Shown: in pieces, positions 1 to 64,000 of the stretch
Numbering within the stretch: the stretch's first letter is position 1
Layout of the letters: each line of letters opens with the position of its first letter
Assembly: GCA_020725385.1 (NCBI GenBank)
Contig: DYFC01000034.1
Location: forward strand, 1 to 64,000
Length of the DNA: 64,000 bases
DNA from: Nitrospira japonica
Lineage (GTDB): Bacteria > Nitrospirota > Thermodesulfovibrionia > Thermodesulfovibrionales > SM23-35
Reading direction: 5' to 3'
Program-made: the position numbers and the translations under genes
The notes under the pieces: model-generated
Told to the model about the DNA's origin: nothing
The model's input: only the letters and a program-made list of their open reading frames with translations
Database searches by the model: none

Positions 1-105
1 GAATCATTTTCAGTTAGATTTTTGATGAGGCAATTCGTTCTATATAAAATATTATAAATATAATGTAAAATAATACTTATAACCTTTAAATTTATAGGGT
101 GAACA

Positions 106-1914
106 ATGGCGTCGAGACTCGGACAATTACTTGTATCATCAGGAATAATTACTGAAGAGCAATTAAAAGAAGCAATAAATCTTCAGCGCCGTGAAGGCGG
201 AAGGCTCGGCTCGAATCTTATCAAGCTCGGATATATAACCGAAGAAAAACTCATTTCTTTTCTTAGTAAACAATGGGGGGTTCCTGCAATCAATCTTGCC
301 GACTACAAAATTGATTCTGCTTTATTGAAAATTATTCCATATGAAGTAGCTCGCAAATATCGTATAATGCCGGTTGCCCGTGTGGGTGCTACTTTAACAA
401 TAGCAATGTCGGATCCATCGAATGTGTTTGTAATTGACGATATAAAATTTATGACCGGATATAATGTTGAAGTAGTTGTTGCGGGTGAATCTGCTGTTAT
501 AAATGCAATTAATAATTACTACAAAGGTAAAGCCGATGTTGTAGCAGCAAAGGGAATATCAACACAGGATATAATTAAAGCCAAAGATTATACATTATCC
601 GAGGAAGATTTCAAAGATGAGGAACATTCAATATCTTTCGATGAAAGTCTAACACTGGATGTTGATGAGTTTGATAAGGTAGTCGGTGAAGCACTTGATG
701 ATATTGAAGTTATCGAAGAAACTGATGAAGATGCTGTCAAAGAAGTTGAAAGACCTATAGTAAAACTTGTAAATGGAATATTAATTAATGCAATCAAGGA
801 ACGTGCGAGCGACGTGCATGTTGAACCTTATGAAAATTCTTTCAGAATAAGACAGAGGGTTGATGGAAAGATGTACACTGTTATGAATCTCCCGGTTAAA
901 ATAAAAAATGCTGTTACTTCGAGAATTAAGATAATGGCAAATCTTGATATTGCTGAAAGAAGATTGCCGCAAGACGGAAGGATCAAATTAAAAGTCGGCA
1001 AGAAAAAAGAGATAGATTTTCGTGTTTCTACCGTACCGTGTTTGTTTGGAGAAAGAACGGTCTTGAGGCTCCTCGATAAATCCAATCTCCAGGTAGATCT
1101 TACAAAGCTTGGTTTTGATGAAGATTCTCTTGGTGATTTCATGTCAGCACTTAATAAACCTTACGGAATGATTCTGGTTACCGGTCCGACAGGAAGCGGT
1201 AAAACAACAACTCTTTATTCAGCACTTCACCATCTCAATAAAGTCGGGGTAAATATTTCTACGGCAGAGGACCCTGTTGAATATAATTTTCTTGGAATAA
1301 ACCAGGTTCAGGTAAGAGAAGAAATCGGTCTTACTTTTGCCTCTGCCTTGCGTTCTTTTTTGCGTCAGGATCCGGATATAATAATGGTCGGAGAAATCCG
1401 CGATTTTGAAACTGCTGAGATTGCGGTAAAAGCTGCATTGACAGGACATCTTGTTTTAAGCACATTGCATACAAATGATGCGCCAAGTACAATAAGCAGA
1501 TTGTTAAATATGGGGATAGAACCTTTCCTTGTATCTGCTTCGGTAATATTGATAGTTGCACAAAGACTTGTTAGGAAGGTTTGTGCGGACTGCAAGATGG
1601 AAGAGAAAGTCCCTGTGCCTGCGCTGGTTCAACTCGGGTTTTCTGAAGAAGAAGCAGGAACTGTAAAGATATACAAGGGAAAAGGCTGTCCTGTATGCAA
1701 TGGTTCGGGTTACAAAGGTAGAATTGCATTATATGAGGTTATGCCTCTTAAAGAAGAGTTGAAGGAAATGATCCTTGAGGGAGCATCGGCGGATGATTTA
1801 AAGAAAACGGCTGTAAGGCTCGGTATGAAAACTTTAAGAATGAGCGGCCTGATTAAGATAAAACAGGGTGTCACAACTGTTGAAGAAGTATTGAAAGTTA
1901 CTTTCGGAGATTAA
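106..1914 (+). CDS. pilB: Type IVa pilus assembly ATPase PilB, copy 1
   Basis: N-terminal MshEN-like RLGxxL repeats, Walker A GPTGSGKT, RQDPDIIMVGE, CxxC...CxxC zinc motif; upstream of pilT-pilC. Confidence 0.95.
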   Translation: MASRLGQLLVSSGIITEEQLKEAINLQRREGGRLGSNLIKLGYITEEKLISFLSKQWGVPAINLADYKIDSALLKIIPYEVARKYRIMPVARVGATLTIAMSDPSNVFVIDDIKFMTGYNVEVVVAGESAVINAINNYYKGKADVVAAKGISTQDIIKAKDYTLSEEDFKDEEHSISFDESLTLDVDEFDKVVGEALDDIEVIEETDEDAVKEVERPIVKLVNGILINAIKERASDVHVEPYENSFRIRQRVDGKMYTVMNLPVKIKNAVTSRIKIMANLDIAERRLPQDGRIKLKVGKKKEIDFRVSTVPCLFGERTVLRLLDKSNLQVDLTKLGFDEDSLGDFMSALNKPYGMILVTGPTGSGKTTTLYSALHHLNKVGVNISTAEDPVEYNFLGINQVQVREEIGLTFASALRSFLRQDPDIIMVGEIRDFETAEIAVKAALTGHLVLSTLHTNDAPSTISRLLNMGIEPFLVSASVILIVAQRLVRKVCADCKMEEKVPVPALVQLGFSEEEAGTVKIYKGKGCPVCNGSGYKGRIALYEVMPLKEELKEMILEGASADDLKKTAVRLGMKTLRMSGLIKIKQGVTTVEEVLKVTFGD

Positions 1915-1923
1915 GAACATATT

Positions 1924-3732
1924 ATGGCAAGTAAACTCGGACAGTTACTCTTAAATTCACAATTAATTACAGAGGAACAATTAAAAGAAGCTATAGCCCG
2001 TCAACGAATGGACGGTGGAAGGCTTGGCACTAATTTAATAAAACTTGGTTTTATAACAGAGGATAAACTTGTTTCTTTTCTGAGCAAACAATGGGGAGTC
2101 CCGGCAGTAAATTTATCCGATTATAAAATAGATGCATCTGTCTTAAGATTAATCCCGTATGAGATTGCGAGAAAATACTCGATTATTCCTGTTGCCCGTG
2201 TTGGAGCAACTTTAACAATAGCAATGGCTGACCCTTCGAATGTCTTCGTGATAGATGATATTAAATTTATGACCGGTTATAATGTTGAAGTAGTTGTTGC
2301 AGCAGAGTCGGCCATTGGTGAAGCGATAAGCAATTATTACAAAGGCTCGGCGGCCATGGTTTCTTCAAAACAGCCTGTTTCTGGCAAAATGATACAGGCA
2401 AAAGATTATACACTTACAAAAGAAGAGTTATATGAAGAAGAGGGAGAAACTTCTGTTGATGAAAGTGTTTCTATAGATGTCGATGAATTTGACAAAGTTG
2501 TAGGGGATGCTCTCGATAGTGTTGAATCTATTTCAGAGCAGGAAGACGCCCTTTCTACAGAGATAGATGAGCCCATTGTAAAACTTGTAAATGGAATCTT
2601 AATAAATGCAATCAAAGGAGGCGCAAGCGATATTCATATCGAACCTTATGAAACAACTCTTCGTGTAAGATACCGTGTTGACGGGGTTCTATTCAATGCA
2701 ATGAATCTTCCTTTGAAAATAAAAAATCCTATTACTTCACGACTGAAAATTATGTCGAAACTTGATATTGCCGAAAGAAGACTTCCACAGGACGGAAGAA
2801 TAAAACTGAGACTCGGGAAAAAGAGAGAGGTTGACTTCAGGGTTTCTGTGCTTCCGACTCTTTTTGGAGAAAAGACGGTTCTTAGAATCCTTGATAAGTC
2901 CAATCTCCAGATCGACCTTACGAAACTTGGTTTTGAAGAGGCTGCACTTAAGAAATTTCTGGATGCACTTAATAAACCTTACGGAATGATTCTGGTTACC
3001 GGTCCGACTGGAAGTGGTAAGACAACGACTCTTTATTCAGCTTTGAATTATCTCAATAATCCGGATCTTAATATAATGACCGCAGAGGACCCTGTTGAAT
3101 ATAACTTCACGGGTATGAACCAGGTTCAGGTAAAAGAAGAGATAGGGCTAACTTTTGCATCAGCCCTTAGGGCTTTTTTAAGACAGGCTCCAAATATTAT
3201 TCTGGTTGGTGAAATTCGTGATTTTGAAACTGCTGAGATTGCTGTAAAAGCTGCATTGACAGGACATCTTGTTTTAAGCACATTACATACGAATGATGCA
3301 CCAAGTACAATAAGCAGATTGCTTAACATGGGGATAGAGCCTTTTCTTATTTCTGCTTCTGTTATTATAATAGCAGCACAAAGGCTTGCAAGAAAAATAT
3401 GTCCTGAATGCAAAAGTGAAGAAAAAGTGCCTGTCCACACTCTTATACAGCTTGGATTTTCCGAAGAAGAAGCCTCATCGGTAACTTGTTATAGAGGCAG
3501 GGGTTGCCCTGTATGCAACGGTTCGGGATATAAAGGAAGAATTGCATTATATGAGGTTATGCCTGTAGGTAGCGAAATAAGAGAAATGATTCTTGAAGGA
3601 GCTTCGGCAGATGATCTTAAGAAAACAGCTGTTCGTCTTGGCATGAAAACATTACGCATGAGCGGACTTAGAAAAGTTAAAGAAGGCATAACTTCGATTG
3701 AAGAGGTTATGAGAGTTACTTTTGGAGATTAA
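1924..3732 (+). CDS. pilB: Type IVa pilus assembly ATPase PilB, copy 2 (tandem paralogue)
   Basis: Same 602-aa length and motifs as copy 1; RQAPNIILVGE variant. Confidence 0.95.
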   Translation: MASKLGQLLLNSQLITEEQLKEAIARQRMDGGRLGTNLIKLGFITEDKLVSFLSKQWGVPAVNLSDYKIDASVLRLIPYEIARKYSIIPVARVGATLTIAMADPSNVFVIDDIKFMTGYNVEVVVAAESAIGEAISNYYKGSAAMVSSKQPVSGKMIQAKDYTLTKEELYEEEGETSVDESVSIDVDEFDKVVGDALDSVESISEQEDALSTEIDEPIVKLVNGILINAIKGGASDIHIEPYETTLRVRYRVDGVLFNAMNLPLKIKNPITSRLKIMSKLDIAERRLPQDGRIKLRLGKKREVDFRVSVLPTLFGEKTVLRILDKSNLQIDLTKLGFEEAALKKFLDALNKPYGMILVTGPTGSGKTTTLYSALNYLNNPDLNIMTAEDPVEYNFTGMNQVQVKEEIGLTFASALRAFLRQAPNIILVGEIRDFETAEIAVKAALTGHLVLSTLHTNDAPSTISRLLNMGIEPFLISASVIIIAAQRLARKICPECKSEEKVPVHTLIQLGFSEEEASSVTCYRGRGCPVCNGSGYKGRIALYEVMPVGSEIREMILEGASADDLKKTAVRLGMKTLRMSGLRKVKEGITSIEEVMRVTFGD

Positions 3733-3748
3733 AATAAAGGGGTGATTT

Positions 3749-4840
3749 ATGGCAACACTGTATGATTTGTTAAAAATGATGATTGAAAAAAATGCATCGG
3801 ATTTGCATGTTACTACCGGCAGTCCACCAAGACTTAGAATAGATGGAAAACTCATAAACATTGATCACCCGCCTCTTGCACCTGCAGATACGAAAGCATT
3901 ATGTTACAGCATATTAACTGATGCCCAGAAGCATAAATATGAGGAGAACAACGAACTTGATCTTTCATTTGGTGTAAAAGGTCTGAGCAGGTTCAGAGCT
4001 AACATATTTATGCAGCGCGGGGCTGTAGCCGGGGCATTCAGAACAATACCCTTTGAAATACGGGGATTTAAAGAATTGGGCCTTCCTGAAATTGTCAATG
4101 AACTTGTGAAAAAACCCAGAGGACTTATTCTTGTAACCGGTCCTACCGGAAGCGGAAAGTCAACAACTCTTGCAGCAATGGTTGACAAGATTAACTCCGA
4201 AAGATATGACCATATAATAACGATTGAAGACCCGATAGAATATCTTCATCCTCATAAAAAATGTCTTATAAACCAGAGAGAAGTCAATGCAGATACTGTT
4301 TCGTTTAAATCAGCTTTAAGATATGTTTTAAGGCAGGACCCTGATATTGTTCTTATAGGTGAAATGAGGGACCTCGAGACCATAGAAGCTGCCTTAACTG
4401 TTGCAGAAACAGGTCATATGACTCTGGCGACATTACATACTAATTCCGCTGTTCAGACAATCAACCGAATTATTGATGTCTTCCCACCCCATCAGCAGGA
4501 GCAGATAAGGGTTCAATTATCTTTTGTGCTTGAAGGAATTTTTGCCCAGCAACTTATACCAAGAAAATCGGGACAGGGCAGGGCGCTGGCTGTTGAACTT
4601 CTTGTGCCCAATCCGGCTATAAGGAATCTTATCCGTGAAGACAAAATTCATCAGATTTATTCTATGATGCAGACCGGTCAGGCCAAGTTTGGCATGCAAA
4701 CAATGAATCAGTCTTTGTATGAATTATATTCCAAAGGGATAATAACCTTTGAGGATGCTGTGGGTAGATCTCCGATACCCGATGAAATATTGCAGATGAT
4801 AAATAAAGGTGCCCAGGCATCCCAGGGTAGGAGGTCTTAA
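3749..4840 (+). CDS. pilT: Twitching motility retraction ATPase PilT
   Basis: GPTGSGKST, LRQDPD, TLHT and AIRNLIRE signature. Confidence 0.96.
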   Translation: MATLYDLLKMMIEKNASDLHVTTGSPPRLRIDGKLINIDHPPLAPADTKALCYSILTDAQKHKYEENNELDLSFGVKGLSRFRANIFMQRGAVAGAFRTIPFEIRGFKELGLPEIVNELVKKPRGLILVTGPTGSGKSTTLAAMVDKINSERYDHIITIEDPIEYLHPHKKCLINQREVNADTVSFKSALRYVLRQDPDIVLIGEMRDLETIEAALTVAETGHMTLATLHTNSAVQTINRIIDVFPPHQQEQIRVQLSFVLEGIFAQQLIPRKSGQGRALAVELLVPNPAIRNLIREDKIHQIYSMMQTGQAKFGMQTMNQSLYELYSKGIITFEDAVGRSPIPDEILQMINKGAQASQGRRS

Positions 4841-4842
4841 TC

Positions 4843-6051
4843 ATGGCTACTGTATTTCAATGGTCGGGTAAAAATCCCAAAGGAGCTATTGAATCAGGAG
4901 AAATAACCGCAAATTCAAAAGAAGATGTGATAGCACAGTTAAGAAAAAAGAACATAGTAGCTACACTTGTGACCGAGAAACAGAAAAAGATAGGAGGCTT
5001 TTCATTAGGCGGTGGAGTAAAGGATAAAGATATTGTCGTCTTCACACGTCAATTTGCTACCATGATTGATGCCGGACTCCCCCTGGTTCAGGCTCTCGAT
5101 ATTCTATCAAATCAGGTTGAAAACAAGAATCTCGGTAAAACACTATTGCAGGTAAAAAGCGACGTTGAATCAGGTGCAACCTATGCCGATGCTTTAAAAA
5201 AACATCCAAGGGTATTCAGTGAATTATATGTAAATATGGTTGCAGCAGGTGAGGCAGGAGGTATTCTCGATACCATATTGAACAGATTGGCTCTATATAT
5301 TGAAAAAGCGATGAAGTTGAAGAAAAAAGTTAAAGGTGCTTTAGTGTATCCTACTGTTGTTACCACTATTGCAATTCTTGTTATAGCAGTAATAATGATT
5401 TTCGTAGTACCAACTTTTACTAAAATGTTTGCACAACTCGGGGGAACATTGCCATTACCTACCAGGATTGTCGTTGGATTGAGTAATTTTATAGCAGGTG
5501 TGGGAGGATTAATAATTCTTGGTGCAATAATTGGCTCGGTAATAGGTATTGTGCAAATAAGAAGGACCGAAAAAGGAAAATATTATACAGATAAGATTTT
5601 GTTGAAAATGCCAATCTTTGGTGTTCTATTGAATAAAGTAGCTGTGGCAAAGTTTACAAGAACGCTTGGAACACTTGTAAGTAGCGGTGTGCCTATTCTC
5701 GACGGCCTCGAAATAACAGCTAAGACATCTGGTAATAAAGTTATCGAATACGCAATCATGGATGTCAGAAAAGGTGTTGTTGGCGGTAAAACCCTCGCAG
5801 AGCCCATAACAAAAGCTAAAGTTTTTCCTCCTATGGTAACCCATATGATAGCTGTTGGTGAATCAACTGGTGCACTGGATGCAATGCTCTCGAAAATTGC
5901 CGATTTCTATGACGATGAAGTCGATGTCGCTGTCTCGAATCTTACTGCCATGATGGAACCATTGCTTATGGTATTTCTTGGAGGGTCCGTAGGTTTTATA
6001 GTTGTTGCTATGTATCTGCCTATATTCAAATTAATTACACTTATAAAATAA
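4843..6051 (+). CDS. pilC: Type IV pilus platform protein PilC (GspF family)
   Basis: FTRQFATMIDAG, GEAGG.LD, EPLLMV..G motifs; context. Confidence 0.95.
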   Translation: MATVFQWSGKNPKGAIESGEITANSKEDVIAQLRKKNIVATLVTEKQKKIGGFSLGGGVKDKDIVVFTRQFATMIDAGLPLVQALDILSNQVENKNLGKTLLQVKSDVESGATYADALKKHPRVFSELYVNMVAAGEAGGILDTILNRLALYIEKAMKLKKKVKGALVYPTVVTTIAILVIAVIMIFVVPTFTKMFAQLGGTLPLPTRIVVGLSNFIAGVGGLIILGAIIGSVIGIVQIRRTEKGKYYTDKILLKMPIFGVLLNKVAVAKFTRTLGTLVSSGVPILDGLEITAKTSGNKVIEYAIMDVRKGVVGGKTLAEPITKAKVFPPMVTHMIAVGESTGALDAMLSKIADFYDDEVDVAVSNLTAMMEPLLMVFLGGSVGFIVVAMYLPIFKLITLIK

Positions 6052-6057
6052 TATTTG

Positions 6058-7659
6058 ATGTTTTCAGAAGAACCTGAAGGTTTGAAGAAAAAAATAAAGG
6101 CGCTGATAGCCTTCAGGGTTATTTTTGTAACCCTTTTTTTTGTTATAACCTTCTTTTTTTGGGGTTTTAGAAAATTTCCTTATCATAATCAATTTCTTTA
6201 TCTTATTATAAGTGTCTATGCTGCAACCATAATCTATTCTGTCTTTTATGGAAAAATAAAGAATCTCAGATATTTTGCCTATGCACAATTAGTTATCGAT
6301 ATAATTTTTGAAATAATTCTTGTTTATTTTACGGGAGGCATAGAAAGCTGGTATTCATTTACTTTAATAATTTCTATTCTTGCTGCAAGCATAGTTCTTG
6401 GTAAAAAAGCTGGATTTATAATAGCGACCCAAAGCAGTATTTTTTATGGTTCTCTCTTGAATTTTCAGTTCTATGGATTGATACCTATTAAGACCGAATA
6501 TCCGGTTGAAGTAATAGAATATCTTTATAAGATATTCATTCATGTAAGTTTTTTCTATATAACAGCCTATCTCAGCGGTTATCTCTCATCGCGCCTTGAA
6601 AGGACAGAGAAGAAACTCGAAGAAAAAGATTTTGATATTAAAGACCTTGAATTTTTCAATCAGGAAATCATAGAAAGTCTTCCAAGCGGTTTATTTACGA
6701 CCGATATAAAAGGTAGAACCCTCATTTTTAATAAAGCTGCAGAAAGAATCACGGGTATAAACAGAAAAAGCATAATAGGCAAAAGAATAGATGATGTATT
6801 GCCTTCTTTCAATTTTCCTTTTCAGGAAGGAAGAAGAGATGAGGTTATTGAAACAGAGAACCAAAAAAAAATAATCGGTCTTACTATTTCTCCTTTTAGA
6901 GGATTGGCAGGAGACCAGAAAGGTTTTATAGTAGTATTTCAGGACCTTACAAAAATCAAACAACTCGAAGCAGATATTCAGCGCAAAGAGCAACTGGCAG
7001 CCATAGGCGAGCTTTCTTCGAGTATTGCACATGAAATACGAAACCCTCTTGCATCACTTAAAGGTTCAATTCAAATGTTAAAAGAAGGTGTATTCCAGGA
7101 AAGCCACAAAGAGAAATTAATGGAAATCGCTCTTAAAGAGATGGATAGGCTGAACAGGATTGTAACAGATTTTCTGACTTATTCACGGCCTGCTCCTTTA
7201 GTTTGGAATGCTGTAAATATATGTGCTCTGCTCGATACAACAATAGAACTACTAAAAAATGCTGCTTCAGAAAATAAAATATCCATAAAGAAGCAGTACA
7301 GTAATGATATTGAAATAATTGCCGATTCCGGGAAGCTCCAGCAGGTATTTTTGAATCTCGGACTTAACGCTATCGAGGCAATGCCCGATGGTGGAGAATT
7401 AACTATTGCCATATCCGATAAAAATGATACAATTGAAGTAGATTTTGAGGATACCGGAACCGGTATCGAAGAAAAAAACCTGAAAAAAATATTTTATCCA
7501 TTCTTTACGACCAAGGAACAGGGAACAGGACTCGGACTTGCTATATCGTATAGAATTATAGAAGAACACAGAGGTACTATAGATTTAAAGACCGTGCCCG
7601 GGTCAGGCACAAAATTCAGAATTACATTGCCAAAAAGAAATGAAGAGAAGCAAAGGTAG
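6058..7659 (+). CDS. pilS: Membrane sensor histidine kinase PilS (PAS, HisKA, HATPase)
   Basis: Multiple TM helices, AHEIRNPL H-box, FFTTK..GTGLGL; paired with pilR. Confidence 0.85.
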   Translation: MFSEEPEGLKKKIKALIAFRVIFVTLFFVITFFFWGFRKFPYHNQFLYLIISVYAATIIYSVFYGKIKNLRYFAYAQLVIDIIFEIILVYFTGGIESWYSFTLIISILAASIVLGKKAGFIIATQSSIFYGSLLNFQFYGLIPIKTEYPVEVIEYLYKIFIHVSFFYITAYLSGYLSSRLERTEKKLEEKDFDIKDLEFFNQEIIESLPSGLFTTDIKGRTLIFNKAAERITGINRKSIIGKRIDDVLPSFNFPFQEGRRDEVIETENQKKIIGLTISPFRGLAGDQKGFIVVFQDLTKIKQLEADIQRKEQLAAIGELSSSIAHEIRNPLASLKGSIQMLKEGVFQESHKEKLMEIALKEMDRLNRIVTDFLTYSRPAPLVWNAVNICALLDTTIELLKNAASENKISIKKQYSNDIEIIADSGKLQQVFLNLGLNAIEAMPDGGELTIAISDKNDTIEVDFEDTGTGIEEKNLKKIFYPFFTTKEQGTGLGLAISYRIIEEHRGTIDLKTVPGSGTKFRITLPKRNEEKQR

Positions 7660-9004
7660 AATTCTTATAGTTGAAGATGAAAGAAGCATGAGGGAAGTAT
7701 TGAAGATGCTTCTTGAAGGGGAGGACTATGATGTCATAACTGCATCCGATGGACTGGATGGAAAAGAATATATTGAAAAAGACATTTTTGACCTTGTTAT
7801 TTCTGACATTAAAATGCCCGGACTTGATGGATTCGGACTACTTAAAGTCATTAAGGAAATATCACCGGATACTCTTGTAATAATGGTAACAGCATTTGGC
7901 ACAAATGAATCTGCTATTGAAGCCATGAAACTTGGCGCATACGATTATATCAACAAACCTTTCAATATCGATGAAATAAGAATTATTGTCAATAAGGCTA
8001 TCGAGAAAAAAAGACTAAGCGAACAAATAAAGGTCTTACGTGAAAAACTTGAGACCGAGTATGCGCTCGAAAATATTATCGGTCAAAGTCCGGGAATGCA
8101 GGAATTGTTCAGGTTACTTCCAAAAATAGCACAGAGCAATTCAAATGTATTAATTCTTGGTGAAAGCGGTTCCGGGAAAGAACTCGTTGCAAATGCGGTG
8201 CATAATTTAAGTCCGAGAAAAGGTAAAAACTTTGTGGCTGTCAACTGCGCTGCTTTCCCGGAAGGACTCCTTGAATCGGAAATCTTTGGGTTTATGAAGG
8301 GTGCTTTCACCGGTGCAATGCAGAACAAACAGGGGCTTTTCGAACTGGCTGACAATGGAAGCATATTCCTTGATGAAATCGGGGAGATGCCTTTGAATCT
8401 TCAGGTCAAATTATTAAGGGTACTTGAAAATGGTACTTTCAGGCGTCTTGGCGGTACTACGGACATCAAAGTTGATGTAAGAATAATTTCAGCCACGAAT
8501 AAAGATTTAAAAGAAGAAGTAAAAGCAGGGAAATTCAGGGAAGATCTTTATTATAGACTTAATGTTTTCCCGGTAAAAATACCTCCTTTGAGGGAAAGAA
8601 AAGAGGACATTCCGCTTTTAATTGATCACTTCTTAAGAAAACTATCCTGTTCTCAAAAGAAAATTTCTCCGGATGCAATGAAATTATTGCTGGATTACGA
8701 GTGGAAGGGAAATGTAAGAGAGCTTGAAAATACTATAGAACGGATTGCGCTACTTACCGAAGAAAATGAGATAACTGTTAGGGATCTTCCTGCGGAAGTA
8801 ACCGGTTATATTTCAAAAATAGAAGGGGTGCCTGTATTTGAAGATAAAGGTGTAAATCTTGATTTAATAATTGAGGATATTGAAAAAAAATATATACTTA
8901 AGGCTCTGGAAAAAGCAAATGGAGTTAAGACAGAAGCTGCGAAACTTTTGAATCTTTCCTTCCGTTCATTCCGCCACAGACTCAAAAAATACGGGATAAC
9001 TTAG
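7640..9004 (+). CDS. pilR: Sigma54-dependent response regulator PilR
   Basis: Receiver domain, GESGSGKE, GAFTGA, C-terminal Fis-type HTH. Confidence 0.88.
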   Translation: MKRSKGRILIVEDERSMREVLKMLLEGEDYDVITASDGLDGKEYIEKDIFDLVISDIKMPGLDGFGLLKVIKEISPDTLVIMVTAFGTNESAIEAMKLGAYDYINKPFNIDEIRIIVNKAIEKKRLSEQIKVLREKLETEYALENIIGQSPGMQELFRLLPKIAQSNSNVLILGESGSGKELVANAVHNLSPRKGKNFVAVNCAAFPEGLLESEIFGFMKGAFTGAMQNKQGLFELADNGSIFLDEIGEMPLNLQVKLLRVLENGTFRRLGGTTDIKVDVRIISATNKDLKEEVKAGKFREDLYYRLNVFPVKIPPLRERKEDIPLLIDHFLRKLSCSQKKISPDAMKLLLDYEWKGNVRELENTIERIALLTEENEITVRDLPAEVTGYISKIEGVPVFEDKGVNLDLIIEDIEKKYILKALEKANGVKTEAAKLLNLSFRSFRHRLKKYGIT

Positions 9005-9049
9005 GGTTTACAAATAAGACTTTCAATTGTTAGTATAATATTCTTGAGC

Positions 9050-9142
9050 GGAGAGGTGGCCGAGCCGGTCGAAGGCAGCCGCCTGCTAAGCGGTTGTGGG
9101 GGTAAAACCTCACCCAGGGTTCGAATCCCTGCCTCTCCGCCA
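9050..9142 (+). tRNA. tRNA-Ser(GCT)
   Basis: Acceptor GGAGAGG/CCTCTCC+GCCA, anticodon loop CT-GCT-AA, long variable arm, TTCGAAT T-loop. Confidence 0.95.
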
Positions 9143-9223
9143 GAAAAACGGCGGATAGGCGAGTTGAGGAATTACAGAAAACTTTAATAATACTAAATGA
9201 ATTCAACTTACAGGAGGAATAAA

Positions 9224-9889
9224 ATGAAGAAAGCTTTTATTATTGTGATAGGCTTATTATTAATATTTTCAATCTCTGCGTGCAAAAAAAAGGAAGAACA
9301 GCCACCATTACCTCAAACACAGGTTCCGATGATGCCGGGTGGAAATATGCCTCAAGGTCAGATGCCTCCTTCTCAAATGCCGCCTTCTCAGATGCCTCCA
9401 GCCCAGATGCCTCCTTCTCAAATGCCTCCAGCCCAGATGCCTCCGGCCCAAATGCCGCCAGCTCAAATGCCTCCAGCAGGCCAGCCGGGCATGATGGGAA
9501 AAGTAAAAACTCAGGTTGTTGTTCCGCCTTCGGTAAAAGGGCAATGGAGTGGAGCAAAATTGATTATTGAAGATAAGACCGCTAAAACAAAACAGGAATA
9601 TACAGTTAAGCTTAATAGTGATTTTACTATTCCTAATACAAATTTAAAAATACATGTTGGTGATTTTCTACCTGAGATAAAATTTGAAGGAACAACTATT
9701 ACATCGAGTTCAAATCAGCCGAATAATCCTGCTCTTAGTGTGCGTATTTACGAAAACAATAAACAGATTTTCCCTGACCCTAAAACCGGCAAACAATGGG
9801 CATGGCTTTTCTCAAAAGTGCCAACTATGCATGCTTTTGTGCACCCAAAATACGGAATTATTCTCAAGGAAGGCGTAAAAAAAGGATAA
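9224..9889 (+). CDS. Lipoprotein with (QMPP[S/A])8 repeat and DUF2155-like C-terminal domain
   Basis: AGGAGG RBS, lipobox ISAC, Pro/Met/Gln tract; domain call from resemblance only. Confidence 0.7.
   Translation: MKKAFIIVIGLLLIFSISACKKKEEQPPLPQTQVPMMPGGNMPQGQMPPSQMPPSQMPPAQMPPSQMPPAQMPPAQMPPAQMPPAGQPGMMGKVKTQVVVPPSVKGQWSGAKLIIEDKTAKTKQEYTVKLNSDFTIPNTNLKIHVGDFLPEIKFEGTTITSSSNQPNNPALSVRIYENNKQIFPDPKTGKQWAWLFSKVPTMHAFVHPKYGIILKEGVKKG
9359..9478 (+). repeat. Coding 15-bp tandem repeat x8 (CARATGCCNCCNKCN)
   Basis: Eight QMPPS/QMPPA units read directly. Confidence 0.92.
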
Positions 9890-9898
9890 TTTTATCTT

Positions 9899-9975
9899 GC
9901 GCCCATAGCTCAGCTGGATAGAGCGACGGACTACGAATCCGCAGGTCGGGGGTTCAAATCCTCCTGGGCGCGCCA
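9899..9975 (+). tRNA. tRNA-Arg(ACG)
   Basis: Acceptor GCGCCCA/TGGGCGC+GCCA, anticodon loop CT-ACG-AA, GGTTCAAATCC. Confidence 0.95.
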
Positions 9976-10100
9976 GCTTAGGTTACACGGTTTAAATAGT
10001 TTACATGGTTGGCAGAGTTAAAAGATTGACAAGGCGGCAGGCATAAATACGTGAAATGTAACGTGTAAAATGTTTTTCAGTTACTTCTAAACCTTTTCTA

Positions 10101-10128
10101 TGTCATTCCGAACGAATGTGAGGAATCT
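10101..10128. repeat. Solitary GTCATT-tagged REP-like variant
   Basis: TGTCATTCCGAACGAATGTGAGGAATCT resembles family A ends. Confidence 0.5.
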
Positions 10129-10192
10129 TATTATTTCGAGAGTTCCTTTGACTATTTAACCGATAACTATTAACCTATTTTACAATATAAAA

Positions 10193-11062
10193 ATGCAAAA
10201 TATAATTATTAACCTTAACAAACCTGTTAATATGTCCTCACAACAGGCTGTTACAAAAATAAAAAAGCTTTTTAATGCAAGAAAAGCCGGCCATTCCGGA
10301 ACTCTCGACCCTATTGCGTCGGGTATTCTTCTTGTGTGTCTTGATGAAGCAACAAAAGTAACAAGATTTCTTTCTGATATTGAAAAAGAATATGTTGTAA
10401 AAATGAAATTCGGGGAAAGAACCGATTCTTATGATTCAACCGGTAAGGTCATTGAAAAAAGACCATTTGATTTTCTTACCGAAAGAATGATTTTTGATAC
10501 ATTGAAAAAATTTACCGGTGCTATAAAACAAAAACCACCTTTGTATTCTGCCATAAAAGTAAAAGGTCAAAGATTATACAAACTTGCAAGAAAAGGGATA
10601 AATATTGATGTTCCTGAAAGAACAATAAATATTATGGAAATACAAGCATTAGCTTTTAATCCACCTTTTTTTGAATTTAAAGTTGTCTGTTCAAAAGGAA
10701 CATATATTAGAACATTATGCGATGATATTGGTATATCTCTTGGCACTGCCGCGCATGTGATTTCATTAATCAGGACGCGTATTGGAAGTTTTAATATACA
10801 GGATGCTTTTTCTTTTGGTGAGCCTGAAAATAAGTTAATTAACGCAATTTATTCAATTGATTCGGCTATTTCCCACCTTGAAGAAATAATTCTAAATCCA
10901 GAAGATTTCAAAAAGCTCAGAAATGGTTTTCCTTATGAAATAACAGACAAAAAAATGACTTTTAAGACTCATTATATCAGGTTAAAAACTCCTGAAAATA
11001 ATCTTCTTGGAATAGGCAAATTAGAGAATAATCTTGTCAAAATTGAGAGATTGTTAAACTAA
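10193..11062 (+). CDS. truB: tRNA pseudouridine(55) synthase TruB
   Basis: GHSGTLDP, Q.PPLYSAIK, CSKGTYIR motifs. Confidence 0.96.
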   Translation: MQNIIINLNKPVNMSSQQAVTKIKKLFNARKAGHSGTLDPIASGILLVCLDEATKVTRFLSDIEKEYVVKMKFGERTDSYDSTGKVIEKRPFDFLTERMIFDTLKKFTGAIKQKPPLYSAIKVKGQRLYKLARKGINIDVPERTINIMEIQALAFNPPFFEFKVVCSKGTYIRTLCDDIGISLGTAAHVISLIRTRIGSFNIQDAFSFGEPENKLINAIYSIDSAISHLEEIILNPEDFKKLRNGFPYEITDKKMTFKTHYIRLKTPENNLLGIGKLENNLVKIERLLN

Positions 11063-11145
11063 TTTATTAAGGTTTTTGGTGGATGTCCTTGTATTAAATA
11101 AAAAAAATACTTGACAAGAATATTTTTTTTTGTAATTATTAAGCT

Positions 11146-12183
11146 ATGTTATTTGGTGCAAAGAGCATTATCGGATTAGATATTGGCTCTGCGTATCTTA
11201 AGGTGGTTCAGCTTAAAGATACAAAAGCAGGCTATGAGCTTGAGCTACTTGATATGTTACAATTACCTCCTGAATTGATTGTAGATGGCTCTATTATTGA
11301 CTCTATCCGTCTTGTTGAGGCCCTCAGAGAACTCGCATCTAAAGCAAAAATCAAAGGCAAAGATGTTGTCATAAGCATGGCAGGACATTCAACTGTCATA
11401 ATCAAAAGAGTTTCTTTGCCTGATATGTCAGAAGAAGAATTATATGAATCAATTAAATTCGAGGCCGAGCAATACATACCTTTCGATATTGAAGATGTTA
11501 ATCTTGATTTTCAGATATTAGGGCCAAAAGAAGAACCCGGTCAAATGGATGTTATGCTTGTTGCGGTTAAGAAAGATATTATTAACGAATATCTATCGGT
11601 CGTTAAAGAAGCCGGTTTTAATTGCCAGATTGTTGATGTGAATTCATTTGCGCTCGAGAATATATATGAAATAAATTATGAGATCGAACCCAACAAAAAT
11701 ATTGCGCTCATAAATATTGGCGCCAGTACAATAAATATGAATATCCTTAAAGGTGGCATTTCAATTTTTACACGTGACAGTGCGGTTGGCAGCAATTTGC
11801 ATACCGAAGTGCTCCAAAGGGAATTTAATTTAACCTATGAAGTTGCCGAAAGACTTAAACGTGGAGAAGCGGTTGAAAACGTGCCGCCACAGGATGCATT
11901 TTCGGTTATGGAATTGGCATCCGAAGAAATAATCGGAGAAGTAAATCGCTCTCTTGAATATTTTCATGAAGATGTAAACGAGATTATTCTTAGCGGTGGT
12001 TGCGCTATTGTCAAAGACTTTCCTAAATTGCTTGCAGAGAAAACAGGTGTTGAAACAAAAGTAATACAGCCTTTTAAAAACATAAAAATACCTAAAAAAT
12101 TCGATACTGCATATATAGAAGAGATCGCTCCTATTTATGCGGTGGCTGCCGGACTTGCAATCAGGAGGCCAGGAGACAGATGA
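11146..12183 (+). CDS. pilM: Type IV pilus assembly protein PilM
   Basis: GLDIG, EAEQYIPF, LSGG actin-like motifs; first gene of pilMNOPQ. Confidence 0.95.
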   Translation: MLFGAKSIIGLDIGSAYLKVVQLKDTKAGYELELLDMLQLPPELIVDGSIIDSIRLVEALRELASKAKIKGKDVVISMAGHSTVIIKRVSLPDMSEEELYESIKFEAEQYIPFDIEDVNLDFQILGPKEEPGQMDVMLVAVKKDIINEYLSVVKEAGFNCQIVDVNSFALENIYEINYEIEPNKNIALINIGASTINMNILKGGISIFTRDSAVGSNLHTEVLQREFNLTYEVAERLKRGEAVENVPPQDAFSVMELASEEIIGEVNRSLEYFHEDVNEIILSGGCAIVKDFPKLLAEKTGVETKVIQPFKNIKIPKKFDTAYIEEIAPIYAVAAGLAIRRPGDR

Positions 12184-12719
12184 TAAAAGTTAACCTGCTT
12201 CCGGTAAAGAGAAAGAAAAAAGCAAAGCCTTTGCCGAAGTTTATAATAATCTCCGTTCTATCGACCGTAATTGTTTGTATTATTATGGCTTATCTCGCAT
12301 TTTTCTTTAGCTCTAAACTTTCACAGAAAAGAATTCAATTCAAAGAAAATGAAAGAAAGATTGCACAACTCAAAGAACAGATAAAAGCTGTCGATGATTT
12401 CGAAAAGAAGAATAAGATGTTCAAGGAAAGAAACGAAGTGATAGAGCAACTCAGCAAGAACAGGAGCGTTCCTGTAAAAGTATTGACTGAAATAAGTTCA
12501 CTTCTGCCGAAAGGTGTATGGCTGCAAGGCATGTCTGTCAACAACCAGAATATAAGCATAAACGGTTTTGGTTATACAAATTCAGAGATTGTTGCTTTTG
12601 TTGACAATCTCAAAGCTTCACAATTACTGACAGATGTATATCTCGAAGAATCAAAGAGCGCGGAGAAAGAAAAAATATCGGTTTATACTTTCAAATTATC
12701 ATGCAAGATAAAGGTATAA
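12180..12719 (+). CDS. pilN: PilN
   Basis: MIKVNLLP N-terminal motif, TM helix, coiled coil. Confidence 0.92.
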   Translation: MIKVNLLPVKRKKKAKPLPKFIIISVLSTVIVCIIMAYLAFFFSSKLSQKRIQFKENERKIAQLKEQIKAVDDFEKKNKMFKERNEVIEQLSKNRSVPVKVLTEISSLLPKGVWLQGMSVNNQNISINGFGYTNSEIVAFVDNLKASQLLTDVYLEESKSAEKEKISVYTFKLSCKIKV

Positions 12720-12720
12720 T

Positions 12721-13347
12721 ATGGCATTAAAATTGAACATAAATCTTAAAAACATTCCAACATATTTAAAGGTTATTCTTTCTTTTCTCCCTGCTGTAAT
12801 AATCATTATTCTCGTCGTATTTTTAATTATCCTTCCAAAACATAAAGAGATACAGGAACTTGAAACAAAAATAGCGTCGCAGGAAAATGAGATAGCAAAG
12901 AATCAGGCCAAAGCATCCAAACTTCCTGCATTGAAATTCGAAAATGAAAAACTCATGAAAAGACTCGAGGAACTTAAGCAGCAATTGCCCGAAGAAAAAG
13001 AAGTCAGCACCCTTTTAAAGCAGGTCTCTGATTTATGCATACGTTCGGGATTAAAAGTCAATTTGTGGAAGCCGGAAGCAAGAAGAAATCACCCGAGCGG
13101 TATTGTTTATGAAATACCTGTAAAAGTTGAGCTTTCCGGAAGCTATCACAGTCTCGGATATTTCTTTAGTAGTCTAACAAAATTAAACAGGATAGTTAAT
13201 GTGGCTGATTTCAAGCTTTCTGACCCAAAACCCGACAAAGGCTTTGCTGTAGTAAAGATAGCTTTTACAGCAACGACTTTCTCGTCTGTTCCGGAACAGG
13301 AAATATCCAAAGCAGGAGAAGCAAAAAAAGGTGAAAAGAAAAAATAA
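12721..13347 (+). CDS. pilO: PilO
   Basis: TM, coiled coil, LPEEKEV..LL, GSYH.LG.F, RIVN motifs. Confidence 0.92.
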   Translation: MALKLNINLKNIPTYLKVILSFLPAVIIIILVVFLIILPKHKEIQELETKIASQENEIAKNQAKASKLPALKFENEKLMKRLEELKQQLPEEKEVSTLLKQVSDLCIRSGLKVNLWKPEARRNHPSGIVYEIPVKVELSGSYHSLGYFFSSLTKLNRIVNVADFKLSDPKPDKGFAVVKIAFTATTFSSVPEQEISKAGEAKKGEKKK

Positions 13348-13852
13348 AATAGGTTTTGCTATCGCACTTTGTTTTTTAATTGCTTTTATTGCAGGCTGTA
13401 AGAAAGAACAGCCGGTAAAAAAACCTGCTGCTGAAAAAGTAAAACCTCCTGCAGTTGAGGTTCAGAAGCCTGCTGAAGAGGTTAAAAAGGAAGAACAACA
13501 GGAAGTTGTTTATGATGCAAAAGGTAAAAGGGATCCATTCCTTTCTCTTGTGGAAATAACAAAACAAAAACCTGTAAAGAAAAGAGGAGCAAGTCCTTTT
13601 GAAAGTTATGACATAGATGAAATAAAACTTCTTGCAATAGCATCGAGCAAGGAAAAATATTACGCCTTGATACGTCTTCCTGATAAGAAAAATTATACGA
13701 TTACCGAAGGTATGACACTCGGTCTTCAGGGAGGCAAAGTAGAAAAAATAACAAAAGATTCTGTAATCATAAGGGAATATGTAAAAGATTACAGGGGTGA
13801 AATAAAACCAAGAGATGCAATTTTGAAACTCCATAAGGGGGATGAAGAATGA
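13331..13852 (+). CDS. pilP: PilP lipoprotein
   Basis: Lipobox IAGC, RDPF motif, position between pilO and pilQ. Confidence 0.9.
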   Translation: MKRKNKIGFAIALCFLIAFIAGCKKEQPVKKPAAEKVKPPAVEVQKPAEEVKKEEQQEVVYDAKGKRDPFLSLVEITKQKPVKKRGASPFESYDIDEIKLLAIASSKEKYYALIRLPDKKNYTITEGMTLGLQGGKVEKITKDSVIIREYVKDYRGEIKPRDAILKLHKGDEE

Positions 13853-16125
13853 AGAAGATTTTTATAGATAAGAGAAGACATTTAATAAGACAGAGTTTCT
13901 CTCTTTTCAAGTTTAAACAATTTTATATCCTCAAAATGATTTCGGTCATGTTCATGCTCGGAGCTTTGTTTAATTTCCTGGGTTGTGCTTCATCTGGAAA
14001 CAAATCAGGAGAGACTTTAAAACCTGTTGAGCCAGCGGTTATAACGTCTATAGATATTCAGGATCATGCAATGATAATTACTGCCAGCAAACCTTTTATT
14101 TATACAATATATAAGCCCGGTGATCCTTACAAACTAATAATCGACCTTCCCGATGTATCTGCCGGAACATTTACGAAAAAGATTGTAGCAAGAAAAAGCG
14201 GGATTACCGAAGTAAGCCCTTCACAGATCACCACACCTTCACCTCTCACAAGAATAGAGATGCTTATGCAAAGCCCTTATTCTTATGAGCAGGAATATAA
14301 AAATAATGTTCTCACTGTGAAAATAAAAGAAGAAACGCCGGCTGTAAAGGCAGAACCATTAAGCGATGTCAAAGTCACAGAACTTATTCAGGAGCAAAAG
14401 AAACCTGTTCCTGTTGTAGAGAAAGTTCCGGATATGCCTTCTGTTCCATCTGTGCCTTTGCCGGATGCAACAGAAATAAATAATATTTCTTTTGATCAAT
14501 ACGGCAGGGTTGTAAGAGTAAAGATTAAAGGTAATGGCTCGATGGTCCCGAATGTTTTTCCGCTTGAAAACAGAATTGTTATAGATATTCCGAATGTTAA
14601 GTTAAATGCAGCTATTCCTTCGGAAGTAATGTCGCCTGTAAAAGGGATTCGTTCAGGAAGATATGATGACAAAGTAAGGCTTGTTCTTGATTTACAGGAA
14701 GATACAAACTTCGATGTTGCATCGATAAGCGATTCTATAATAATCAGTCTCCGGGGACGCGGTGAAGAAATACCAACTGCCCAGATGACAAGAAACATAC
14801 TTGCCGAAACAGAGAGCGCAGAACCTGTTTCAGCGCCTGTAAAAGTGCCCGAAGCTCTTGCAGGAAGTAAATGTCAATCATATCTTGAAGGAAAAGAAAA
14901 TGTAAACTTTGATTTTCAGGATCAGGACATAGTCCCTATTCTCAGGCTTTTTGCAGACATCAGTAATTGCAATTTGTTTCTGCATCCGGAAGTTAAAGGC
15001 AAAGCCACAATGAAGTTCCGTGATGTGCCATGGAATCAGGCTCTCGATACGATACTAAAAACCTTCAGCCTTGATAAATCTGTTGAAGGAAATGTAATAA
15101 GAATAGCTCCGAATACTGTATTTACAAGAGAGAAAGAGGAGAAAGTCAAACTTCAGGAAGCTCAGGTAAAAGCCGAGCCATTGGAACAGAGAATTTATCC
15201 TGTAAGCTACGCAGATGTCGGAATAGTTGAAAGTGCTATTAAGAAAGTATTGACACCAAGAGGCAGTATCAATGTTGACAAAAGAACAAGCACAATGGTT
15301 GTAAAAGATGTTGCTACTGTTTTCCCGGAAGTCGAAAATCTTCTAAAAACACTCGACAAACCAACACCGCAGGTTTTAATAGAGGCAAGGATTGTCGAAG
15401 TTAATACAAACAGCGAACGAGAACTTGGAATCCAGTGGGGCGTTAATCTCAAGACAACAAATACACTTGCATCTATCGGCGGATTAAGCGGGGTACCTTT
15501 GCTTTCAACAGGACCTTTTACGGGTGGAAACTATCTTGTTGATTTCCCGGCAAAAGGAGTTGGTCCGTTGTCAGGTTCGGGGTTTACATTTGGGATAATA
15601 GACCCGGCGCGTTCAATAGGTCTTGATTTACAGCTCTCTGCAATTGAGACAATGGGACATCTCAAGGTTATATCAAATCCTAAGGTATTAACGATAGACA
15701 ACGGCAAAGCAAAAATACTTCAGGGCAAAAGCATTCCTGTTAGAAAACTTACAACCGAAGGCACGGTATCAACAGAATTTAAAGATGTAACTCTTGAGCT
15801 TAATGTAACTCCTCATATAACACCTGATAGATCTATTAGCATGAGTGTAGAGATTAAAAAAGAAGAACTTGACCCAACAGTTCCATCTGTTGAAGGAGTG
15901 CCCGGTACCGATAAAAAAGAAGCTAATACAAATGTAATTATAAAAGATGGCGAAACAATTGTTATTGGTGGAATGTATAAAGTTACAACAAATGATTCTG
16001 AATCAGGTGTGCCGGGGTTAATGAAAATTCCGATACTCGGATGGCTTTTTAAATCTAATAAGGTTTCATCAAATACCAGTGAATTATTGATTTTCATAAC
16101 TCCGAGAATTTTAGATAAGCAATAA
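13849..16125 (+). CDS. pilQ: Type IV pilus secretin PilQ with AMIN domains (start may be downstream)
   Basis: QVLIEARIVE, VPGL.KIPILGWLF, ELLIFITPRI secretin motifs. Confidence 0.95.
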   Translation: MKKIFIDKRRHLIRQSFSLFKFKQFYILKMISVMFMLGALFNFLGCASSGNKSGETLKPVEPAVITSIDIQDHAMIITASKPFIYTIYKPGDPYKLIIDLPDVSAGTFTKKIVARKSGITEVSPSQITTPSPLTRIEMLMQSPYSYEQEYKNNVLTVKIKEETPAVKAEPLSDVKVTELIQEQKKPVPVVEKVPDMPSVPSVPLPDATEINNISFDQYGRVVRVKIKGNGSMVPNVFPLENRIVIDIPNVKLNAAIPSEVMSPVKGIRSGRYDDKVRLVLDLQEDTNFDVASISDSIIISLRGRGEEIPTAQMTRNILAETESAEPVSAPVKVPEALAGSKCQSYLEGKENVNFDFQDQDIVPILRLFADISNCNLFLHPEVKGKATMKFRDVPWNQALDTILKTFSLDKSVEGNVIRIAPNTVFTREKEEKVKLQEAQVKAEPLEQRIYPVSYADVGIVESAIKKVLTPRGSINVDKRTSTMVVKDVATVFPEVENLLKTLDKPTPQVLIEARIVEVNTNSERELGIQWGVNLKTTNTLASIGGLSGVPLLSTGPFTGGNYLVDFPAKGVGPLSGSGFTFGIIDPARSIGLDLQLSAIETMGHLKVISNPKVLTIDNGKAKILQGKSIPVRKLTTEGTVSTEFKDVTLELNVTPHITPDRSISMSVEIKKEELDPTVPSVEGVPGTDKKEANTNVIIKDGETIVIGGMYKVTTNDSESGVPGLMKIPILGWLFKSNKVSSNTSELLIFITPRILDKQ

Positions 16126-16140
16126 AATATTTAAAAATTT

Positions 16141-16325
16141 TGTCATTCCCGGGCTTGACCAGAGAATCCAGAAAGCACGGGACTGGATTCCCCGATTAAA
16201 TCGGGGAATGACATTATTCTTGACTGTCATACCATGACGTGATCGTGGTATCCAGTGATAAAGCTTAAAAACTGGATTCTTCAATCCCGCCATGAAAACG
16301 GCGGGCAGGTAAATCGGGGAATGAC
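16141..16325. repeat. Cluster of four family-A REP-like palindromes (GTCAT-stem-CTTGA-stem-ATCCAG) in inverted pairs
   Basis: Units at 16141-16171, 16183-16213, 16225-16255, 16272-16325. Confidence 0.9.
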
Positions 16326-16374
16326 GTAAGGAAGATGTGACATCCACGATAAATTGTGGAATTTAGAGGTAATC

Positions 16375-16563
16375 TTGAAATTCAATGAACTTATAAGATT
16401 ACTCGAAGAAAATGGTTTTAGAATTATAAAAGAAAAAGGCGCAATAAGGTATTACGGAAAACCCGGATGGAAAAACTTGATCAGAGTTGATTATCATGGC
16501 TCAAAGGAAGTACCGAAAGGGACGTGTCATGCTATACTTAAAGCAGCAGGTATTAAATTATAA
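16375..16563 (+). CDS. hicA: HicA-family toxin-like protein
   Basis: TTG start after AGAGGT; ELIRLLEENGF...HGSKEVPKGT..AILKAAG pattern; upstream of hicB-like gene. Confidence 0.8.
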   Translation: MKFNELIRLLEENGFRIIKEKGAIRYYGKPGWKNLIRVDYHGSKEVPKGTCHAILKAAGIKL

Positions 16564-16582
16564 CTATGGATGGAAAAAATAG

Positions 16583-16828
16583 ATGTTAGAATTAGAATAT
16601 TCTCTAATAATAGAAGCGACGGAAGATCCGGATTTTTTTGGTTTTTATTCTCCTGAACTTGAAGGTTTCTCAGGGATAGGGCATTCTATTGAGGATTGTA
16701 TATATAGGGCAAAATGGGGAATGATAGAGCATGTGAATTTATTGAAAGAAAAAGGATTGCCTGTTCCACCTAAAAATCCTGAACCAAGAATAATAATACA
16801 GAATGAACAGGCGATGGCAACTGCTTGA
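16583..16828 (+). CDS. hicB: HicB-family antitoxin (short, no DNA-binding domain)
   Basis: YSPELEG..GIG.SIED...A...L...GLPVP HicB pattern. Confidence 0.8.
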   Translation: MLELEYSLIIEATEDPDFFGFYSPELEGFSGIGHSIEDCIYRAKWGMIEHVNLLKEKGLPVPPKNPEPRIIIQNEQAMATA

Positions 16829-16908
16829 ATAAAATTAGGAGAAGATAAATATAAATAACATTTTTTAGTTTGTCATTCTCGGGCTTGAATGGATGAGAAA
16901 GGTAATAA

Positions 16909-17038
16909 ACAACCCCCTGACCCCCTTAACAAAGGGGGAATAAGGTGTGGACAAAGGGATTGCCTTATAAATTCCCCCTTATAAAAGGGGTTTACCTTAT
17001 TATATTCCCCCTTAGAAAAGGGGGATGAAGGGGGTTGT
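16909..17038. mobile_element. Family-B MITE/REPIN-like element (ACAACCCCCT...AGGGGGTTGT), flanked by family-A remnants
   Basis: Inverted arms made of CCCCCTT-N4-AAGGGGG hairpins; homologous to loci at 20964, 21586, 23843. Confidence 0.75.
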
Positions 17039-17133
17039 AAAAGGCTTTAAATTTTTGTCATTCTCGGTCTTGACCCGAGAATTATAGTATTTTAAAAATA
17101 ATGACTAATAATTTATAAATAAAAGGGGGTAAA

Positions 17134-17751
17134 ATGAAAAGGAGTCTATTGGAAGTTTTTCTTTTCTATACTTTTATAAGCCTTATTCTAACAGGCTGCG
17201 GCGGAGGTGGTTCTGGCTCTCCCGGTTCTTCAGGAAGCGAAAGCACAGGCATACAGATAAGCGCTGTCTCGATAACAAGCGAAAAAGGACCGGATTTTGA
17301 TGTTTTTTCTGCTCCTTTAGCCTGTCCTCCGGATAATCCTACAAAATCCGAAGCCCTTTTGACAAGAGAAGATGCAACGATAACAATAGACGCAACAGTT
17401 CTTAATCCGAGCAGCACATTTGACCCTTTTCCTGCAAGCGTTGAAGAATGCACCATAACATATTTAAAAGCCCGTGAAGACCCTTCAGCCCCTGTAATAG
17501 AATCATGGAAGATATATCCAAATTGTCCAATTTATGATTCGCCTTCCAACATATGCAATGTATCATTAATCGATATTACACGTAAAAATAAATTCTGGAC
17601 GGATATAAATGATGGTATCCATGTGCCCGCAGAATACCCAACACATTATGTAGCAAAATATCACTGCAAATATATGAATAGAGTAGGAAAGTATGGTTAT
17701 TTCGATGTTGAATATGATATGTGGCTTGCAGATTTCTTAATTTGTGATTAG
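17134..17751 (+). CDS. Hypothetical lipoprotein
   Basis: Lipobox LTGC, Gly/Ser tether, Cys-containing domain; GGGGGT RBS. Confidence 0.85.
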   Translation: MKRSLLEVFLFYTFISLILTGCGGGGSGSPGSSGSESTGIQISAVSITSEKGPDFDVFSAPLACPPDNPTKSEALLTREDATITIDATVLNPSSTFDPFPASVEECTITYLKAREDPSAPVIESWKIYPNCPIYDSPSNICNVSLIDITRKNKFWTDINDGIHVPAEYPTHYVAKYHCKYMNRVGKYGYFDVEYDMWLADFLICD

Positions 17752-17759
17752 GAGGAGCG

Positions 17760-20654
17760 ATGAATAAAAAAACAATAATTGCAATTTTACTTCTTTCAAT
17801 ATTTTTATTTAATTGTGGAGGAGGAGGCTCGGGCGGGTCAAGTTCACCGGCTGGCGAGAAACCCGGAGTTCCCGAGATTGTTCAGGTTTTACCATCACAT
17901 TATATCGCTCTGACAAATTCTGCAATAATCATAAGGGCAAAGATATTGAACGGAAACGGCGGTCCTGTTAGAAATTATCCAGTCACTTTTACTAATCTGT
18001 CCCCTATTGGAACTCTTATAAATGAAAATGATGTTCCTGTAGGAAATAAAACAGTTGTAAAAACAAACAATAGCGGTCTTGCCACAATAAAAGTAAAGTC
18101 AACCATAACAGGTTTTGCGACAATAATGGCTGAGGTTGCAAAGGGTGTGGGAATCGTAAGGGATAAAAAGACAGTATATTTCAGTTCAACTCTCGCATCA
18201 CAGCCTTTCATGTATCTTGATGCAGATGCTGACAGCGATGGAACTTATAACGAGCCCTCTGATTACACATTGTTTGAAGGCGGGAATGCTTCAGACAATC
18301 AGGTCTTAATGAGAGCAACTGTTTTCAATAAATTCGGACAGCGTGTATATGGAGCTACCGTTAAGTTCGGATCAGACTATCCATATAAAGAAGGTTCATC
18401 AACAACATGTAGTGATGGAACAACTACATGCTATGTAACTTTCCCCAATGGCACTACAGCTACAACCGATTCGAACGGACAGGCTTATGTTTTGGTGCAG
18501 GTTGACCCTGTATTGAGAAATCTGATAACTGTCTTAAACATTACAGCAGTGGCAGACACAAACGGTGACGGATACGCTGATGCAGGCGGAGTTTATTCAT
18601 TATATCTTTTGCCAATAACCTTGAATTCAATCACAGTTACAGCAAGTCCGGATATAGTTGCTCCTAATGCTAAATCAACTATATCAGCGGCAGTAAAATT
18701 AAACACAGGAGGTCCTGCGCCTGATGGAACAGCTGTTGGTTTTGTAGCTGACTGTGGTTCGGTAGAGCCATTTGCTCTCACATCAACAGGGCTTGCAAAA
18801 GCAGAATTTGTTGCGCCATCAGCACCACCTTCATCAGGAACCTGCCGTGTAACAGCAACAGTTGATGGCTTAAGCAATTTTGTTGATATTACAATTTCAT
18901 CCGATCTTGTTGTTGTGCCTGATGCGCAGGTAATAAGCGGGGCATCAGGCGGAACAGTTTCATATGTAATATCAGGAGGAGTAAGACCATATACTGTAAC
19001 CTCATCAAATCGCTTTGTCGCGTGTAATAGCGAGGATACTGATTGCTCCGATGCAGAGGATTCTGGCACATGGAATATATCAACTCCTGATGGAAGCGGA
19101 AACTATATATTTACAGCAACTGTACCGCCAAACACACCTTCACAATCTGTTACATTTACAGTTATGGATGCAGTAGGCAAGACAAAAACCGCAACACTTA
19201 CAATCAATGTTGCTGCATTAACAGTTCAACCCGGAACAGTAACAATTGATGGCACAGCAGGTGGAATTGTAACCTTTACAATCTATGGCGGAGTTCCGCC
19301 ATATGATATATTTGCAAACATTGCAGACCCTGTCTTTGCTCCTAACCCTGCGCAGGTTACATCAAGCGGAAGTGCCTTCACTGTTACAGTTCCTGCAAAT
19401 ACAACTGCTAAAACGATTATATATACTGTTAGGGATGCAAATGGCGCAACAACAACAGGAACTTTGACAATATCAGCAGTAGCGCCTCCGGGATTGTTAA
19501 TAATCCCTGCAAGTCAGAGTGTTGTAGCTCCAAATACTGCAAGCTTCTCTGTTTCAGGCGGGACTGCGCCATATGTTATAACCTCTACAGATCCATCGAG
19601 TGCCTGTAATTCAACAGATGCAGACTGTTCTGATGCAGGTGATACAGGTATCTGGAATCTTGCATCAGCAGGCTCATTCACTGTTACTGTACCTACAAAT
19701 GCTGTTGCAGGAAATGTAACATTGAATGTATTCGATTCTGTAGGTGCTACAAAGAGCGCAACGTTAACTATTATTTCTGGTGGTGCTGCGTCTGCTTTAA
19801 CAATTAATCCAGCAAGTATTTCTGTAACAGGGTTAGGTCCAGATGATCCTTCTGATACTGATAAAGATGATGTTACATTTATAATTTCAGGCGGTAGCGG
19901 TTCTTATACAGTTTTCTCGTCAAATACAGCAATAGCTAAAATTAAAACTACAGGAACAAGTTCATTTACAGTTGACCCACAGCCAGTTGCCGCTACAACA
20001 GCAGCTACTTTAACAGTTGTTGATTCACTTGGTGCAAGTAAGACAGCAACAATTACTGTGACTCCATTGTCTTCGTCAATGGCTATTAACCCGAGCACAC
20101 TTGCAGTTACATCGGGTACTAATAATATTGGCTTTAACATTATAGGTGGGGTGGCTCCTTATACTGTATATTCAAGCAATACATCAGTTATTGTTTTAGA
20201 TGGCGGAGGTGGCACAGGACCATGGACAATATCTGGTAATTCTTTTACTGCTGATGCTGCGGGTGCTGGTAATGCAGTAATAACTGTTGTTGATAGTGAT
20301 GGAAAAACAGTTACTTCAAATATAACAGTGACACCTTCTGCTCAAGATTTTACACTAACGTGTGTTCCTAATGCACTTAGTATTGCTATTGGAAGTAGTG
20401 ATGTTAGTACTTGTACTGTGACTTCTTTAAATGGATTTATAAACAATGTTAATTTGAGTTGTGATGGATTACCTACTGGTGTTAGTTGTAGTTTTAGTCC
20501 TGCAATTATTGCACCTCCTCCTGCTGGTTCTTCTGATAGTAGTCTAACGATTACTATTGGTTTAGCTGCCTCTTCTGGTGTATATAATTTCAATGTTGTT
20601 GGAACAAGTGGTAGTCTTTCACATGTACAAACAATTAACTTGACAATCCCTTAA
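17760..20654 (+). CDS. Large Ig-like repeat surface lipoprotein (adhesin/invasin-like)
   Basis: Lipobox LFNC+GGGGSGG, repeated beta-rich modules (I.GG..PY.V...V.D..G), DxDxDG motifs. Confidence 0.8.
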   Translation: MNKKTIIAILLLSIFLFNCGGGGSGGSSSPAGEKPGVPEIVQVLPSHYIALTNSAIIIRAKILNGNGGPVRNYPVTFTNLSPIGTLINENDVPVGNKTVVKTNNSGLATIKVKSTITGFATIMAEVAKGVGIVRDKKTVYFSSTLASQPFMYLDADADSDGTYNEPSDYTLFEGGNASDNQVLMRATVFNKFGQRVYGATVKFGSDYPYKEGSSTTCSDGTTTCYVTFPNGTTATTDSNGQAYVLVQVDPVLRNLITVLNITAVADTNGDGYADAGGVYSLYLLPITLNSITVTASPDIVAPNAKSTISAAVKLNTGGPAPDGTAVGFVADCGSVEPFALTSTGLAKAEFVAPSAPPSSGTCRVTATVDGLSNFVDITISSDLVVVPDAQVISGASGGTVSYVISGGVRPYTVTSSNRFVACNSEDTDCSDAEDSGTWNISTPDGSGNYIFTATVPPNTPSQSVTFTVMDAVGKTKTATLTINVAALTVQPGTVTIDGTAGGIVTFTIYGGVPPYDIFANIADPVFAPNPAQVTSSGSAFTVTVPANTTAKTIIYTVRDANGATTTGTLTISAVAPPGLLIIPASQSVVAPNTASFSVSGGTAPYVITSTDPSSACNSTDADCSDAGDTGIWNLASAGSFTVTVPTNAVAGNVTLNVFDSVGATKSATLTIISGGAASALTINPASISVTGLGPDDPSDTDKDDVTFIISGGSGSYTVFSSNTAIAKIKTTGTSSFTVDPQPVAATTAATLTVVDSLGASKTATITVTPLSSSMAINPSTLAVTSGTNNIGFNIIGGVAPYTVYSSNTSVIVLDGGGGTGPWTISGNSFTADAAGAGNAVITVVDSDGKTVTSNITVTPSAQDFTLTCVPNALSIAIGSSDVSTCTVTSLNGFINNVNLSCDGLPTGVSCSFSPAIIAPPPAGSSDSSLTITIGLAASSGVYNFNVVGTSGSLSHVQTINLTIP

Positions 20655-20660
20655 TGAATA

Positions 20661-20683
20661 AGGGCGGGGAAGCCCGCCCTTTG
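20661..20683 (+). terminator. Probable intrinsic terminator
   Basis: AGGGCGGG-GAAG-CCCGCCCT then short T run just after the stop. Confidence 0.65.
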
Positions 20684-20699
20684 TATAAAACATTTGTTT

Positions 20700-20950
20700 T
20701 GTCATTCTCTGGCTTGACCAGAGAATCCAGAAGGCACGGAACTGGATTCCCGCTTTCGCGGGAATGACAAAATATAGGTGTGGATTCCTCAATCAAGTTG
20801 AGGAATGACGAATTGGATGTGACATCCATAAAAAATGGAATGACGTTTAAATGACTTGTCATTCCCGGGCTTGACCCGGGAATCCAGAATTTTCTGTCAT
20901 ACCACAATTCTCTGGTCAAGCCAGAGGGCATGCTTGATTGTGGTATCCAG
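20700..20950. repeat. Cluster of about five family-A REP-like palindromes
   Basis: Units at 20700-20730, 20742-20769, 20781-20809, 20857-20887, 20895-20950. Confidence 0.9.
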
Positions 20951-20963
20951 AGGGAAGAAAGGC

Positions 20964-21219
20964 ACAACCCCCTAACCCCCTTGACAAAGGGGGAATAGGT
21001 GTAGGGAATAACAAAGGGGGAAAGGCACAACCCCCTGACCCCCTTAACAAAGGGGGAAAGGCACAACCCCCTAACCCCCTTGACAAAGGGGGAAAAGGGT
21101 AGTGGTTAACAAAGGGGGAATAGGTTGTGGAGAAGGGGTTACCTTATAAATTCCCCCTTAAAAAAAAGGAGGTTACCTTATTATATTCCCCCTTAGAAAA
21201 GGGGGATGAAGGGGGTTGT
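20964..21219. mobile_element. Family-B element with expanded left array
   Basis: Hairpin units at 20964, 21027, 21063; inverted right arm ends at 21219. Confidence 0.75.
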
Positions 21220-21221
21220 TT

Positions 21222-21692
21222 ATGAAGCTTTATTACAACCCAAAACTAAAATCTCTTTCAAGAGAACTAAGAAAAAAAGGGGTTCTTTCAGAAGCATTAT
21301 TATGGAACTACTTAAAAGGCAGAAAATTGAGAGGCTATTTATTTACAAGACAAAAACCTATTGGAAATTATATAGTAGATTTTTTTTGTAGCAAACTCAA
21401 ATTAGTTATAGAGATTGACGGGGTAAGTCATGACGGTAGATACGACTATGATGAAGAAAGAGAAAAGTATCTCAAATCATTGGGATTAAAAATATTAAGG
21501 TTTAACGATACTGATGTTAAAAAAGATATAAGAAATGTATTAATAGGTATTGAAGGTTGGATTGAAAGAAAGGAAAAGGGAGTAAACAACCCCCTGACCC
21601 CCTTAACAAAGGGGGAAAGGCACAACCCCCTGACCCCCTTAACAAAGGGGGAAAGGCACAACCCCCTGACCCCCTTAACAAAGGGGGAATAG
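21222..21692 (+). CDS. DUF559 / Vsr-like PD-(D/E)xK endonuclease domain protein
   Basis: SEALLW, RQKPIGNYIVDFFC, VIEIDG.SH, LG..ILRF motifs; C-terminus is NPLTPLTKGE x3. Confidence 0.88.
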   Translation: MKLYYNPKLKSLSRELRKKGVLSEALLWNYLKGRKLRGYLFTRQKPIGNYIVDFFCSKLKLVIEIDGVSHDGRYDYDEEREKYLKSLGLKILRFNDTDVKKDIRNVLIGIEGWIERKEKGVNNPLTPLTKGERHNPLTPLTKGERHNPLTPLTKGE

Positions 21693-21763
21693 GGTAGTGG
21701 TTAACAAAGGGGGAATAGGTGTTGACAAAGGGTATGCCATTATGAATTCCCCCTTTGTTAAGG
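21586..21763. repeat. Family-B array: three tandem 36-bp units plus partial inverted arm
   Basis: ACAACCCCCTGACCCCCTTAACAAAGGGGGAA at 21586, 21622, 21658; TTCCCCCTTTGTTAAGG at 21747-21763. Confidence 0.9.
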
Positions 21764-21810
21764 TGAAATAGCAACATATGAATTTACTTTACTTATAAAG
21801 GAGTGGAGCC

Positions 21811-23787
21811 ATGAAAAAATATTTCTGCGTTTTTATATGCCTATTCATCGTATTATCAGGCATTCAAGCCTTTGCAGGCAATTCTTCAGAAAATGTAACC
21901 ATAACCAAACCTAAAATAACTGTGGATTCAATTCTTGGAGAATTAAACAAAGGCAAATATGTTCAGGGTGAACTCCTTGTTAAATTCAAATCAGGCGCTT
22001 CGAAACAAACGTCTCAGGCAATTCATCAGTCATTAGGCGCAAAACTAATTAAAAAGTCAGCTATACTTGAAAATGTTGAACGTGTAAAGCTTCCCTCTGG
22101 TTTATCTATAAAAGATGCAATTATTCAATATATGTCAAATCCAGATGTTGAGTATGCATCTCCTATTTTCATCAGAAAAGCTTCTGGAATCAGCAAACTC
22201 ATGCCCGATGATCAGTTCTTCAGGGACCAATGGGCTTTAAGGAATACCGGGAAATATGCATATGGAACAAAAGGTGCTGATATTGATGCAACATATGCAT
22301 GGCGTGTTTCAACCGGAAATTATGGAATAGTAGTAGCTGTTATCGACACCGGTATTGATTATACCCATCCTGACCTTGCTTCTAATTTATGGAGAAATAA
22401 TGCAGAATGTAATGGTACAGCAGGTGTTGATGATGATGGCAATGGTTTTATTGATGACTGCACAGGATGGAATTTTGTAACATGCGAGGAATGGGGTGAT
22501 TCGGGGTGTCTTTATCCAACGACCGGAAATAATGACCCTATGGATTATTACGGTCATGGAACACATGTGGCAGGAATTATTGGAGCAATCGGAAACAATG
22601 GTGTAGGCGTGACAGGGGTGATGTGGAGAGCCCGAATAATGCCTGTAAGGGTCTTAAATCAATATGGTGAAGGTGATGATTCAGATATAGCAGAAGGTAT
22701 TAAATATGCTGTTGACAATGGAGCAAAAGTTATAAATGCGAGTCTTGGCGGCTACGGGACAAGTCCTGTTCTGGAAGATGCAATGAATTATGCGTATTCA
22801 CACGGCGTTCTTTTTGTTGCAGCAGCGGGGAACGAGTCAAATAATAATGATATAAATCCTTTCTATCCGGCAAGCTATTCATATGCAAATATAATTTCAG
22901 TGGCTGCAACAGATCAGGATGACCTTAGGGTTCAATTTAGCAATTTTGGTTATAGCTCTGTTGATGTTGGAGCTCCGGGTGTTTATATCATAAGCACCGT
23001 GCCAACATGGTGGGCTGATTATTATGGTTATGGTTATCTTGAGCATTTTGCAGGAACTTCAATGGCAGCGCCTCATGTTAGCGGTCTTGCAGGGCTTTTA
23101 TATTCATACTACGTTAATTTTGACTATAGTCAAATAAAGAATATGATTATGAGTTATGTAGATGTACTTCCATCGTTGGATGGCTGGGTTTTTTCAAGAG
23201 GAAGAATAAATGCATTCAGCTCAATGTCTGCCTTATGGGAGCCTTTTGATCTTAAATTGAAAATAAAAGGTTCATATGTTGAGCTTAAATGGACTGATGT
23301 TGCGCATGCCGAGCAATATACGCTTGTTGAACGTAAGACAGAAGGCGGAACATATGTTACACTTGCGACATTAGGCGCAAATGTAAATTCATATACAGAC
23401 ACTTATGGAATATCTGAAGGTGTTAAATATACATATCGCATTAGACTTAAAAATCAGATCGGCGAAACACCGGGACATCCTGATAATGAACGCTCTATTT
23501 CAACCGGTTTGATTGCGCCATCAGGGCTTAGAGCAACTGCACTGTCTAAATCAAAAGTAAAACTAACGTGGTTTGATGGTTCGGGTTCTGAAAAAGGCTT
23601 TAAAATATACAGGCACAATGGAACAGGTTCTTATATACATATAAAAACAGTTGGCAAAAATGTAACTTCATATACTGATAAGAAACTTGCCACAGGAACA
23701 AAGTACTGGTATCAGGTAAAAGCGTATAATGACTCGGGAGATTCTGATCCGTCAAATGAGGCAGAAGTTACAACCTCAGCCAAGTAA
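21811..23787 (+). CDS. Secreted S8 subtilisin-like serine protease with C-terminal FN3 domains
   Basis: Signal peptide, VAVIDTG, HGTHVAG, GTSMAAP catalytic triad motifs. Confidence 0.93.
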   Translation: MKKYFCVFICLFIVLSGIQAFAGNSSENVTITKPKITVDSILGELNKGKYVQGELLVKFKSGASKQTSQAIHQSLGAKLIKKSAILENVERVKLPSGLSIKDAIIQYMSNPDVEYASPIFIRKASGISKLMPDDQFFRDQWALRNTGKYAYGTKGADIDATYAWRVSTGNYGIVVAVIDTGIDYTHPDLASNLWRNNAECNGTAGVDDDGNGFIDDCTGWNFVTCEEWGDSGCLYPTTGNNDPMDYYGHGTHVAGIIGAIGNNGVGVTGVMWRARIMPVRVLNQYGEGDDSDIAEGIKYAVDNGAKVINASLGGYGTSPVLEDAMNYAYSHGVLFVAAAGNESNNNDINPFYPASYSYANIISVAATDQDDLRVQFSNFGYSSVDVGAPGVYIISTVPTWWADYYGYGYLEHFAGTSMAAPHVSGLAGLLYSYYVNFDYSQIKNMIMSYVDVLPSLDGWVFSRGRINAFSSMSALWEPFDLKLKIKGSYVELKWTDVAHAEQYTLVERKTEGGTYVTLATLGANVNSYTDTYGISEGVKYTYRIRLKNQIGETPGHPDNERSISTGLIAPSGLRATALSKSKVKLTWFDGSGSEKGFKIYRHNGTGSYIHIKTVGKNVTSYTDKKLATGTKYWYQVKAYNDSGDSDPSNEAEVTTSAK

Positions 23788-23842
23788 CGTAATTTACTTA
23801 TTAGTTTGTCATTCTCTGGCTCGACCAGAAGAGAAGGGTGTG

Positions 23843-24135
23843 ACAACCCCCTAGCCCCCTTGACAAAGGGGGAAAGGCACAACCCCCTAACCCCCTTAAC
23901 AAAGGGGGAAAAGCACAACCCCCTAACCCCCTTGACAAAGGGGGAATAGGGTAGTGGTTAACAAAGAGGGAATAGGTGTAGGGAATAACAAAGGGGGAAT
24001 AGGGTGCATGAAAAGGGAATGCCATTATAAATTCCCCCTTAAAAAAAAGGGGGTTACCTTATTATATTCCCCCTTAAAAAAAAGGGGGTTACCTTATTAT
24101 ATTCCCCCTTAGAAAAGGGGGATGAAGGGGGTTGT
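23843..24135. mobile_element. Family-B element with both arms expanded
   Basis: 36-bp units at 23843, 23879, 23915; 35-bp tandem units at 24031 and 24066; right arm ends GTTGT 24135. Confidence 0.75.
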
Positions 24136-24153
24136 AAAAGCCTTTAAAATTTT

Positions 24154-24271
24154 GTTGTTCTCGGGTCCTCTGGTTCCACCAAACAAATGGCGGACAAGCA
24201 AGTCAAAGGGCGTGCTTGATTGTGGTATCCAGAAACCTTGAAACTGGATTCCCGCTTTCGCGGGAATGACA
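24154..24271. repeat. Family-A REP pair, left unit carrying nested insertions
   Basis: 24154-24232 composite unit and 24244-24271 CTGGATTCCCGCTTTCGCGGGAATGACA. Confidence 0.8.
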
Positions 24272-24305
24272 GAAAAAATTTCGAATAACAAAAATGGTTT
24301 TAAGT

Positions 24306-24824
24306 CTATTTTTTAAGTTTTGCTATCAAATCCCTTACCTTTGAAGCATCCGGCGCATTAGGTGAAATTGCAAGATATTGCTCGAATTCTTTTACTGCTT
24401 CGGATTTTTGTTTGAGATCAAAAGCCAGAACTACTCCAAGATTTCTATGGGCATTTGCATGATTGGGATTGATTGAAATGGCTTTTCTATATTCTTCAGC
24501 AGCTTTATCCGGTTTTCCGATGCTTCTGTAACATGTTCCCATATCAACCCTTACATCAACATTATTGGGGTCTATTTCAAGGGCTCTGCTATAGGCATCA
24601 ATAGCATCGGCAAAACGATGTGTATCCATATAAATATTTCCAAGTTCAATTTGTGCATTTACATCTTTGGGATTCTGTCTTATTGATTCTTTAAGTTGAA
24701 AAATCTTATTTTCCAGGACCGGAGAGGTTGAAGGAACTTGAGAATAGGTTTTTGTATCTTCTTTTTTCTTACAGCCAGTCACTATTAGAAATGAAATAAA
24801 AAATATTATTAAAAATTTTTTCAT
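24306..24824 (-). CDS. TPR-repeat lipoprotein
   Basis: Lipobox VTGC; repeated LG..Y...A...Y..AL.I.P TPR motifs. Confidence 0.9.
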   Translation of the reverse strand: MKKFLIIFFISFLIVTGCKKKEDTKTYSQVPSTSPVLENKIFQLKESIRQNPKDVNAQIELGNIYMDTHRFADAIDAYSRALEIDPNNVDVRVDMGTCYRSIGKPDKAAEEYRKAISINPNHANAHRNLGVVLAFDLKQKSEAVKEFEQYLAISPNAPDASKVRDLIAKLKK

Positions 24825-24976
24825 AGCACTCTCCTCACTTGTTAAAAATTTTATTATTTTACCTCAAATAATAAGATTATTGCATAACATCCTATATCCG
24901 CAGAACCTTAACCCGATTGAGATTTGGTCTTGACAAATAGATTTAGATTTGATATTAAAAAGGAAAGGGGCGGGAG

Positions 24977-25294
24977 ATGTTTAAGTATGAGGAGACGACC
25001 TATTTGGAAAAGAGGTTTATCGAACAGAGAAAGCATCTGCGTTATCCCTTTAACTATGCAATAAAATATACTATTGCACCGATATTGGATGAAAATTATT
25101 CAACAGGAATAATATCAAATATCAGTAGTTCCGGAATGTGTCTTTATACTTCCTGTGCCCTTGTTAAGGGTCAGGAAATAATTTTCAGGACGATCCTGCC
25201 AACTTTTTACAAAAAGGCAATAGTGCGTTGGTGTGAAAACACAGATAGAAATTTCTGGAAATCCGGCCTGGAATTTATCCATAGTAATAATTAA
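24977..25294 (+). CDS. Stand-alone PilZ-domain protein
   Basis: QRKHLR (RxxxR) and NISSSG (D/NxSxxG), VRW, GLEF. Confidence 0.85.
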   Translation: MFKYEETTYLEKRFIEQRKHLRYPFNYAIKYTIAPILDENYSTGIISNISSSGMCLYTSCALVKGQEIIFRTILPTFYKKAIVRWCENTDRNFWKSGLEFIHSNN

Positions 25295-25420
25295 CCCAAA
25301 TTTAATTTGACAGCCGGCTAATAAATTACTATAATTCTTACATCAGATAAAATATTTTCTAATTTTCCATTTCAAATTATTAATAAAGACAATATTATTT
25401 TTTCAAGAAAGGAGGATTTT

Positions 25421-27280
25421 ATGATTTCGGATTTATCAAAAAAATTAACCGTTGTTCTTGTGGTAGTTTCATTTCTGCTTTTGTCCGGATGTGCTGGATT
25501 CGAATATGCTCCGAAGAAAGATTATTTATTCTACCATAAGGAACTTCCGCAGGCTGAACGTGCAGTGGAGGATGCTGTGCTTTCAGGCAAGGACAAGCAA
25601 TGTCCTGAGGAATTCAATGAAGCAAAAACATTAATGGAAAAAGCCTATGAGACTTACTGGGCTTGCAGAACAAAGGAAGCAAGAGAAATGGCGAGGGATG
25701 CTCTTATAAAAGCAAAGCATCTCTGTCCGCCACCGCCAACATGTGAACTTACAGCATCTCCAAAAGAGATAGAAATAGAGCAATCATCTACGCTAACTTT
25801 GAAGACCTCCGGAAAAGTGAAATCAGCTTTAATTGATGGAACACCTGTAACTGTTACAGGCGGAACAAAAGTAGTAACACCCAGGAATTCGATGCCTTAT
25901 CTTGCACACGTTCTTGGCCCGGGTGGTTCCGGCACCTGCAGTGCTTCTGTAATTGTCAATATCCCTCCTGCACCGAATTGTGAATTGACAGTTTCTCCTT
26001 CAGAGATAGAACGCGGTCAGTCAGCGACACTCACTCTTAAAACTTCAGGCAAGATCAAATCTGCAATAATCGATAATACAATAGTTTCACCTAACGGAGG
26101 CACAAAGACCGTTACACCTTTAGACAGTACGACATATATAGCTCAATGTAGCGGCCCGGGTGGCTTATCTATTGGAAGCGCAACTGTTGCTGTTGTTCCT
26201 CCACCACCTCCAGGGTGTGACCTAACAGCTTCACCTGCAGAAATCGAAGAAGGTCAATCCACGACATTAACTCTTAAAACAACAGGACAGGTTACATCTG
26301 CAATCCTTGATGGCTCGGAAGTCCCTGTTACAGGTGGAACAAAGACTGTAGCGCCGAAGAATACTATGCCTTATCTTGCAAAATGTTCGGGTCCCGGTGG
26401 TTCATCTATTGCGTCAACAACAGTCTCTGTAATTCCTCCTGCACCACCAAAAGCCGAGCTAACCGCATCTCCTAATGAGATAGAAAAAGGACAGTCTTCG
26501 ACCCTGACATTAAAAACATCGGGCAAGGTTACAAGTGCTATCCTTGATGGAACCGAAGTTGCGCCTGAAGGCGGAACAAAAGTAGTTACTCCTTCGACGA
26601 GTTCCTCATATCTTGCCCATGCAACAGGACCGGGTGGCACAGCTGTAAGCACAACTACAGTTTCTGTAACACTGCCACCGCCGCCGAAATGCGAACTGAC
26701 AGCATCGCCAAAAGAAATTGAACAGGGAGCTTCATCAACAATAACCCTTAAAACATCAGGCAAAGTAACAACAGCAATTCTTGATGGAACAGAAGCTGAC
26801 CCATCTGGTTGTTCCAGAACAGTTTCTCCAAAAAGTACCACACCTTACATTGCAAGCGTGATAGGCCCGGGTGGAACCGAAATCTGTACGACAACTGTTT
26901 CGGTTATACCGCCACCTCTACCTATACCAAAAGTAATAGATAGATTTACAACACATGTGAATTTTGATTTTAATAAATATGATATTAGACCGTCTGAAAG
27001 GCCTGAATTACAAAAGGTTATCAATTTTGTAAAACAAAAACCCGGTGCAAAGATTTATATTGATGGACATACCGACGCTATCGGAACCGACAATTACAAT
27101 CAGGCTCTGTCCGAAAAAAGAGCGGAAGCGGTTAGACAGTACTTAATAAAAGAGGGCGGCATCAATGAGTCGGGTATAATAACTGTTGGATTGGGTGAAT
27201 CGAGACCTATTGCTCCAAATACTACGGATGAAGGAAGAGCCGGAAATAGAAGAGCTGAAATAGTGATAATAGCAGAATAA
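25421..27280 (+). CDS. OmpA-family lipoprotein with five tandem ~79-aa beta-rich repeats
   Basis: Lipobox LSGC; GHTD.IG...YNQ.LSEKRA and NRR.E peptidoglycan-binding motifs. Confidence 0.9.
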   Translation: MISDLSKKLTVVLVVVSFLLLSGCAGFEYAPKKDYLFYHKELPQAERAVEDAVLSGKDKQCPEEFNEAKTLMEKAYETYWACRTKEAREMARDALIKAKHLCPPPPTCELTASPKEIEIEQSSTLTLKTSGKVKSALIDGTPVTVTGGTKVVTPRNSMPYLAHVLGPGGSGTCSASVIVNIPPAPNCELTVSPSEIERGQSATLTLKTSGKIKSAIIDNTIVSPNGGTKTVTPLDSTTYIAQCSGPGGLSIGSATVAVVPPPPPGCDLTASPAEIEEGQSTTLTLKTTGQVTSAILDGSEVPVTGGTKTVAPKNTMPYLAKCSGPGGSSIASTTVSVIPPAPPKAELTASPNEIEKGQSSTLTLKTSGKVTSAILDGTEVAPEGGTKVVTPSTSSSYLAHATGPGGTAVSTTTVSVTLPPPPKCELTASPKEIEQGASSTITLKTSGKVTTAILDGTEADPSGCSRTVSPKSTTPYIASVIGPGGTEICTTTVSVIPPPLPIPKVIDRFTTHVNFDFNKYDIRPSERPELQKVINFVKQKPGAKIYIDGHTDAIGTDNYNQALSEKRAEAVRQYLIKEGGINESGIITVGLGESRPIAPNTTDEGRAGNRRAEIVIIAE

Positions 27281-27290
27281 GAATTTTACT

Positions 27291-27322
27291 AAAAGGGAGA
27301 GACATCGCGTCTCTCCCTTTTT
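27291..27322. terminator. Bidirectional intrinsic terminator
   Basis: AAAAGGGAGAGAC-loop-GTCTCTCCCTTTT between convergent genes. Confidence 0.85.
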
Positions 27323-27368
27323 ATTTGGGTCTTCGCGTAATCGAGTAGGTAATACCGATAATAAATTA

Positions 27369-27495
27369 TGTCATTCCCCGACTTGATCGGGGAATCCAGA
27401 AATTTTCTTGTCAGTTTTACTTGTTACACATGCGACGTTGAGAAAGATTCACATTTTCTTTATACTGGATTATCCGGTCAAGCCGGATAATGACA
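27369..27495. repeat. Inverted pair of family-A REPs
   Basis: TGTCATTCCCCGACTTGATCGGGGAATCCAG and CTGGATTATCCGGTCAAGCCGGATAATGACA. Confidence 0.88.
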
Positions 27496-27619
27496 AACAG
27501 AAGATTAACTCTTTGGATATTTTCACCTTATAGCATGTTCTTTTATCCTTATTATGATCCAGTTTGGAGTCTGTTTCCATCATTTTTTACCCACTCACTT
27601 TCACGATGAGAATTTAATT

Positions 27620-29278
27620 TTATGGCAACGGTCCAAATATTATAGTATTATTGTTTTCATCTGCTTCTACCAAAACATTCTCAAAGTCAATTACAGCAAT
27701 AATATATTTTCCTGACAAAGATGTTCCATAACTAAAATTATATTGAATTGTAATGTCTTTGCTTTTGCCCGCCTTTATTTTACCTGTTGAAATTTTCTTT
27801 AAAGGCATATCTTCAGTTTCATATAGATTGTTTTCAGACAGAAAGAATTTCACAGAAGATGAAGGAGCATCCTGTTGCCCTGAATTTCTTACATTCAGTT
27901 TGCCTGATATTTTGCATTTAATTCCCTTGCGTGTCTCAATACATTTTATAGTCAGAAATTTCCACGAGCCTGTAAGATCAGGACCAACGGATGAAGAAGG
28001 AGTTGCAGATGCTGTTACTCCTGATGAAATATTTCCTTTATTATCTATGGCGCAAACACGATAATAATATGTTGTATCATTTGTTAGACCTTTATGAACG
28101 TATGATTTATTAATACCCGAGTATAATTGAGTTCCTTCTGAACAGTTTGCAGGAAATGTTCCGGTACTGTAAACAAGTTTATACCTGTTTATACCGCTTT
28201 CTGTATCTGAAAATCCGCTCCAGCTCAAAGATACCTGATTGCTTCCAGGAGTTGCGGTTAATGTTCCGTCAACAGGTGGAGTGGTATCTTTTTTAAATTC
28301 AAACCAGAAATATGGTCCTTTAATATCTCCTGAAGAAGAATGAGCTATGACCTGCCAGTAATAGATACTTCCACTTTCAAGTTCAGGGAAGTCCATTTCA
28401 GGATAAGACAAATTGTTTCCGATTTTTTTCAAAGGTTCGGTTACGTTTTTACCAAAGTAAAGGTCATATCCTGTGACGCCTGTCAGAGGATACCATGAGA
28501 AAGCCCCTTCTTCAGCATTAACAAGTGCGCCTTCTTCGGGTTCCGGAAAATATATGCCGGGACGGAAAGTTGCAGGATTTTTCGTAAATACAAGTTCATA
28601 TTTTCCTGTGCCGCTATGATTATATGCTTCTGCAATTATTGTATAAAGACCTGTTTTTTTGAGCTGATAGTTTATTCCATATGCTCCAAGATTTTGTGAT
28701 TCTGCTTGCTCTCCGCTATCAGGATAAAGCCTAAGATAAATACCGCCACTCATGTTGCCTGATTTTTTCATTGCATAAATGGAAACAATATCTCCAGCAA
28801 GTCCATAGAATTGATAAGCATCTATATCCGATTTTTCATGGATATATCCAATCGTTTTTGTGCCAGGGAAAATTGTTCCACCATCCATATCTTCAGGAGA
28901 AGTAACCGGTCCCGGAATTTTCTGGAATGTAAGGGTATAATTACCGGTATTGCCGTGAGGATTAGCTTCAACAGCGATTTTATATAATCCGGTTTTTTTC
29001 AATTGATGGTCAATGCCAGCATTACCATTATTCTGAGTTTCAAGAATCGAATCTTTATCATAGAGTTTTAAATAAACTCCTGACATAGAGCCCGATGTCT
29101 TTATAGCGGATACAAGAACCCTTTGATTAGTCTCACCATAAAATAACCACTCCTCTGTTGAGGATGCGGATTCAATGGTTCCGGAAACAGTTTCAGCAGA
29201 CCTTATTGATTTAATTTCTGTAGCCCAGGAATATGATGCTATGATGAAGCTTATTAAAACCATGATAATTAATCTCAT
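27620..29278 (-). CDS. Secreted multidomain protein (two PPC-like domains, FN3, CARDB-like C-terminus)
   Basis: Signal peptide; duplicated L.KTGLY.I..EA..H..TG.Y.L.F.K; FN3 YYYRVCA.D; E.DE.NN end. Confidence 0.75.
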   Translation of the reverse strand: MRLIIMVLISFIIASYSWATEIKSIRSAETVSGTIESASSTEEWLFYGETNQRVLVSAIKTSGSMSGVYLKLYDKDSILETQNNGNAGIDHQLKKTGLYKIAVEANPHGNTGNYTLTFQKIPGPVTSPEDMDGGTIFPGTKTIGYIHEKSDIDAYQFYGLAGDIVSIYAMKKSGNMSGGIYLRLYPDSGEQAESQNLGAYGINYQLKKTGLYTIIAEAYNHSGTGKYELVFTKNPATFRPGIYFPEPEEGALVNAEEGAFSWYPLTGVTGYDLYFGKNVTEPLKKIGNNLSYPEMDFPELESGSIYYWQVIAHSSSGDIKGPYFWFEFKKDTTPPVDGTLTATPGSNQVSLSWSGFSDTESGINRYKLVYSTGTFPANCSEGTQLYSGINKSYVHKGLTNDTTYYYRVCAIDNKGNISSGVTASATPSSSVGPDLTGSWKFLTIKCIETRKGIKCKISGKLNVRNSGQQDAPSSSVKFFLSENNLYETEDMPLKKISTGKIKAGKSKDITIQYNFSYGTSLSGKYIIAVIDFENVLVEADENNNTIIFGPLP

Positions 29279-29377
29279 TTTTAGTCCCCTTAAAATTATT
29301 ATTTTAAATATTCTACAACAAAATAATTATTAATGTACTGATATAAACCGGTTTGTTTATAATGTATAATTAAACTA

Positions 29378-29974
29378 ATGGAAGACATTATAAAAATATT
29401 GCCCAACACTTTTATACCTTTATTTGTAGCAACCAATATCTTTATGCTACTTCCTGTTTTTATTTCATTAACAAAGGAAATGTCAAAAGCAAAGCGCAAA
29501 ATAGTCGTGAGGGACTCGATATTAACTGCCATAATTGTAAGCTTCTTATTCATAGGTCTCGGTGAATTTATCTTCAGAACACTGGGAATTACATCCGATG
29601 ACTTTAAGATTGCCGGTGGAATAGTGCTTCTTATTTTTGCGGTTAGGGACCTTGTGCATAGCGGCGAAGAAAGGATAAAACCTGATATAAAAGTAGGTGT
29701 AGTTCCAATAGGAGTGCCTTTAATTATCGGACCTGCGGTCCTTACAAATATACTTCTACTCGTAGATCATTATGGGATTATGCCTACAGTTATTTCATTG
29801 GTCTTGAATCTTTTTATTGTATGGATAACACTTATTAATGCAGAGAGGCTTACTAATATAATCGGCAGAGGCGGGATAACCGGAATTGCAAAAGTAATGG
29901 CATTGCTCCTTGCCGCTATTGCAATTATGATGATAAGGATTGGTATTCAAAACACCTTCAAATTCGGTGTTTAA
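29378..29974 (+). CDS. MarC-family inner membrane protein
   Basis: F.IAGGIVL, VVPIGVPLIIGP, K.MALLL.AIA motifs. Confidence 0.9.
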   Translation: MEDIIKILPNTFIPLFVATNIFMLLPVFISLTKEMSKAKRKIVVRDSILTAIIVSFLFIGLGEFIFRTLGITSDDFKIAGGIVLLIFAVRDLVHSGEERIKPDIKVGVVPIGVPLIIGPAVLTNILLLVDHYGIMPTVISLVLNLFIVWITLINAERLTNIIGRGGITGIAKVMALLLAAIAIMMIRIGIQNTFKFGV

Positions 29975-30063
29975 GCGCAAGTTATTAACTTTACTTTTGA
30001 TTCGCTAAGTCCCGTAAGAGCTATTTTTTTATTTCAATATACATAAAAATTACTTTTTTCGGT

Positions 30064-30105
30064 TTGACATGAAAACTTTCTCAATGGTAGTATTTATTCA
30101 TACCA
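30064..30105 (+). promoter_or_regulatory. Sigma70-type promoter with overlapping imperfect inverted repeat (possible TA operator)
   Basis: TTGACA-18-TAGTAT; TGGTA...TACCA overlapping the -10. Confidence 0.55.
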
Positions 30106-30123
30106 GTAGAAAGGAGAAAAACT

Positions 30124-30360
30124 ATGGGAATAGCTGTGAAAAAAACTATTTCACTTCCTCCTGACCTTGCGAATGAAGCTGAGACTATTGCAAGGGAAGA
30201 AGGTAAGACTTTAAGTTCTGTAATACAGGATGCCCTTAGAATTGCAAGACAGGATAGACTAAAGAGAGAATTTCGTGAAATGCAAGGATATTGGAGCAGG
30301 AAGGCAAAAGAAAAAGGGATACTTACAGAAAAAGATCTAAAAAAATATCTTAATAAATGA
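30124..30360 (+). CDS. Ribbon-helix-helix (CopG-like) antitoxin
   Basis: KKTISLPPDL....E.IAREEGKTLS.VIQDALR; overlaps PIN gene. Confidence 0.85.
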   Translation: MGIAVKKTISLPPDLANEAETIAREEGKTLSSVIQDALRIARQDRLKREFREMQGYWSRKAKEKGILTEKDLKKYLNK

Positions 30361-30752
30361 AAGTCGTTTTCGATACCAATATTTTTATATCTGCATTAAT
30401 TTTCCCCGGCAGCAAAGCAGAAGAAGCTATCATGAGGGTTATAAATGGTGGGGATACCCTTATTGTTTCTCGTTATATTATTGATGAAATTCTTACGGTA
30501 CTCGCTAGGAAATTTAGTAAAGAAGCCGAGGCTTTAAGTAGGGTTGCGGTGAATATTGGAGAGATAAGTGTGATGGTTAATCCTACGCAAAAACTAAAGG
30601 TTTTTGACGATGAATCAGATAACCGAATCCTTGAATGCGCTATTACAGGAGGTGCTGATGTTATAGTTACTGGTGACAAGGCCATGCTTGTACAAAAAAA
30701 GTATCAAACTGTGAGAATCATTAGTCTTAATGATTATTTAAGAGGATTTTAA
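30357..30752 (+). CDS. PIN-domain toxin (PIN_3-like)
   Basis: VVFDTNIFISA, D..DNRILECA, IVTGD. Confidence 0.9.
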   Translation: MKVVFDTNIFISALIFPGSKAEEAIMRVINGGDTLIVSRYIIDEILTVLARKFSKEAEALSRVAVNIGEISVMVNPTQKLKVFDDESDNRILECAITGGADVIVTGDKAMLVQKKYQTVRIISLNDYLRGF

Positions 30753-30769
30753 AGGATAACACTAAAAAT

Positions 30770-31885
30770 CTATCCTTTTATCACCCTTCTTTCATACAGA
30801 AAATATCCTGTTATTATAAATATTATTCCAAGAATCAGCAGCTTTAACATATTAAGGGTCAATTGTTCGGGGGATGCTCCTCTGATAAGCAGGCTTATGC
30901 CCGAGTCCATATAGTGCTTTAGCGGAGAAATTACTGTCATTTTTCTTAGCCAGACAGGTAAAGACTCCGGTGGTACCCATCCGCCTGATAGCAAAATCAT
31001 AGGAGCAAATACTGCCATAGTAAGGAGCCCTATCTGACTTAGTCTTTTTGCGATTGAAGCTATTATAAACGCAAGGCCTGAAGTGGCAAGACTGTAAATT
31101 AAGCTTATAAAAAGAAACTCTAAAAGAGTGCCTTTTAAGTCGAACCCGAGCCATAAAGAAAGGATTATTTCATAGCTGAAAGCAATTAAAAATAGAAGGA
31201 ATATTGTTGATGCGGTTATTTTCATTAAAAGAAGTTTCTTTATATTTAAAGGAGAAATCATTATCTGTTCGATTGTTCCATATTCTTTCTCACGTATCAG
31301 AATAGCAGCGGGTAATATCATACCTATAAGTGTAATTATCATGAAAAATTCATTTATTCCTTCGAACAATTTATCATTTGCATTTGGGTTGAACAATATT
31401 CTGCTTCTTGCTTCGATAAAATTTAGGCCGGTAATATTGCTTGCTTTAAGCCTTTCTTTTAAAAAATCCAATGTATATTTCTGGATGATTATATTTAGAT
31501 ATGCTGAGCTAAGATAAGCTGTCGAACTCTGCGTGCCATCAACAAGTACCTGCAGAGAAGCATTTAATCTATATAAATCTTTCTCAAAACCATAAGGTAT
31601 TGCGAGTGCGATAACTGTTTTTGATTCATTCAAAAGTTTGTCAATATCCTTATAGCCATCTATAAAAACCGGATTCTTAAAAGCAGGTGGATTTATATGC
31701 TCAATAAGTTCTCTACTTTTAAATGATTTGTCTTCATCATAAACACTTATAGAAACCATTTCAGGTATAAGGTTAAATCCTTCGGCAGCAAGATAAATAT
31801 CAAAAGTAAAAGCATATATTATAAATATCATTAAGCCTTTATCACGCAAGATGTGTAAAAGTTCTTTTCTTATTAATTGGAGCAT
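30770..31885 (-). CDS. ABC-2 type exporter permease (YbhR-like)
   Basis: REKE.GT.EQ motif, LSGG..P...P.W; operon context. Confidence 0.88.
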   Translation of the reverse strand: MLQLIRKELLHILRDKGLMIFIIYAFTFDIYLAAEGFNLIPEMVSISVYDEDKSFKSRELIEHINPPAFKNPVFIDGYKDIDKLLNESKTVIALAIPYGFEKDLYRLNASLQVLVDGTQSSTAYLSSAYLNIIIQKYTLDFLKERLKASNITGLNFIEARSRILFNPNANDKLFEGINEFFMIITLIGMILPAAILIREKEYGTIEQIMISPLNIKKLLLMKITASTIFLLFLIAFSYEIILSLWLGFDLKGTLLEFLFISLIYSLATSGLAFIIASIAKRLSQIGLLTMAVFAPMILLSGGWVPPESLPVWLRKMTVISPLKHYMDSGISLLIRGASPEQLTLNMLKLLILGIIFIITGYFLYERRVIKG

Positions 31886-31890
31886 ATGTT

Positions 31891-33030
31891 TTAACCTTCT
31901 CTCTTTCTAAAGACCATAACCCCTATTGTGAATAAAATTACAAAATAAAGAATCATAAGAAGTATATGAGGAAGCAAATCAATCATGTTAAGGTTCTTCA
32001 AATAAACACCATGAATTATTCTCATAAAGTGCATCGTTGGATAAAGACGGGCTATTATTTTTGCTTCACCCTCAAGATTCGCAACAGGCACTAATAGTCC
32101 TGAATAAAGAAATGCAGGTATTACTGTTACAATAACAGTAACAATCTGTGCTGCAACCATAGTCCTTGTTACCGAAGAAACAAGCAGCCCTATTGAAACA
32201 TTAATAAGCACATATACAATTGCACCGGGCACCAGATCAATAAAATTACCTTTCATTGGTATCTTAAAAAGAAGGCTTACGGTAATTATCAATATATTAA
32301 AATTTATCGCTGAAATGATTAGGTAAGGTATTATCTTTCCTGTAAGAAATTCCCACTTTTTTATTGGTGTTGAGTAAATGTTATAAATTGTTCCAGTTTC
32401 CTTTTCTCTGGATATTGCAAGGGCTGTTAATACAGCGGGATTCATAAGTAATATAACAGCAATCATGCTTGGTACCAAAGCATAGCTACTTTTTAAGGAT
32501 TCGTTGTAGAAATAACGGGTTTCGACTTTTAGAGGAGAAATTGTTTGAAGTTTTCCTTTATATTTTTTCATTGCCATTTCTGTATTAAAAGCAGTAAGAA
32601 TAGATTCACAATATCCTCTTATAGTAATTGCTCTGAAAGGATAGCCTCCGTCGATTAAAAATTGAACCTGTGCATTATTCCCCCTATAAATATTTTTGGA
32701 GAAATCAGAAGGGATAATCATAACAGCTCTAAGTTTACCCGAGGATAAAAGCATTTCTGCATGTTTAAGTTCTGTTAATTCGTACTTCAAATCAAAATAT
32801 CTGTTTTTGAATTTCTCTACAAGATTAGCACTCAACTGACTTTTATCATGGTCAATATACGCAAAAGGCATATTTTCGTTATCGAGACTAATTCCAAAAC
32901 TAAATACATTAAACATTATGAAAGGCACAATAAATGCAAGCATAAGAAAAAGCCTGACCCTGACTATTTCCTTAATTTCTTTGGTTGTAACTGCAAATAT
33001 TCTCTTTAGACTTTCTTTTAAAAATATCAT
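31891..33030 (-). CDS. ABC-2 type exporter permease (YbhS-like)
   Basis: SREKETGT motif, multiple TM helices. Confidence 0.88.
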   Translation of the reverse strand: MIFLKESLKRIFAVTTKEIKEIVRVRLFLMLAFIVPFIMFNVFSFGISLDNENMPFAYIDHDKSQLSANLVEKFKNRYFDLKYELTELKHAEMLLSSGKLRAVMIIPSDFSKNIYRGNNAQVQFLIDGGYPFRAITIRGYCESILTAFNTEMAMKKYKGKLQTISPLKVETRYFYNESLKSSYALVPSMIAVILLMNPAVLTALAISREKETGTIYNIYSTPIKKWEFLTGKIIPYLIISAINFNILIITVSLLFKIPMKGNFIDLVPGAIVYVLINVSIGLLVSSVTRTMVAAQIVTVIVTVIPAFLYSGLLVPVANLEGEAKIIARLYPTMHFMRIIHGVYLKNLNMIDLLPHILLMILYFVILFTIGVMVFRKREG

Positions 33031-33033
33031 ACC

Positions 33034-33094
33034 GTGCTCTTCGCTCTATGTTATATACTCTTTGCTCTATGCTCTTTGCTCTATGCTCTTCGCT
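33034..33094. repeat. Heptamer tandem repeat (TGCTCTA/TGCTCTT-like)
   Basis: ...TTTGCTCTATGCTCTTTGCTCTATGCTCTTCGCT in intergenic space. Confidence 0.75.
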
Positions 33095-34782
33095 CATTGC
33101 TTTTCAATGAAATAAATAAAAACATCTTCCATTAATGGTTTTATCCTTTTTATGTATCTGTTGCTGATATTTGAAGATGAAAGTATGTCTTGAATTTGAT
33201 TTTCTGTAAGGTCTTTACTCCACAAATGAAATCTTCTCCCAAATGGGGCAATTGATATATTTTTTGAAATGAAAATCGTTTTATCCAGTTCTATATCGGG
33301 ATAAATTTCAAATACTTCCCCGGAAGATTCTGAAAATTGTTGTCTTAAATTTTCAGGAGTGTCAATTGCAATAACTTTTCCTTCATTCATAATAGCTATT
33401 CTGTCACAGAAGTCTGCTTCAACAAGATTATGTGTTGTAACAAGAACAGTCATACCGAGTTTCTGGGATAAAGCTCTTATCAATTGCCAGAAAGATTTTC
33501 TTGCGACAGGATCAACACCTGATGTGGGCTCATCAAGGATAAGCACATCTGGCAAATGTAAAGCAGAACATCCGAGCGCAAGCCTCTGCTTGATTCCCAG
33601 CGGGAGTCTTGATACTATCGTATCACCTTTTCCTTTAAGCCCTGCAACATTTACAACCCAATCTTTTCTAATTTTAAAATTTGCTTTATCAATGCTGTAA
33701 AGACTCGCATATAGTTCAAGATTTTCATCAACAGTCAAATCTCCATAAAGGGAAAATATCTGTGACATATATCCTATCCTGTGTTTTATTTCTTTTTCCC
33801 GTGAATCTATTCCAAGAACTTTAATTGTGCCTGAATCGGATTTTAAGATTGATAATATGCACTTAAGCAATGTTGTTTTCCCTGCACCATTTGGGCCAAG
33901 AAAACCAAAAATCTCACCTGTGTTTATTGTTAAGCTTATATTGTCGAGTGCTTTAAAAGAACCAAAAAACTTGCTAACACCCTGTATATCTATAGCAATA
34001 TCATTGAGACCAATTTTACTTTTTTCAAAAGGAACTTCATAGTAAGGAATATCCTTGTCTTTCAGAAGCAAATTAAAAAAAGCATTTTCAAGGTCATTAT
34101 ATCCGGATACAAGCATTTCAGGATCGCCTGAAAATAATATTTCACCATCGTGAAGAAATCTTACTGAATAACATCTCTCAGCTTCATCCATATAAGAAGT
34201 GGCAAGTATTAGAGTTGTTCCTGTTTCTGTAATGAAATTATTAAGAATCTCCCATAATTGTCTTCTTGATAAAGGATCAACACCTGTTGATGGTTCATCG
34301 AGTAAAACAACTTCTGGATTGGATATAAGGGAGCAACATATTCCAAGTTTTTGTTTCATGCCGCCAGAAAGATTTCGTGCATGCCGTGTTCTAAATGGAA
34401 TTAGTCCTGTCGCAAATAATAATTTTTCTTTAAGTTCATTTCGCTTGTTAATTGGAACATCTTTTATTGCTGCAAAAAAATCAATATTTTCTTCTACAGA
34501 CAAATCCATGTATAAATTTAATCCAAGCCCCTGTGGCATAAAACTCAACCATTTTTTTATTGCTTCAGGTTGTTTTTTTATATCTATGTTTTTGAATTTT
34601 GCCTGACCTTCAAATGATAAGACTCCTGCACATATTTTCATCAAAGTGCTTTTACCTGCGCCATCAGGCCCGATTATGCCTGTAATTTCAGAGGATGCTA
34701 TATCAATGTCAATATTTTTTAGAGCCAGAGTTTTTCTATACTTTTTTGAGACATTCTTAAGCGATATTAGAGGATTATTCAT
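33094..34782 (-). CDS. Dual-domain ABC ATPase (YbhF-like)
   Basis: GPDGAGKS and GPNGAGKT Walker A; LSGGMKQKL; two LDEP. Confidence 0.92.
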   Translation of the reverse strand: MNNPLISLKNVSKKYRKTLALKNIDIDIASSEITGIIGPDGAGKSTLMKICAGVLSFEGQAKFKNIDIKKQPEAIKKWLSFMPQGLGLNLYMDLSVEENIDFFAAIKDVPINKRNELKEKLLFATGLIPFRTRHARNLSGGMKQKLGICCSLISNPEVVLLDEPSTGVDPLSRRQLWEILNNFITETGTTLILATSYMDEAERCYSVRFLHDGEILFSGDPEMLVSGYNDLENAFFNLLLKDKDIPYYEVPFEKSKIGLNDIAIDIQGVSKFFGSFKALDNISLTINTGEIFGFLGPNGAGKTTLLKCILSILKSDSGTIKVLGIDSREKEIKHRIGYMSQIFSLYGDLTVDENLELYASLYSIDKANFKIRKDWVVNVAGLKGKGDTIVSRLPLGIKQRLALGCSALHLPDVLILDEPTSGVDPVARKSFWQLIRALSQKLGMTVLVTTHNLVEADFCDRIAIMNEGKVIAIDTPENLRQQFSESSGEVFEIYPDIELDKTIFISKNISIAPFGRRFHLWSKDLTENQIQDILSSSNISNRYIKRIKPLMEDVFIYFIEKQ

Positions 34783-34807
34783 ATTAATTATGAAGATGCT
34801 GGAAATT

Positions 34808-35896
34808 TTATTTTGTTTTGATATTAAATCTTACATCAACAGGCATACCTTTTTTCAAAGTCGAAATCCCTTTGTCAGTCTCATCAATTTTTGAAGATTT
34901 GACGCAAACTTTAACAGCAAATACCTGCTTAACTCTTTCTTCGTATGACTGTACTTCTTTTGGTGTGAATTCAGCCTTATCAGAAATATAACAAACATAG
35001 CCTTTGATTGGTTTATCCGGATATGCATCGGTAAATATTTCTGCTTCAATATTATTATTAAGATTGCCAATGTATTTTTCAGGCACAAAAGTTCTTATAT
35101 GTATGCTTTCAGGATTAATCATTGTTCCGATTACGCTTCCACTTGAAATAACCTCCCCGGACTCTGCAATTTTTCTCAGAATTATTCCATCAACGGGTGC
35201 TGTAATTTTTGTATAGCCAAGATTTATATCAGCCTGCTGTAATAATTCTTTTAATTGCCCGAGAGATTTTTTCATTGAGAGGATTTCCTGTTCCTTTGCG
35301 TTTATTAAAATTCTTGAATCTTCCGCTTTTTTCAATGCAACTTTTGCTTTCTCAACATCGCTCAATGCAACTTTATTCTCTTCGGATGAAAGATCAAATG
35401 CAAGTTTTACAGAATCAAATCTCTCTTTTGATATTACATCTTTCTCAAGAAGCGCTGAATATCTCATAAGTTCTTTCCTTGCATTCTCAAGTTTTGTATT
35501 TGATTGTTTTAGTCTTGCTTCTGATGCTTCGAGCACTCTTTTTGCTTCTTCAATAGAATGTGATATGTTGTTTCTTGTGAATTCAAGATTTAATTCTGCT
35601 GCTTTGATGCTTTCTGTTATTTCAGCGATTTTGTTTAATATTTCCCTTCGTTTCGATTGAATTTCATCATCTTCAAGGAAGGCTATTAAATCACCTTTTT
35701 TTACATTAGAGCCGTCATTTATTAGAACTTTTGCAAGTCTTCCGGAAATTCTTGAAGATAATTCTATTTCATCGGCTTCAACCCTTCCACTTACTTTAAG
35801 AAGATTTTCTTTTGGTTTCAGATAGGGCAGCAAGATAAATATTAACAATATAATAGCGGTTATAATTAAACCTGAAATCAAAATTTTCTTTCTCAT
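34808..35896 (-). CDS. HlyD-family membrane fusion protein (YbhG-like)
   Basis: TM anchor, coiled coil, AEFTPKEVQ, LK.GMP. Confidence 0.92.
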   Translation of the reverse strand: MRKKILISGLIITAIILLIFILLPYLKPKENLLKVSGRVEADEIELSSRISGRLAKVLINDGSNVKKGDLIAFLEDDEIQSKRREILNKIAEITESIKAAELNLEFTRNNISHSIEEAKRVLEASEARLKQSNTKLENARKELMRYSALLEKDVISKERFDSVKLAFDLSSEENKVALSDVEKAKVALKKAEDSRILINAKEQEILSMKKSLGQLKELLQQADINLGYTKITAPVDGIILRKIAESGEVISSGSVIGTMINPESIHIRTFVPEKYIGNLNNNIEAEIFTDAYPDKPIKGYVCYISDKAEFTPKEVQSYEERVKQVFAVKVCVKSSKIDETDKGISTLKKGMPVDVRFNIKTK

Positions 35897-35899
35897 ATT

Positions 35900-37672
35900 T
35901 TACCAGCTACCTCCACCGCCTCCGCCAAAACCTCCACCGGATGAGCCGCCACCAAACCCTCTGCCGGAACTAACCCCGCTTCCTCTTGGTGCGGAAAACA
36001 TTGCCGAAGCCATGCTTGAAGTTGCCGAACTTATTGAGCGCGAAAAACTATGGGGGTGGAATGTTCCGATGCCTGTGTGAGAAACATACCAGTTAGGCAT
36101 CTCCTGAAATATTCCCTCAAAAGCTTTTGCCCAGTTATCAACAACATCAAGTGCAATAGCATAAGGCAGAAATTTTGAAAAAAGATCCTTATCACCCATT
36201 CTTAAAAGTCTATCTTTCTCCGCACGGTTTAAAAATTCCCTGAAACCAAGAATTTCCATATAAGCCTTAGTACCTATTTTTGTTTTCACAGGCATTGCTT
36301 TGGCAAATAAGATAACAGGGATACCTGTCAACAATCCAGCTATCAGACCTGCCGGAGAATTTGATGCAACAGGGAGAATAAAACTACAAATAATTAAAAT
36401 TATTATGCCTATAATAATATAGGTTTGTCTAACCTTTTCGGGGCTTACAAGAAAATATTTCTTTGAGACAAGTTCTTCATATAAAGTCTTTTTTAGAAGA
36501 TTAAGATTTTTATAAAATTCATTCTTCATTTCAGAAACCATTCTTCCGGATACAGGCAAATCCGTAGTGAATATTTTATTCAAAAGCATCTTTTCAAATA
36601 TACTTAAATTATCATCTGGCTCTTTTATTCTTTTTAAATAATAATCTGTTGAATCAAACAAAATACCTTCTTTTTTTATTTCTTCAATCTGAATATATCC
36701 TTTTACTGCAAGACCCACAATTGTTGAAGTTATGTCTCTTGGATCAAGTTTTTCATCAATCAATGTGCCTGCTTCTCCAGGTGTTATATAATTGTTATTA
36801 AACTTTGGTGGCTCATACATAACTGTAATTGATTCTCTCACTTCAGGATCTCTACCTTTTTTTCTCCATAGGTTAAACATGATAATTAATGATATTAAAG
36901 GAACTATAAATACCCAGTTCTGCCTTAGATTCAAAAACCAGATTAATCTTTTTAATCTTGATGGCTGAACGACAAGCCCTTTATCCCAGCCAAAAGCTAC
37001 TGTGAATCCTTCACGTACTCCGAGATTTCTGACTGTTAGAAAATTTCCACTGTTGTTTGATGTCTCGAAACGACAGGCAGTTTCTTTTGATCCTGTAGCG
37101 CCAGTATAGCAAGCTGCCCACAAGTTATGGCTCTGTTTTGTTGTAGAAAGATTAATATTGGCTGAAGCTTCTTTTATTGGAGCCCACCAATAATTGCCTG
37201 TGACATTCCAATAAAGCTCATCATGATCTTCAAAAAATAAGATAGCGTTTTCAACATTGTAAGAAATTATATACGTTTGCAAACCATCAATATATTTTTG
37301 GGGATCGCCTATACGGATATTTATTACATTTCCTTTTCTACTAACATTGTATTTCCATTTGTTTCCGTTTCTATCGGTAACGGATAATATATCCACCGGT
37401 GTAATTATTGTTCCTCCTCTATCATCCGAATATCTGTAAGGTATTTCTCTATATATACCATGTTTTTGTCTATGAAATTCTACAGTAATATTTTCGGTAA
37501 CAGTAATTGAGGAATCCTCTTTAATTAAAATATCAGAATGAAATTTATTTATTGTAAAATCCTGGGCAAGTGCAGGGGTAATAATATTAATTGATAAAAA
37601 AATTATCAATAAGGCAAAAATTTTTAATAAAAAATAAAATTCATGAAAATAATTATTGTATTTGCTTTTCAT
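35900..37672 (-). CDS. DUF2207 membrane protein
   Basis: ELYWNVTG..W, LPYAIAL....WA..F, C-terminal GGGFGGGGGGSW; follows lemA. Confidence 0.88.
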   Translation of the reverse strand: MKSKYNNYFHEFYFLLKIFALLIIFLSINIITPALAQDFTINKFHSDILIKEDSSITVTENITVEFHRQKHGIYREIPYRYSDDRGGTIITPVDILSVTDRNGNKWKYNVSRKGNVINIRIGDPQKYIDGLQTYIISYNVENAILFFEDHDELYWNVTGNYWWAPIKEASANINLSTTKQSHNLWAACYTGATGSKETACRFETSNNSGNFLTVRNLGVREGFTVAFGWDKGLVVQPSRLKRLIWFLNLRQNWVFIVPLISLIIMFNLWRKKGRDPEVRESITVMYEPPKFNNNYITPGEAGTLIDEKLDPRDITSTIVGLAVKGYIQIEEIKKEGILFDSTDYYLKRIKEPDDNLSIFEKMLLNKIFTTDLPVSGRMVSEMKNEFYKNLNLLKKTLYEELVSKKYFLVSPEKVRQTYIIIGIIILIICSFILPVASNSPAGLIAGLLTGIPVILFAKAMPVKTKIGTKAYMEILGFREFLNRAEKDRLLRMGDKDLFSKFLPYAIALDVVDNWAKAFEGIFQEMPNWYVSHTGIGTFHPHSFSRSISSATSSMASAMFSAPRGSGVSSGRGFGGGSSGGGFGGGGGGSW

Positions 37673-37688
37673 TATTTTGACTGTAGCA

Positions 37689-38249
37689 TTATGAAAAGCT
37701 AACCTTTACAGGCTTTCTTTCGACCTCAGGAGACTCAAGTTCAAAGAATTCTTCCTGCTTGAAATTAAATGTGCCAGCAATTATATTCGAAGGAAATGAC
37801 TCTATAGTTATATTGAAATCCCTTACAACAGCATTATAATATCTTCTTGCATATTCAATATTGTCTTCAAGTTCTTTGAGCTGGGACTGCAATTGTAAAA
37901 AATTTGTATTAGCTTTCAAATCAGGATAGGCCTCAGCGAGAGCAAAAAGACTTTTTAAAGTAGATGTAAGCATATTTTCAGCTTTTGCCTTATCTGCTGG
38001 AGATGAAGCATTCATTGCCATGTTTCTTGCTTTTGTTACATTCTCAAAAGTTGTTTTTTCATGAGAAGCATATCCTTTAACTGTTTCTACAAGGTTCGGA
38101 ACAAGATCATATCTCTTTTTTAATTGAACATCTATATCAGACCATGAAGATTTAACAGTATTACGGAGTTTTATCAATTTGTTATATATTGCTACACCAT
38201 AAAACAAAACAAGTAAAACTACACCAGAAATAATAAGTAAAGCAATCAT
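37689..38249 (-). CDS. lemA: LemA family protein
   Basis: [35 protein letters not shown]; ATG after GGGGGA. Confidence 0.94.
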
Positions 38250-38601
38250 CTTTCCCCCTAAGTTATTGTATATAAGCAAATCTATAAATTAATTGGTCAT
38301 TATGACCGAGCCCGGTTATAGCTATATCAATATGGATTATAAACCTTCTAGGAATATTCTCGAGCTCGTTAACTTTTTCTTCTATTTCAGGCATATTGAT
38401 AACTCCTCATTAATTTCATATTCTACCATAAAAAAACAACTTATCTTACAAATAAGCTGTTTGAACAAAAATACAAATAAACATGTAATAGGGTATAGGA
38501 AGAGCAGAGACCAAAGAACTGTAAAGCGTAAGGCATGAACACGCAAACAGCTAAAGAGTTAACGTGGGCAAGTAATACTTGAATCTGGATACTTGATTTT
38601 T

Positions 38602-40782
38602 TTAGTGCGTCTTACGATTTCCTTTGACTTCGAATTTAACCGAGTCAAGAATGTTTTCATGTTTATCAATTAATTGAACTGTGTGTTTTCCTGAAACAGG
38701 TTTTATTATCAGCGGCATTTTTGTATTCATATTTGTGTTATGTCCATCAAATACCCATGATATTTCATCGCTTAATGGATTTGCTTCAATAATGATTTTC
38801 TGTATTTCATCTGGAATGTCAGGATCAAGAGTTATTATAGTGCCATCAGGAGGATAAACAATTTGCGGGATAAAGTGTTTTTCATTTAAAGAAATTATGT
38901 GTCTTGAACTTTCTTTAAATGACGGTTCTGTGCCTTTAATAAACCATTCCTCTATTTCTAAAAGATTGGTTGAATCGATGAATACAGGCTTCTTTACTAT
39001 GCCATCAGGAGGTTTAATTTCTTCATCAATATTATCCTTATAGAGATAATTCATTATAGAAAGCCAAATAGGAGCAGCTCCTGTTATTCCTGTTACATTC
39101 CACATTGCCTCACCTGAAAAATTACCAACCCATACGCCTACTGTATATTTATTTGTATAACCAATGCACCAGTTGTCTCTCATATCTTTGCTTGTGCCTG
39201 TTTTTACCGAACTCCGGAATTTTGTATTCAAAGGGTTTTCTAAACTAAATGTATAAACTCTTGCCTCTCTGTCAGAAAGTATATCAGATATTATAAAAGC
39301 AGCCTCTGGTGAGAATACCCGAAATTTAGTATGTAAAACATCTTTATTTTGCAACCTTAAATTACTATATATGCCTCCATTTGCGAGCATTCGGTAAGCA
39401 TTAACAAGTTCATATAATGTAACATCAGCCGAGCCAAGAGCTAAAGAATGGCCGTAATAATCTGCATTTCTCAGATTTTTAAACCCCGATTCTTTAAGTT
39501 TCAGGACAAAATTTTCTATTCCAATCAGCGATAATGTTCTTACAGCAGGAACGTTTAATGATGAGGCAAGAGCAGTTCTTAAAGTAACCAGACCTTTAAA
39601 ATCATTTTCATAATTTTGTGGTTTATATATCCCATATTCTGTTGAAATATCAACAGGACTATCCGGGATAATTGATGCGGCAGTCAGCAAATGTTTATCT
39701 ATGCTTAGTGCGTATAGAAACGGTTTCAGGGTTGAACCTGCCTGTCTTTTTGCTCTTACACCGTCAACATATGGAGCAACCGAGCCTTTCCCGATGCTTC
39801 CAACATAAGCCAGTATATCGCCAGATTTATTTTCAACAACAATAGCTGCTCCATCATTCACATTCCTTGATTTAAGAGAAGAAATATGTTCTTCTAAAGT
39901 TTCGGAAACAAAACGCTGAATATCATAATCCAGAGTGGTAGAAATGGACTCTGTTCCAAAATAGGTAGGATTAATATTATTGTCATTCCTGTTTAAGAGA
40001 ATATGTGCTACATGCGGAGCAAGATTTTCTTTTTGTCTTACATAATATTTTCTATTGAATGTTTCTTTTATCTTTTCTTCAATTTTTTCTGGTTCAACGA
40101 CAGGCGTAAGGGATTGATTTAATAAATTAGCTCTATTAATAATTTTATCTATTTCCGCATTTGGTGAACGAATAAGTACAGCAAGAATAATTGATTCAAC
40201 GCTATTCAAACCCGATGGTTCTTTATTAAAAAGACATCTTGATGCAGCGGCAATTCCCTGCAACTCTCCTCTATATGTAACAAGATTTAGATAGGCTTCA
40301 AGTATTTCATCTTTTGACCAGATTTTCTCAATTTCAAGTGCTTCTTTCATCTGTCTCCATTTCTGTAAAACTGATCTGCCATTCTGCGCCGGTTTTAATT
40401 CTTCATTAAGAAGAGAAACAAGTTGCATTGTAATAGTGCTTGCCCCTCTTTTTGTTTTACCAGTAATATTTTTGATTAAGGTAGAAATAACAGAAAGCCA
40501 GTCAACACCGTAATGGCTGTAGAACCTTTTGTCTTCTGAATAAATAACAGCTTCTATCAGAGCTGGAGAGATGTCTTTTAAAGAAATCCATTCAAGTTTT
40601 CTTATATCGGGATTAAACCGCAATTCATGAATGATTTTCCCATTTCTGTCAAAAAGAAGTGCATCGGATGTAACATAAGAGTTTTTTACCTCCTGAAAAG
40701 AAGGCAAGGCATAAACATCAGAAACTACTAAAAGTATAAATAAGATAAGAAATTTATTTAAAATGAAAAATTTTTTTTTCAT
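38602..40782 (-). CDS. pbpC: Penicillin-binding protein 1C
   Basis: EDKRFY.H.GVD, GASTITMQ, GSTLKP, SLN, KTGTS, C-terminal extension. Confidence 0.9.
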   Translation of the reverse strand: MKKKFFILNKFLILFILLVVSDVYALPSFQEVKNSYVTSDALLFDRNGKIIHELRFNPDIRKLEWISLKDISPALIEAVIYSEDKRFYSHYGVDWLSVISTLIKNITGKTKRGASTITMQLVSLLNEELKPAQNGRSVLQKWRQMKEALEIEKIWSKDEILEAYLNLVTYRGELQGIAAASRCLFNKEPSGLNSVESIILAVLIRSPNAEIDKIINRANLLNQSLTPVVEPEKIEEKIKETFNRKYYVRQKENLAPHVAHILLNRNDNNINPTYFGTESISTTLDYDIQRFVSETLEEHISSLKSRNVNDGAAIVVENKSGDILAYVGSIGKGSVAPYVDGVRAKRQAGSTLKPFLYALSIDKHLLTAASIIPDSPVDISTEYGIYKPQNYENDFKGLVTLRTALASSLNVPAVRTLSLIGIENFVLKLKESGFKNLRNADYYGHSLALGSADVTLYELVNAYRMLANGGIYSNLRLQNKDVLHTKFRVFSPEAAFIISDILSDREARVYTFSLENPLNTKFRSSVKTGTSKDMRDNWCIGYTNKYTVGVWVGNFSGEAMWNVTGITGAAPIWLSIMNYLYKDNIDEEIKPPDGIVKKPVFIDSTNLLEIEEWFIKGTEPSFKESSRHIISLNEKHFIPQIVYPPDGTIITLDPDIPDEIQKIIIEANPLSDEISWVFDGHNTNMNTKMPLIIKPVSGKHTVQLIDKHENILDSVKFEVKGNRKTH

Positions 40783-40803
40783 TTCACGACTATAAAAATA
40801 ATT

Positions 40804-42231
40804 TTAAGTTATTAATTTTCTCGTGTCCCAGAATTTCCATTTTAGGTAGTCATTAATGCCTTTAGCTGCTTTTCTGCCTGCACCCATCGCAAGAATTACT
40901 GTTGCAGCGCCTGTAACAATATCACCTCCTGCAAATATGCCGGGTTTTGAAGTCATTCCTGTTTCATGGTCAGCGATTATATAATTTTTCTTGTTAAGAG
41001 CAAGATCTGGTATTGTGCTGGTTAGCAATGTATTCGACCTTGTTCCTATAGCAGGTATTGCAACATCTATATCAAGCTTAAACTCGCTTCCTTTTATTGG
41101 TACAGGTTTCCTCCTTCCAGAAGCATCAGGCTCGCCAAGTTCCATTTTTATACATTCAACAGCACAAACATTTCCTTTGCCATCATCAATGAATTTTAAT
41201 GGAGCAGTGAGAAACATGAATTCAATTCCTTCTTCTTTTGCGTGATGTATTTCTGCTTTCCTTGCAGGCATTTCTTCTTCAGAGCGACGGTAAATGAGAT
41301 ATACTTTTTCCGAGCCAAGCCTTAAAGCAACTCTTGCAGCATCCATTGCAACATTGCCGCCTCCAAATACAGCTACATTTTTTCCTTTTTTAATAGGTGT
41401 ATCATATTCGGGAAAAAGATAAGCTTTCATAAGATTTGCTCTTGTAAGAAATTCATTCGCAGAATAAATTCCATTTAAGTTTTCACCCGGAATTCCAAGA
41501 AAAACAGGCAGTCCCGCGCCTGCCCCAATATAACATGCATCATAACCCTGTTTATTCATGAGGTCATCTATAGTAAAAAGTTTCCCTATTACCGAATTAA
41601 GTCTTATCTCAACTCCGAGCTTTTTTATATATTCAACTTCTTTTTCAACTATAACCTTTGGCAATCTGAATTCCGGTATCCCGTAAATAAGGACTCCCCC
41701 GGGTTTGTGGAGTGCTTCAAACAATGTAACCCGATGTCCTTCTTTTATAAGATCTGCTGCGCATGAAAGTCCTCCGGGTCCGGAGCCGATTACAGCAACT
41801 TTTCTTCCTGTTGATTTAGGTTTTTCCGGTATTTGTATTTCACCGCTTTCACGTTCAAAATCAGCGACAAATCTTTCAAGATTACCAATTGCAACTGGCT
41901 CTCCTTTTTTTCCAAGAATACATCTTGATTCGCACTGTATTTCTTGAGGACAAACTCTTCCACATACAGCAGGCATTGCATTTTCTTCTTTTATTTTCCA
42001 TGCTGCTTCTATAAATTTTCCTTGTTTAATTAATTTAATAAATGCAGGTATATCAATCGATACAGGGCATCCTTCCCTGCATGTAGGTTTTGCACAATTT
42101 AAACAACGGGAAGCTTCTTCAACAGCTTCTTTAGGAGAATAACCAAAAGGCACTTCATCAAAATTTCTTGCTCTTATTATAGGGTCCTGTTCTCTCATCC
42201 TGATTCTGCTTTTTTGTTTCTTTTCTTCCAT
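40804..42231 (-). CDS. nfnB: NfnB/SudA, large subunit of NADH-dependent reduced ferredoxin:NADP+ oxidoreductase (GltD-like)
   Basis: CLNC...C..GCP and CGRVCPQE.QCE Fe-S motifs, GSGPGG, GGGNVAMD; paired with nfnA; no gltB nearby. Confidence 0.88.
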   Translation of the reverse strand: MEEKKQKSRIRMREQDPIIRARNFDEVPFGYSPKEAVEEASRCLNCAKPTCREGCPVSIDIPAFIKLIKQGKFIEAAWKIKEENAMPAVCGRVCPQEIQCESRCILGKKGEPVAIGNLERFVADFERESGEIQIPEKPKSTGRKVAVIGSGPGGLSCAADLIKEGHRVTLFEALHKPGGVLIYGIPEFRLPKVIVEKEVEYIKKLGVEIRLNSVIGKLFTIDDLMNKQGYDACYIGAGAGLPVFLGIPGENLNGIYSANEFLTRANLMKAYLFPEYDTPIKKGKNVAVFGGGNVAMDAARVALRLGSEKVYLIYRRSEEEMPARKAEIHHAKEEGIEFMFLTAPLKFIDDGKGNVCAVECIKMELGEPDASGRRKPVPIKGSEFKLDIDVAIPAIGTRSNTLLTSTIPDLALNKKNYIIADHETGMTSKPGIFAGGDIVTGAATVILAMGAGRKAAKGINDYLKWKFWDTRKLIT

Positions 42232-43061
42232 TATTTCACCCCTGCTTTATAGTGTTCCATGGCAATTTTTTCTTCATCAATATACATTCTTTGCCTTGAC
42301 ATTAAGAGATTGAAATCAACCTTATGTCCATCGAATTCAGGTCCATCAACACATGCAAATTTTGTTTCACCGCCGACTTCAACCCTGCATGCTCCACACA
42401 TTCCTGTTGCATCAACCATTATGGAATTCAGACTGACAATAGTTTTAACATTATGTTTTTGAGTAGTAATGCATACAAATTTCATCATTATCGCAGGTCC
42501 AATTGCATAAACGAGTTTTACACTTTTATCTTCATGCAAAATTTCATCAACAGGCACGGTAACAACAGCTTTTCTTCCGTAAGAACCATCATCGGTTACA
42601 ACTATCAATTCATCCGATACACTTCTCATTTTGTCTTCCCAGAAAATGAGTTCTTTCATTCTTGCTCCAATTATAGATATTACAGTATTGCCTGCTTCTT
42701 TTAATGCACGTGCAATAGGATAAACAGGTGCGATTCCAACACCGCCTCCAACACAAATAACTTTGCCAAAATTTTCAATATGCGAAGGAATTCCGAGAGG
42801 ACCTATAACATCTGTAATATAGTCACCTTCGTTTAATGTAGAAAGCTCATGGGTAGTTTTACCGATTTTTTGGAAAACAGTTGTAATAGTTCCTTTTTCT
42901 CTGTCAAAGTCTGCTATTGTAAGGGGAATTCTTTCTCCTTTTTCATGAATGCGAAGCACAAAAAAATTGCCTGCCTTTGCTTTTTGTGCTATTTCTTTTG
43001 CATCAATTACAAATAGAACTACAGCATCAGACAAGATCTGTTTTTCGAGGATTTTGAACAT
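42231..43061 (-). CDS. nfnA: NfnA/SudB, small FAD/[2Fe-2S] subunit
   Basis: ERIPLTIAD, GGGVG, MVDATGMCGACRV...CVDGPEF. Confidence 0.9.
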   Translation of the reverse strand: MFKILEKQILSDAVVLFVIDAKEIAQKAKAGNFFVLRIHEKGERIPLTIADFDREKGTITTVFQKIGKTTHELSTLNEGDYITDVIGPLGIPSHIENFGKVICVGGGVGIAPVYPIARALKEAGNTVISIIGARMKELIFWEDKMRSVSDELIVVTDDGSYGRKAVVTVPVDEILHEDKSVKLVYAIGPAIMMKFVCITTQKHNVKTIVSLNSIMVDATGMCGACRVEVGGETKFACVDGPEFDGHKVDFNLLMSRQRMYIDEEKIAMEHYKAGVK

Positions 43062-43106
43062 TAAAAACTCCTTTCTAATACGGCGGTGCCGGGATGAACT
43101 TAAGAT

Positions 43107-43154
43107 CTAAAACTCAAAATTCAAGATTCAAAACTCAAAACTCAAAATTCAAGA
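43107..43154. repeat. Heptamer tandem repeat (TCAAAAC/TCAAAAT/TCAAGAT)
   Basis: About six 7-nt units upstream of nfnA. Confidence 0.75.
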
Positions 43155-43321
43155 ATGGGTTTCTATAGCTAATGCTTTCATAGTATAAACTCTCAATAAA
43201 TTTTTTGGAATAATTTTTTATACAAATTAAAAATAACCTCTATTTATGATGATTTTATAATTGAAAATAATAAGCTTATCAAGCTATTAAAAAAATTATT
43301 TTACATTAATCAATTTTTTAC

Positions 43322-43351
43322 TTGACAAGACCGAGCACTTTCAAGTATAAC
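43322..43351 (+). promoter_or_regulatory. Sigma70-type promoter of the nuo operon
   Basis: TTGACA-18-TATAAC, 10 nt before nuoA ATG; no Shine-Dalgarno. Confidence 0.55.
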
Positions 43352-43361
43352 ATACTCGCTT

Positions 43362-43733
43362 ATGCCTGGAACGTATTTGCCAACAGAATATTTACCGGTT
43401 TTGATTTTTATACTCGTTGCAGAGGCGTTTGGTTTTGGCGCACTGTTAATAGGAGTAGTATTCAGACCTAAAAAGCCTTACCTTGAAAAATTACTGCCTT
43501 ATGAATCAGGTATTGATCCCAAAGGAGAACCTCGCACAAGATTTGCAATTCGTTTTTATATAATAGCAATGCTTTTTGTGGTTTTTGATGTTGAAGCAAT
43601 TTTTATTTATCCATGGGCAATTGTATTTGATAAGATCGGCATATTTGCATTTATTGAAATGGTTATCTTTATTCTGATACTTTTAGTCGGATACATCTAT
43701 GCCTGGAAAAAAGAAGCTTTTGTCTGGGATTAA
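43362..43733 (+). CDS. nuoA: NADH-quinone oxidoreductase subunit A
   Basis: K..PYESG, FY..AMLFVVFDVE..F.YPW. Confidence 0.96.
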   Translation: MPGTYLPTEYLPVLIFILVAEAFGFGALLIGVVFRPKKPYLEKLLPYESGIDPKGEPRTRFAIRFYIIAMLFVVFDVEAIFIYPWAIVFDKIGIFAFIEMVIFILILLVGYIYAWKKEAFVWD

Positions 43734-43758
43734 AATACCTAACAGGGGGTTATTGTAG

Positions 43759-44277
43759 ATGCTGGATACATCGAGTTTAGGCCTGATTCAAGTGCAGCAG
43801 GATGTTAAGATACTGCCTCCAAATGCTATTATTACGACTTTTGACAAAATTATTAACTGGGGCAGGCTTTCATCTATATGGCCTATGACATTCGGACTTG
43901 CTTGATGTGCTATTGAGATGATGGCCGTGGGCGCATCACATTATGATTTTGACAGGTTCGGTGTTATTTTTAGAGCTTCACCCCGACAGGCAGATTGCAT
44001 TATAATCGCAGGCACAGTTACTAAGAAAATGGCTCCAATTGTAAGAAGAGTTTATGATCAAATGCCTGAGCCGAGATATGTTATCTCTGTTGGAAGTTGT
44101 GCATGCACCGGAGGGATTTTCAAAACATACAGCACAGTACAGGGTTGCGATACTTTCCTGCCGGTTGATGTTTTTATCCCTGGTTGCCCTCCAAGACCCG
44201 AGACATTTCTTGAAGGTGTAATGTTGCTTCAGGAAAAAATAAGAAAAGAACAGGCGAGGTGGAGTCCATGGCGGTAA
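43759..44277 (+). CDS. nuoB: NADH-quinone oxidoreductase subunit B, 172 aa with in-frame TGA at codon 49 (probable selenocysteine)
   Basis: [16 protein letters not shown]-[TGA 43903-43905]-[25 protein letters not shown]; the ORF track shows only the part after the TGA. Confidence 0.9.
43919..43938 (+). promoter_or_regulatory. Candidate SECIS hairpin of nuoB
   Basis: TGATG-GCC-[GTG]-GGC-G-CATCA; loop G at +22 after UGA. Confidence 0.6.
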
Positions 44278-44849
44278 CCGAAGTTGTAGCAGGTTTGTAT
44301 CCTGCCGGAATAGAGCAGGAAAAAATAGCTGAAATGATAAAAGAAAAATTTCCCGAGCAGGTAATTGATGTTACCAATTTCAGGGATCAGGTTGCTGTTA
44401 TTATAAAGAAAAATCAGAGTTTTTCAATCCTTAAATATCTCCATGATGAACCAACTCTTAGTTTTGACCATCTTAGAGATCTAACTGCTGTTGACTGGTC
44501 TAATAAAAAAGAAGTAAGATTTGAAGTCGTTTATAATCTTTTATCAACAAAATACCGTCATATACTAAGAATAAAAGTACAGGTTCCGGAAAATGACGTG
44601 AAAATTGCTTCGGTTGTGCCGATATGGGCAGGAGCAAATTGGCATGAACGTGAATGTTTTGATATGTTCGGAATTCAATTTACAGGTCATCCCGATTTAA
44701 GAAGAATTTTAATGCCAGAGGACTGGGAAGGTTATCCATTGAGAAAAGATTATCCTTTAAAAGGATATGAAGGAGATAAAGACTGGCCTGGATTTATTCA
44801 AGTTATTAAAAGATCTCAAGAACTGAAGGAGTTTGAGTGGCATGATTAA
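44259..44849 (+). CDS. nuoC: NADH-quinone oxidoreductase subunit C
   Basis: [31 protein letters not shown]. Confidence 0.95.
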
Positions 44850-46311
44850 GATGCAGGAGCCTGAAAAGATTTTTGAGACGAGAGAACTGAATGTTAATAT
44901 GGGGCCACAGCATCCGGCTACCCATGGGGTATTAAGAGTTGTATTGGACCTTGATGGTGAAACTATTGTCAGACTTACTCCATACGTTGGTTATCTGCAT
45001 CGTGGTATAGAAAAGCTCGGTGAAAGTCTGAGTTATTTTCAGGCATTGCCTTTAACAGACAGGATGGACTATGTCTCAGCAATGTCCAATAATATAGGTT
45101 ATTGCGTAGCTGTTGAAAAACTTTATGGAATAGAACCTCCGCCAAGAGCAAAATTCATAAGAACAATTGTTGGAGAGTTGTCAAGAATTTCAAATCATCT
45201 CTTATGGCTTGCAACACACGCTCTTGACATCGGCGCAATGACAGTCTTTCTTTATTGTTTCAGGGAAAGAGAATGGATACTTGAATTATTTGAGATGATA
45301 TGCGGTGCAAGACTTACCGTTACATATCCAAGAGTTGGTGGAGTAAGAAACGATATATCCAAAGAATTTATAGATCATCTCGTAAAATTCCTTGCAGAAT
45401 TTCCTTCAAGAATACTTGAATATGAAACATTAATTGATCAGAATAGAATCTGGCTTCAAAGGACTGTAGGTATTGGTGTTATCTCTGCTGAAGAAGCCAT
45501 TAACTGGGGAATGACAGGACCTACATTAAGAGGTTCTGGAATTCCGTATGATATTAGAAAATTTATGCCTTATGATGCCTATGATCAGGTTGAATTTGAA
45601 ATTCCTATAGGTACCGCAGGCGATACATATGATAGATACCGTTGCAGAATGCTTGAAATGAGGCAGTCTGTAAAAATAATCATACAATGTCTCGAGAAAC
45701 TTCCTGCCGGTCCTGTAATGGCTGATGCTCCAAAGTTTGTACTTCCTCCAAAAGACAAAATGTTAATAATCACACATCCTGTAAATGAAATTGCATATTT
45801 CATAGATGAAAAAGCATGTAAAGGATGTGGAATGTGTTTAAGAGCATGTCCTGCAAAAGCAATAACAGGTGAGAAAAAGAAACCGCATAAAATTGATCAG
45901 GCTTTATGTCTGCAATGTGCCACCTGTTTTGTTACATGTAAGTTCAAGGCTTTAAAAATAGTTCCGGGAGGAAAAGGACAGACAGAGGAGAAACTTGTAG
46001 AGCTTGCAGCGCAGCCTGTTTCGGATGAACTAAAACAGGCTCAAGAAGCACTCGTTGCTCATTTTGATTTCATAAAGAAAGGACCCAAGGTTCCTGAAGG
46101 TGAAGTATATGTAGCAACAGAAGTCCCGAAAGGAGAGCTTGGATTCTATTTTGTCAGTGATGGTACGCATAAACCATATAGAATGCGTGTTAGGTCGCCA
46201 TCCTTTATTCATGCAGGATGTCTTGAAAGACTCTGTAAAGGGCATTTGGTTGCGGATGTTATAGCTAATATTGGAACGATTGATATCGTTCTTGGAGAGT
46301 GTGACAGGTAG
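44842..46311 (+). CDS. nuoD: NADH-quinone oxidoreductase subunit D with inserted 2x[4Fe-4S] ferredoxin domain
   Basis: [31 protein letters not shown]; insert [12 protein letters not shown]...[11 protein letters not shown]. Confidence 0.95.
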
Positions 46312-46314
46312 AAT

Positions 46315-47373
46315 ATGAATATGGCAAATGTAATAAGTCCTACAACTGTTGATGCTTTAATTAAATTTGGCATTGATGTAGCTATTATTCTTCTTAAAAT
46401 AGTAATAGTTCTTGCGGTTGGCTTACTTCATGTAGCATATGCAACATATTTCGAACGTAAAGTAATAGGTCATATGCAGGTAAGACTTGGACCAATGAGG
46501 GTTGGACCTCACGGTCTTCTTCAGCCTTTTGCTGATGGTATAAAACTTTTCTTTAAAGAAGACATAATCCCTGCTCAGGCTGATAAAGTAGTCTTTTATA
46601 TTGCTCCTATTATTTTTATGGCTGCTGCAATGGTTAATTTGTCCGTAATTCCATTTGATGCAAATTTTGTAATTGCTGATATTAATGTTGGATTGCTTTT
46701 CATCTTTGCGATGGCTGGAGTTGGTGTTTATGGAATATTTATATCAGGATGGGCATCAAATTCAAAATATGCATTCATGGGAGGACTTAGATCATCTGCA
46801 CAGGTTATAAGTTATGAAATTGCGATGGGTCTCAGCCTTGTTGGTGTTATGATGATGGCGGGTTCTTTAAATCTCTCGGATATAATCAGGGCACAAGGTG
46901 AATCAATATTTGGCATGTACGCTATCCCCCAGTTTATAGGATTTATAGTATTTGTAATTGCTGCAGTTGCAGAAACAAACAGAACACCGTTTGATTTGCC
47001 CGAAGCCGAAAGCGAATTAGTAGCAGGTTATTTTACAGAATATAGTAGTTTCAGATTTGCTCTATTCTTTCTTGGCGAATATATAGCAATGATTCTTATG
47101 GCGTCATTATGCACAATATGTTTCCTCGGTGGATGGACATTGCCATGGTATGTTTTGAAAATTTTCCCGTTCCTTAGTTATGTGCCGGGAGTTGTATGGT
47201 TTGTGTTGAAAGTTTATGCATTTTTCTTCTTCTATTACTGGATAAGAGCAACAGTACCAAGATACAGATACGACCAGTTTATGGCTATAGGCTGGAAGAT
47301 TTTAATTCCGGTTGCGATAGGAAATATATTATTAACAGGTCTTGTGAAAATTATTTTGAAAGAGGTATTGTAG
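46315..47373 (+). CDS. nuoH: NADH-quinone oxidoreductase subunit H
   Basis: ERKV...MQ.R.GP, PFADGIKL..KE, NRTPFDLPEAESELVAG. Confidence 0.96.
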   Translation: MNMANVISPTTVDALIKFGIDVAIILLKIVIVLAVGLLHVAYATYFERKVIGHMQVRLGPMRVGPHGLLQPFADGIKLFFKEDIIPAQADKVVFYIAPIIFMAAAMVNLSVIPFDANFVIADINVGLLFIFAMAGVGVYGIFISGWASNSKYAFMGGLRSSAQVISYEIAMGLSLVGVMMMAGSLNLSDIIRAQGESIFGMYAIPQFIGFIVFVIAAVAETNRTPFDLPEAESELVAGYFTEYSSFRFALFFLGEYIAMILMASLCTICFLGGWTLPWYVLKIFPFLSYVPGVVWFVLKVYAFFFFYYWIRATVPRYRYDQFMAIGWKILIPVAIGNILLTGLVKIILKEVL

Positions 47374-47374
47374 C

Positions 47375-47899
47375 GTGACATTCAAACATTTCATTAAAAC
47401 AATTACCTTTATAGAAATATTGAAAGGTATGGCTTTAACATTAAGAAGGATGTTTTCTAAGGCAGTTACAATACAATATCCCGATGAAAGAAGAAAGATT
47501 GCGCCTGGTTTTAGAGGGCAACATGCTCTTTCAAAACGTGGCGGGAAAGCAAAATGTGTTGGTTGCGGATTATGCGCTACAATATGCCCTTCGCAATGTA
47601 TAAGCATAACGAGAGAAAAAGGTCAGGTTACAAAATATCAAATAGAGCTTCTAAGATGTATATATTGTGGATTTTGTGTTGAAGCTTGCCCGTATGGAGC
47701 TATCTCTCTAACTGAGAATTATGAATATTCTTCTTACAACAAACAGGATTTAATGATGACAAAGGAAAAATTATTATCAAACTGGGATAAATATATGCCC
47801 GGTACAAAAGGCGAAGAATATTACAAAAAATTCTGGAGGCCTATGTCAGAGGATTTCGGTACACCTCCCGGACAGGCAATGTATGGAGGTAAAAGATAA
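47375..47899 (+). CDS. nuoI: NADH-quinone oxidoreductase subunit I
   Basis: TIQYP, FRG.H, CVGCGLCATICP, CIYCGFCVEACP. Confidence 0.95.
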   Translation: MTFKHFIKTITFIEILKGMALTLRRMFSKAVTIQYPDERRKIAPGFRGQHALSKRGGKAKCVGCGLCATICPSQCISITREKGQVTKYQIELLRCIYCGFCVEACPYGAISLTENYEYSSYNKQDLMMTKEKLLSNWDKYMPGTKGEEYYKKFWRPMSEDFGTPPGQAMYGGKR

Positions 47900-48411
47900 T
47901 GGTATCCATAGGCTTTTTTATATATTTTGCTTTTGCAATTGTAGTTCTTTCATTGCTTGTAGTAACAAGAAGGAATCCTGTTCACAGTGTTTTATGGATG
48001 CTTCTTTTGTTTTTCCATATAGCAGGAGTATATTTGTTCCTTAACGCTGAATTTATGGCTGCAATACAGGTCATTGTATATGCAGGAGGTATCCTTGTTT
48101 TATTCTTATTTGTTGTTCTTTTAATGAACTTACGAGAAGAGTTATCAATAGGTAAATACACCACATTTGGCCCGACAGGTTTTACTTTCGCTTTAGGACT
48201 TTTTGTAGCTGTTTCTATGGCACTGAGTTCTTTTATAGCTGCGCCTCCCGGCAAATATTCAATAGATTTAATCAAGCAGGAGACACATGTAAAAGCACTC
48301 GGTAAATTGTTATATACAGAGTTTATTTATCCTTTTGAAATTGCTTCTTTGATTCTTTTAGTTGCAATGATTGGAGCAATAGTCCTTGCGAAAAGGAGGC
48401 TTAAGAGTTAA
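47899..48411 (+). CDS. nuoJ: NADH-quinone oxidoreductase subunit J
   Basis: NPVHS, QVIVYAGGI.VLFLFV, FE..S..LL.AMIGA. Confidence 0.95.
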   Translation: MVSIGFFIYFAFAIVVLSLLVVTRRNPVHSVLWMLLLFFHIAGVYLFLNAEFMAAIQVIVYAGGILVLFLFVVLLMNLREELSIGKYTTFGPTGFTFALGLFVAVSMALSSFIAAPPGKYSIDLIKQETHVKALGKLLYTEFIYPFEIASLILLVAMIGAIVLAKRRLKS

Positions 48412-48412
48412 G

Positions 48413-48718
48413 ATGGCGGTTCCATTAAGCTGGTACATGTTATTGAGTCTTGCTGTATTTTCAATCGGTGTGTTTGGTTTTCTTTCAAGAAGAAACATTA
48501 TTATTATGTTAATGTCTATAGAATTAATGTTAAACGGAGTAAATATTAATTTAATCGCTCTCAGTCATTATATTCAGGATTTAAGGGGCCAGATACTTGC
48601 GTTTTTTGTGATAGCGGTTGCAGCAGCCGAGGCGGCGATTGGACTTGCGATTGTGATTGCGATGTTCAGGAACAGGGCAACTGCGCATGTTGATGAAATC
48701 AAAGAGATGCAGGGTTGA
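48413..48718 (+). CDS. nuoK: NADH-quinone oxidoreductase subunit K
   Basis: RRN.I..LMSIELMLN, AAAEAAIGLA. Confidence 0.95.
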   Translation: MAVPLSWYMLLSLAVFSIGVFGFLSRRNIIIMLMSIELMLNGVNINLIALSHYIQDLRGQILAFFVIAVAAAEAAIGLAIVIAMFRNRATAHVDEIKEMQG

Positions 48719-48747
48719 TTAACAAATGAGTATAGAGGAATAAGAAT

Positions 48748-50832
48748 ATGGCAAATATGGAATTACAATGGTATCATGTTTTAATACCTTTTCTTCCGCT
48801 AACCGGTTTTATAATTAATATTCTACTTGGCAAAGAAGTAACCAGATATAAAGCTCACTGGTTTGCTGTTTCTTCTGTTTTTGGTTCATGGCTATGTTCG
48901 CTCGCTACATTACAGGATGTTCTTGGAGGCAAGATAATCGATGCCGATCTTTATACATGGATACTTTCAGGCACATTTAAGGTAGGGGTGGGATTTTTAA
49001 TTGATCCTTTAACTGCAGTTATGCTCATTGTTGTTACAACCTGTGCAACTTTGATTCATATTTATGCAATAGGTTATATGCATGGTGACACAGGTTATTA
49101 CAGATTTTTCTCATATCTGAATCTTTTCACATTCTGTATGCTTATGCTTGTAATGGGCAATAACTTCCTCCAGCTTTATTTCGGATGGGAAGGTGTAGGA
49201 CTTTGCTCTTATTTCTTGATTGGATATTATTTCAATAAAAAATCTGCTGCAGATGCTGGAAAGAAAGCCTTCATAGTCAATAGATTCGGCGACTTTGGTT
49301 TTGGAATCGGTGTTTTTATGGTCTTTTTAACATTTGGAACTTTACACTATGCTGATGTTTTTGCGAATGTTAGCAGTATTGCCGGTAAAACAGTCAATTT
49401 TCTTGGTTTAAATGTTGACCTTCCAACATTGATTGCACTATTACTTTTTTGCGGTGCGGTTGGAAAATCAGCCCAGATTCCATTACATGTCTGGCTTCCA
49501 GATGCAATGGAAGGTCCCACACCTGTCAGCGCATTAATCCATGCTGCCACAATGGTTACAGCGGGTGTATTTCTCGTTGCAAGATGCAATCCTATTTTCA
49601 ACCTTTCTGAAATTGCAATGAATACAGTCGCAATTATCGGGGCGTTGACAATGTTCTTTGCAGCAACAATCGCTATAACGCAAAATGATATAAAAAGAAT
49701 TATAGCTTTTTCTACATGTAGTCACTTAGGTTATATGTTTCTTGCCTGTGGAGTTGGAGCTTATGCAGCAGGAATATTCCATCTTTACACCCATGCATTT
49801 TTCAAAGCACTTCTATTTCTTGCAGCAGGTAGTGTAATTCATGCAGTTCATACAAATAATATTCAGTTTATGGGTGGATTGAAAAAATATATGCCTATTA
49901 CATACGCGGTTTTCGTTATTGCTGGGTTAAGTGCCGGCGGATTTCCCGGTCTTTCCGGATTCTTCAGCAAGGATGAGATTATATGGTCTGCATATGCTTC
50001 CCATTCAAGCGTAGGTAAATTTGTATGGATACTCGCACTTGCCGGAGCATTCTTTACACCTTTCTATACATTTAGATTAATATTCAGGACTTTCTTCGGA
50101 GAATATCGTGGTGGACTCGAGGCAGAAGAAGCAGCGACTCATGCACATAGCAGTTCACATGGTTCGGGGCATAGTTCACATGGTGCCGGTCATGATTCTC
50201 ACGGTTCAGGACACGACCCGCACGGACATGATTCATCTCATGGTTCCGGACATGATTCACACGGAGGACATGGACATGGTCCCCATGAATCACCTTATAT
50301 TATGACAGTGCCCTTGATGTTTCTTGCTGTTGGAGCAATAGCTGCCGGCTGGGTTGGCATTCCGCCTTTACTCGGGGGAGGAAATCATTTTGCTCATTTC
50401 TTACAGCCTGTTGTAGGCCACCCGGAATTTCATGGCACTCATGCTGAAGAATGGGGTGTAATGATATTATCAACCACAATTGCACTAATTGGCCTGGGAC
50501 TTGCAGCATTTATGTATTTAAGAAAAACCGATTTACCCGAGAGAATTTCAAAACAATTCTCATTGTTATATAAAATTTTATATAACAAATATTATGTGGA
50601 TGAATTTTATAATCTTACTATTGTGCAGCCGACTCTTAAACTTGCAAATAAAGTGCTTGTAGGATTTACAGATGCCAAGATAATTGAAGGTATAGTTAAT
50701 GGTGTGCCTAACTTAATAGGAATATTCAGCCAGAAACTTAGAAGGCTTCAAACAGGAATAGCGCATCATTATGCAATATTTATGGCAGCAGGTGCAGTTT
50801 TTATAGTTGCACTGGTAATTTTATTGAGTTAA
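48748..50832 (+). CDS. nuoL: NADH-quinone oxidoreductase subunit L with His-rich loop
   Basis: GKSAQ.PLHVWLPDAMEGPTPVSALIHAATMV, HAFFKALLFL. Confidence 0.96.
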   Translation: MANMELQWYHVLIPFLPLTGFIINILLGKEVTRYKAHWFAVSSVFGSWLCSLATLQDVLGGKIIDADLYTWILSGTFKVGVGFLIDPLTAVMLIVVTTCATLIHIYAIGYMHGDTGYYRFFSYLNLFTFCMLMLVMGNNFLQLYFGWEGVGLCSYFLIGYYFNKKSAADAGKKAFIVNRFGDFGFGIGVFMVFLTFGTLHYADVFANVSSIAGKTVNFLGLNVDLPTLIALLLFCGAVGKSAQIPLHVWLPDAMEGPTPVSALIHAATMVTAGVFLVARCNPIFNLSEIAMNTVAIIGALTMFFAATIAITQNDIKRIIAFSTCSHLGYMFLACGVGAYAAGIFHLYTHAFFKALLFLAAGSVIHAVHTNNIQFMGGLKKYMPITYAVFVIAGLSAGGFPGLSGFFSKDEIIWSAYASHSSVGKFVWILALAGAFFTPFYTFRLIFRTFFGEYRGGLEAEEAATHAHSSSHGSGHSSHGAGHDSHGSGHDPHGHDSSHGSGHDSHGGHGHGPHESPYIMTVPLMFLAVGAIAAGWVGIPPLLGGGNHFAHFLQPVVGHPEFHGTHAEEWGVMILSTTIALIGLGLAAFMYLRKTDLPERISKQFSLLYKILYNKYYVDEFYNLTIVQPTLKLANKVLVGFTDAKIIEGIVNGVPNLIGIFSQKLRRLQTGIAHHYAIFMAAGAVFIVALVILLS

Positions 50833-50859
50833 AAAGGATAAAACTCTTAGAGGAGAACA

Positions 50860-52401
50860 ATGGAACAGGTAATAATGAATAATCTGAATTACCCCATACT
50901 TAGCACCGTTATATTTCTACCAGTTTTGGGCGCGCTTCTAATTCTCATTAACAGAAGATCATGGGAGACCCTGACAAAATGGATAGCATTGGGAACGAGC
51001 ATTTTAACTTTTATAGCTTCAATTCCTTTATTTACTCATTTTGACAAGACCACCCATAAGATGCAATTTGTAGAGAGATTTTCATGGATTCCCAACTGGA
51101 ATATTTATTATTTTCTCGGAGTTGATGGCATAAGCGTTCTATTTGTTCTTCTTTCGACACTATGCGCTATTCTTTGTGTATTAATATCATGGACAGCAGT
51201 TACTAATAAAATTAAAGAGTTTTATATAGCTATTTTATTAACAACATCTTTTATGATCGGTGTCTTCTGCTCCCTGGATTTTTTCCTTTTTTATCTTTTC
51301 TGGGAAGCGATGCTTATACCTATGTTCCTGATCATCGGTGTCTGGGGCGGACCAAATCGTATATATGCTGCAATTAAGTTCTTCCTTTATACATTAGTAG
51401 GAAGTGTCCTGATGCTTGTTGGAATAATCGTTCTTTATCTTTATTCAGGTAAAACATTTGATATTCTTACAATGATGACAAAGAATTATCCTTATACAAT
51501 GCAAATATGGCTTTTCTGGGCATTTTTTGCAGCTTTTGCTGTTAAGGTGCCAATGTGGCCAGTGCATACATGGTTGCCCGATGCACATACCGAAGCTCCA
51601 ACAGCAGGTTCGGTTATTCTTGCTGCTGTCCTTATTAAAATGGGTGCTTATGGTTTCCTGAGATTTTCATTGCCCCTGCTTCCCGAAGCATCAAAAGCAA
51701 TGACACCTGTTATGTTAACGTTATCAGTTATTGCAATTATTTATGGAGCTATCATATGTTTAGGCCAGACAGACCTGAAAAGACTTATTGCATACAGTTC
51801 GGTAAGTCACATGGGATTTGTAACACTCGGTATTTTTGCACTAAATACACAGGGAGTTGAAGGCGGAATACTACAAATGCTCAATCATGGTGTAGTAACA
51901 GGAGCTCTCTTTTTATCTGTAGGTATTGTTTATGAAAGAACACATACAAGATTAATTGCTGATTATGGTGGTCTTGCTACCGAGATGCCAATATATTCAT
52001 CATTTTTTATGGTGTTTACCTTAGCAGCAATTGGGCTTCCTGCAACAAATGGTTTTATAGGTGAATTCCTGATCCTTTTGGGTGGATTCGCTGCAAATAA
52101 ATGGGCTGGAGTCCTTGCTTGCACTGGAATAATCATAGGTGCAGGTTATATGCTCTGGCTATATCAAAGAGTATTTTTTATGGAAGTAAATCCCAAGCTT
52201 CATGGACTGGTTGATATGAATGTAAGGGAAACTATAGCATTATTGCCCATGTTAATACTCGTATTCTGGATAGGTGTTTATCCTAATTCATTCCTTAGCT
52301 TTATGCATACTTCTGTGCAACATCTTTTAGAGAGAGTTAATAGTGGCGGGATTGCCCAGGAAGCACAGATAGCTAAAAATATTATGGAGGTAATCAGATG
52401 A
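50860..52401 (+). CDS. nuoM: NADH-quinone oxidoreductase subunit M
   Basis: KVPMWPVHTWLPDAHTEAPT, IAYSSVSHMG. Confidence 0.96.
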   Translation: MEQVIMNNLNYPILSTVIFLPVLGALLILINRRSWETLTKWIALGTSILTFIASIPLFTHFDKTTHKMQFVERFSWIPNWNIYYFLGVDGISVLFVLLSTLCAILCVLISWTAVTNKIKEFYIAILLTTSFMIGVFCSLDFFLFYLFWEAMLIPMFLIIGVWGGPNRIYAAIKFFLYTLVGSVLMLVGIIVLYLYSGKTFDILTMMTKNYPYTMQIWLFWAFFAAFAVKVPMWPVHTWLPDAHTEAPTAGSVILAAVLIKMGAYGFLRFSLPLLPEASKAMTPVMLTLSVIAIIYGAIICLGQTDLKRLIAYSSVSHMGFVTLGIFALNTQGVEGGILQMLNHGVVTGALFLSVGIVYERTHTRLIADYGGLATEMPIYSSFFMVFTLAAIGLPATNGFIGEFLILLGGFAANKWAGVLACTGIIIGAGYMLWLYQRVFFMEVNPKLHGLVDMNVRETIALLPMLILVFWIGVYPNSFLSFMHTSVQHLLERVNSGGIAQEAQIAKNIMEVIR

Positions 52402-53825
52402 ATTTCCCCCTTCCTGATCTTAATCCTGTAATGCCTGAAATACTGATGACTGCATTTGCATTAATTGTGCTTTTACTTGATTTGATTGTGAAAAAGAAAG
52501 AAGCTGTAGCTGTAATTAGCATTGCAGGCACAGCAATAGTATCACTAAGTCTTCTAAATACATCAGGCTCTACATTCGGGGGAATGTATATAGCTGACGG
52601 ATATAGCACATTCTTTAAAATCATATTCTTTATAAATGTCATATTAACGATATTGATTTCAATTAAATATATTGCTGTAGAAAGAGTTAATTATGGTGAA
52701 TATTATAGTTTAATACTTTTTTCGACAGTTGGTATGATGATAATGGCCTCAGCTTCTGACCTGATAACGCTTTACTTAGGTCTTGAATTAATGGCATTAA
52801 GCACTTATGTATTAGCCGGATTTATAAGACATAATCTTAAATCGACTGAATCTGCACTTAAATATTTTCTTCTGGGAGCTTTTTCATCAGGATTCTTGCT
52901 CTATGGTATTTCTATTGTATATGGACTTACAGGTACAACGGATATAAAGGCAATAGCAACATTCATAACAGAAAGAGGATTAAGCGGAAATTTATCGCTT
53001 CTTCTTGCGATTGGAATGCTTACTGTTGCGTTTGGATTTAAGATTGCTGCGGCTCCATTTCATATGTGGGCTCCCGATGTATATGAAGGAGCTCCAACTT
53101 CAATAACAGCATTCATGTCAGTTGGCCCAAAAGCAGCTGGTTTTGCTGTTATTGGAAGAGTTTTTATGATAGCTTTTGCAGCTGTAAAAGCAGACTGGGC
53201 AACTATCTTGATCCCGATATCAATTCTTACAATGGCAGTTGGTAACATTGTAGCATTATCACAGACGAACATAAAGAGAATGCTCGCATATTCTTCTATA
53301 GCCCATGCTGGATATGCATTGCTTGGTATAATTACAGCCAACTCAGAGGGTATATCAAGCATGATGAATTATCTCTTTATCTATGCTTTCATGAATATCG
53401 GAGCATTTGCAGTTATCATAATGCTTAGAAGCGAAGGCATAAAAGGTGAAGATTTAAGCGACTATGAAGGGCTTTCAAAAACACATCCTATGGCAGCGGC
53501 TTTAATGCTGATTTTTATGTTTTCATTGACCGGAATCCCACCAACAGCAGGTTTTATTGGTAAATTATATATTTTCATGGCTGCAATTAATGCAGGATAT
53601 ACATGGCTTGTTATTATAGCTGTCATATTTAGCGCTATTTCAGCATACTTTTATTTACGAGTTGTAATGTATATGTATATGAGGGATCCAAAAACTGAAC
53701 TACCTTTAACTACATCCTTTACAAATGGATTAGCCCTTGCAGTTACAACAGCAGCAGTATTGATCATAGGTGTTTTCCCGACAATGCTTGTGGAATTTGC
53801 CCGTGCTGCATTGAAGAGTTTTTAG
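52398..53825 (+). CDS. nuoN: NADH-quinone oxidoreductase subunit N
   Basis: FKIAAAPFHMWAPDVYEGAPT, KRMLAYSSIAHAGY. Confidence 0.96.
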   Translation: MNFPLPDLNPVMPEILMTAFALIVLLLDLIVKKKEAVAVISIAGTAIVSLSLLNTSGSTFGGMYIADGYSTFFKIIFFINVILTILISIKYIAVERVNYGEYYSLILFSTVGMMIMASASDLITLYLGLELMALSTYVLAGFIRHNLKSTESALKYFLLGAFSSGFLLYGISIVYGLTGTTDIKAIATFITERGLSGNLSLLLAIGMLTVAFGFKIAAAPFHMWAPDVYEGAPTSITAFMSVGPKAAGFAVIGRVFMIAFAAVKADWATILIPISILTMAVGNIVALSQTNIKRMLAYSSIAHAGYALLGIITANSEGISSMMNYLFIYAFMNIGAFAVIIMLRSEGIKGEDLSDYEGLSKTHPMAAALMLIFMFSLTGIPPTAGFIGKLYIFMAAINAGYTWLVIIAVIFSAISAYFYLRVVMYMYMRDPKTELPLTTSFTNGLALAVTTAAVLIIGVFPTMLVEFARAALKSF

Positions 53826-53878
53826 AACTTCTGAGATTTTCCACAAAATAAAAATAACAAGAGTAAATTCTTTCCGAT

Positions 53879-54703
53879 ATGAAAATCCATGATGACATTT
53901 TTTGTTTATCAAATAATGACTGTTATATAACTGATCCAAAAAGGAAACGTTCATTTCTTTCAAAATTATTTCTGTCCGGCAAATTATCATTTTATCCACA
54001 AATATTATCATGTATCTTAACTAATGGTATTAAAGCAGCTTTTAGTCATTACAGTAATGAAGACTGGGTAAAAGCAAGTTACTGGATTCTTAAAATACTT
54101 GAAAATGTTGGAATTATTGTTAATATAAGCGGCCTGAAAAATATTTCGAGTTTTGACGGGCCTTGTGTTTTTATAGGGAATCATATGAGTGTTCTTGAAA
54201 CATTTGTGTTACCATGCATTATACAGCCCATTAAGCCAGTTACATTTGTAGTAAAAAAAGAGCTTCTTCATGTGCCTGTTTTTAAACATGTAATGCGGTC
54301 ACGTGACCCGATTGCAGTTGGAAGAGTTAATCCGCGTGAGGATTTCAGAACAGTGATGGAAGAAGGAGTAAAAAAAATCAAGAATGGTATATCGATCATA
54401 ATTTTTCCACAAAGCACACGCTCGGTTGAATTCAAACCCGTGGAATTCAATTCTCTCGGGGTAAAGCTTGCATTAAGAGCTAATGTGCCTGTAATTCCAT
54501 TAGCTTTAAAAACAGATGCATGGGGTATTGGCAAAATTATAAAAGATTTCGGGAAAATAAATACTAATAAAAAGGTATGGTTTAGATTCGGTGAACCTAT
54601 GAGAGTTCAGGGTAGGGGTGCAGAAGAACATGAGAAAATAATCAAATTTATACAGGATTGCCTTGCGGAATGGAATAAGGAAGAAAAAGCACCTGTAACA
54701 TAA
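53879..54703 (+). CDS. Lysophospholipid acyltransferase (PlsC family)
   Basis: NHMS.LE (NHxxxxD variant), FPQSTR. Confidence 0.85.
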   Translation: MKIHDDIFCLSNNDCYITDPKRKRSFLSKLFLSGKLSFYPQILSCILTNGIKAAFSHYSNEDWVKASYWILKILENVGIIVNISGLKNISSFDGPCVFIGNHMSVLETFVLPCIIQPIKPVTFVVKKELLHVPVFKHVMRSRDPIAVGRVNPREDFRTVMEEGVKKIKNGISIIIFPQSTRSVEFKPVEFNSLGVKLALRANVPVIPLALKTDAWGIGKIIKDFGKINTNKKVWFRFGEPMRVQGRGAEEHEKIIKFIQDCLAEWNKEEKAPVT

Positions 54704-54723
54704 CAATCATGTTCTTCATCAGG

Positions 54724-55275
54724 TCATTTGATTCTTGCAGCTATTGTTTTAAATTCTTGCGTTCCTGCGATTTTTAGCAACTGGAAAAGCACTGTTTCGG
54801 TGCAAGTGATTACAGCTCCGGCATCTCTCATAAATTCAATACCTGTTTTCCAGTTATCTTTCGACCTTGAGCAGATTGCATCTTTAACAATATGAACATT
54901 ATATCCTTCGGATATAAGCCCGATGCATGTTTGAAGAAGACATACATGTGTTTCCATGCCGGAAAGAATTAGCGTCTTTTTATTTATCTTTTTGATTTCG
55001 TCAAGAAAAGAAGGTTCATCGCAACAACTAAAAGTTAGCTTCTCAATAGGTTTATATTCAGGCAGGGCATTTTTAATTTCTTCAACAGTTGGACCGAGAC
55101 CCTTCGGATATTGTTCGGTTAATATTATGGGTATGTTTAATAAACGGGATAATTCAATAAGATGCAAACAATTATTTATGACTTTGTCTTTTTCTTTCAT
55201 AACAGCAGCAAGTCTTTCCTGAATATCAATAATTACAAGAGCTACATTGTCCCTATCAAGATAAAACTTTTTCAT
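54724..55275 (-). CDS. Isochorismatase-family hydrolase
   Basis: IDIQERL, TEQYPKGLG.T, K..FSC, G.ETHVC. Confidence 0.9.
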   Translation of the reverse strand: MKKFYLDRDNVALVIIDIQERLAAVMKEKDKVINNCLHLIELSRLLNIPIILTEQYPKGLGPTVEEIKNALPEYKPIEKLTFSCCDEPSFLDEIKKINKKTLILSGMETHVCLLQTCIGLISEGYNVHIVKDAICSRSKDNWKTGIEFMRDAGAVITCTETVLFQLLKIAGTQEFKTIAARIK

Positions 55276-55442
55276 AAAAACACCTCTAATTTATTAGAAT
55301 AAAATTTATTATACTAATTTATTTGTGTCAAAGTATAAAATAATTTTTTGTAATATCTTCAGTATCTCCATACAAATAATGCAGACATTGCTCAAAAATT
55401 TATGGTTCTTCTCCAAAAAAGTTGCTGAATAAATAGACAAAC

Positions 55443-55580
55443 TGTCATTCTACGACTTGCCTGCCCACCGATTTTGTGGTGGGATTGAGAATCCAGTTTG
55501 AATAGTCTCTGGATTCTCGGGTCAAGTCCGAGAATGACAAGTAATCAAAGGTCATTCCCCGACTCGATCGGGGAATCCAG
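55443..55580. repeat. Cluster of three family-A REPs, the first with a 24-nt insertion
   Basis: 55443-55496, 55509-55539, 55551-55580. Confidence 0.88.
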
Positions 55581-55636
55581 AAAAATATGAAAAATTATTA
55601 TGTTTATATCCTTATTTCAGGGTAAAATATTTAATC

Positions 55637-56368
55637 ATGAATTTTTGGAAGGACAATATACATTTTATTCTTATTGAACCCCGGGAACCCGGAAATATAG
55701 GCGCTGCTGCAAGAGCTATGAAAAATATGGGATTCAGCAAACTTGAACTTGTAAATCCTGTGCCTTTTCATACTAAAGAAGCAAAGTGGATGTCATGCCA
55801 GGCTTATGACATGGTAAAAAGAGCTAAAGTTTATCAAACATTTGAAGAGGCAATTAATGGTAAAAGTTTAATTATCGGAACTACAAGAAGAATTGGAAAA
55901 AGGAGAGGAATAATCCTACCTCTTAAAGATAGTGTAAAAAGAATCGTTGTTGCTGCGAAAAAGAATAAAATAGCAATACTGTTTGGAAGGGAGAAAAACG
56001 GTCTTTTAAATAGAGAAGTTGAATCATGTGGTTTTATGATAACGATTCCATCATCACCCGAAGCAGCATCACTGAATCTATCACAAACTGTTATGCTTGT
56101 AGCATATGAACTTGCCCAAAAAACGTATAAAGTGGAAACGCCTGAATTTGTTAAACATGAAAGGCTTAATACTCTATATGAAAGAATTGAATATCTGTTA
56201 AAACTTCTCGATTATATTCCCAGAGGTGACAGACAGATTGAAAAAAAGATAATGAAAAACCTCAAACATTTCATTGGAAGGGCAGGATTAACAGAATGGG
56301 AATTAAATATGCTACAGGGGCTATGTACACAAATAGAGGAGAAAATAAATTTTTATCAACATCTTTGA
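55637..56368 (+). CDS. trmJ: TrmJ/LasT-family SPOUT RNA methyltransferase
   Basis: NIGAAARAMKNMG, LFGRE..GL, SLNLSQ. Confidence 0.85.
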   Translation: MNFWKDNIHFILIEPREPGNIGAAARAMKNMGFSKLELVNPVPFHTKEAKWMSCQAYDMVKRAKVYQTFEEAINGKSLIIGTTRRIGKRRGIILPLKDSVKRIVVAAKKNKIAILFGREKNGLLNREVESCGFMITIPSSPEAASLNLSQTVMLVAYELAQKTYKVETPEFVKHERLNTLYERIEYLLKLLDYIPRGDRQIEKKIMKNLKHFIGRAGLTEWELNMLQGLCTQIEEKINFYQHL

Positions 56369-56388
56369 TTTTTTAACCCCATTTTTAT

Positions 56389-56847
56389 TTAAAAATAATC
56401 ATCCCATTTGAATATTAAAGGTTCGGCATCTTTTTTTAGTATTTTTGCATCTGTTACTGTGCCGGTAAAGATTGAATGGTCTCCGGCTTTGAAATCATCG
56501 ATCAGTTTGCATTCAAAGTATGCAACTGCATCCATTAAAACCGGTGAGCCATTTGAAGCATCAAAATAAGGAATATTCTGAAATTTATCATGCTTTCTTC
56601 CACTTTTAAAGCCAAATAGCTTTGCAATCTCTATTTGATTTTTTGAAAGAGTATTAACGGCAAAATAGCCTGATTCTTTAATAAGACCGTGTGTAAATCT
56701 TGCCGGAGCAATTGCAACCATAAGCATTGTTGGCTTCAAGGATACCTGTGATACCCATGCTGCTGTCATTCCATTTATTTTTTCTTTTGTTCTTGTAGTT
56801 ATTATATATACCCCATGAACTATTGCTTTTGAGACAATATCCTGCAT
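56389..56847 (-). CDS. Flavin reductase-like protein
   Basis: NGMTAAWVSQVS..P, FG.KSGR..DKF, GDHSIF.G. Confidence 0.9.
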   Translation of the reverse strand: MQDIVSKAIVHGVYIITTRTKEKINGMTAAWVSQVSLKPTMLMVAIAPARFTHGLIKESGYFAVNTLSKNQIEIAKLFGFKSGRKHDKFQNIPYFDASNGSPVLMDAVAYFECKLIDDFKAGDHSIFTGTVTDAKILKKDAEPLIFKWDDYF

Positions 56848-56862
56848 TTTTAACCTCCTGAT

Positions 56863-57414
56863 TTAGTTATTAGTGTGTAAAGTTTTAATCAATCTGCCTG
56901 TGTCATAATTTTGTTGTTTTAATTTTTCAATTATATTCATATAGAGTTCTTCATCCATTGAAGGCCTGCGGCTTAATATCCAGAGATATTTTCTATCAGG
57001 GTGACCGACTACAGCATATTCATAATCTTTACCGAGATCAATAATCCAATAATGACCCGAGAAAGGCCAGAAAAATGTTACCTTTAACTTTGAATTAGTT
57101 TTGTTATCAACAATTCGCGCAACACCATGAGCTGTTTTGAATTTTCCATCTGGAGAACCTATTTGACATTTGTTCAACACGTCAATTTTACCATCTCCGC
57201 GAATTGTATAGGTGGCAGAAGTATTTATACATCCTTCCTGGAAACGATGAGGGAAACGGGCAATCTCATACCATGTGCCTGTATATTTTGTTAAGTCAAC
57301 ATAGGGAACAGTTTGAAGTGGGACTTCTGATTTCTTAAGGTTCGAAGTGCAGGAAGTTGAATATAAAAGAACAAATGATAAGATTAAAGATATTTTGAAT
57401 CTAAGATATATCAT
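56863..57414 (-). CDS. blc: Bacterial lipocalin (Blc-like) lipoprotein
   Basis: VDL.KY.G.WYEIAR, KV.FFWPF.G.YW, YLWILSR. Confidence 0.9.
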   Translation of the reverse strand: MIYLRFKISLILSFVLLYSTSCTSNLKKSEVPLQTVPYVDLTKYTGTWYEIARFPHRFQEGCINTSATYTIRGDGKIDVLNKCQIGSPDGKFKTAHGVARIVDNKTNSKLKVTFFWPFSGHYWIIDLGKDYEYAVVGHPDRKYLWILSRRPSMDEELYMNIIEKLKQQNYDTGRLIKTLHTNN

Positions 57415-57573
57415 TTTTTGCCTTTTTATAATTTTCCCACAATAACTGCATTATTTCAACAAATTTTTTTAATATCGTATCAGTAGAAAAATGTTCTTCT
57501 CTAAAAGAAATATTTAATATGATAATAAATAAGTTATAATTCATTAATGTATCAATTAGGATAATATATTCGT

Positions 57574-57780
57574 ATGAAGTATTTTTTTATAGAATCTACT
57601 TTAAGATATAGTGATGAAAAAGGTTTTGGTGAAGCATATTATATTCTTTGTCCTGTTTGCTGGAATTCGAGCATAATGTATATTAAATGGGAGGATGGGA
57701 CAGAGGAAACAAGTGAATGTAGAGTGTGTGAAAGAATGCTCAGGATATTAAACAATGAAGATGATTATTCTAATACCTGA
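57574..57780 (+). CDS. Small hypothetical protein with CPVC...CRVC (possible Zn finger)
   Basis: Two CxxC pairs in a 68-aa ORF upstream of rluD. Confidence 0.55.
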   Translation: MKYFFIESTLRYSDEKGFGEAYYILCPVCWNSSIMYIKWEDGTEETSECRVCERMLRILNNEDDYSNT

Positions 57781-57801
57781 TACGAAAAATCTTATTAACC
57801 T

Positions 57802-58725
57802 ATGAATCAAGAATTTATTGTAACATCCTCTGAAGCCGGGCAAAGGATAGATGTCTTTCTCTCTTTAAAGACAGGCATTACCCGTTCACAGATACAAAAA
57901 GCTATCGATAGAGGCGATGTGTTTGTTAGTGGAAAAATTATTGAGAATAAATACAGGATACGACAGGGTGATGTTATTCTGATTAATTTAAAAGAGAAGA
58001 AAGACGAAGGACTTATTCCTCAGAATATACCAATCGAAATTCTTTTTAAAGATGAATATGTCATTGTAGTAAACAAGCCAGCAGGTATTGTTGTCTATCC
58101 AGCAGCAGGGCATGAGGATGGAACATTGATGAATGCAATTACGTATCATTGCGGCACAATTGTAGCGCCAGGTGCTCCATTGAGACCGGGTGTAGTACAT
58201 AGACTTGATAAGGATACTTCAGGCGTTATGGTAATCGCTTTGAACGATATTTCCTATTACAATCTAATTGAACAATTTCGCAAAAGAACAATTAACAGAA
58301 AGTATATAGCTTTGGTTTATGGGATAATGAATGAAGACAGTGGAGAAATAATCAGGAAGATAGGCCGTTCAGAGTCTGATCGAAAAAAAATGTCCACCCA
58401 TGTTAAAAAAGGTAAAGAAGCATTAACACGATGGAGGGTTATCAAAAAATTACCGTTTGCTACAATAATAGAAGCAAAACTCGGAACCGGAAGAACACAC
58501 CAGATAAGGGTACATTTTGCATCTATAGGCCATCCTGTACTTGGAGATAGGGTTTATGGGAAAAAATGTGAGATTCAACTGAAGACAGGCAAGAAGATAG
58601 TTTTCCCGAGACAGATGCTTCATGCAGAGATGCTTGGTTTTATTCATCCCGCAACCAATGAATATCTTGAATTTTCAAGTCCTTTACCCGATGATATGGA
58701 AAAAACAATTAGAGAAATGGAATAA
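57802..58725 (+). CDS. rluD: RluA-family pseudouridine synthase (RluD)
   Basis: S4 domain, RPGVVHRLDKDTSG, TGRTHQIRVH. Confidence 0.92.
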   Translation: MNQEFIVTSSEAGQRIDVFLSLKTGITRSQIQKAIDRGDVFVSGKIIENKYRIRQGDVILINLKEKKDEGLIPQNIPIEILFKDEYVIVVNKPAGIVVYPAAGHEDGTLMNAITYHCGTIVAPGAPLRPGVVHRLDKDTSGVMVIALNDISYYNLIEQFRKRTINRKYIALVYGIMNEDSGEIIRKIGRSESDRKKMSTHVKKGKEALTRWRVIKKLPFATIIEAKLGTGRTHQIRVHFASIGHPVLGDRVYGKKCEIQLKTGKKIVFPRQMLHAEMLGFIHPATNEYLEFSSPLPDDMEKTIREME

Positions 58726-58753
58726 AATAAATTCCAGGAAAATAATCTGCATG

Positions 58754-59065
58754 TCAAAAAGTAATAATTTTATCTGCTTCTTTTACTGATTCATAAAGGT
58801 CATTCATATAGCCTATTGGACACATTTTTGAGCTCACAAGTCCGTGAGCTTTCATACAAACTCCTCAGACAAACATGTTGCCTTTAAATTTATCTATTTG
58901 TTCTTTTACATTGAATTTTTCATCATTAATTTGCTCAAATAAAACTGCTTTCCCGAGCATAAAAACATTTACTTCATCACCCTTTTCTACAGCTATATTT
59001 GCTAATCTCATAGCATTATAGATTTTTTCTGCATCATCGGTACTTAAAATAAATAGGATATTCAT
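58754..59065 (-). CDS. DsrE-family protein, 103 aa with in-frame TGA at codon 67 (probable selenocysteine, UxxC)
   Basis: Read-through of TGA 58867-58865 gives MFV-U-GVCMKAHGL...CPIGYMNDLYESVKEADKIITF, completing the DsrE pattern. Confidence 0.85.
58831..58850 (-). promoter_or_regulatory. Candidate SECIS hairpin of the DsrE-like gene
   Basis: AGCTCAC-[GGACTT]-GTGAGCT perfect 7-bp stem; loop G at +22 after UGA. Confidence 0.75.
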
Positions 59066-59086
59066 TTTATATCCCCCTAAATTTTA

Positions 59087-60169
59087 TTAATCTCCAAAAC
59101 TAATACCCATTGATCTTGCTGTAAGAACTATATCAGAGTCCAGAGGCACTGATTTCATCTGTCCAATTGCTTCTTCAATAGGAACTGCGATTATTTCGGT
59201 AGAACGTACAGCAGCCATCATACCAAATTTACCTGCTTCAACAAGACGAACAGCAGCTGTGCCAAATCTTAAAGAAAGTAATCTATCGAAAGTCGTAGGC
59301 GCGCCTCCTCTTTGTAAATGACCGAGAACTATATCCCTTGTTTCTTTGCCGGTTTTTTTCCCGATTTCTTCTCTTACTTTTCTTCCTATACCACCTAATC
59401 TTACTTCAGAACCTCCTGGCTGTTTGCCTTCAGCAATTGTAATTTCTCCTCCAACAGGTTTGGCTCCTTCAGCAACAACGACAATTGCATAATCTCTTCC
59501 CATCAAAGCAAGCTGTCTGATTTTGTTGCAAACTTTATCAATATCAAAAGGTATTTCAGGAATTAGAATAACATCCGCAGAACCCGAGATTCCTGAATGA
59601 AGGGCTATCCAGCCAACATAACGACCCATTACTTCAACAACCATAACTCTGTCGTGAGATCGTGCTGTAGTGTGAAGACGATCAATTGCTTCAGTAGCAA
59701 TGTTAACAGCAGTATCAAAACCAAAAGTTGCGTCAGTACAGCTAATATCATTATCAATTGTTTTAGGAACACCAATAATTGGCATTCCTTTTTTTAGAAA
59801 TTTATTTGCAATTCTGAGGCTTCCGTCACCTCCGATAGCGATTAATGCGTCAAACCCGAGCGCCTTGAAATTTGAGACAATAATATCCGAAATGTCTGTT
59901 TCAACAACACTTCCATCAGGCTGGTTTACTGCATATTTAAACGGGTCGCCTTTGATTGCTGTGCCAAGAATTGTTCCTCCAATATCTGTAATATCCCAAA
60001 CTGATTCCGGTGTAAGACGAACAATCTGCTTTGTGTCAATCAGTCCTCTATATCCATATTTAATGCCATAAACTTCCCAGCCTTTCTGGTGAGCTGCAAG
60101 AACAATGCCTCTTATTACGGCATTAAGTCCGGGTGCATCCCCCCCGCCAGTATTAACAGCTATTTTCAT
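59087..60169 (-). CDS. pfkA: 6-phosphofructokinase (PfkA family)
   Basis: TGGGDAPGLN, GGDGS, PKTIDND, EVMGR, LGHLQRGG. Confidence 0.94.
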   Translation of the reverse strand: MKIAVNTGGGDAPGLNAVIRGIVLAAHQKGWEVYGIKYGYRGLIDTKQIVRLTPESVWDITDIGGTILGTAIKGDPFKYAVNQPDGSVVETDISDIIVSNFKALGFDALIAIGGDGSLRIANKFLKKGMPIIGVPKTIDNDISCTDATFGFDTAVNIATEAIDRLHTTARSHDRVMVVEVMGRYVGWIALHSGISGSADVILIPEIPFDIDKVCNKIRQLALMGRDYAIVVVAEGAKPVGGEITIAEGKQPGGSEVRLGGIGRKVREEIGKKTGKETRDIVLGHLQRGGAPTTFDRLLSLRFGTAAVRLVEAGKFGMMAAVRSTEIIAVPIEEAIGQMKSVPLDSDIVLTARSMGISFGD

Positions 60170-60681
60170 TTTATAACCTCCACTGCATCTTTTTTAGAGA
60201 CCCTCGGAGGAGGGCTTGGAATTTTTGATGGATAACCAACAGGTACAATTGCAACGGGTCTTAAATAATCCGGCATCTTCAATATCTTATGTACATCATT
60301 TTCATTGAAAGCACCAACCCAGCATGTGCCAAGACTGTTTTCATGAGCAACAAGCATCATGCCCATTATGCTTAATGCAACATCCTGAATTGAATAAAGA
60401 TATACACCCCTTTCCCTGTATTTATATGATATACGGCTGTCTGTACATCCAATGATTACCAGTGGTGCTTCTGCGATAAAATTCTGGTTTAAAGCAGCAA
60501 TAGCAATTTTTTTCTTTATATCACCATTCATAACAAAATAGAATTTTCTCGCCTGTAAATTTCCAGCACTTGGAGCCCAGATTAAAGCTTCTGCAAGTTT
60601 GTCAAGCAAAAAATCGGGGATTTCCTTTTTTTGAAAATCCCTTATGCTTCTTCTTTCTTTAACAGCTTTTAAAATATCCAT
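60166..60681 (-). CDS. Nitroreductase family protein
   Basis: RRSIR.F, APSAGNLQ, LGTCWVGAF. Confidence 0.92.
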   Translation of the reverse strand: MDILKAVKERRSIRDFQKKEIPDFLLDKLAEALIWAPSAGNLQARKFYFVMNGDIKKKIAIAALNQNFIAEAPLVIIGCTDSRISYKYRERGVYLYSIQDVALSIMGMMLVAHENSLGTCWVGAFNENDVHKILKMPDYLRPVAIVPVGYPSKIPSPPPRVSKKDAVEVIK

Positions 60682-60688
60682 TTTTTAA

Positions 60689-61798
60689 TTACGGTTTCCA
60701 GAATTCCTCAAATTTTCCGTTTTTAGTAATCCATACAACGTACGGAGAAACAGTTACATCTCCTTTTGAGTCAAATTTTATTTTTCCGAGAGCAACATTA
60801 AATTCCATTGAATGTAGTTTTTCGGAAATTGCTGCTCCATCTGTTGAATTTGCAGCATTTATTGCTGTTAATAAAATATTTGCTGCATCATAGGCATAAA
60901 TTGAATATGGTCCTATTTCGCCAAATTTTGATTGGTAATTTTTTATGAAATCTTTTGCAGACGGAATATTTTTTGGATCAGGACTAAAAGTAAGATAAGT
61001 ACCTTCGGCAGCAGATGCGCCTGCAATTTCTATGAATTTCGGGTCAATTGTTCCATCACCGCTTAGAAACGGCACATTCAAACCCAGTTCTCTTGATTGT
61101 TTCACAAGAAGACCTGCTTCAGGATATATTCCTCCAAAAAAAACAATTTCAGGTTTCTTTGATTTTACAGTGGTTAATACCATTTTGAAATCTTTATCAC
61201 CTTGAACTATTCCACCATAATATACGACCTTAGCTTTATCACCAATGTGTTTTTTGAATTCGTCAGCCAGTCCCTGTCCATATGTAGTTTTATCGTGTAA
61301 AATTGCTACATTCTTTAATTTAAGCTGTTCGGTGACAAAAACAGCTCCTACTTTACCCTGCTGGTCATCTCTACCGCATACCCTGAAAACATTTTTATAT
61401 CCTTTGTCCGTGAGTTGTGGATTTGTAGAACCCGGTGTAATCATAGGGATTCCACTTCTATTGTAAACATCGGATGCAGGGATAGAACAACTTGAATTAA
61501 AATGTCCGACAACTCCGACCACACCATCATTTATCATCTTATTTGCTATTGAAACAGCTTGTTTAGGGTCATGCTGATCATCTCCTACTATAAGTTCAAT
61601 CTTTTTGCCCAATACCCCGCCTTTTTGATTCCATTCTTCAACCGCAAGTGTAGCTCCGTTTTTAAAATCCATTCCCATTTTTGCCTGATCACCTGTCATC
61701 GGTCCTGCAATTCCAATTTTAATAGTATCTTGTTGCTTCGATTGACATCCGGTGGATATGAAGAATGCAAAAAAAATTAAAATAAAAAATTTTTTCAT
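60689..61798 (-). CDS. Branched-chain amino acid ABC substrate-binding lipoprotein (LivK/LivJ-like)
   Basis: Lipobox STGC, GP.TG, GHFNSS, R..GRDDQQG, YGQGLA. Confidence 0.9.
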   Translation of the reverse strand: MKKFFILIFFAFFISTGCQSKQQDTIKIGIAGPMTGDQAKMGMDFKNGATLAVEEWNQKGGVLGKKIELIVGDDQHDPKQAVSIANKMINDGVVGVVGHFNSSCSIPASDVYNRSGIPMITPGSTNPQLTDKGYKNVFRVCGRDDQQGKVGAVFVTEQLKLKNVAILHDKTTYGQGLADEFKKHIGDKAKVVYYGGIVQGDKDFKMVLTTVKSKKPEIVFFGGIYPEAGLLVKQSRELGLNVPFLSGDGTIDPKFIEIAGASAAEGTYLTFSPDPKNIPSAKDFIKNYQSKFGEIGPYSIYAYDAANILLTAINAANSTDGAAISEKLHSMEFNVALGKIKFDSKGDVTVSPYVVWITKNGKFEEFWKP

Positions 61799-62415
61799 GA
61801 TCTAACCCTCCCTATTGAGTCAAGAAAATATTTAATATTAGTTTTTATATCACCTTTCAATATTCCTGAAGAGACAGCAATACCATCTGCACCGGCATCA
61901 AGAACTGATGCCAGATTTTCCGTGTTAATCCCGCCAATGGCAATTACAGGAATATTCACTATTTTTTTTACTTCCTTTAAAGCTCCTATTCCTTTTGGTT
62001 CACCCGCATCTTTTGTGTTTGTGTGAAAAATTGGACCAAATCCTAAATAATCAGCTCCTGTATCCTGAGCTTCAAGCGCCTCTTCAATTGAGTGTGTTGA
62101 TATACCAATAGTAAATTTTTGTCCAGTGATTTTTCGAGCCTCTTTTAAAGGTAAGTCATCCTGTCCAAGATGAACTCCTTCAGCATCAGAAGCAAGTGCA
62201 ATATCTGTGTGATCATTTATAATTAAAGTCGCATCATATTCAGAAGTTATTTGTCTCAAGTCAACAGCATTTTCGTAAATTGCTCTTCTTGTGTTTTTTT
62301 TGTCCCTGTATTGAATCCATTTAATGCCGCAATCGAGAACAATACGTGTCATCTCTATAAAAGACAGATTGCAAATATTCTGATCGGTAATGAAACAGAT
62401 GCCAGCCAGATACAT
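61795..62415 (-). CDS. thiE: Thiamine-phosphate synthase
   Basis: QYRDK, IND, GVHLGQDD, STH, T.TK, AIGGI. Confidence 0.95.
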   Translation of the reverse strand: MYLAGICFITDQNICNLSFIEMTRIVLDCGIKWIQYRDKKNTRRAIYENAVDLRQITSEYDATLIINDHTDIALASDAEGVHLGQDDLPLKEARKITGQKFTIGISTHSIEEALEAQDTGADYLGFGPIFHTNTKDAGEPKGIGALKEVKKIVNIPVIAIGGINTENLASVLDAGADGIAVSSGILKGDIKTNIKYFLDSIGRVRS

Positions 62416-62419
62416 TGTA

Positions 62420-63781
62420 TTAACCTTCTTTAGTGTTATTGTTATTCTTTTCGATAAAACCTGTATTGAAATTACCGCTAATAAAATCAGGATGGCTCAT
62501 TACTTTTTTATGGAAAGGAATTGTAGTCTTGACCCCTTCTATGATGAATTCATCAAGCGCTCTTTTCATTCTTGCTATAGCCTCATTTCTGTCTTTGCCA
62601 TAGACAATAAGTTTTGCGATCAAAGAATCATATTGTGAGGGGATAACATATCCCTGATAGATTGCTGTGTCTACCCTTACACCCGGTCCACCCGGTAAAG
62701 ACAAGAATGTAATTTTGCCGGGTGAAGGAATAAAACGTTCCGGGTCTTCAGCATTAATTCTGCATTCGATAGAATGACCTGAAAGTTTAATTTGATTCTG
62801 TTTATATCCGAGAGGAAGTCCGGCTGCGAGTTTTATCTGTTCTTTAATAATGTCAATTCCGGTAACAGCCTCTGTAACGGGGTGTTCGACCTGTACACGA
62901 GTATTGACTTCAATAAAATAAATATTTCCTTTATTGTCAACAATGAACTCAATTGTACCTAAGTTACGATACTTTAAAGCTTTTGCAGCTTTTACCCCAA
63001 GCTCTCCAATTCTTTTTCTGAATTTTTCAGTTGTTATAAATGGTGAAGGAGATTCTTCAATAAGTTTTTGATGCCTTCTTTGTATGGTACAGTCTCTTTC
63101 ATGAAGATGAATTATATTCCCTTTATTGTCAGCCATAATCTGGACTTCAATATGTCGTAATTCAGGTATATATTCTTCTATATATACTTCGCTGTTACCA
63201 AAAGCTGTGAGAGCCTCCCTTTGAGCTATAAAGAAAGCCTGCTCAAGAGCCTTTTCTTCTTTTATGATTTTCATTCCATGTCCGCCACCACCTGCTGATG
63301 CTTTCAAGACAATAGGAAACCCGATCTTTTTTGCGACCTTCATGGCAGTTTCTTCATCAGGAATAGGGCCATCGCTACCTGATACTATAGGAACACCTTT
63401 TCTTTTCATTGTCTGTCTTGCCTTGGCCTTGTCTCCACCGAGACGTATATTTTCAGGTGAAGGACCTATAAAAATAATTCCGGATGTCTGGCAGGCTTCT
63501 GCAAAATGATAATTCTCTGCGAGGAACCCGTATCCAGGATGTATTGCGTCGGCGTCAGTAATTTCAGCAGCACTCAAAATTGCAGGAATGTTAAGATAAC
63601 TCTGGCTTGCCTGAGCAGGACCAATGCAGACAGATTCATCTGCAAGACGCACATGTAATGACTCCCTATCGATATCAGAATAAACAGCAACAGTTTTTAT
63701 TCCCATTTCACGACAGGCTCGTATTATGCGTACTGCTATTTCACCTCTATTTGCGATCAAAACTTTCTTAAAAATTTTCAT
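62420..63781 (-). CDS. accC: Acetyl-CoA carboxylase biotin carboxylase
   Basis: [39 protein letters not shown]. Confidence 0.96.
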
Positions 63782-63836
63782 ACTCTTAACATTACTGGAT
63801 TTTTATAAAAAGAGATTAATCAAGTTTGTCGAATAT

Positions 63837-64000
63837 CTATAAAGGTTCTATTAAGAACAAAGGTTCACCATATTCGACTGGCTGTCCATTTTCCACAAGA
63901 ATTTTTACGATTATTCCATCTGTTTCGCTCTCAATTTCATTCATGAGTTTCATTGCTTCAACAATACATAGAACCTGACCTTTTGATACCTTTGAGCCAA
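63837..64000 (-). CDS. accB: Biotin carboxyl carrier protein, C-terminal part (truncated by window edge)
   Basis: Manual translation ...[17 protein letters not shown]...[16 protein letters not shown]; EAMK biotinylation motif. Confidence 0.93.

Follow-up and report, generated by a model that had tools for sequence, protein, structure and literature searches.

The NuoD subunit of respiratory complex I encoded in the window, the 64,000-nucleotide stretch of contig DYFC01000034.1 from Nitrospira japonica analysed here, is interrupted by an 89-residue insertion that carries two complete 4Fe-4S-type cysteine motifs, and the surrounding operon has no genes for NuoE, NuoF or NuoG. The insertion is genuine and selectively maintained, and the evidence, taken as a whole, makes it fairly probable that it is a dicluster domain, gained once from the C-terminus of a HydB/NuoF-type protein, with a role in electron exchange in an 11-subunit complex I lacking NuoEFG.

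Results

The domain inserted in NuoD

The nuoD gene (44833..46311, + strand) is a single open reading frame of 492 residues encoding an insert-bearing homologue of the complex I 49-kDa/Nqo4 subunit. The protein matched the Complex1_49kDa family, PF00346, with an E-value of 2.2e-115 (384.8 bits, cut-off 24), the match being split in two stretches, and also scored above the cut-offs of the NuoD models TIGR01962 (554.7 bits, cut-off 459.35) and NF004739 (542.8 bits, cut-off 360). The quinone-site residues His31, Tyr80 and Asp132, which correspond to His38, Tyr87 and Asp139 of Nqo4 (ungapped offset of 7 to 2fug_4), were invariant in 34/34 aligned homologues. The [NiFe] hydrogenase large subunit model, PF00374, gave 16.8 bits, below its cut-off of 25.8, the N-terminal motif GPQHPATHG contained no cysteine and there were no Ni-binding cysteine pairs.

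Alignment to solved chains and to insert-less relatives gave an extra length of 89 residues (aa 310-398; 45760..46026, + strand), made up of an N-linker, the dicluster domain and a C-linker with a short helix. An earlier sequence-only reading had described an insertion of about 90 residues at 45760-46041, and these coordinates were exact, residue 310 beginning at nucleotide 45760 and residue 403 finishing at 46041. The ferredoxin-type core (aa 322-378; 45796..45966, + strand) had a net charge of +7, matched the Pfam Fer4 family at residues 322-373 and contained an invariant GEKKKPH loop. Two CxxCxxCxxxC(P) motifs, with a spacing of about 30 residues, were read from the sequence, C329-x2-C332-x2-C335-x3-C339-P (45817..45852, + strand) and C359-x2-C362-x2-C365-x3-C369 (45907..45939, + strand). 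The scan for Fer4 models within Complex1_49kDa, a check proposed in the earlier reading, placed Fer4-clan models above their cut-offs between the two PF00346 stretches (Fer4_6, 38.5 bits, cut-off 25, and Fer4, 36.9 bits, cut-off 21.1, both at residues 323-345). An excised segment of 102 residues scored above the cut-offs of dicluster models, Fer4_21 (38.0/35), Fer4_7 (32.8/27), Fer4_10 (30.2/25.5) and Fer4_9 (28.2/27), and was likewise above the Pfam cut-off for Fer4_2. The assignment as a 2x[4Fe-4S]-type domain with complete cysteine motifs was confirmed at the level of these models and motifs; the folded domain would bind two clusters.

In a search of solved 49-kDa/Nqo4 chains, residues 16-309 of NuoD aligned with residues 113-406 of 7zm7_C and residues 399-492 with 406-499. 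Because the alignment resumes at 406, all canonical NuoD residues are present at the junction. The 54 solved chains that matched all aligned around the insert gap and none through it, and the canonical protein thus carries nothing at the insert site. The nearest relatives without the insert have uninterrupted flanks, PPKD(Y/F)IL-KDMEHLIHQF, so that LPPKDK and QEALVAHF were rightly said to be normally a few residues apart.

A first AF2 model, built from the shallow alignment A1, had a mean pLDDT of 51.6 with an unusable core, and a model from a deep alignment was used instead. The mean pLDDT was then 87.1, with values of 55-86, a moderate confidence, in the insert stretch. The top 50 matches of this model in a Foldseek search of the PDB were all complex I 49-kDa/NuoD chains (TM by target 0.81-0.96). 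A helix runs from the C-terminal insert junction to FIKKGPK (aa 398-419; 46024..46089, + strand), of which residues 398-415 were assigned as helix by DSSP in the AF2 model.

Distribution and conservation

The insert was present in 29/301 genomes sampled from the class; a single family, represented by 34 sampled members, accounts for 27 of them. The 29 comprise 27 genomes with full-length matches, including the window's own, one in which a contig end truncates the match and one in which nuoD is split into two open reading frames. All 8 insert cysteines were invariant in 34/34 aligned homologues (C326/329/332/336 and C356/359/362/366 in P0001, that is, the window numbering minus 3), and poorly conserved cysteines in orthologues, named beforehand as grounds for rejecting the domain, were not found. 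Many linker residues were also invariant. Mean identity among the 34 homologues was 72% for the insert, 83% for the ferredoxin core and 85% for the NuoD core.

When the insert columns were left out of the tree, the 18 rows that carry the insert formed one clade (support 100/99). The insert-bearing NuoDs are monophyletic, and the tree is thus consistent with a single gain. The window NuoD is 84% identical to relatives that have no insert. Of the 150 best matches in a set of 1.84 billion representatives, 49 aligned with NuoD in a single stretch and only P0051, the family's own cluster, matched through the insert (query 7-492); P0260 (401 aa) gave a single-stretch match to query 352, yet is insert-less in length. 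No description of an insert in NuoD was found in the literature searched, a body of work that excludes most subscription journals.

Could the insert be an artefact, produced by chimeric assembly, by wrongly joined contigs or by an error in calling the open reading frame? Chimeric assembly had been put forward in advance as a possible refutation. Its recurrence across the 29 genomes, one of which (G285) is a single 3.6-Mb contig with the same NuoD architecture, and across 74 protein clusters from several sources refuted this explanation, as did contigs of independent public runs from four different studies that run unbroken across the two junctions (45442-46400 is covered by X2 record 6, the 5' junction by X5 record 20 and the 3' junction by X3 record 12). 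The frame of the insert is moreover intact and, in the alignment of the 34 homologues, under purifying selection. An artefactual origin is accordingly considered vanishingly improbable.

Origin of the domain

The best non-NuoD matches to the insert were NuoF-like proteins of Nitrospirota, with 50-71% identity across the domain. The insert aligned to the last ~55 residues of the NuoF-like proteins P0075-P0120, with which it shares the motifs CKGCG(M/A) and (T/F)GEKKKPHKI near letter-for-letter; in P0075-77 the tail that follows the domain is also common to both. Solved chains of the HydB, HoxF and NfnB type aligned by their extreme C-termini, for example 7p5h_B by residues 571-626 of 626. Judged by these alignments, the insert differs very little from the dicluster domain at the C-terminus of HydB/NuoF-type flavoproteins from this phylum, its nearest relatives in the sequence searches, much as the sequence-only reading had proposed. 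On the same footing, the insert derives from the HydB/NuoF-type family and NuoD itself is not a member of it; a Pfam scan of NuoD gave no match to the FMN/NADH-binding Complex1_51K family, PF01512.

The operon and its genome context

The nuoA gene (43362..43733, + strand), recognized by position, size and homology to the operons of relatives, was the first gene in all loci compared. The nuoC gene (44259..44849, + strand) matched PF00329 with an E-value of 1.7e-49. Directly after nuoD lies nuoH (46315..47373, + strand), named by position and size, and nuoJ, K, L, M and N (47899..53825, + strand) were named by order and size. The operon in the window is nuoABCD-HIJKLMN; nuoH starts 4 nucleotides past the end of nuoD, and nuoE, F and G are absent from the interval. 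The order nuoD-then-nuoH without nuoE/F/G was found in 14/14 further insert-bearing loci, and every operon examined was nuoABCD-HIJKLM without nuoEFG.

The genome, a 71-contig draft that is 96.6% complete, encodes a single complex-I-type NuoD and had five matches to PF01512, RnfC and four NuoF-like genes in soluble NuoE-NuoF-HydA/Fdh-type clusters, one of which (C3) ends at a contig end. No NuoEFG of the complex-I type is present in the operon and, as far as PF01512 detects, the genome probably has none either. Three close relatives (G248, G158 and G274) have nuoABCD-HIJKL operons with neither NuoEFG nor the insert, and the enzyme without NuoEFG consequently has no strict need for the insert. 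A sister NuoD (G298) adjoins nuoE-nuoF. In this family the 11-subunit form falls within a group of 14-subunit forms, with ~70-76% NuoD identity to them, and so looks derived rather than ancestral.

Divergent from the nuo operon is a pair of genes (40804..43061, - strand) for an NfnB/SudA-like protein of 475 residues and an NfnA/SudB-like protein of 276 residues, a possible soluble partner of the enzyme. The pair scored 580.5 bits with TIGR01316 (cut-off 471.75) and 417.7 bits with NF004862 (cut-off 220), and we take it to be a probable NfnAB/SudAB. Such a pair stands head-to-head with nuoA in 10/14 further insert-bearing loci. At the corresponding position, 2/14 loci have NuoE-like and NuoF-like fusion genes instead, and the synteny is absent in the other 2/14, the NuoF-like protein having ~1055 residues. 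The start of an NfnA-like gene was also present in G268, and no NfnA-like open reading frame was seen among those listed for the short flanks of five insert-less loci with upstream sequence.

An in-frame TGA in nuoB

The nuoB gene (43759..44277, + strand) was read through an in-frame TGA, and PF01058 and NF005012 match the part that follows it. The TGA (43903..43905) falls at the first cysteine of the tandem CC motif of cluster N2. An in-frame TGA at this cluster-N2 cysteine was found in 65/301 genomes, and the codon is a candidate selenocysteine. A SECIS-like fold in the 76 nucleotides after the TGA was no more stable than shuffles (z 0.92); a hairpin found by comparison is the better lead, although it overlaps conserved coding sequence. 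The literature searched, which leaves most subscription journals outside its coverage, contained nothing on selenocysteine in NuoB.

The NuoI hairpin and the ferredoxin site

The nuoI gene (47375..47899, + strand) encodes a protein of 174 residues with two 4Fe-4S motifs, assigned to clusters N6a and N6b by homology, which matched Fer4, Fer4_7 and the TYKY/Nqo9 chains and whose 8 cysteines were invariant in 54 rows. In the insert-bearing clade the hairpin between the two motifs (aa 76-88, ISITREKGQVTKY; 47600..47638, + strand) is basic and has 5-6 residues fewer. It was short and basic in 16/16 insert-type loci and long and acidic in 3/3 insert-less loci of the same family, and the split into short and long forms was also seen in alignment A3. 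Since a single clade shows both the altered hairpin and the insert, they amount to one evolutionary coincidence and not to repeated co-variation.

In the photosynthetic complex NDH-1L, one report (PMC7021789) names NdhH K315 and K321 as contacts of ferredoxin and lists NdhI K86-K91 among the lysines that hold it; the cluster of the bound ferredoxin is 9.6 Å from N6a (PMC6992706). Query positions 21-94 aligned without gaps to T. elongatus NdhH 321-394, so that NdhH K321 falls on K419 of the window NuoD, and NdhH K315 falls, by extrapolation, near residue 413. The NdhI lysines of the ferredoxin-binding hairpin map to residues 78-85 of NuoI, within the hairpin at 76-88; like that of NdhH K315, this mapping was made by offset and is accurate to about ±2-3 residues. 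A route to NdhH numbering by way of a representative, P0151, was approximate, 0/10 candidates having reached the NdhH model cut-off, and was replaced. The mapped NdhH lysine positions lie 15-21 residues after the insert junction, that is, one helix (~18 residues) away. By this mapping and by analogy with NDH-1, the attachment site of the insert adjoins, in sequence, the surface that holds ferredoxin beside N6a, and the domain itself may be positioned close to that cluster. The third ground for rejection named in the earlier reading, an insert unable to approach NuoI, was to this extent not borne out.

Docking predictions for NuoI (A3), four 4Fe-4S clusters and NuoD residues 308-400 (A2) gave 0.00 and 0.01 where the mark was 0.32, a result that counts neither way. 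A faster divergence of NuoC and NuoI between insert and non-insert operons was considered as a sign of contact and rejected, because NuoC and NuoI are also the fastest evolving subunits within the insert clade.

Discussion

A possible electron-entry point and the alternatives

The reading favoured here is that a HydB/NuoF-type C-terminal dicluster domain was, in all likelihood, transplanted once into a surface loop of NuoD, where it would pass electrons to or from a low-potential partner in solution, which could be reduced ferredoxin or an oxidoreductase that depends on ferredoxin. Such an enzyme would be a ferredoxin-type:menaquinone oxidoreductase, or operate in the reverse direction, and the insert may serve as its point of electron entry, as the sequence comparisons and the analogy with NDH-1 suggest. 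The basic core of the insert, set against the acidic character of ferredoxins (PMC6992706), speaks in favour of electron entry at this site. To judge from the conservation of His31, Tyr80 and Asp132 of NuoD and of all the NuoI cysteines, the rest of the enzyme looks functional.

Instead of taking electrons from free ferredoxin, the insert could act as a dedicated docking "ferredoxin" for one soluble flavoprotein. The first candidate partner is the divergent NfnAB/SudAB-like pair or, in two genomes, the NuoE-like protein with its ~1055-residue NuoF-like companion, and partner and insert together would give complex I a non-homologous head linked to NAD(P)H. NfnB has ferredoxin as its natural partner in redox reactions, and in HydB-type enzymes the source domain sits within a flavoprotein complex. 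The gene arrangement points the same way, with the head-to-head pair in the window and most further insert-bearing loci, the fusion genes in its place, the NfnA-like start in G268 and its lack among the short insert-less flanks. The synteny, however, is inherited within one clade and is missing in two loci, the NfnAB-like genes are divergent and not co-transcribed with the nuo operon, and a common promoter region of 300 bp is uninformative on physical contact, so that a dedicated docking role is regarded as rather unlikely. A bolder version, in which the insert serves as a permanently attached "ferredoxin" within a new modular head to which the NfnAB/SudAB-like flavoprotein or the NuoE/NuoF-fusion pair docks, is thought unlikely. 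If it were true, an NAD(P)H-linked and possibly bifurcating or confurcating input would have been rebuilt from non-NuoEFG parts after the original loss, and if, in addition, part of the clade has a selenocysteine ligand at N2 in NuoB, complex I would have been re-tuned at both ends of its Fe-S wire.

The insert might, on the other hand, be structural or regulatory and lie off the main electron path, either capping the apex laid bare by the loss of NuoG or acting as a redox or oxygen sensor. Off-pathway clusters have a precedent in N7 of complex I, and one paper (PMC3144371) mentions an additional retained cluster. The existence of relatives with neither NuoEFG nor the insert means that electrons can presumably enter without it, and the high conservation of the linkers suggests a fixed, packed domain. 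Both cluster motifs, however, are complete and invariant, the parent domain family is an electron-transfer module, the dicluster ferredoxin fold being a two-hop wire, and the attachment site adjoins the residues that map to the ferredoxin site; a purely structural or regulatory role is quite unlikely.

Comparison with known systems

The window NuoD shares with canonical NuoD/Nqo4/49-kDa proteins (PF00346, TIGR01962) the fold (TM by target <=0.96), the model scores, the quinone-site His, Tyr and Asp and the place in the operon after nuoC, whereas the canonical proteins lack the 89 extra residues and the two 4Fe-4S motifs. The C-terminal domain of HydB/NuoF/HoxF/NfnB-type proteins (7p5h_B, 8oh5_B, 7q4v_B, 9n5u_B) carries both motifs together with the GEKKKPH loop and is of comparable length. 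In those proteins it ends an FMN/NADH-binding PF01512 protein, whereas here it is internal in a flavin-less protein that resembles the large subunit of [NiFe] hydrogenases. The HydB/NuoF-type domain has a role in ferredoxin exchange.

The photosynthetic NDH-1 of cyanobacteria and chloroplasts likewise has 11 core subunits and no NuoEFG, and its cluster N6a, in NdhI, receives electrons from a ferredoxin that basic residues of NdhI and of a C-terminal fragment of NdhH keep in place (PMC6992706, PMC7021789). In the insert-bearing complex I, the corresponding segments of NuoD and NuoI lie beside the insert or vary together with it. That ferredoxin, however, is a free 2Fe-2S protein whose binding is aided by NdhS, V and O, while the 2x[4Fe-4S] domain described here belongs to the NuoD chain itself. 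Membership of NDH-1 is not proposed, since the source labels of the homologues are Nitrospirota, and the analogy of the ferredoxin site alone is used.

Anaerobes also have widespread 11-subunit enzymes with the same gene order and without the N-module, for example Desulfitobacterium hafniense nuoABCDHIJKLMN. The available parts of two papers (PMC11238625, PMC3144371) report no extra Fe-S domain in their NuoD and acknowledge the electron donor of NuoEFG-less complex I in anaerobes as an open question. With a low-potential-type dicluster domain, apparently from the ferredoxin-side end of bifurcating flavoproteins, near the mapped NDH-1 ferredoxin-contact segments, the insert offers a concrete and testable electron-entry site for such a head-less complex I. 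The partner being tethered, the insert-bearing NuoD is a natural construct for structural work and, as it is still 84% identical to its insert-less relatives, it points to recent evolution of complex I modularity. If confirmed, electron entry through the insert would support ferredoxin-type donors for NuoEFG-less complex I and would indicate that the lost N-module is functionally replaceable by a domain of 60 residues. The F420H2 dehydrogenase, Fpo, as described in PMC3144371, similarly combines a complex I core with an electron input other than NuoEFG, in that case FpoF, a separate F420-binding subunit, whereas the putative input device described here is a domain inside NuoD.

The nuo operon and the insert in NuoD

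The nuo operon was compact and on the + strand, with nuoA (43362..43733) as its first gene, followed by nuoB (43759..44277), nuoC (44259..44849), nuoD (44833..46311), nuoH (46315..47373), nuoI (47375..47899), and nuoJ, K, L, M and N, which extend to 53825. Since nuoH begins 4 nt past the end of nuoD, there is no space in the operon for nuoE, F and G. Pfam or NCBIfam matches confirmed NuoB, despite an in-frame TGA that interrupts its gene, as well as NuoC, NuoD and NuoI; the membrane subunits, including NuoH and NuoJ to N, were named only from gene order, size and homology between loci. Residues 465-513 of NuoL (50140..50286) form a 49-residue low-complexity stretch, rich in His, Gly, Ser and Asp with HGSGHDS-type repeats, possibly a loop for metal binding or else a variable linker. 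The length of NuoL among relatives ranged from 641 to 706 aa.

NuoD has 492 residues, compared to about 400 in relatives. A sequence-only reading had placed a ferredoxin domain within the protein, and the coordinates and sequence that it quoted were exact when compared to the ORF and alignment boundaries. The PF00346 match was split in two, and between its halves, at aa 322-373, there were Fer4-family matches over the curated Pfam cut-offs. Solved 49-kDa/Nqo4 chains covered residues 16-309 and 399-492, so that the canonical protein was complete with 0 residues absent. As the canonical sequence was complete in this alignment and the flanks were contiguous in the nearest insert-less relatives (PPKD(Y/F)IL-KDMEHLIHQF), the insert is a clean 89-residue addition, aa 310-398 (45760..46026). 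It carries two cysteine motifs, C329-x2-C-x2-C-x3-C-P and C359-x2-C-x2-C-x3-C, and its core has a net charge of +7.

The AF2 model of NuoD, obtained with a deep alignment (72 rows), had a pLDDT of 87.1 and a pTM of 0.83, with values above 90 in the core and 55-86 in the insert. The predicted secondary structure of the insert was compatible with a small ferredoxin fold and a linker helix, residues 385-392. The top 50 Foldseek matches to the model were solely complex I 49-kDa/NuoD chains, with a TM by query of about 0.75 because the insert was unmatched.

Conservation and distribution

A search of 5.8 billion proteins with the insert region gave 171 matches. Among the 120 listed, the first 74 were NuoDs of 279-505 aa, each with PF00346 and Fer4, and the source labels, where given, were Thermodesulfovibrionales or Nitrospirota MAGs. 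All eight insert cysteines, the conservation of which had been proposed as a check, and many linker residues were invariant in an alignment of 34 of the 74. The mean identity of these homologues to the reference was 85% in the core, 83% in the ferredoxin core and 72% over the whole insert.

The insert was present in 29 of 301 sampled genomes of the class, comprising 27 of the 34 genomes sampled from the window's family, G140 from a neighbouring family, and the window's own genome. The match was full-length through the insert in 27 of the 301, the window's own included, and one further match ended at a contig end after residue 424. The remaining listed class matches broke off at about residue 311 and restarted past the insert. 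In the genome G268 (locus L025, C9:240000-247000, 3183..4671, minus strand), the insert-bearing nuoD was split into two ORFs, of 299 and 207 aa, that overlap; the cause is a frameshift or else an error in the sequencing of that genome. Of the 150 top-ranked matches among 1.84 billion representatives clustered at 50% identity, 49 were single-stretch, and only P0051, the family's own cluster, spanned the whole query with the insert (7-492). Another single-stretch match, P0260, extended to query residue 352, and its length, 401 aa, is that of the insert-less type.

The region was covered at >= 90% likeness by contigs of four public runs from four studies, one of which may be the source sample. 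One contig (record 6, 9 differences, gapless) spanned 45442-46400 and hence both junctions, while others bridged one junction each. A chimeric assembly, named earlier as a possible refutation, is excluded.

Evolution and origin of the insert

The window was compared with 14 further insert-bearing and 9 insert-less loci. In all 14, in the window and in G268, nuoABCD was followed directly by nuoH. Three genomes of the window's family, G248, G158 and G274, shared this EFG-less gene order and lacked the insert. In G298 (L023, C153:1-2647, a 2.6-kb contig) an insert-less nuoD was followed by nuoE and nuoF, and in four genomes from other families the order was nuoABCD-E-F(-G). In a tree of the NuoD core inferred by maximum likelihood (26 rows, insert columns taken out), all 18 insert-bearing rows formed one clade (support 100/99), the sister of which was G298 (92/88), followed by G248 and then by G158 with G274. 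The family clade (100/99) was nested amid 14-subunit forms, and the wider relatives of the insert lineage have ordinary NADH-type operons. The single clade and the 84% NuoD identity to insert-less relatives point to a single, recent gain of the insert. The closest insert-less NuoD, at this 84%, is that of G298, and the congener species G243 has an insert-type NuoD; some members may have, or may have had in the past, both types of operon.

Ranked below the NuoDs, the listed matches to the insert were 46 NuoF-like proteins of 289-639 aa with PF01512, PF10589 and Fer4, whose last ~55 residues were 50-71% identical to the insert. The motif block, including a GEKKKPH loop, was alike nearly letter for letter, and in P0075-P0077 the tail after the domain was also common to both. 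The insert aligned to the extreme C-terminus of solved HydB/HoxF/NfnB-type chains: 7p5h_B (571-626 of 626), 8oh5_B (527-581 of 584), 7q4v_B (544-596 of 599) and 9n5u_B (538-597 of 602). Solved RnfB structures could also be aligned, and polyferredoxins outscored the HydB/HoxF/NfnB-type chains only because of repeated matching. Within the genome itself, the insert was best matched by the C-terminal end of a 592-aa NuoF-like protein encoded on contig C27 (54.5% identity). The likeness to a HydB/NuoF-type C-terminal domain noted from the sequence was thus borne out, and the insert has the appearance of a copy of that domain transplanted into NuoD.

A TGA codon in nuoB

The in-frame TGA in nuoB (43903..43905) takes the place of the first Cys codon in the tandem CC motif that belongs to cluster N2 (FGLA-TGA-CAIEMM). 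Of 25 genomes compared, 6 had TGA at this site and the others TGC or TGT, and the TGA-bearing genes have a hairpin about 14 nt downstream. A degenerate DNA pattern of the motif with TGA matched 65 of the 301 class genomes, spread over 46 of 152 genera (reversed control, 0), with 14-subunit as well as 11-subunit insert-type operons. The identical stretch occurs on contigs from two other studies. The genome encodes tRNA-Sec (C13:40088-40185), SelA and two SelB-like genes, with separate SelB-wing_3 matches (C52:16434-16571 and C15:21101-21238) in a 645-aa and a 684-aa ORF. The codon looks like a candidate selenocysteine at a ligand position of N2. The accessible part of the selenoprotein table of PMC1794560 does not include NuoB, and a full-text literature search found nothing on selenocysteine in this subunit.

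Electron input and the function of the insert

A single complex-I-type NuoD is encoded in the genome (2.46 Mb, 96.6% complete), along with one NuoCD-like protein on C60 whose gene belongs to a hydrogenase-like membrane cluster. This cluster (C60:54270-61916) combines the gene for the 531-aa NuoCD-type fusion with a NuoB/HycG-like ORF and genes for several large membrane subunits, and it resembles a group-4 hydrogenase or an Ehr-like complex. Of the five PF01512 matches in the genome, one was the RnfC of an rnf operon. The other four were NuoF-like genes, one of which ends at a contig end, and each adjoins a NuoE-like gene within a cluster of soluble type. On C23, C27 and C13 the cluster additionally contains one HydA-, NuoG- or Fdh-like gene; the pair on C3 adjoins putative CODH/ACS-like genes, a label read from ORF starts. 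As none of the five is a ~430-aa NuoF beside a complex-I-type nuoG, the complex has no NuoEFG as far as a PF01512 search of this genome reaches, and the earlier claim that these subunits are missing holds to that extent.

The insert is probably a built-in relay for electron entry or exchange toward cluster N6a of NuoI, the most likely of the functions considered. This reading is based on the invariant dicluster domain, its origin in an electron-transfer module, the absent N-module, the attachment beside the apex residues and the core's +7 charge. The donor could be free reduced ferredoxin; the genome has rnf and candidate CODH/ACS- and PFOR-like ORFs. It could alternatively be a docked flavoprotein. 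A variant in which the insert serves a specific flavoprotein partner is rather doubtful. In its favor, NfnB/SudA-like and NfnA/SudB-like genes are head-to-head with nuoA in the window and in 10 of the 14 other insert-bearing loci. Moreover, in L033 (G186) and L037 (G285) the same position, divergent from nuoA, is occupied by a gene for a NuoE-like protein of ~181 aa and one for a NuoF-like fusion of ~1055 aa, a further candidate soluble partner. A purely structural or regulatory insert is improbable and less likely than the relay.

Comparison with known complexes

In the full-text literature that was searched, a collection with few subscription journals, an Fe-S domain in NuoD was nowhere described. 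For 11-subunit enzymes, the accessible parts of PMC3144371 and PMC11238625 give the donor as unknown and mention no such domain.

For the solved NDH-1L-ferredoxin complex, the accessible text of PMC7021789 names as ferredoxin contacts K86, K89 and K91 of NdhI and K315 and K321 of NdhH. The last 94 residues of the window's NuoD aligned without gaps, from query residue 21, to T. elongatus NdhH 321-394, so that K321 corresponds to K419 and, by extrapolation, K315 lies near residue 413, the offsets for NdhH and NdhI being accurate to about 2-3 residues. Both positions are within FIKKGPK at the end of a predicted helix, aa 398-415, that starts exactly at the C-terminal junction of the insert; the distance from the insert to the ferredoxin-mapped residues is one helix length. 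Residues 15-127 of NuoI aligned with NdhI 21-135, which places the NdhI lysines at 78-85, in a hairpin between the two cluster motifs. This hairpin was basic (ITREKGQ-V) and shorter by 5-6 residues in 16 of 16 insert-type loci, and long and acidic, e.g. FTVEGEEGAKIV, in 3 of 3 insert-less loci of the family, a change that counts with the insert as one event of shared ancestry. In a NuoI alignment of 54 rows, the short form occurred in the rows nearest the window and the long form in 20 more distant rows, among them NuoIs from G248 and G158 contigs. By these alignments, the NuoD segment adjacent to the insert and the NuoI element that changed with it map to the ferredoxin contacts of NDH-1, a correspondence that is suggestive, not decisive, for the placement of the insert.
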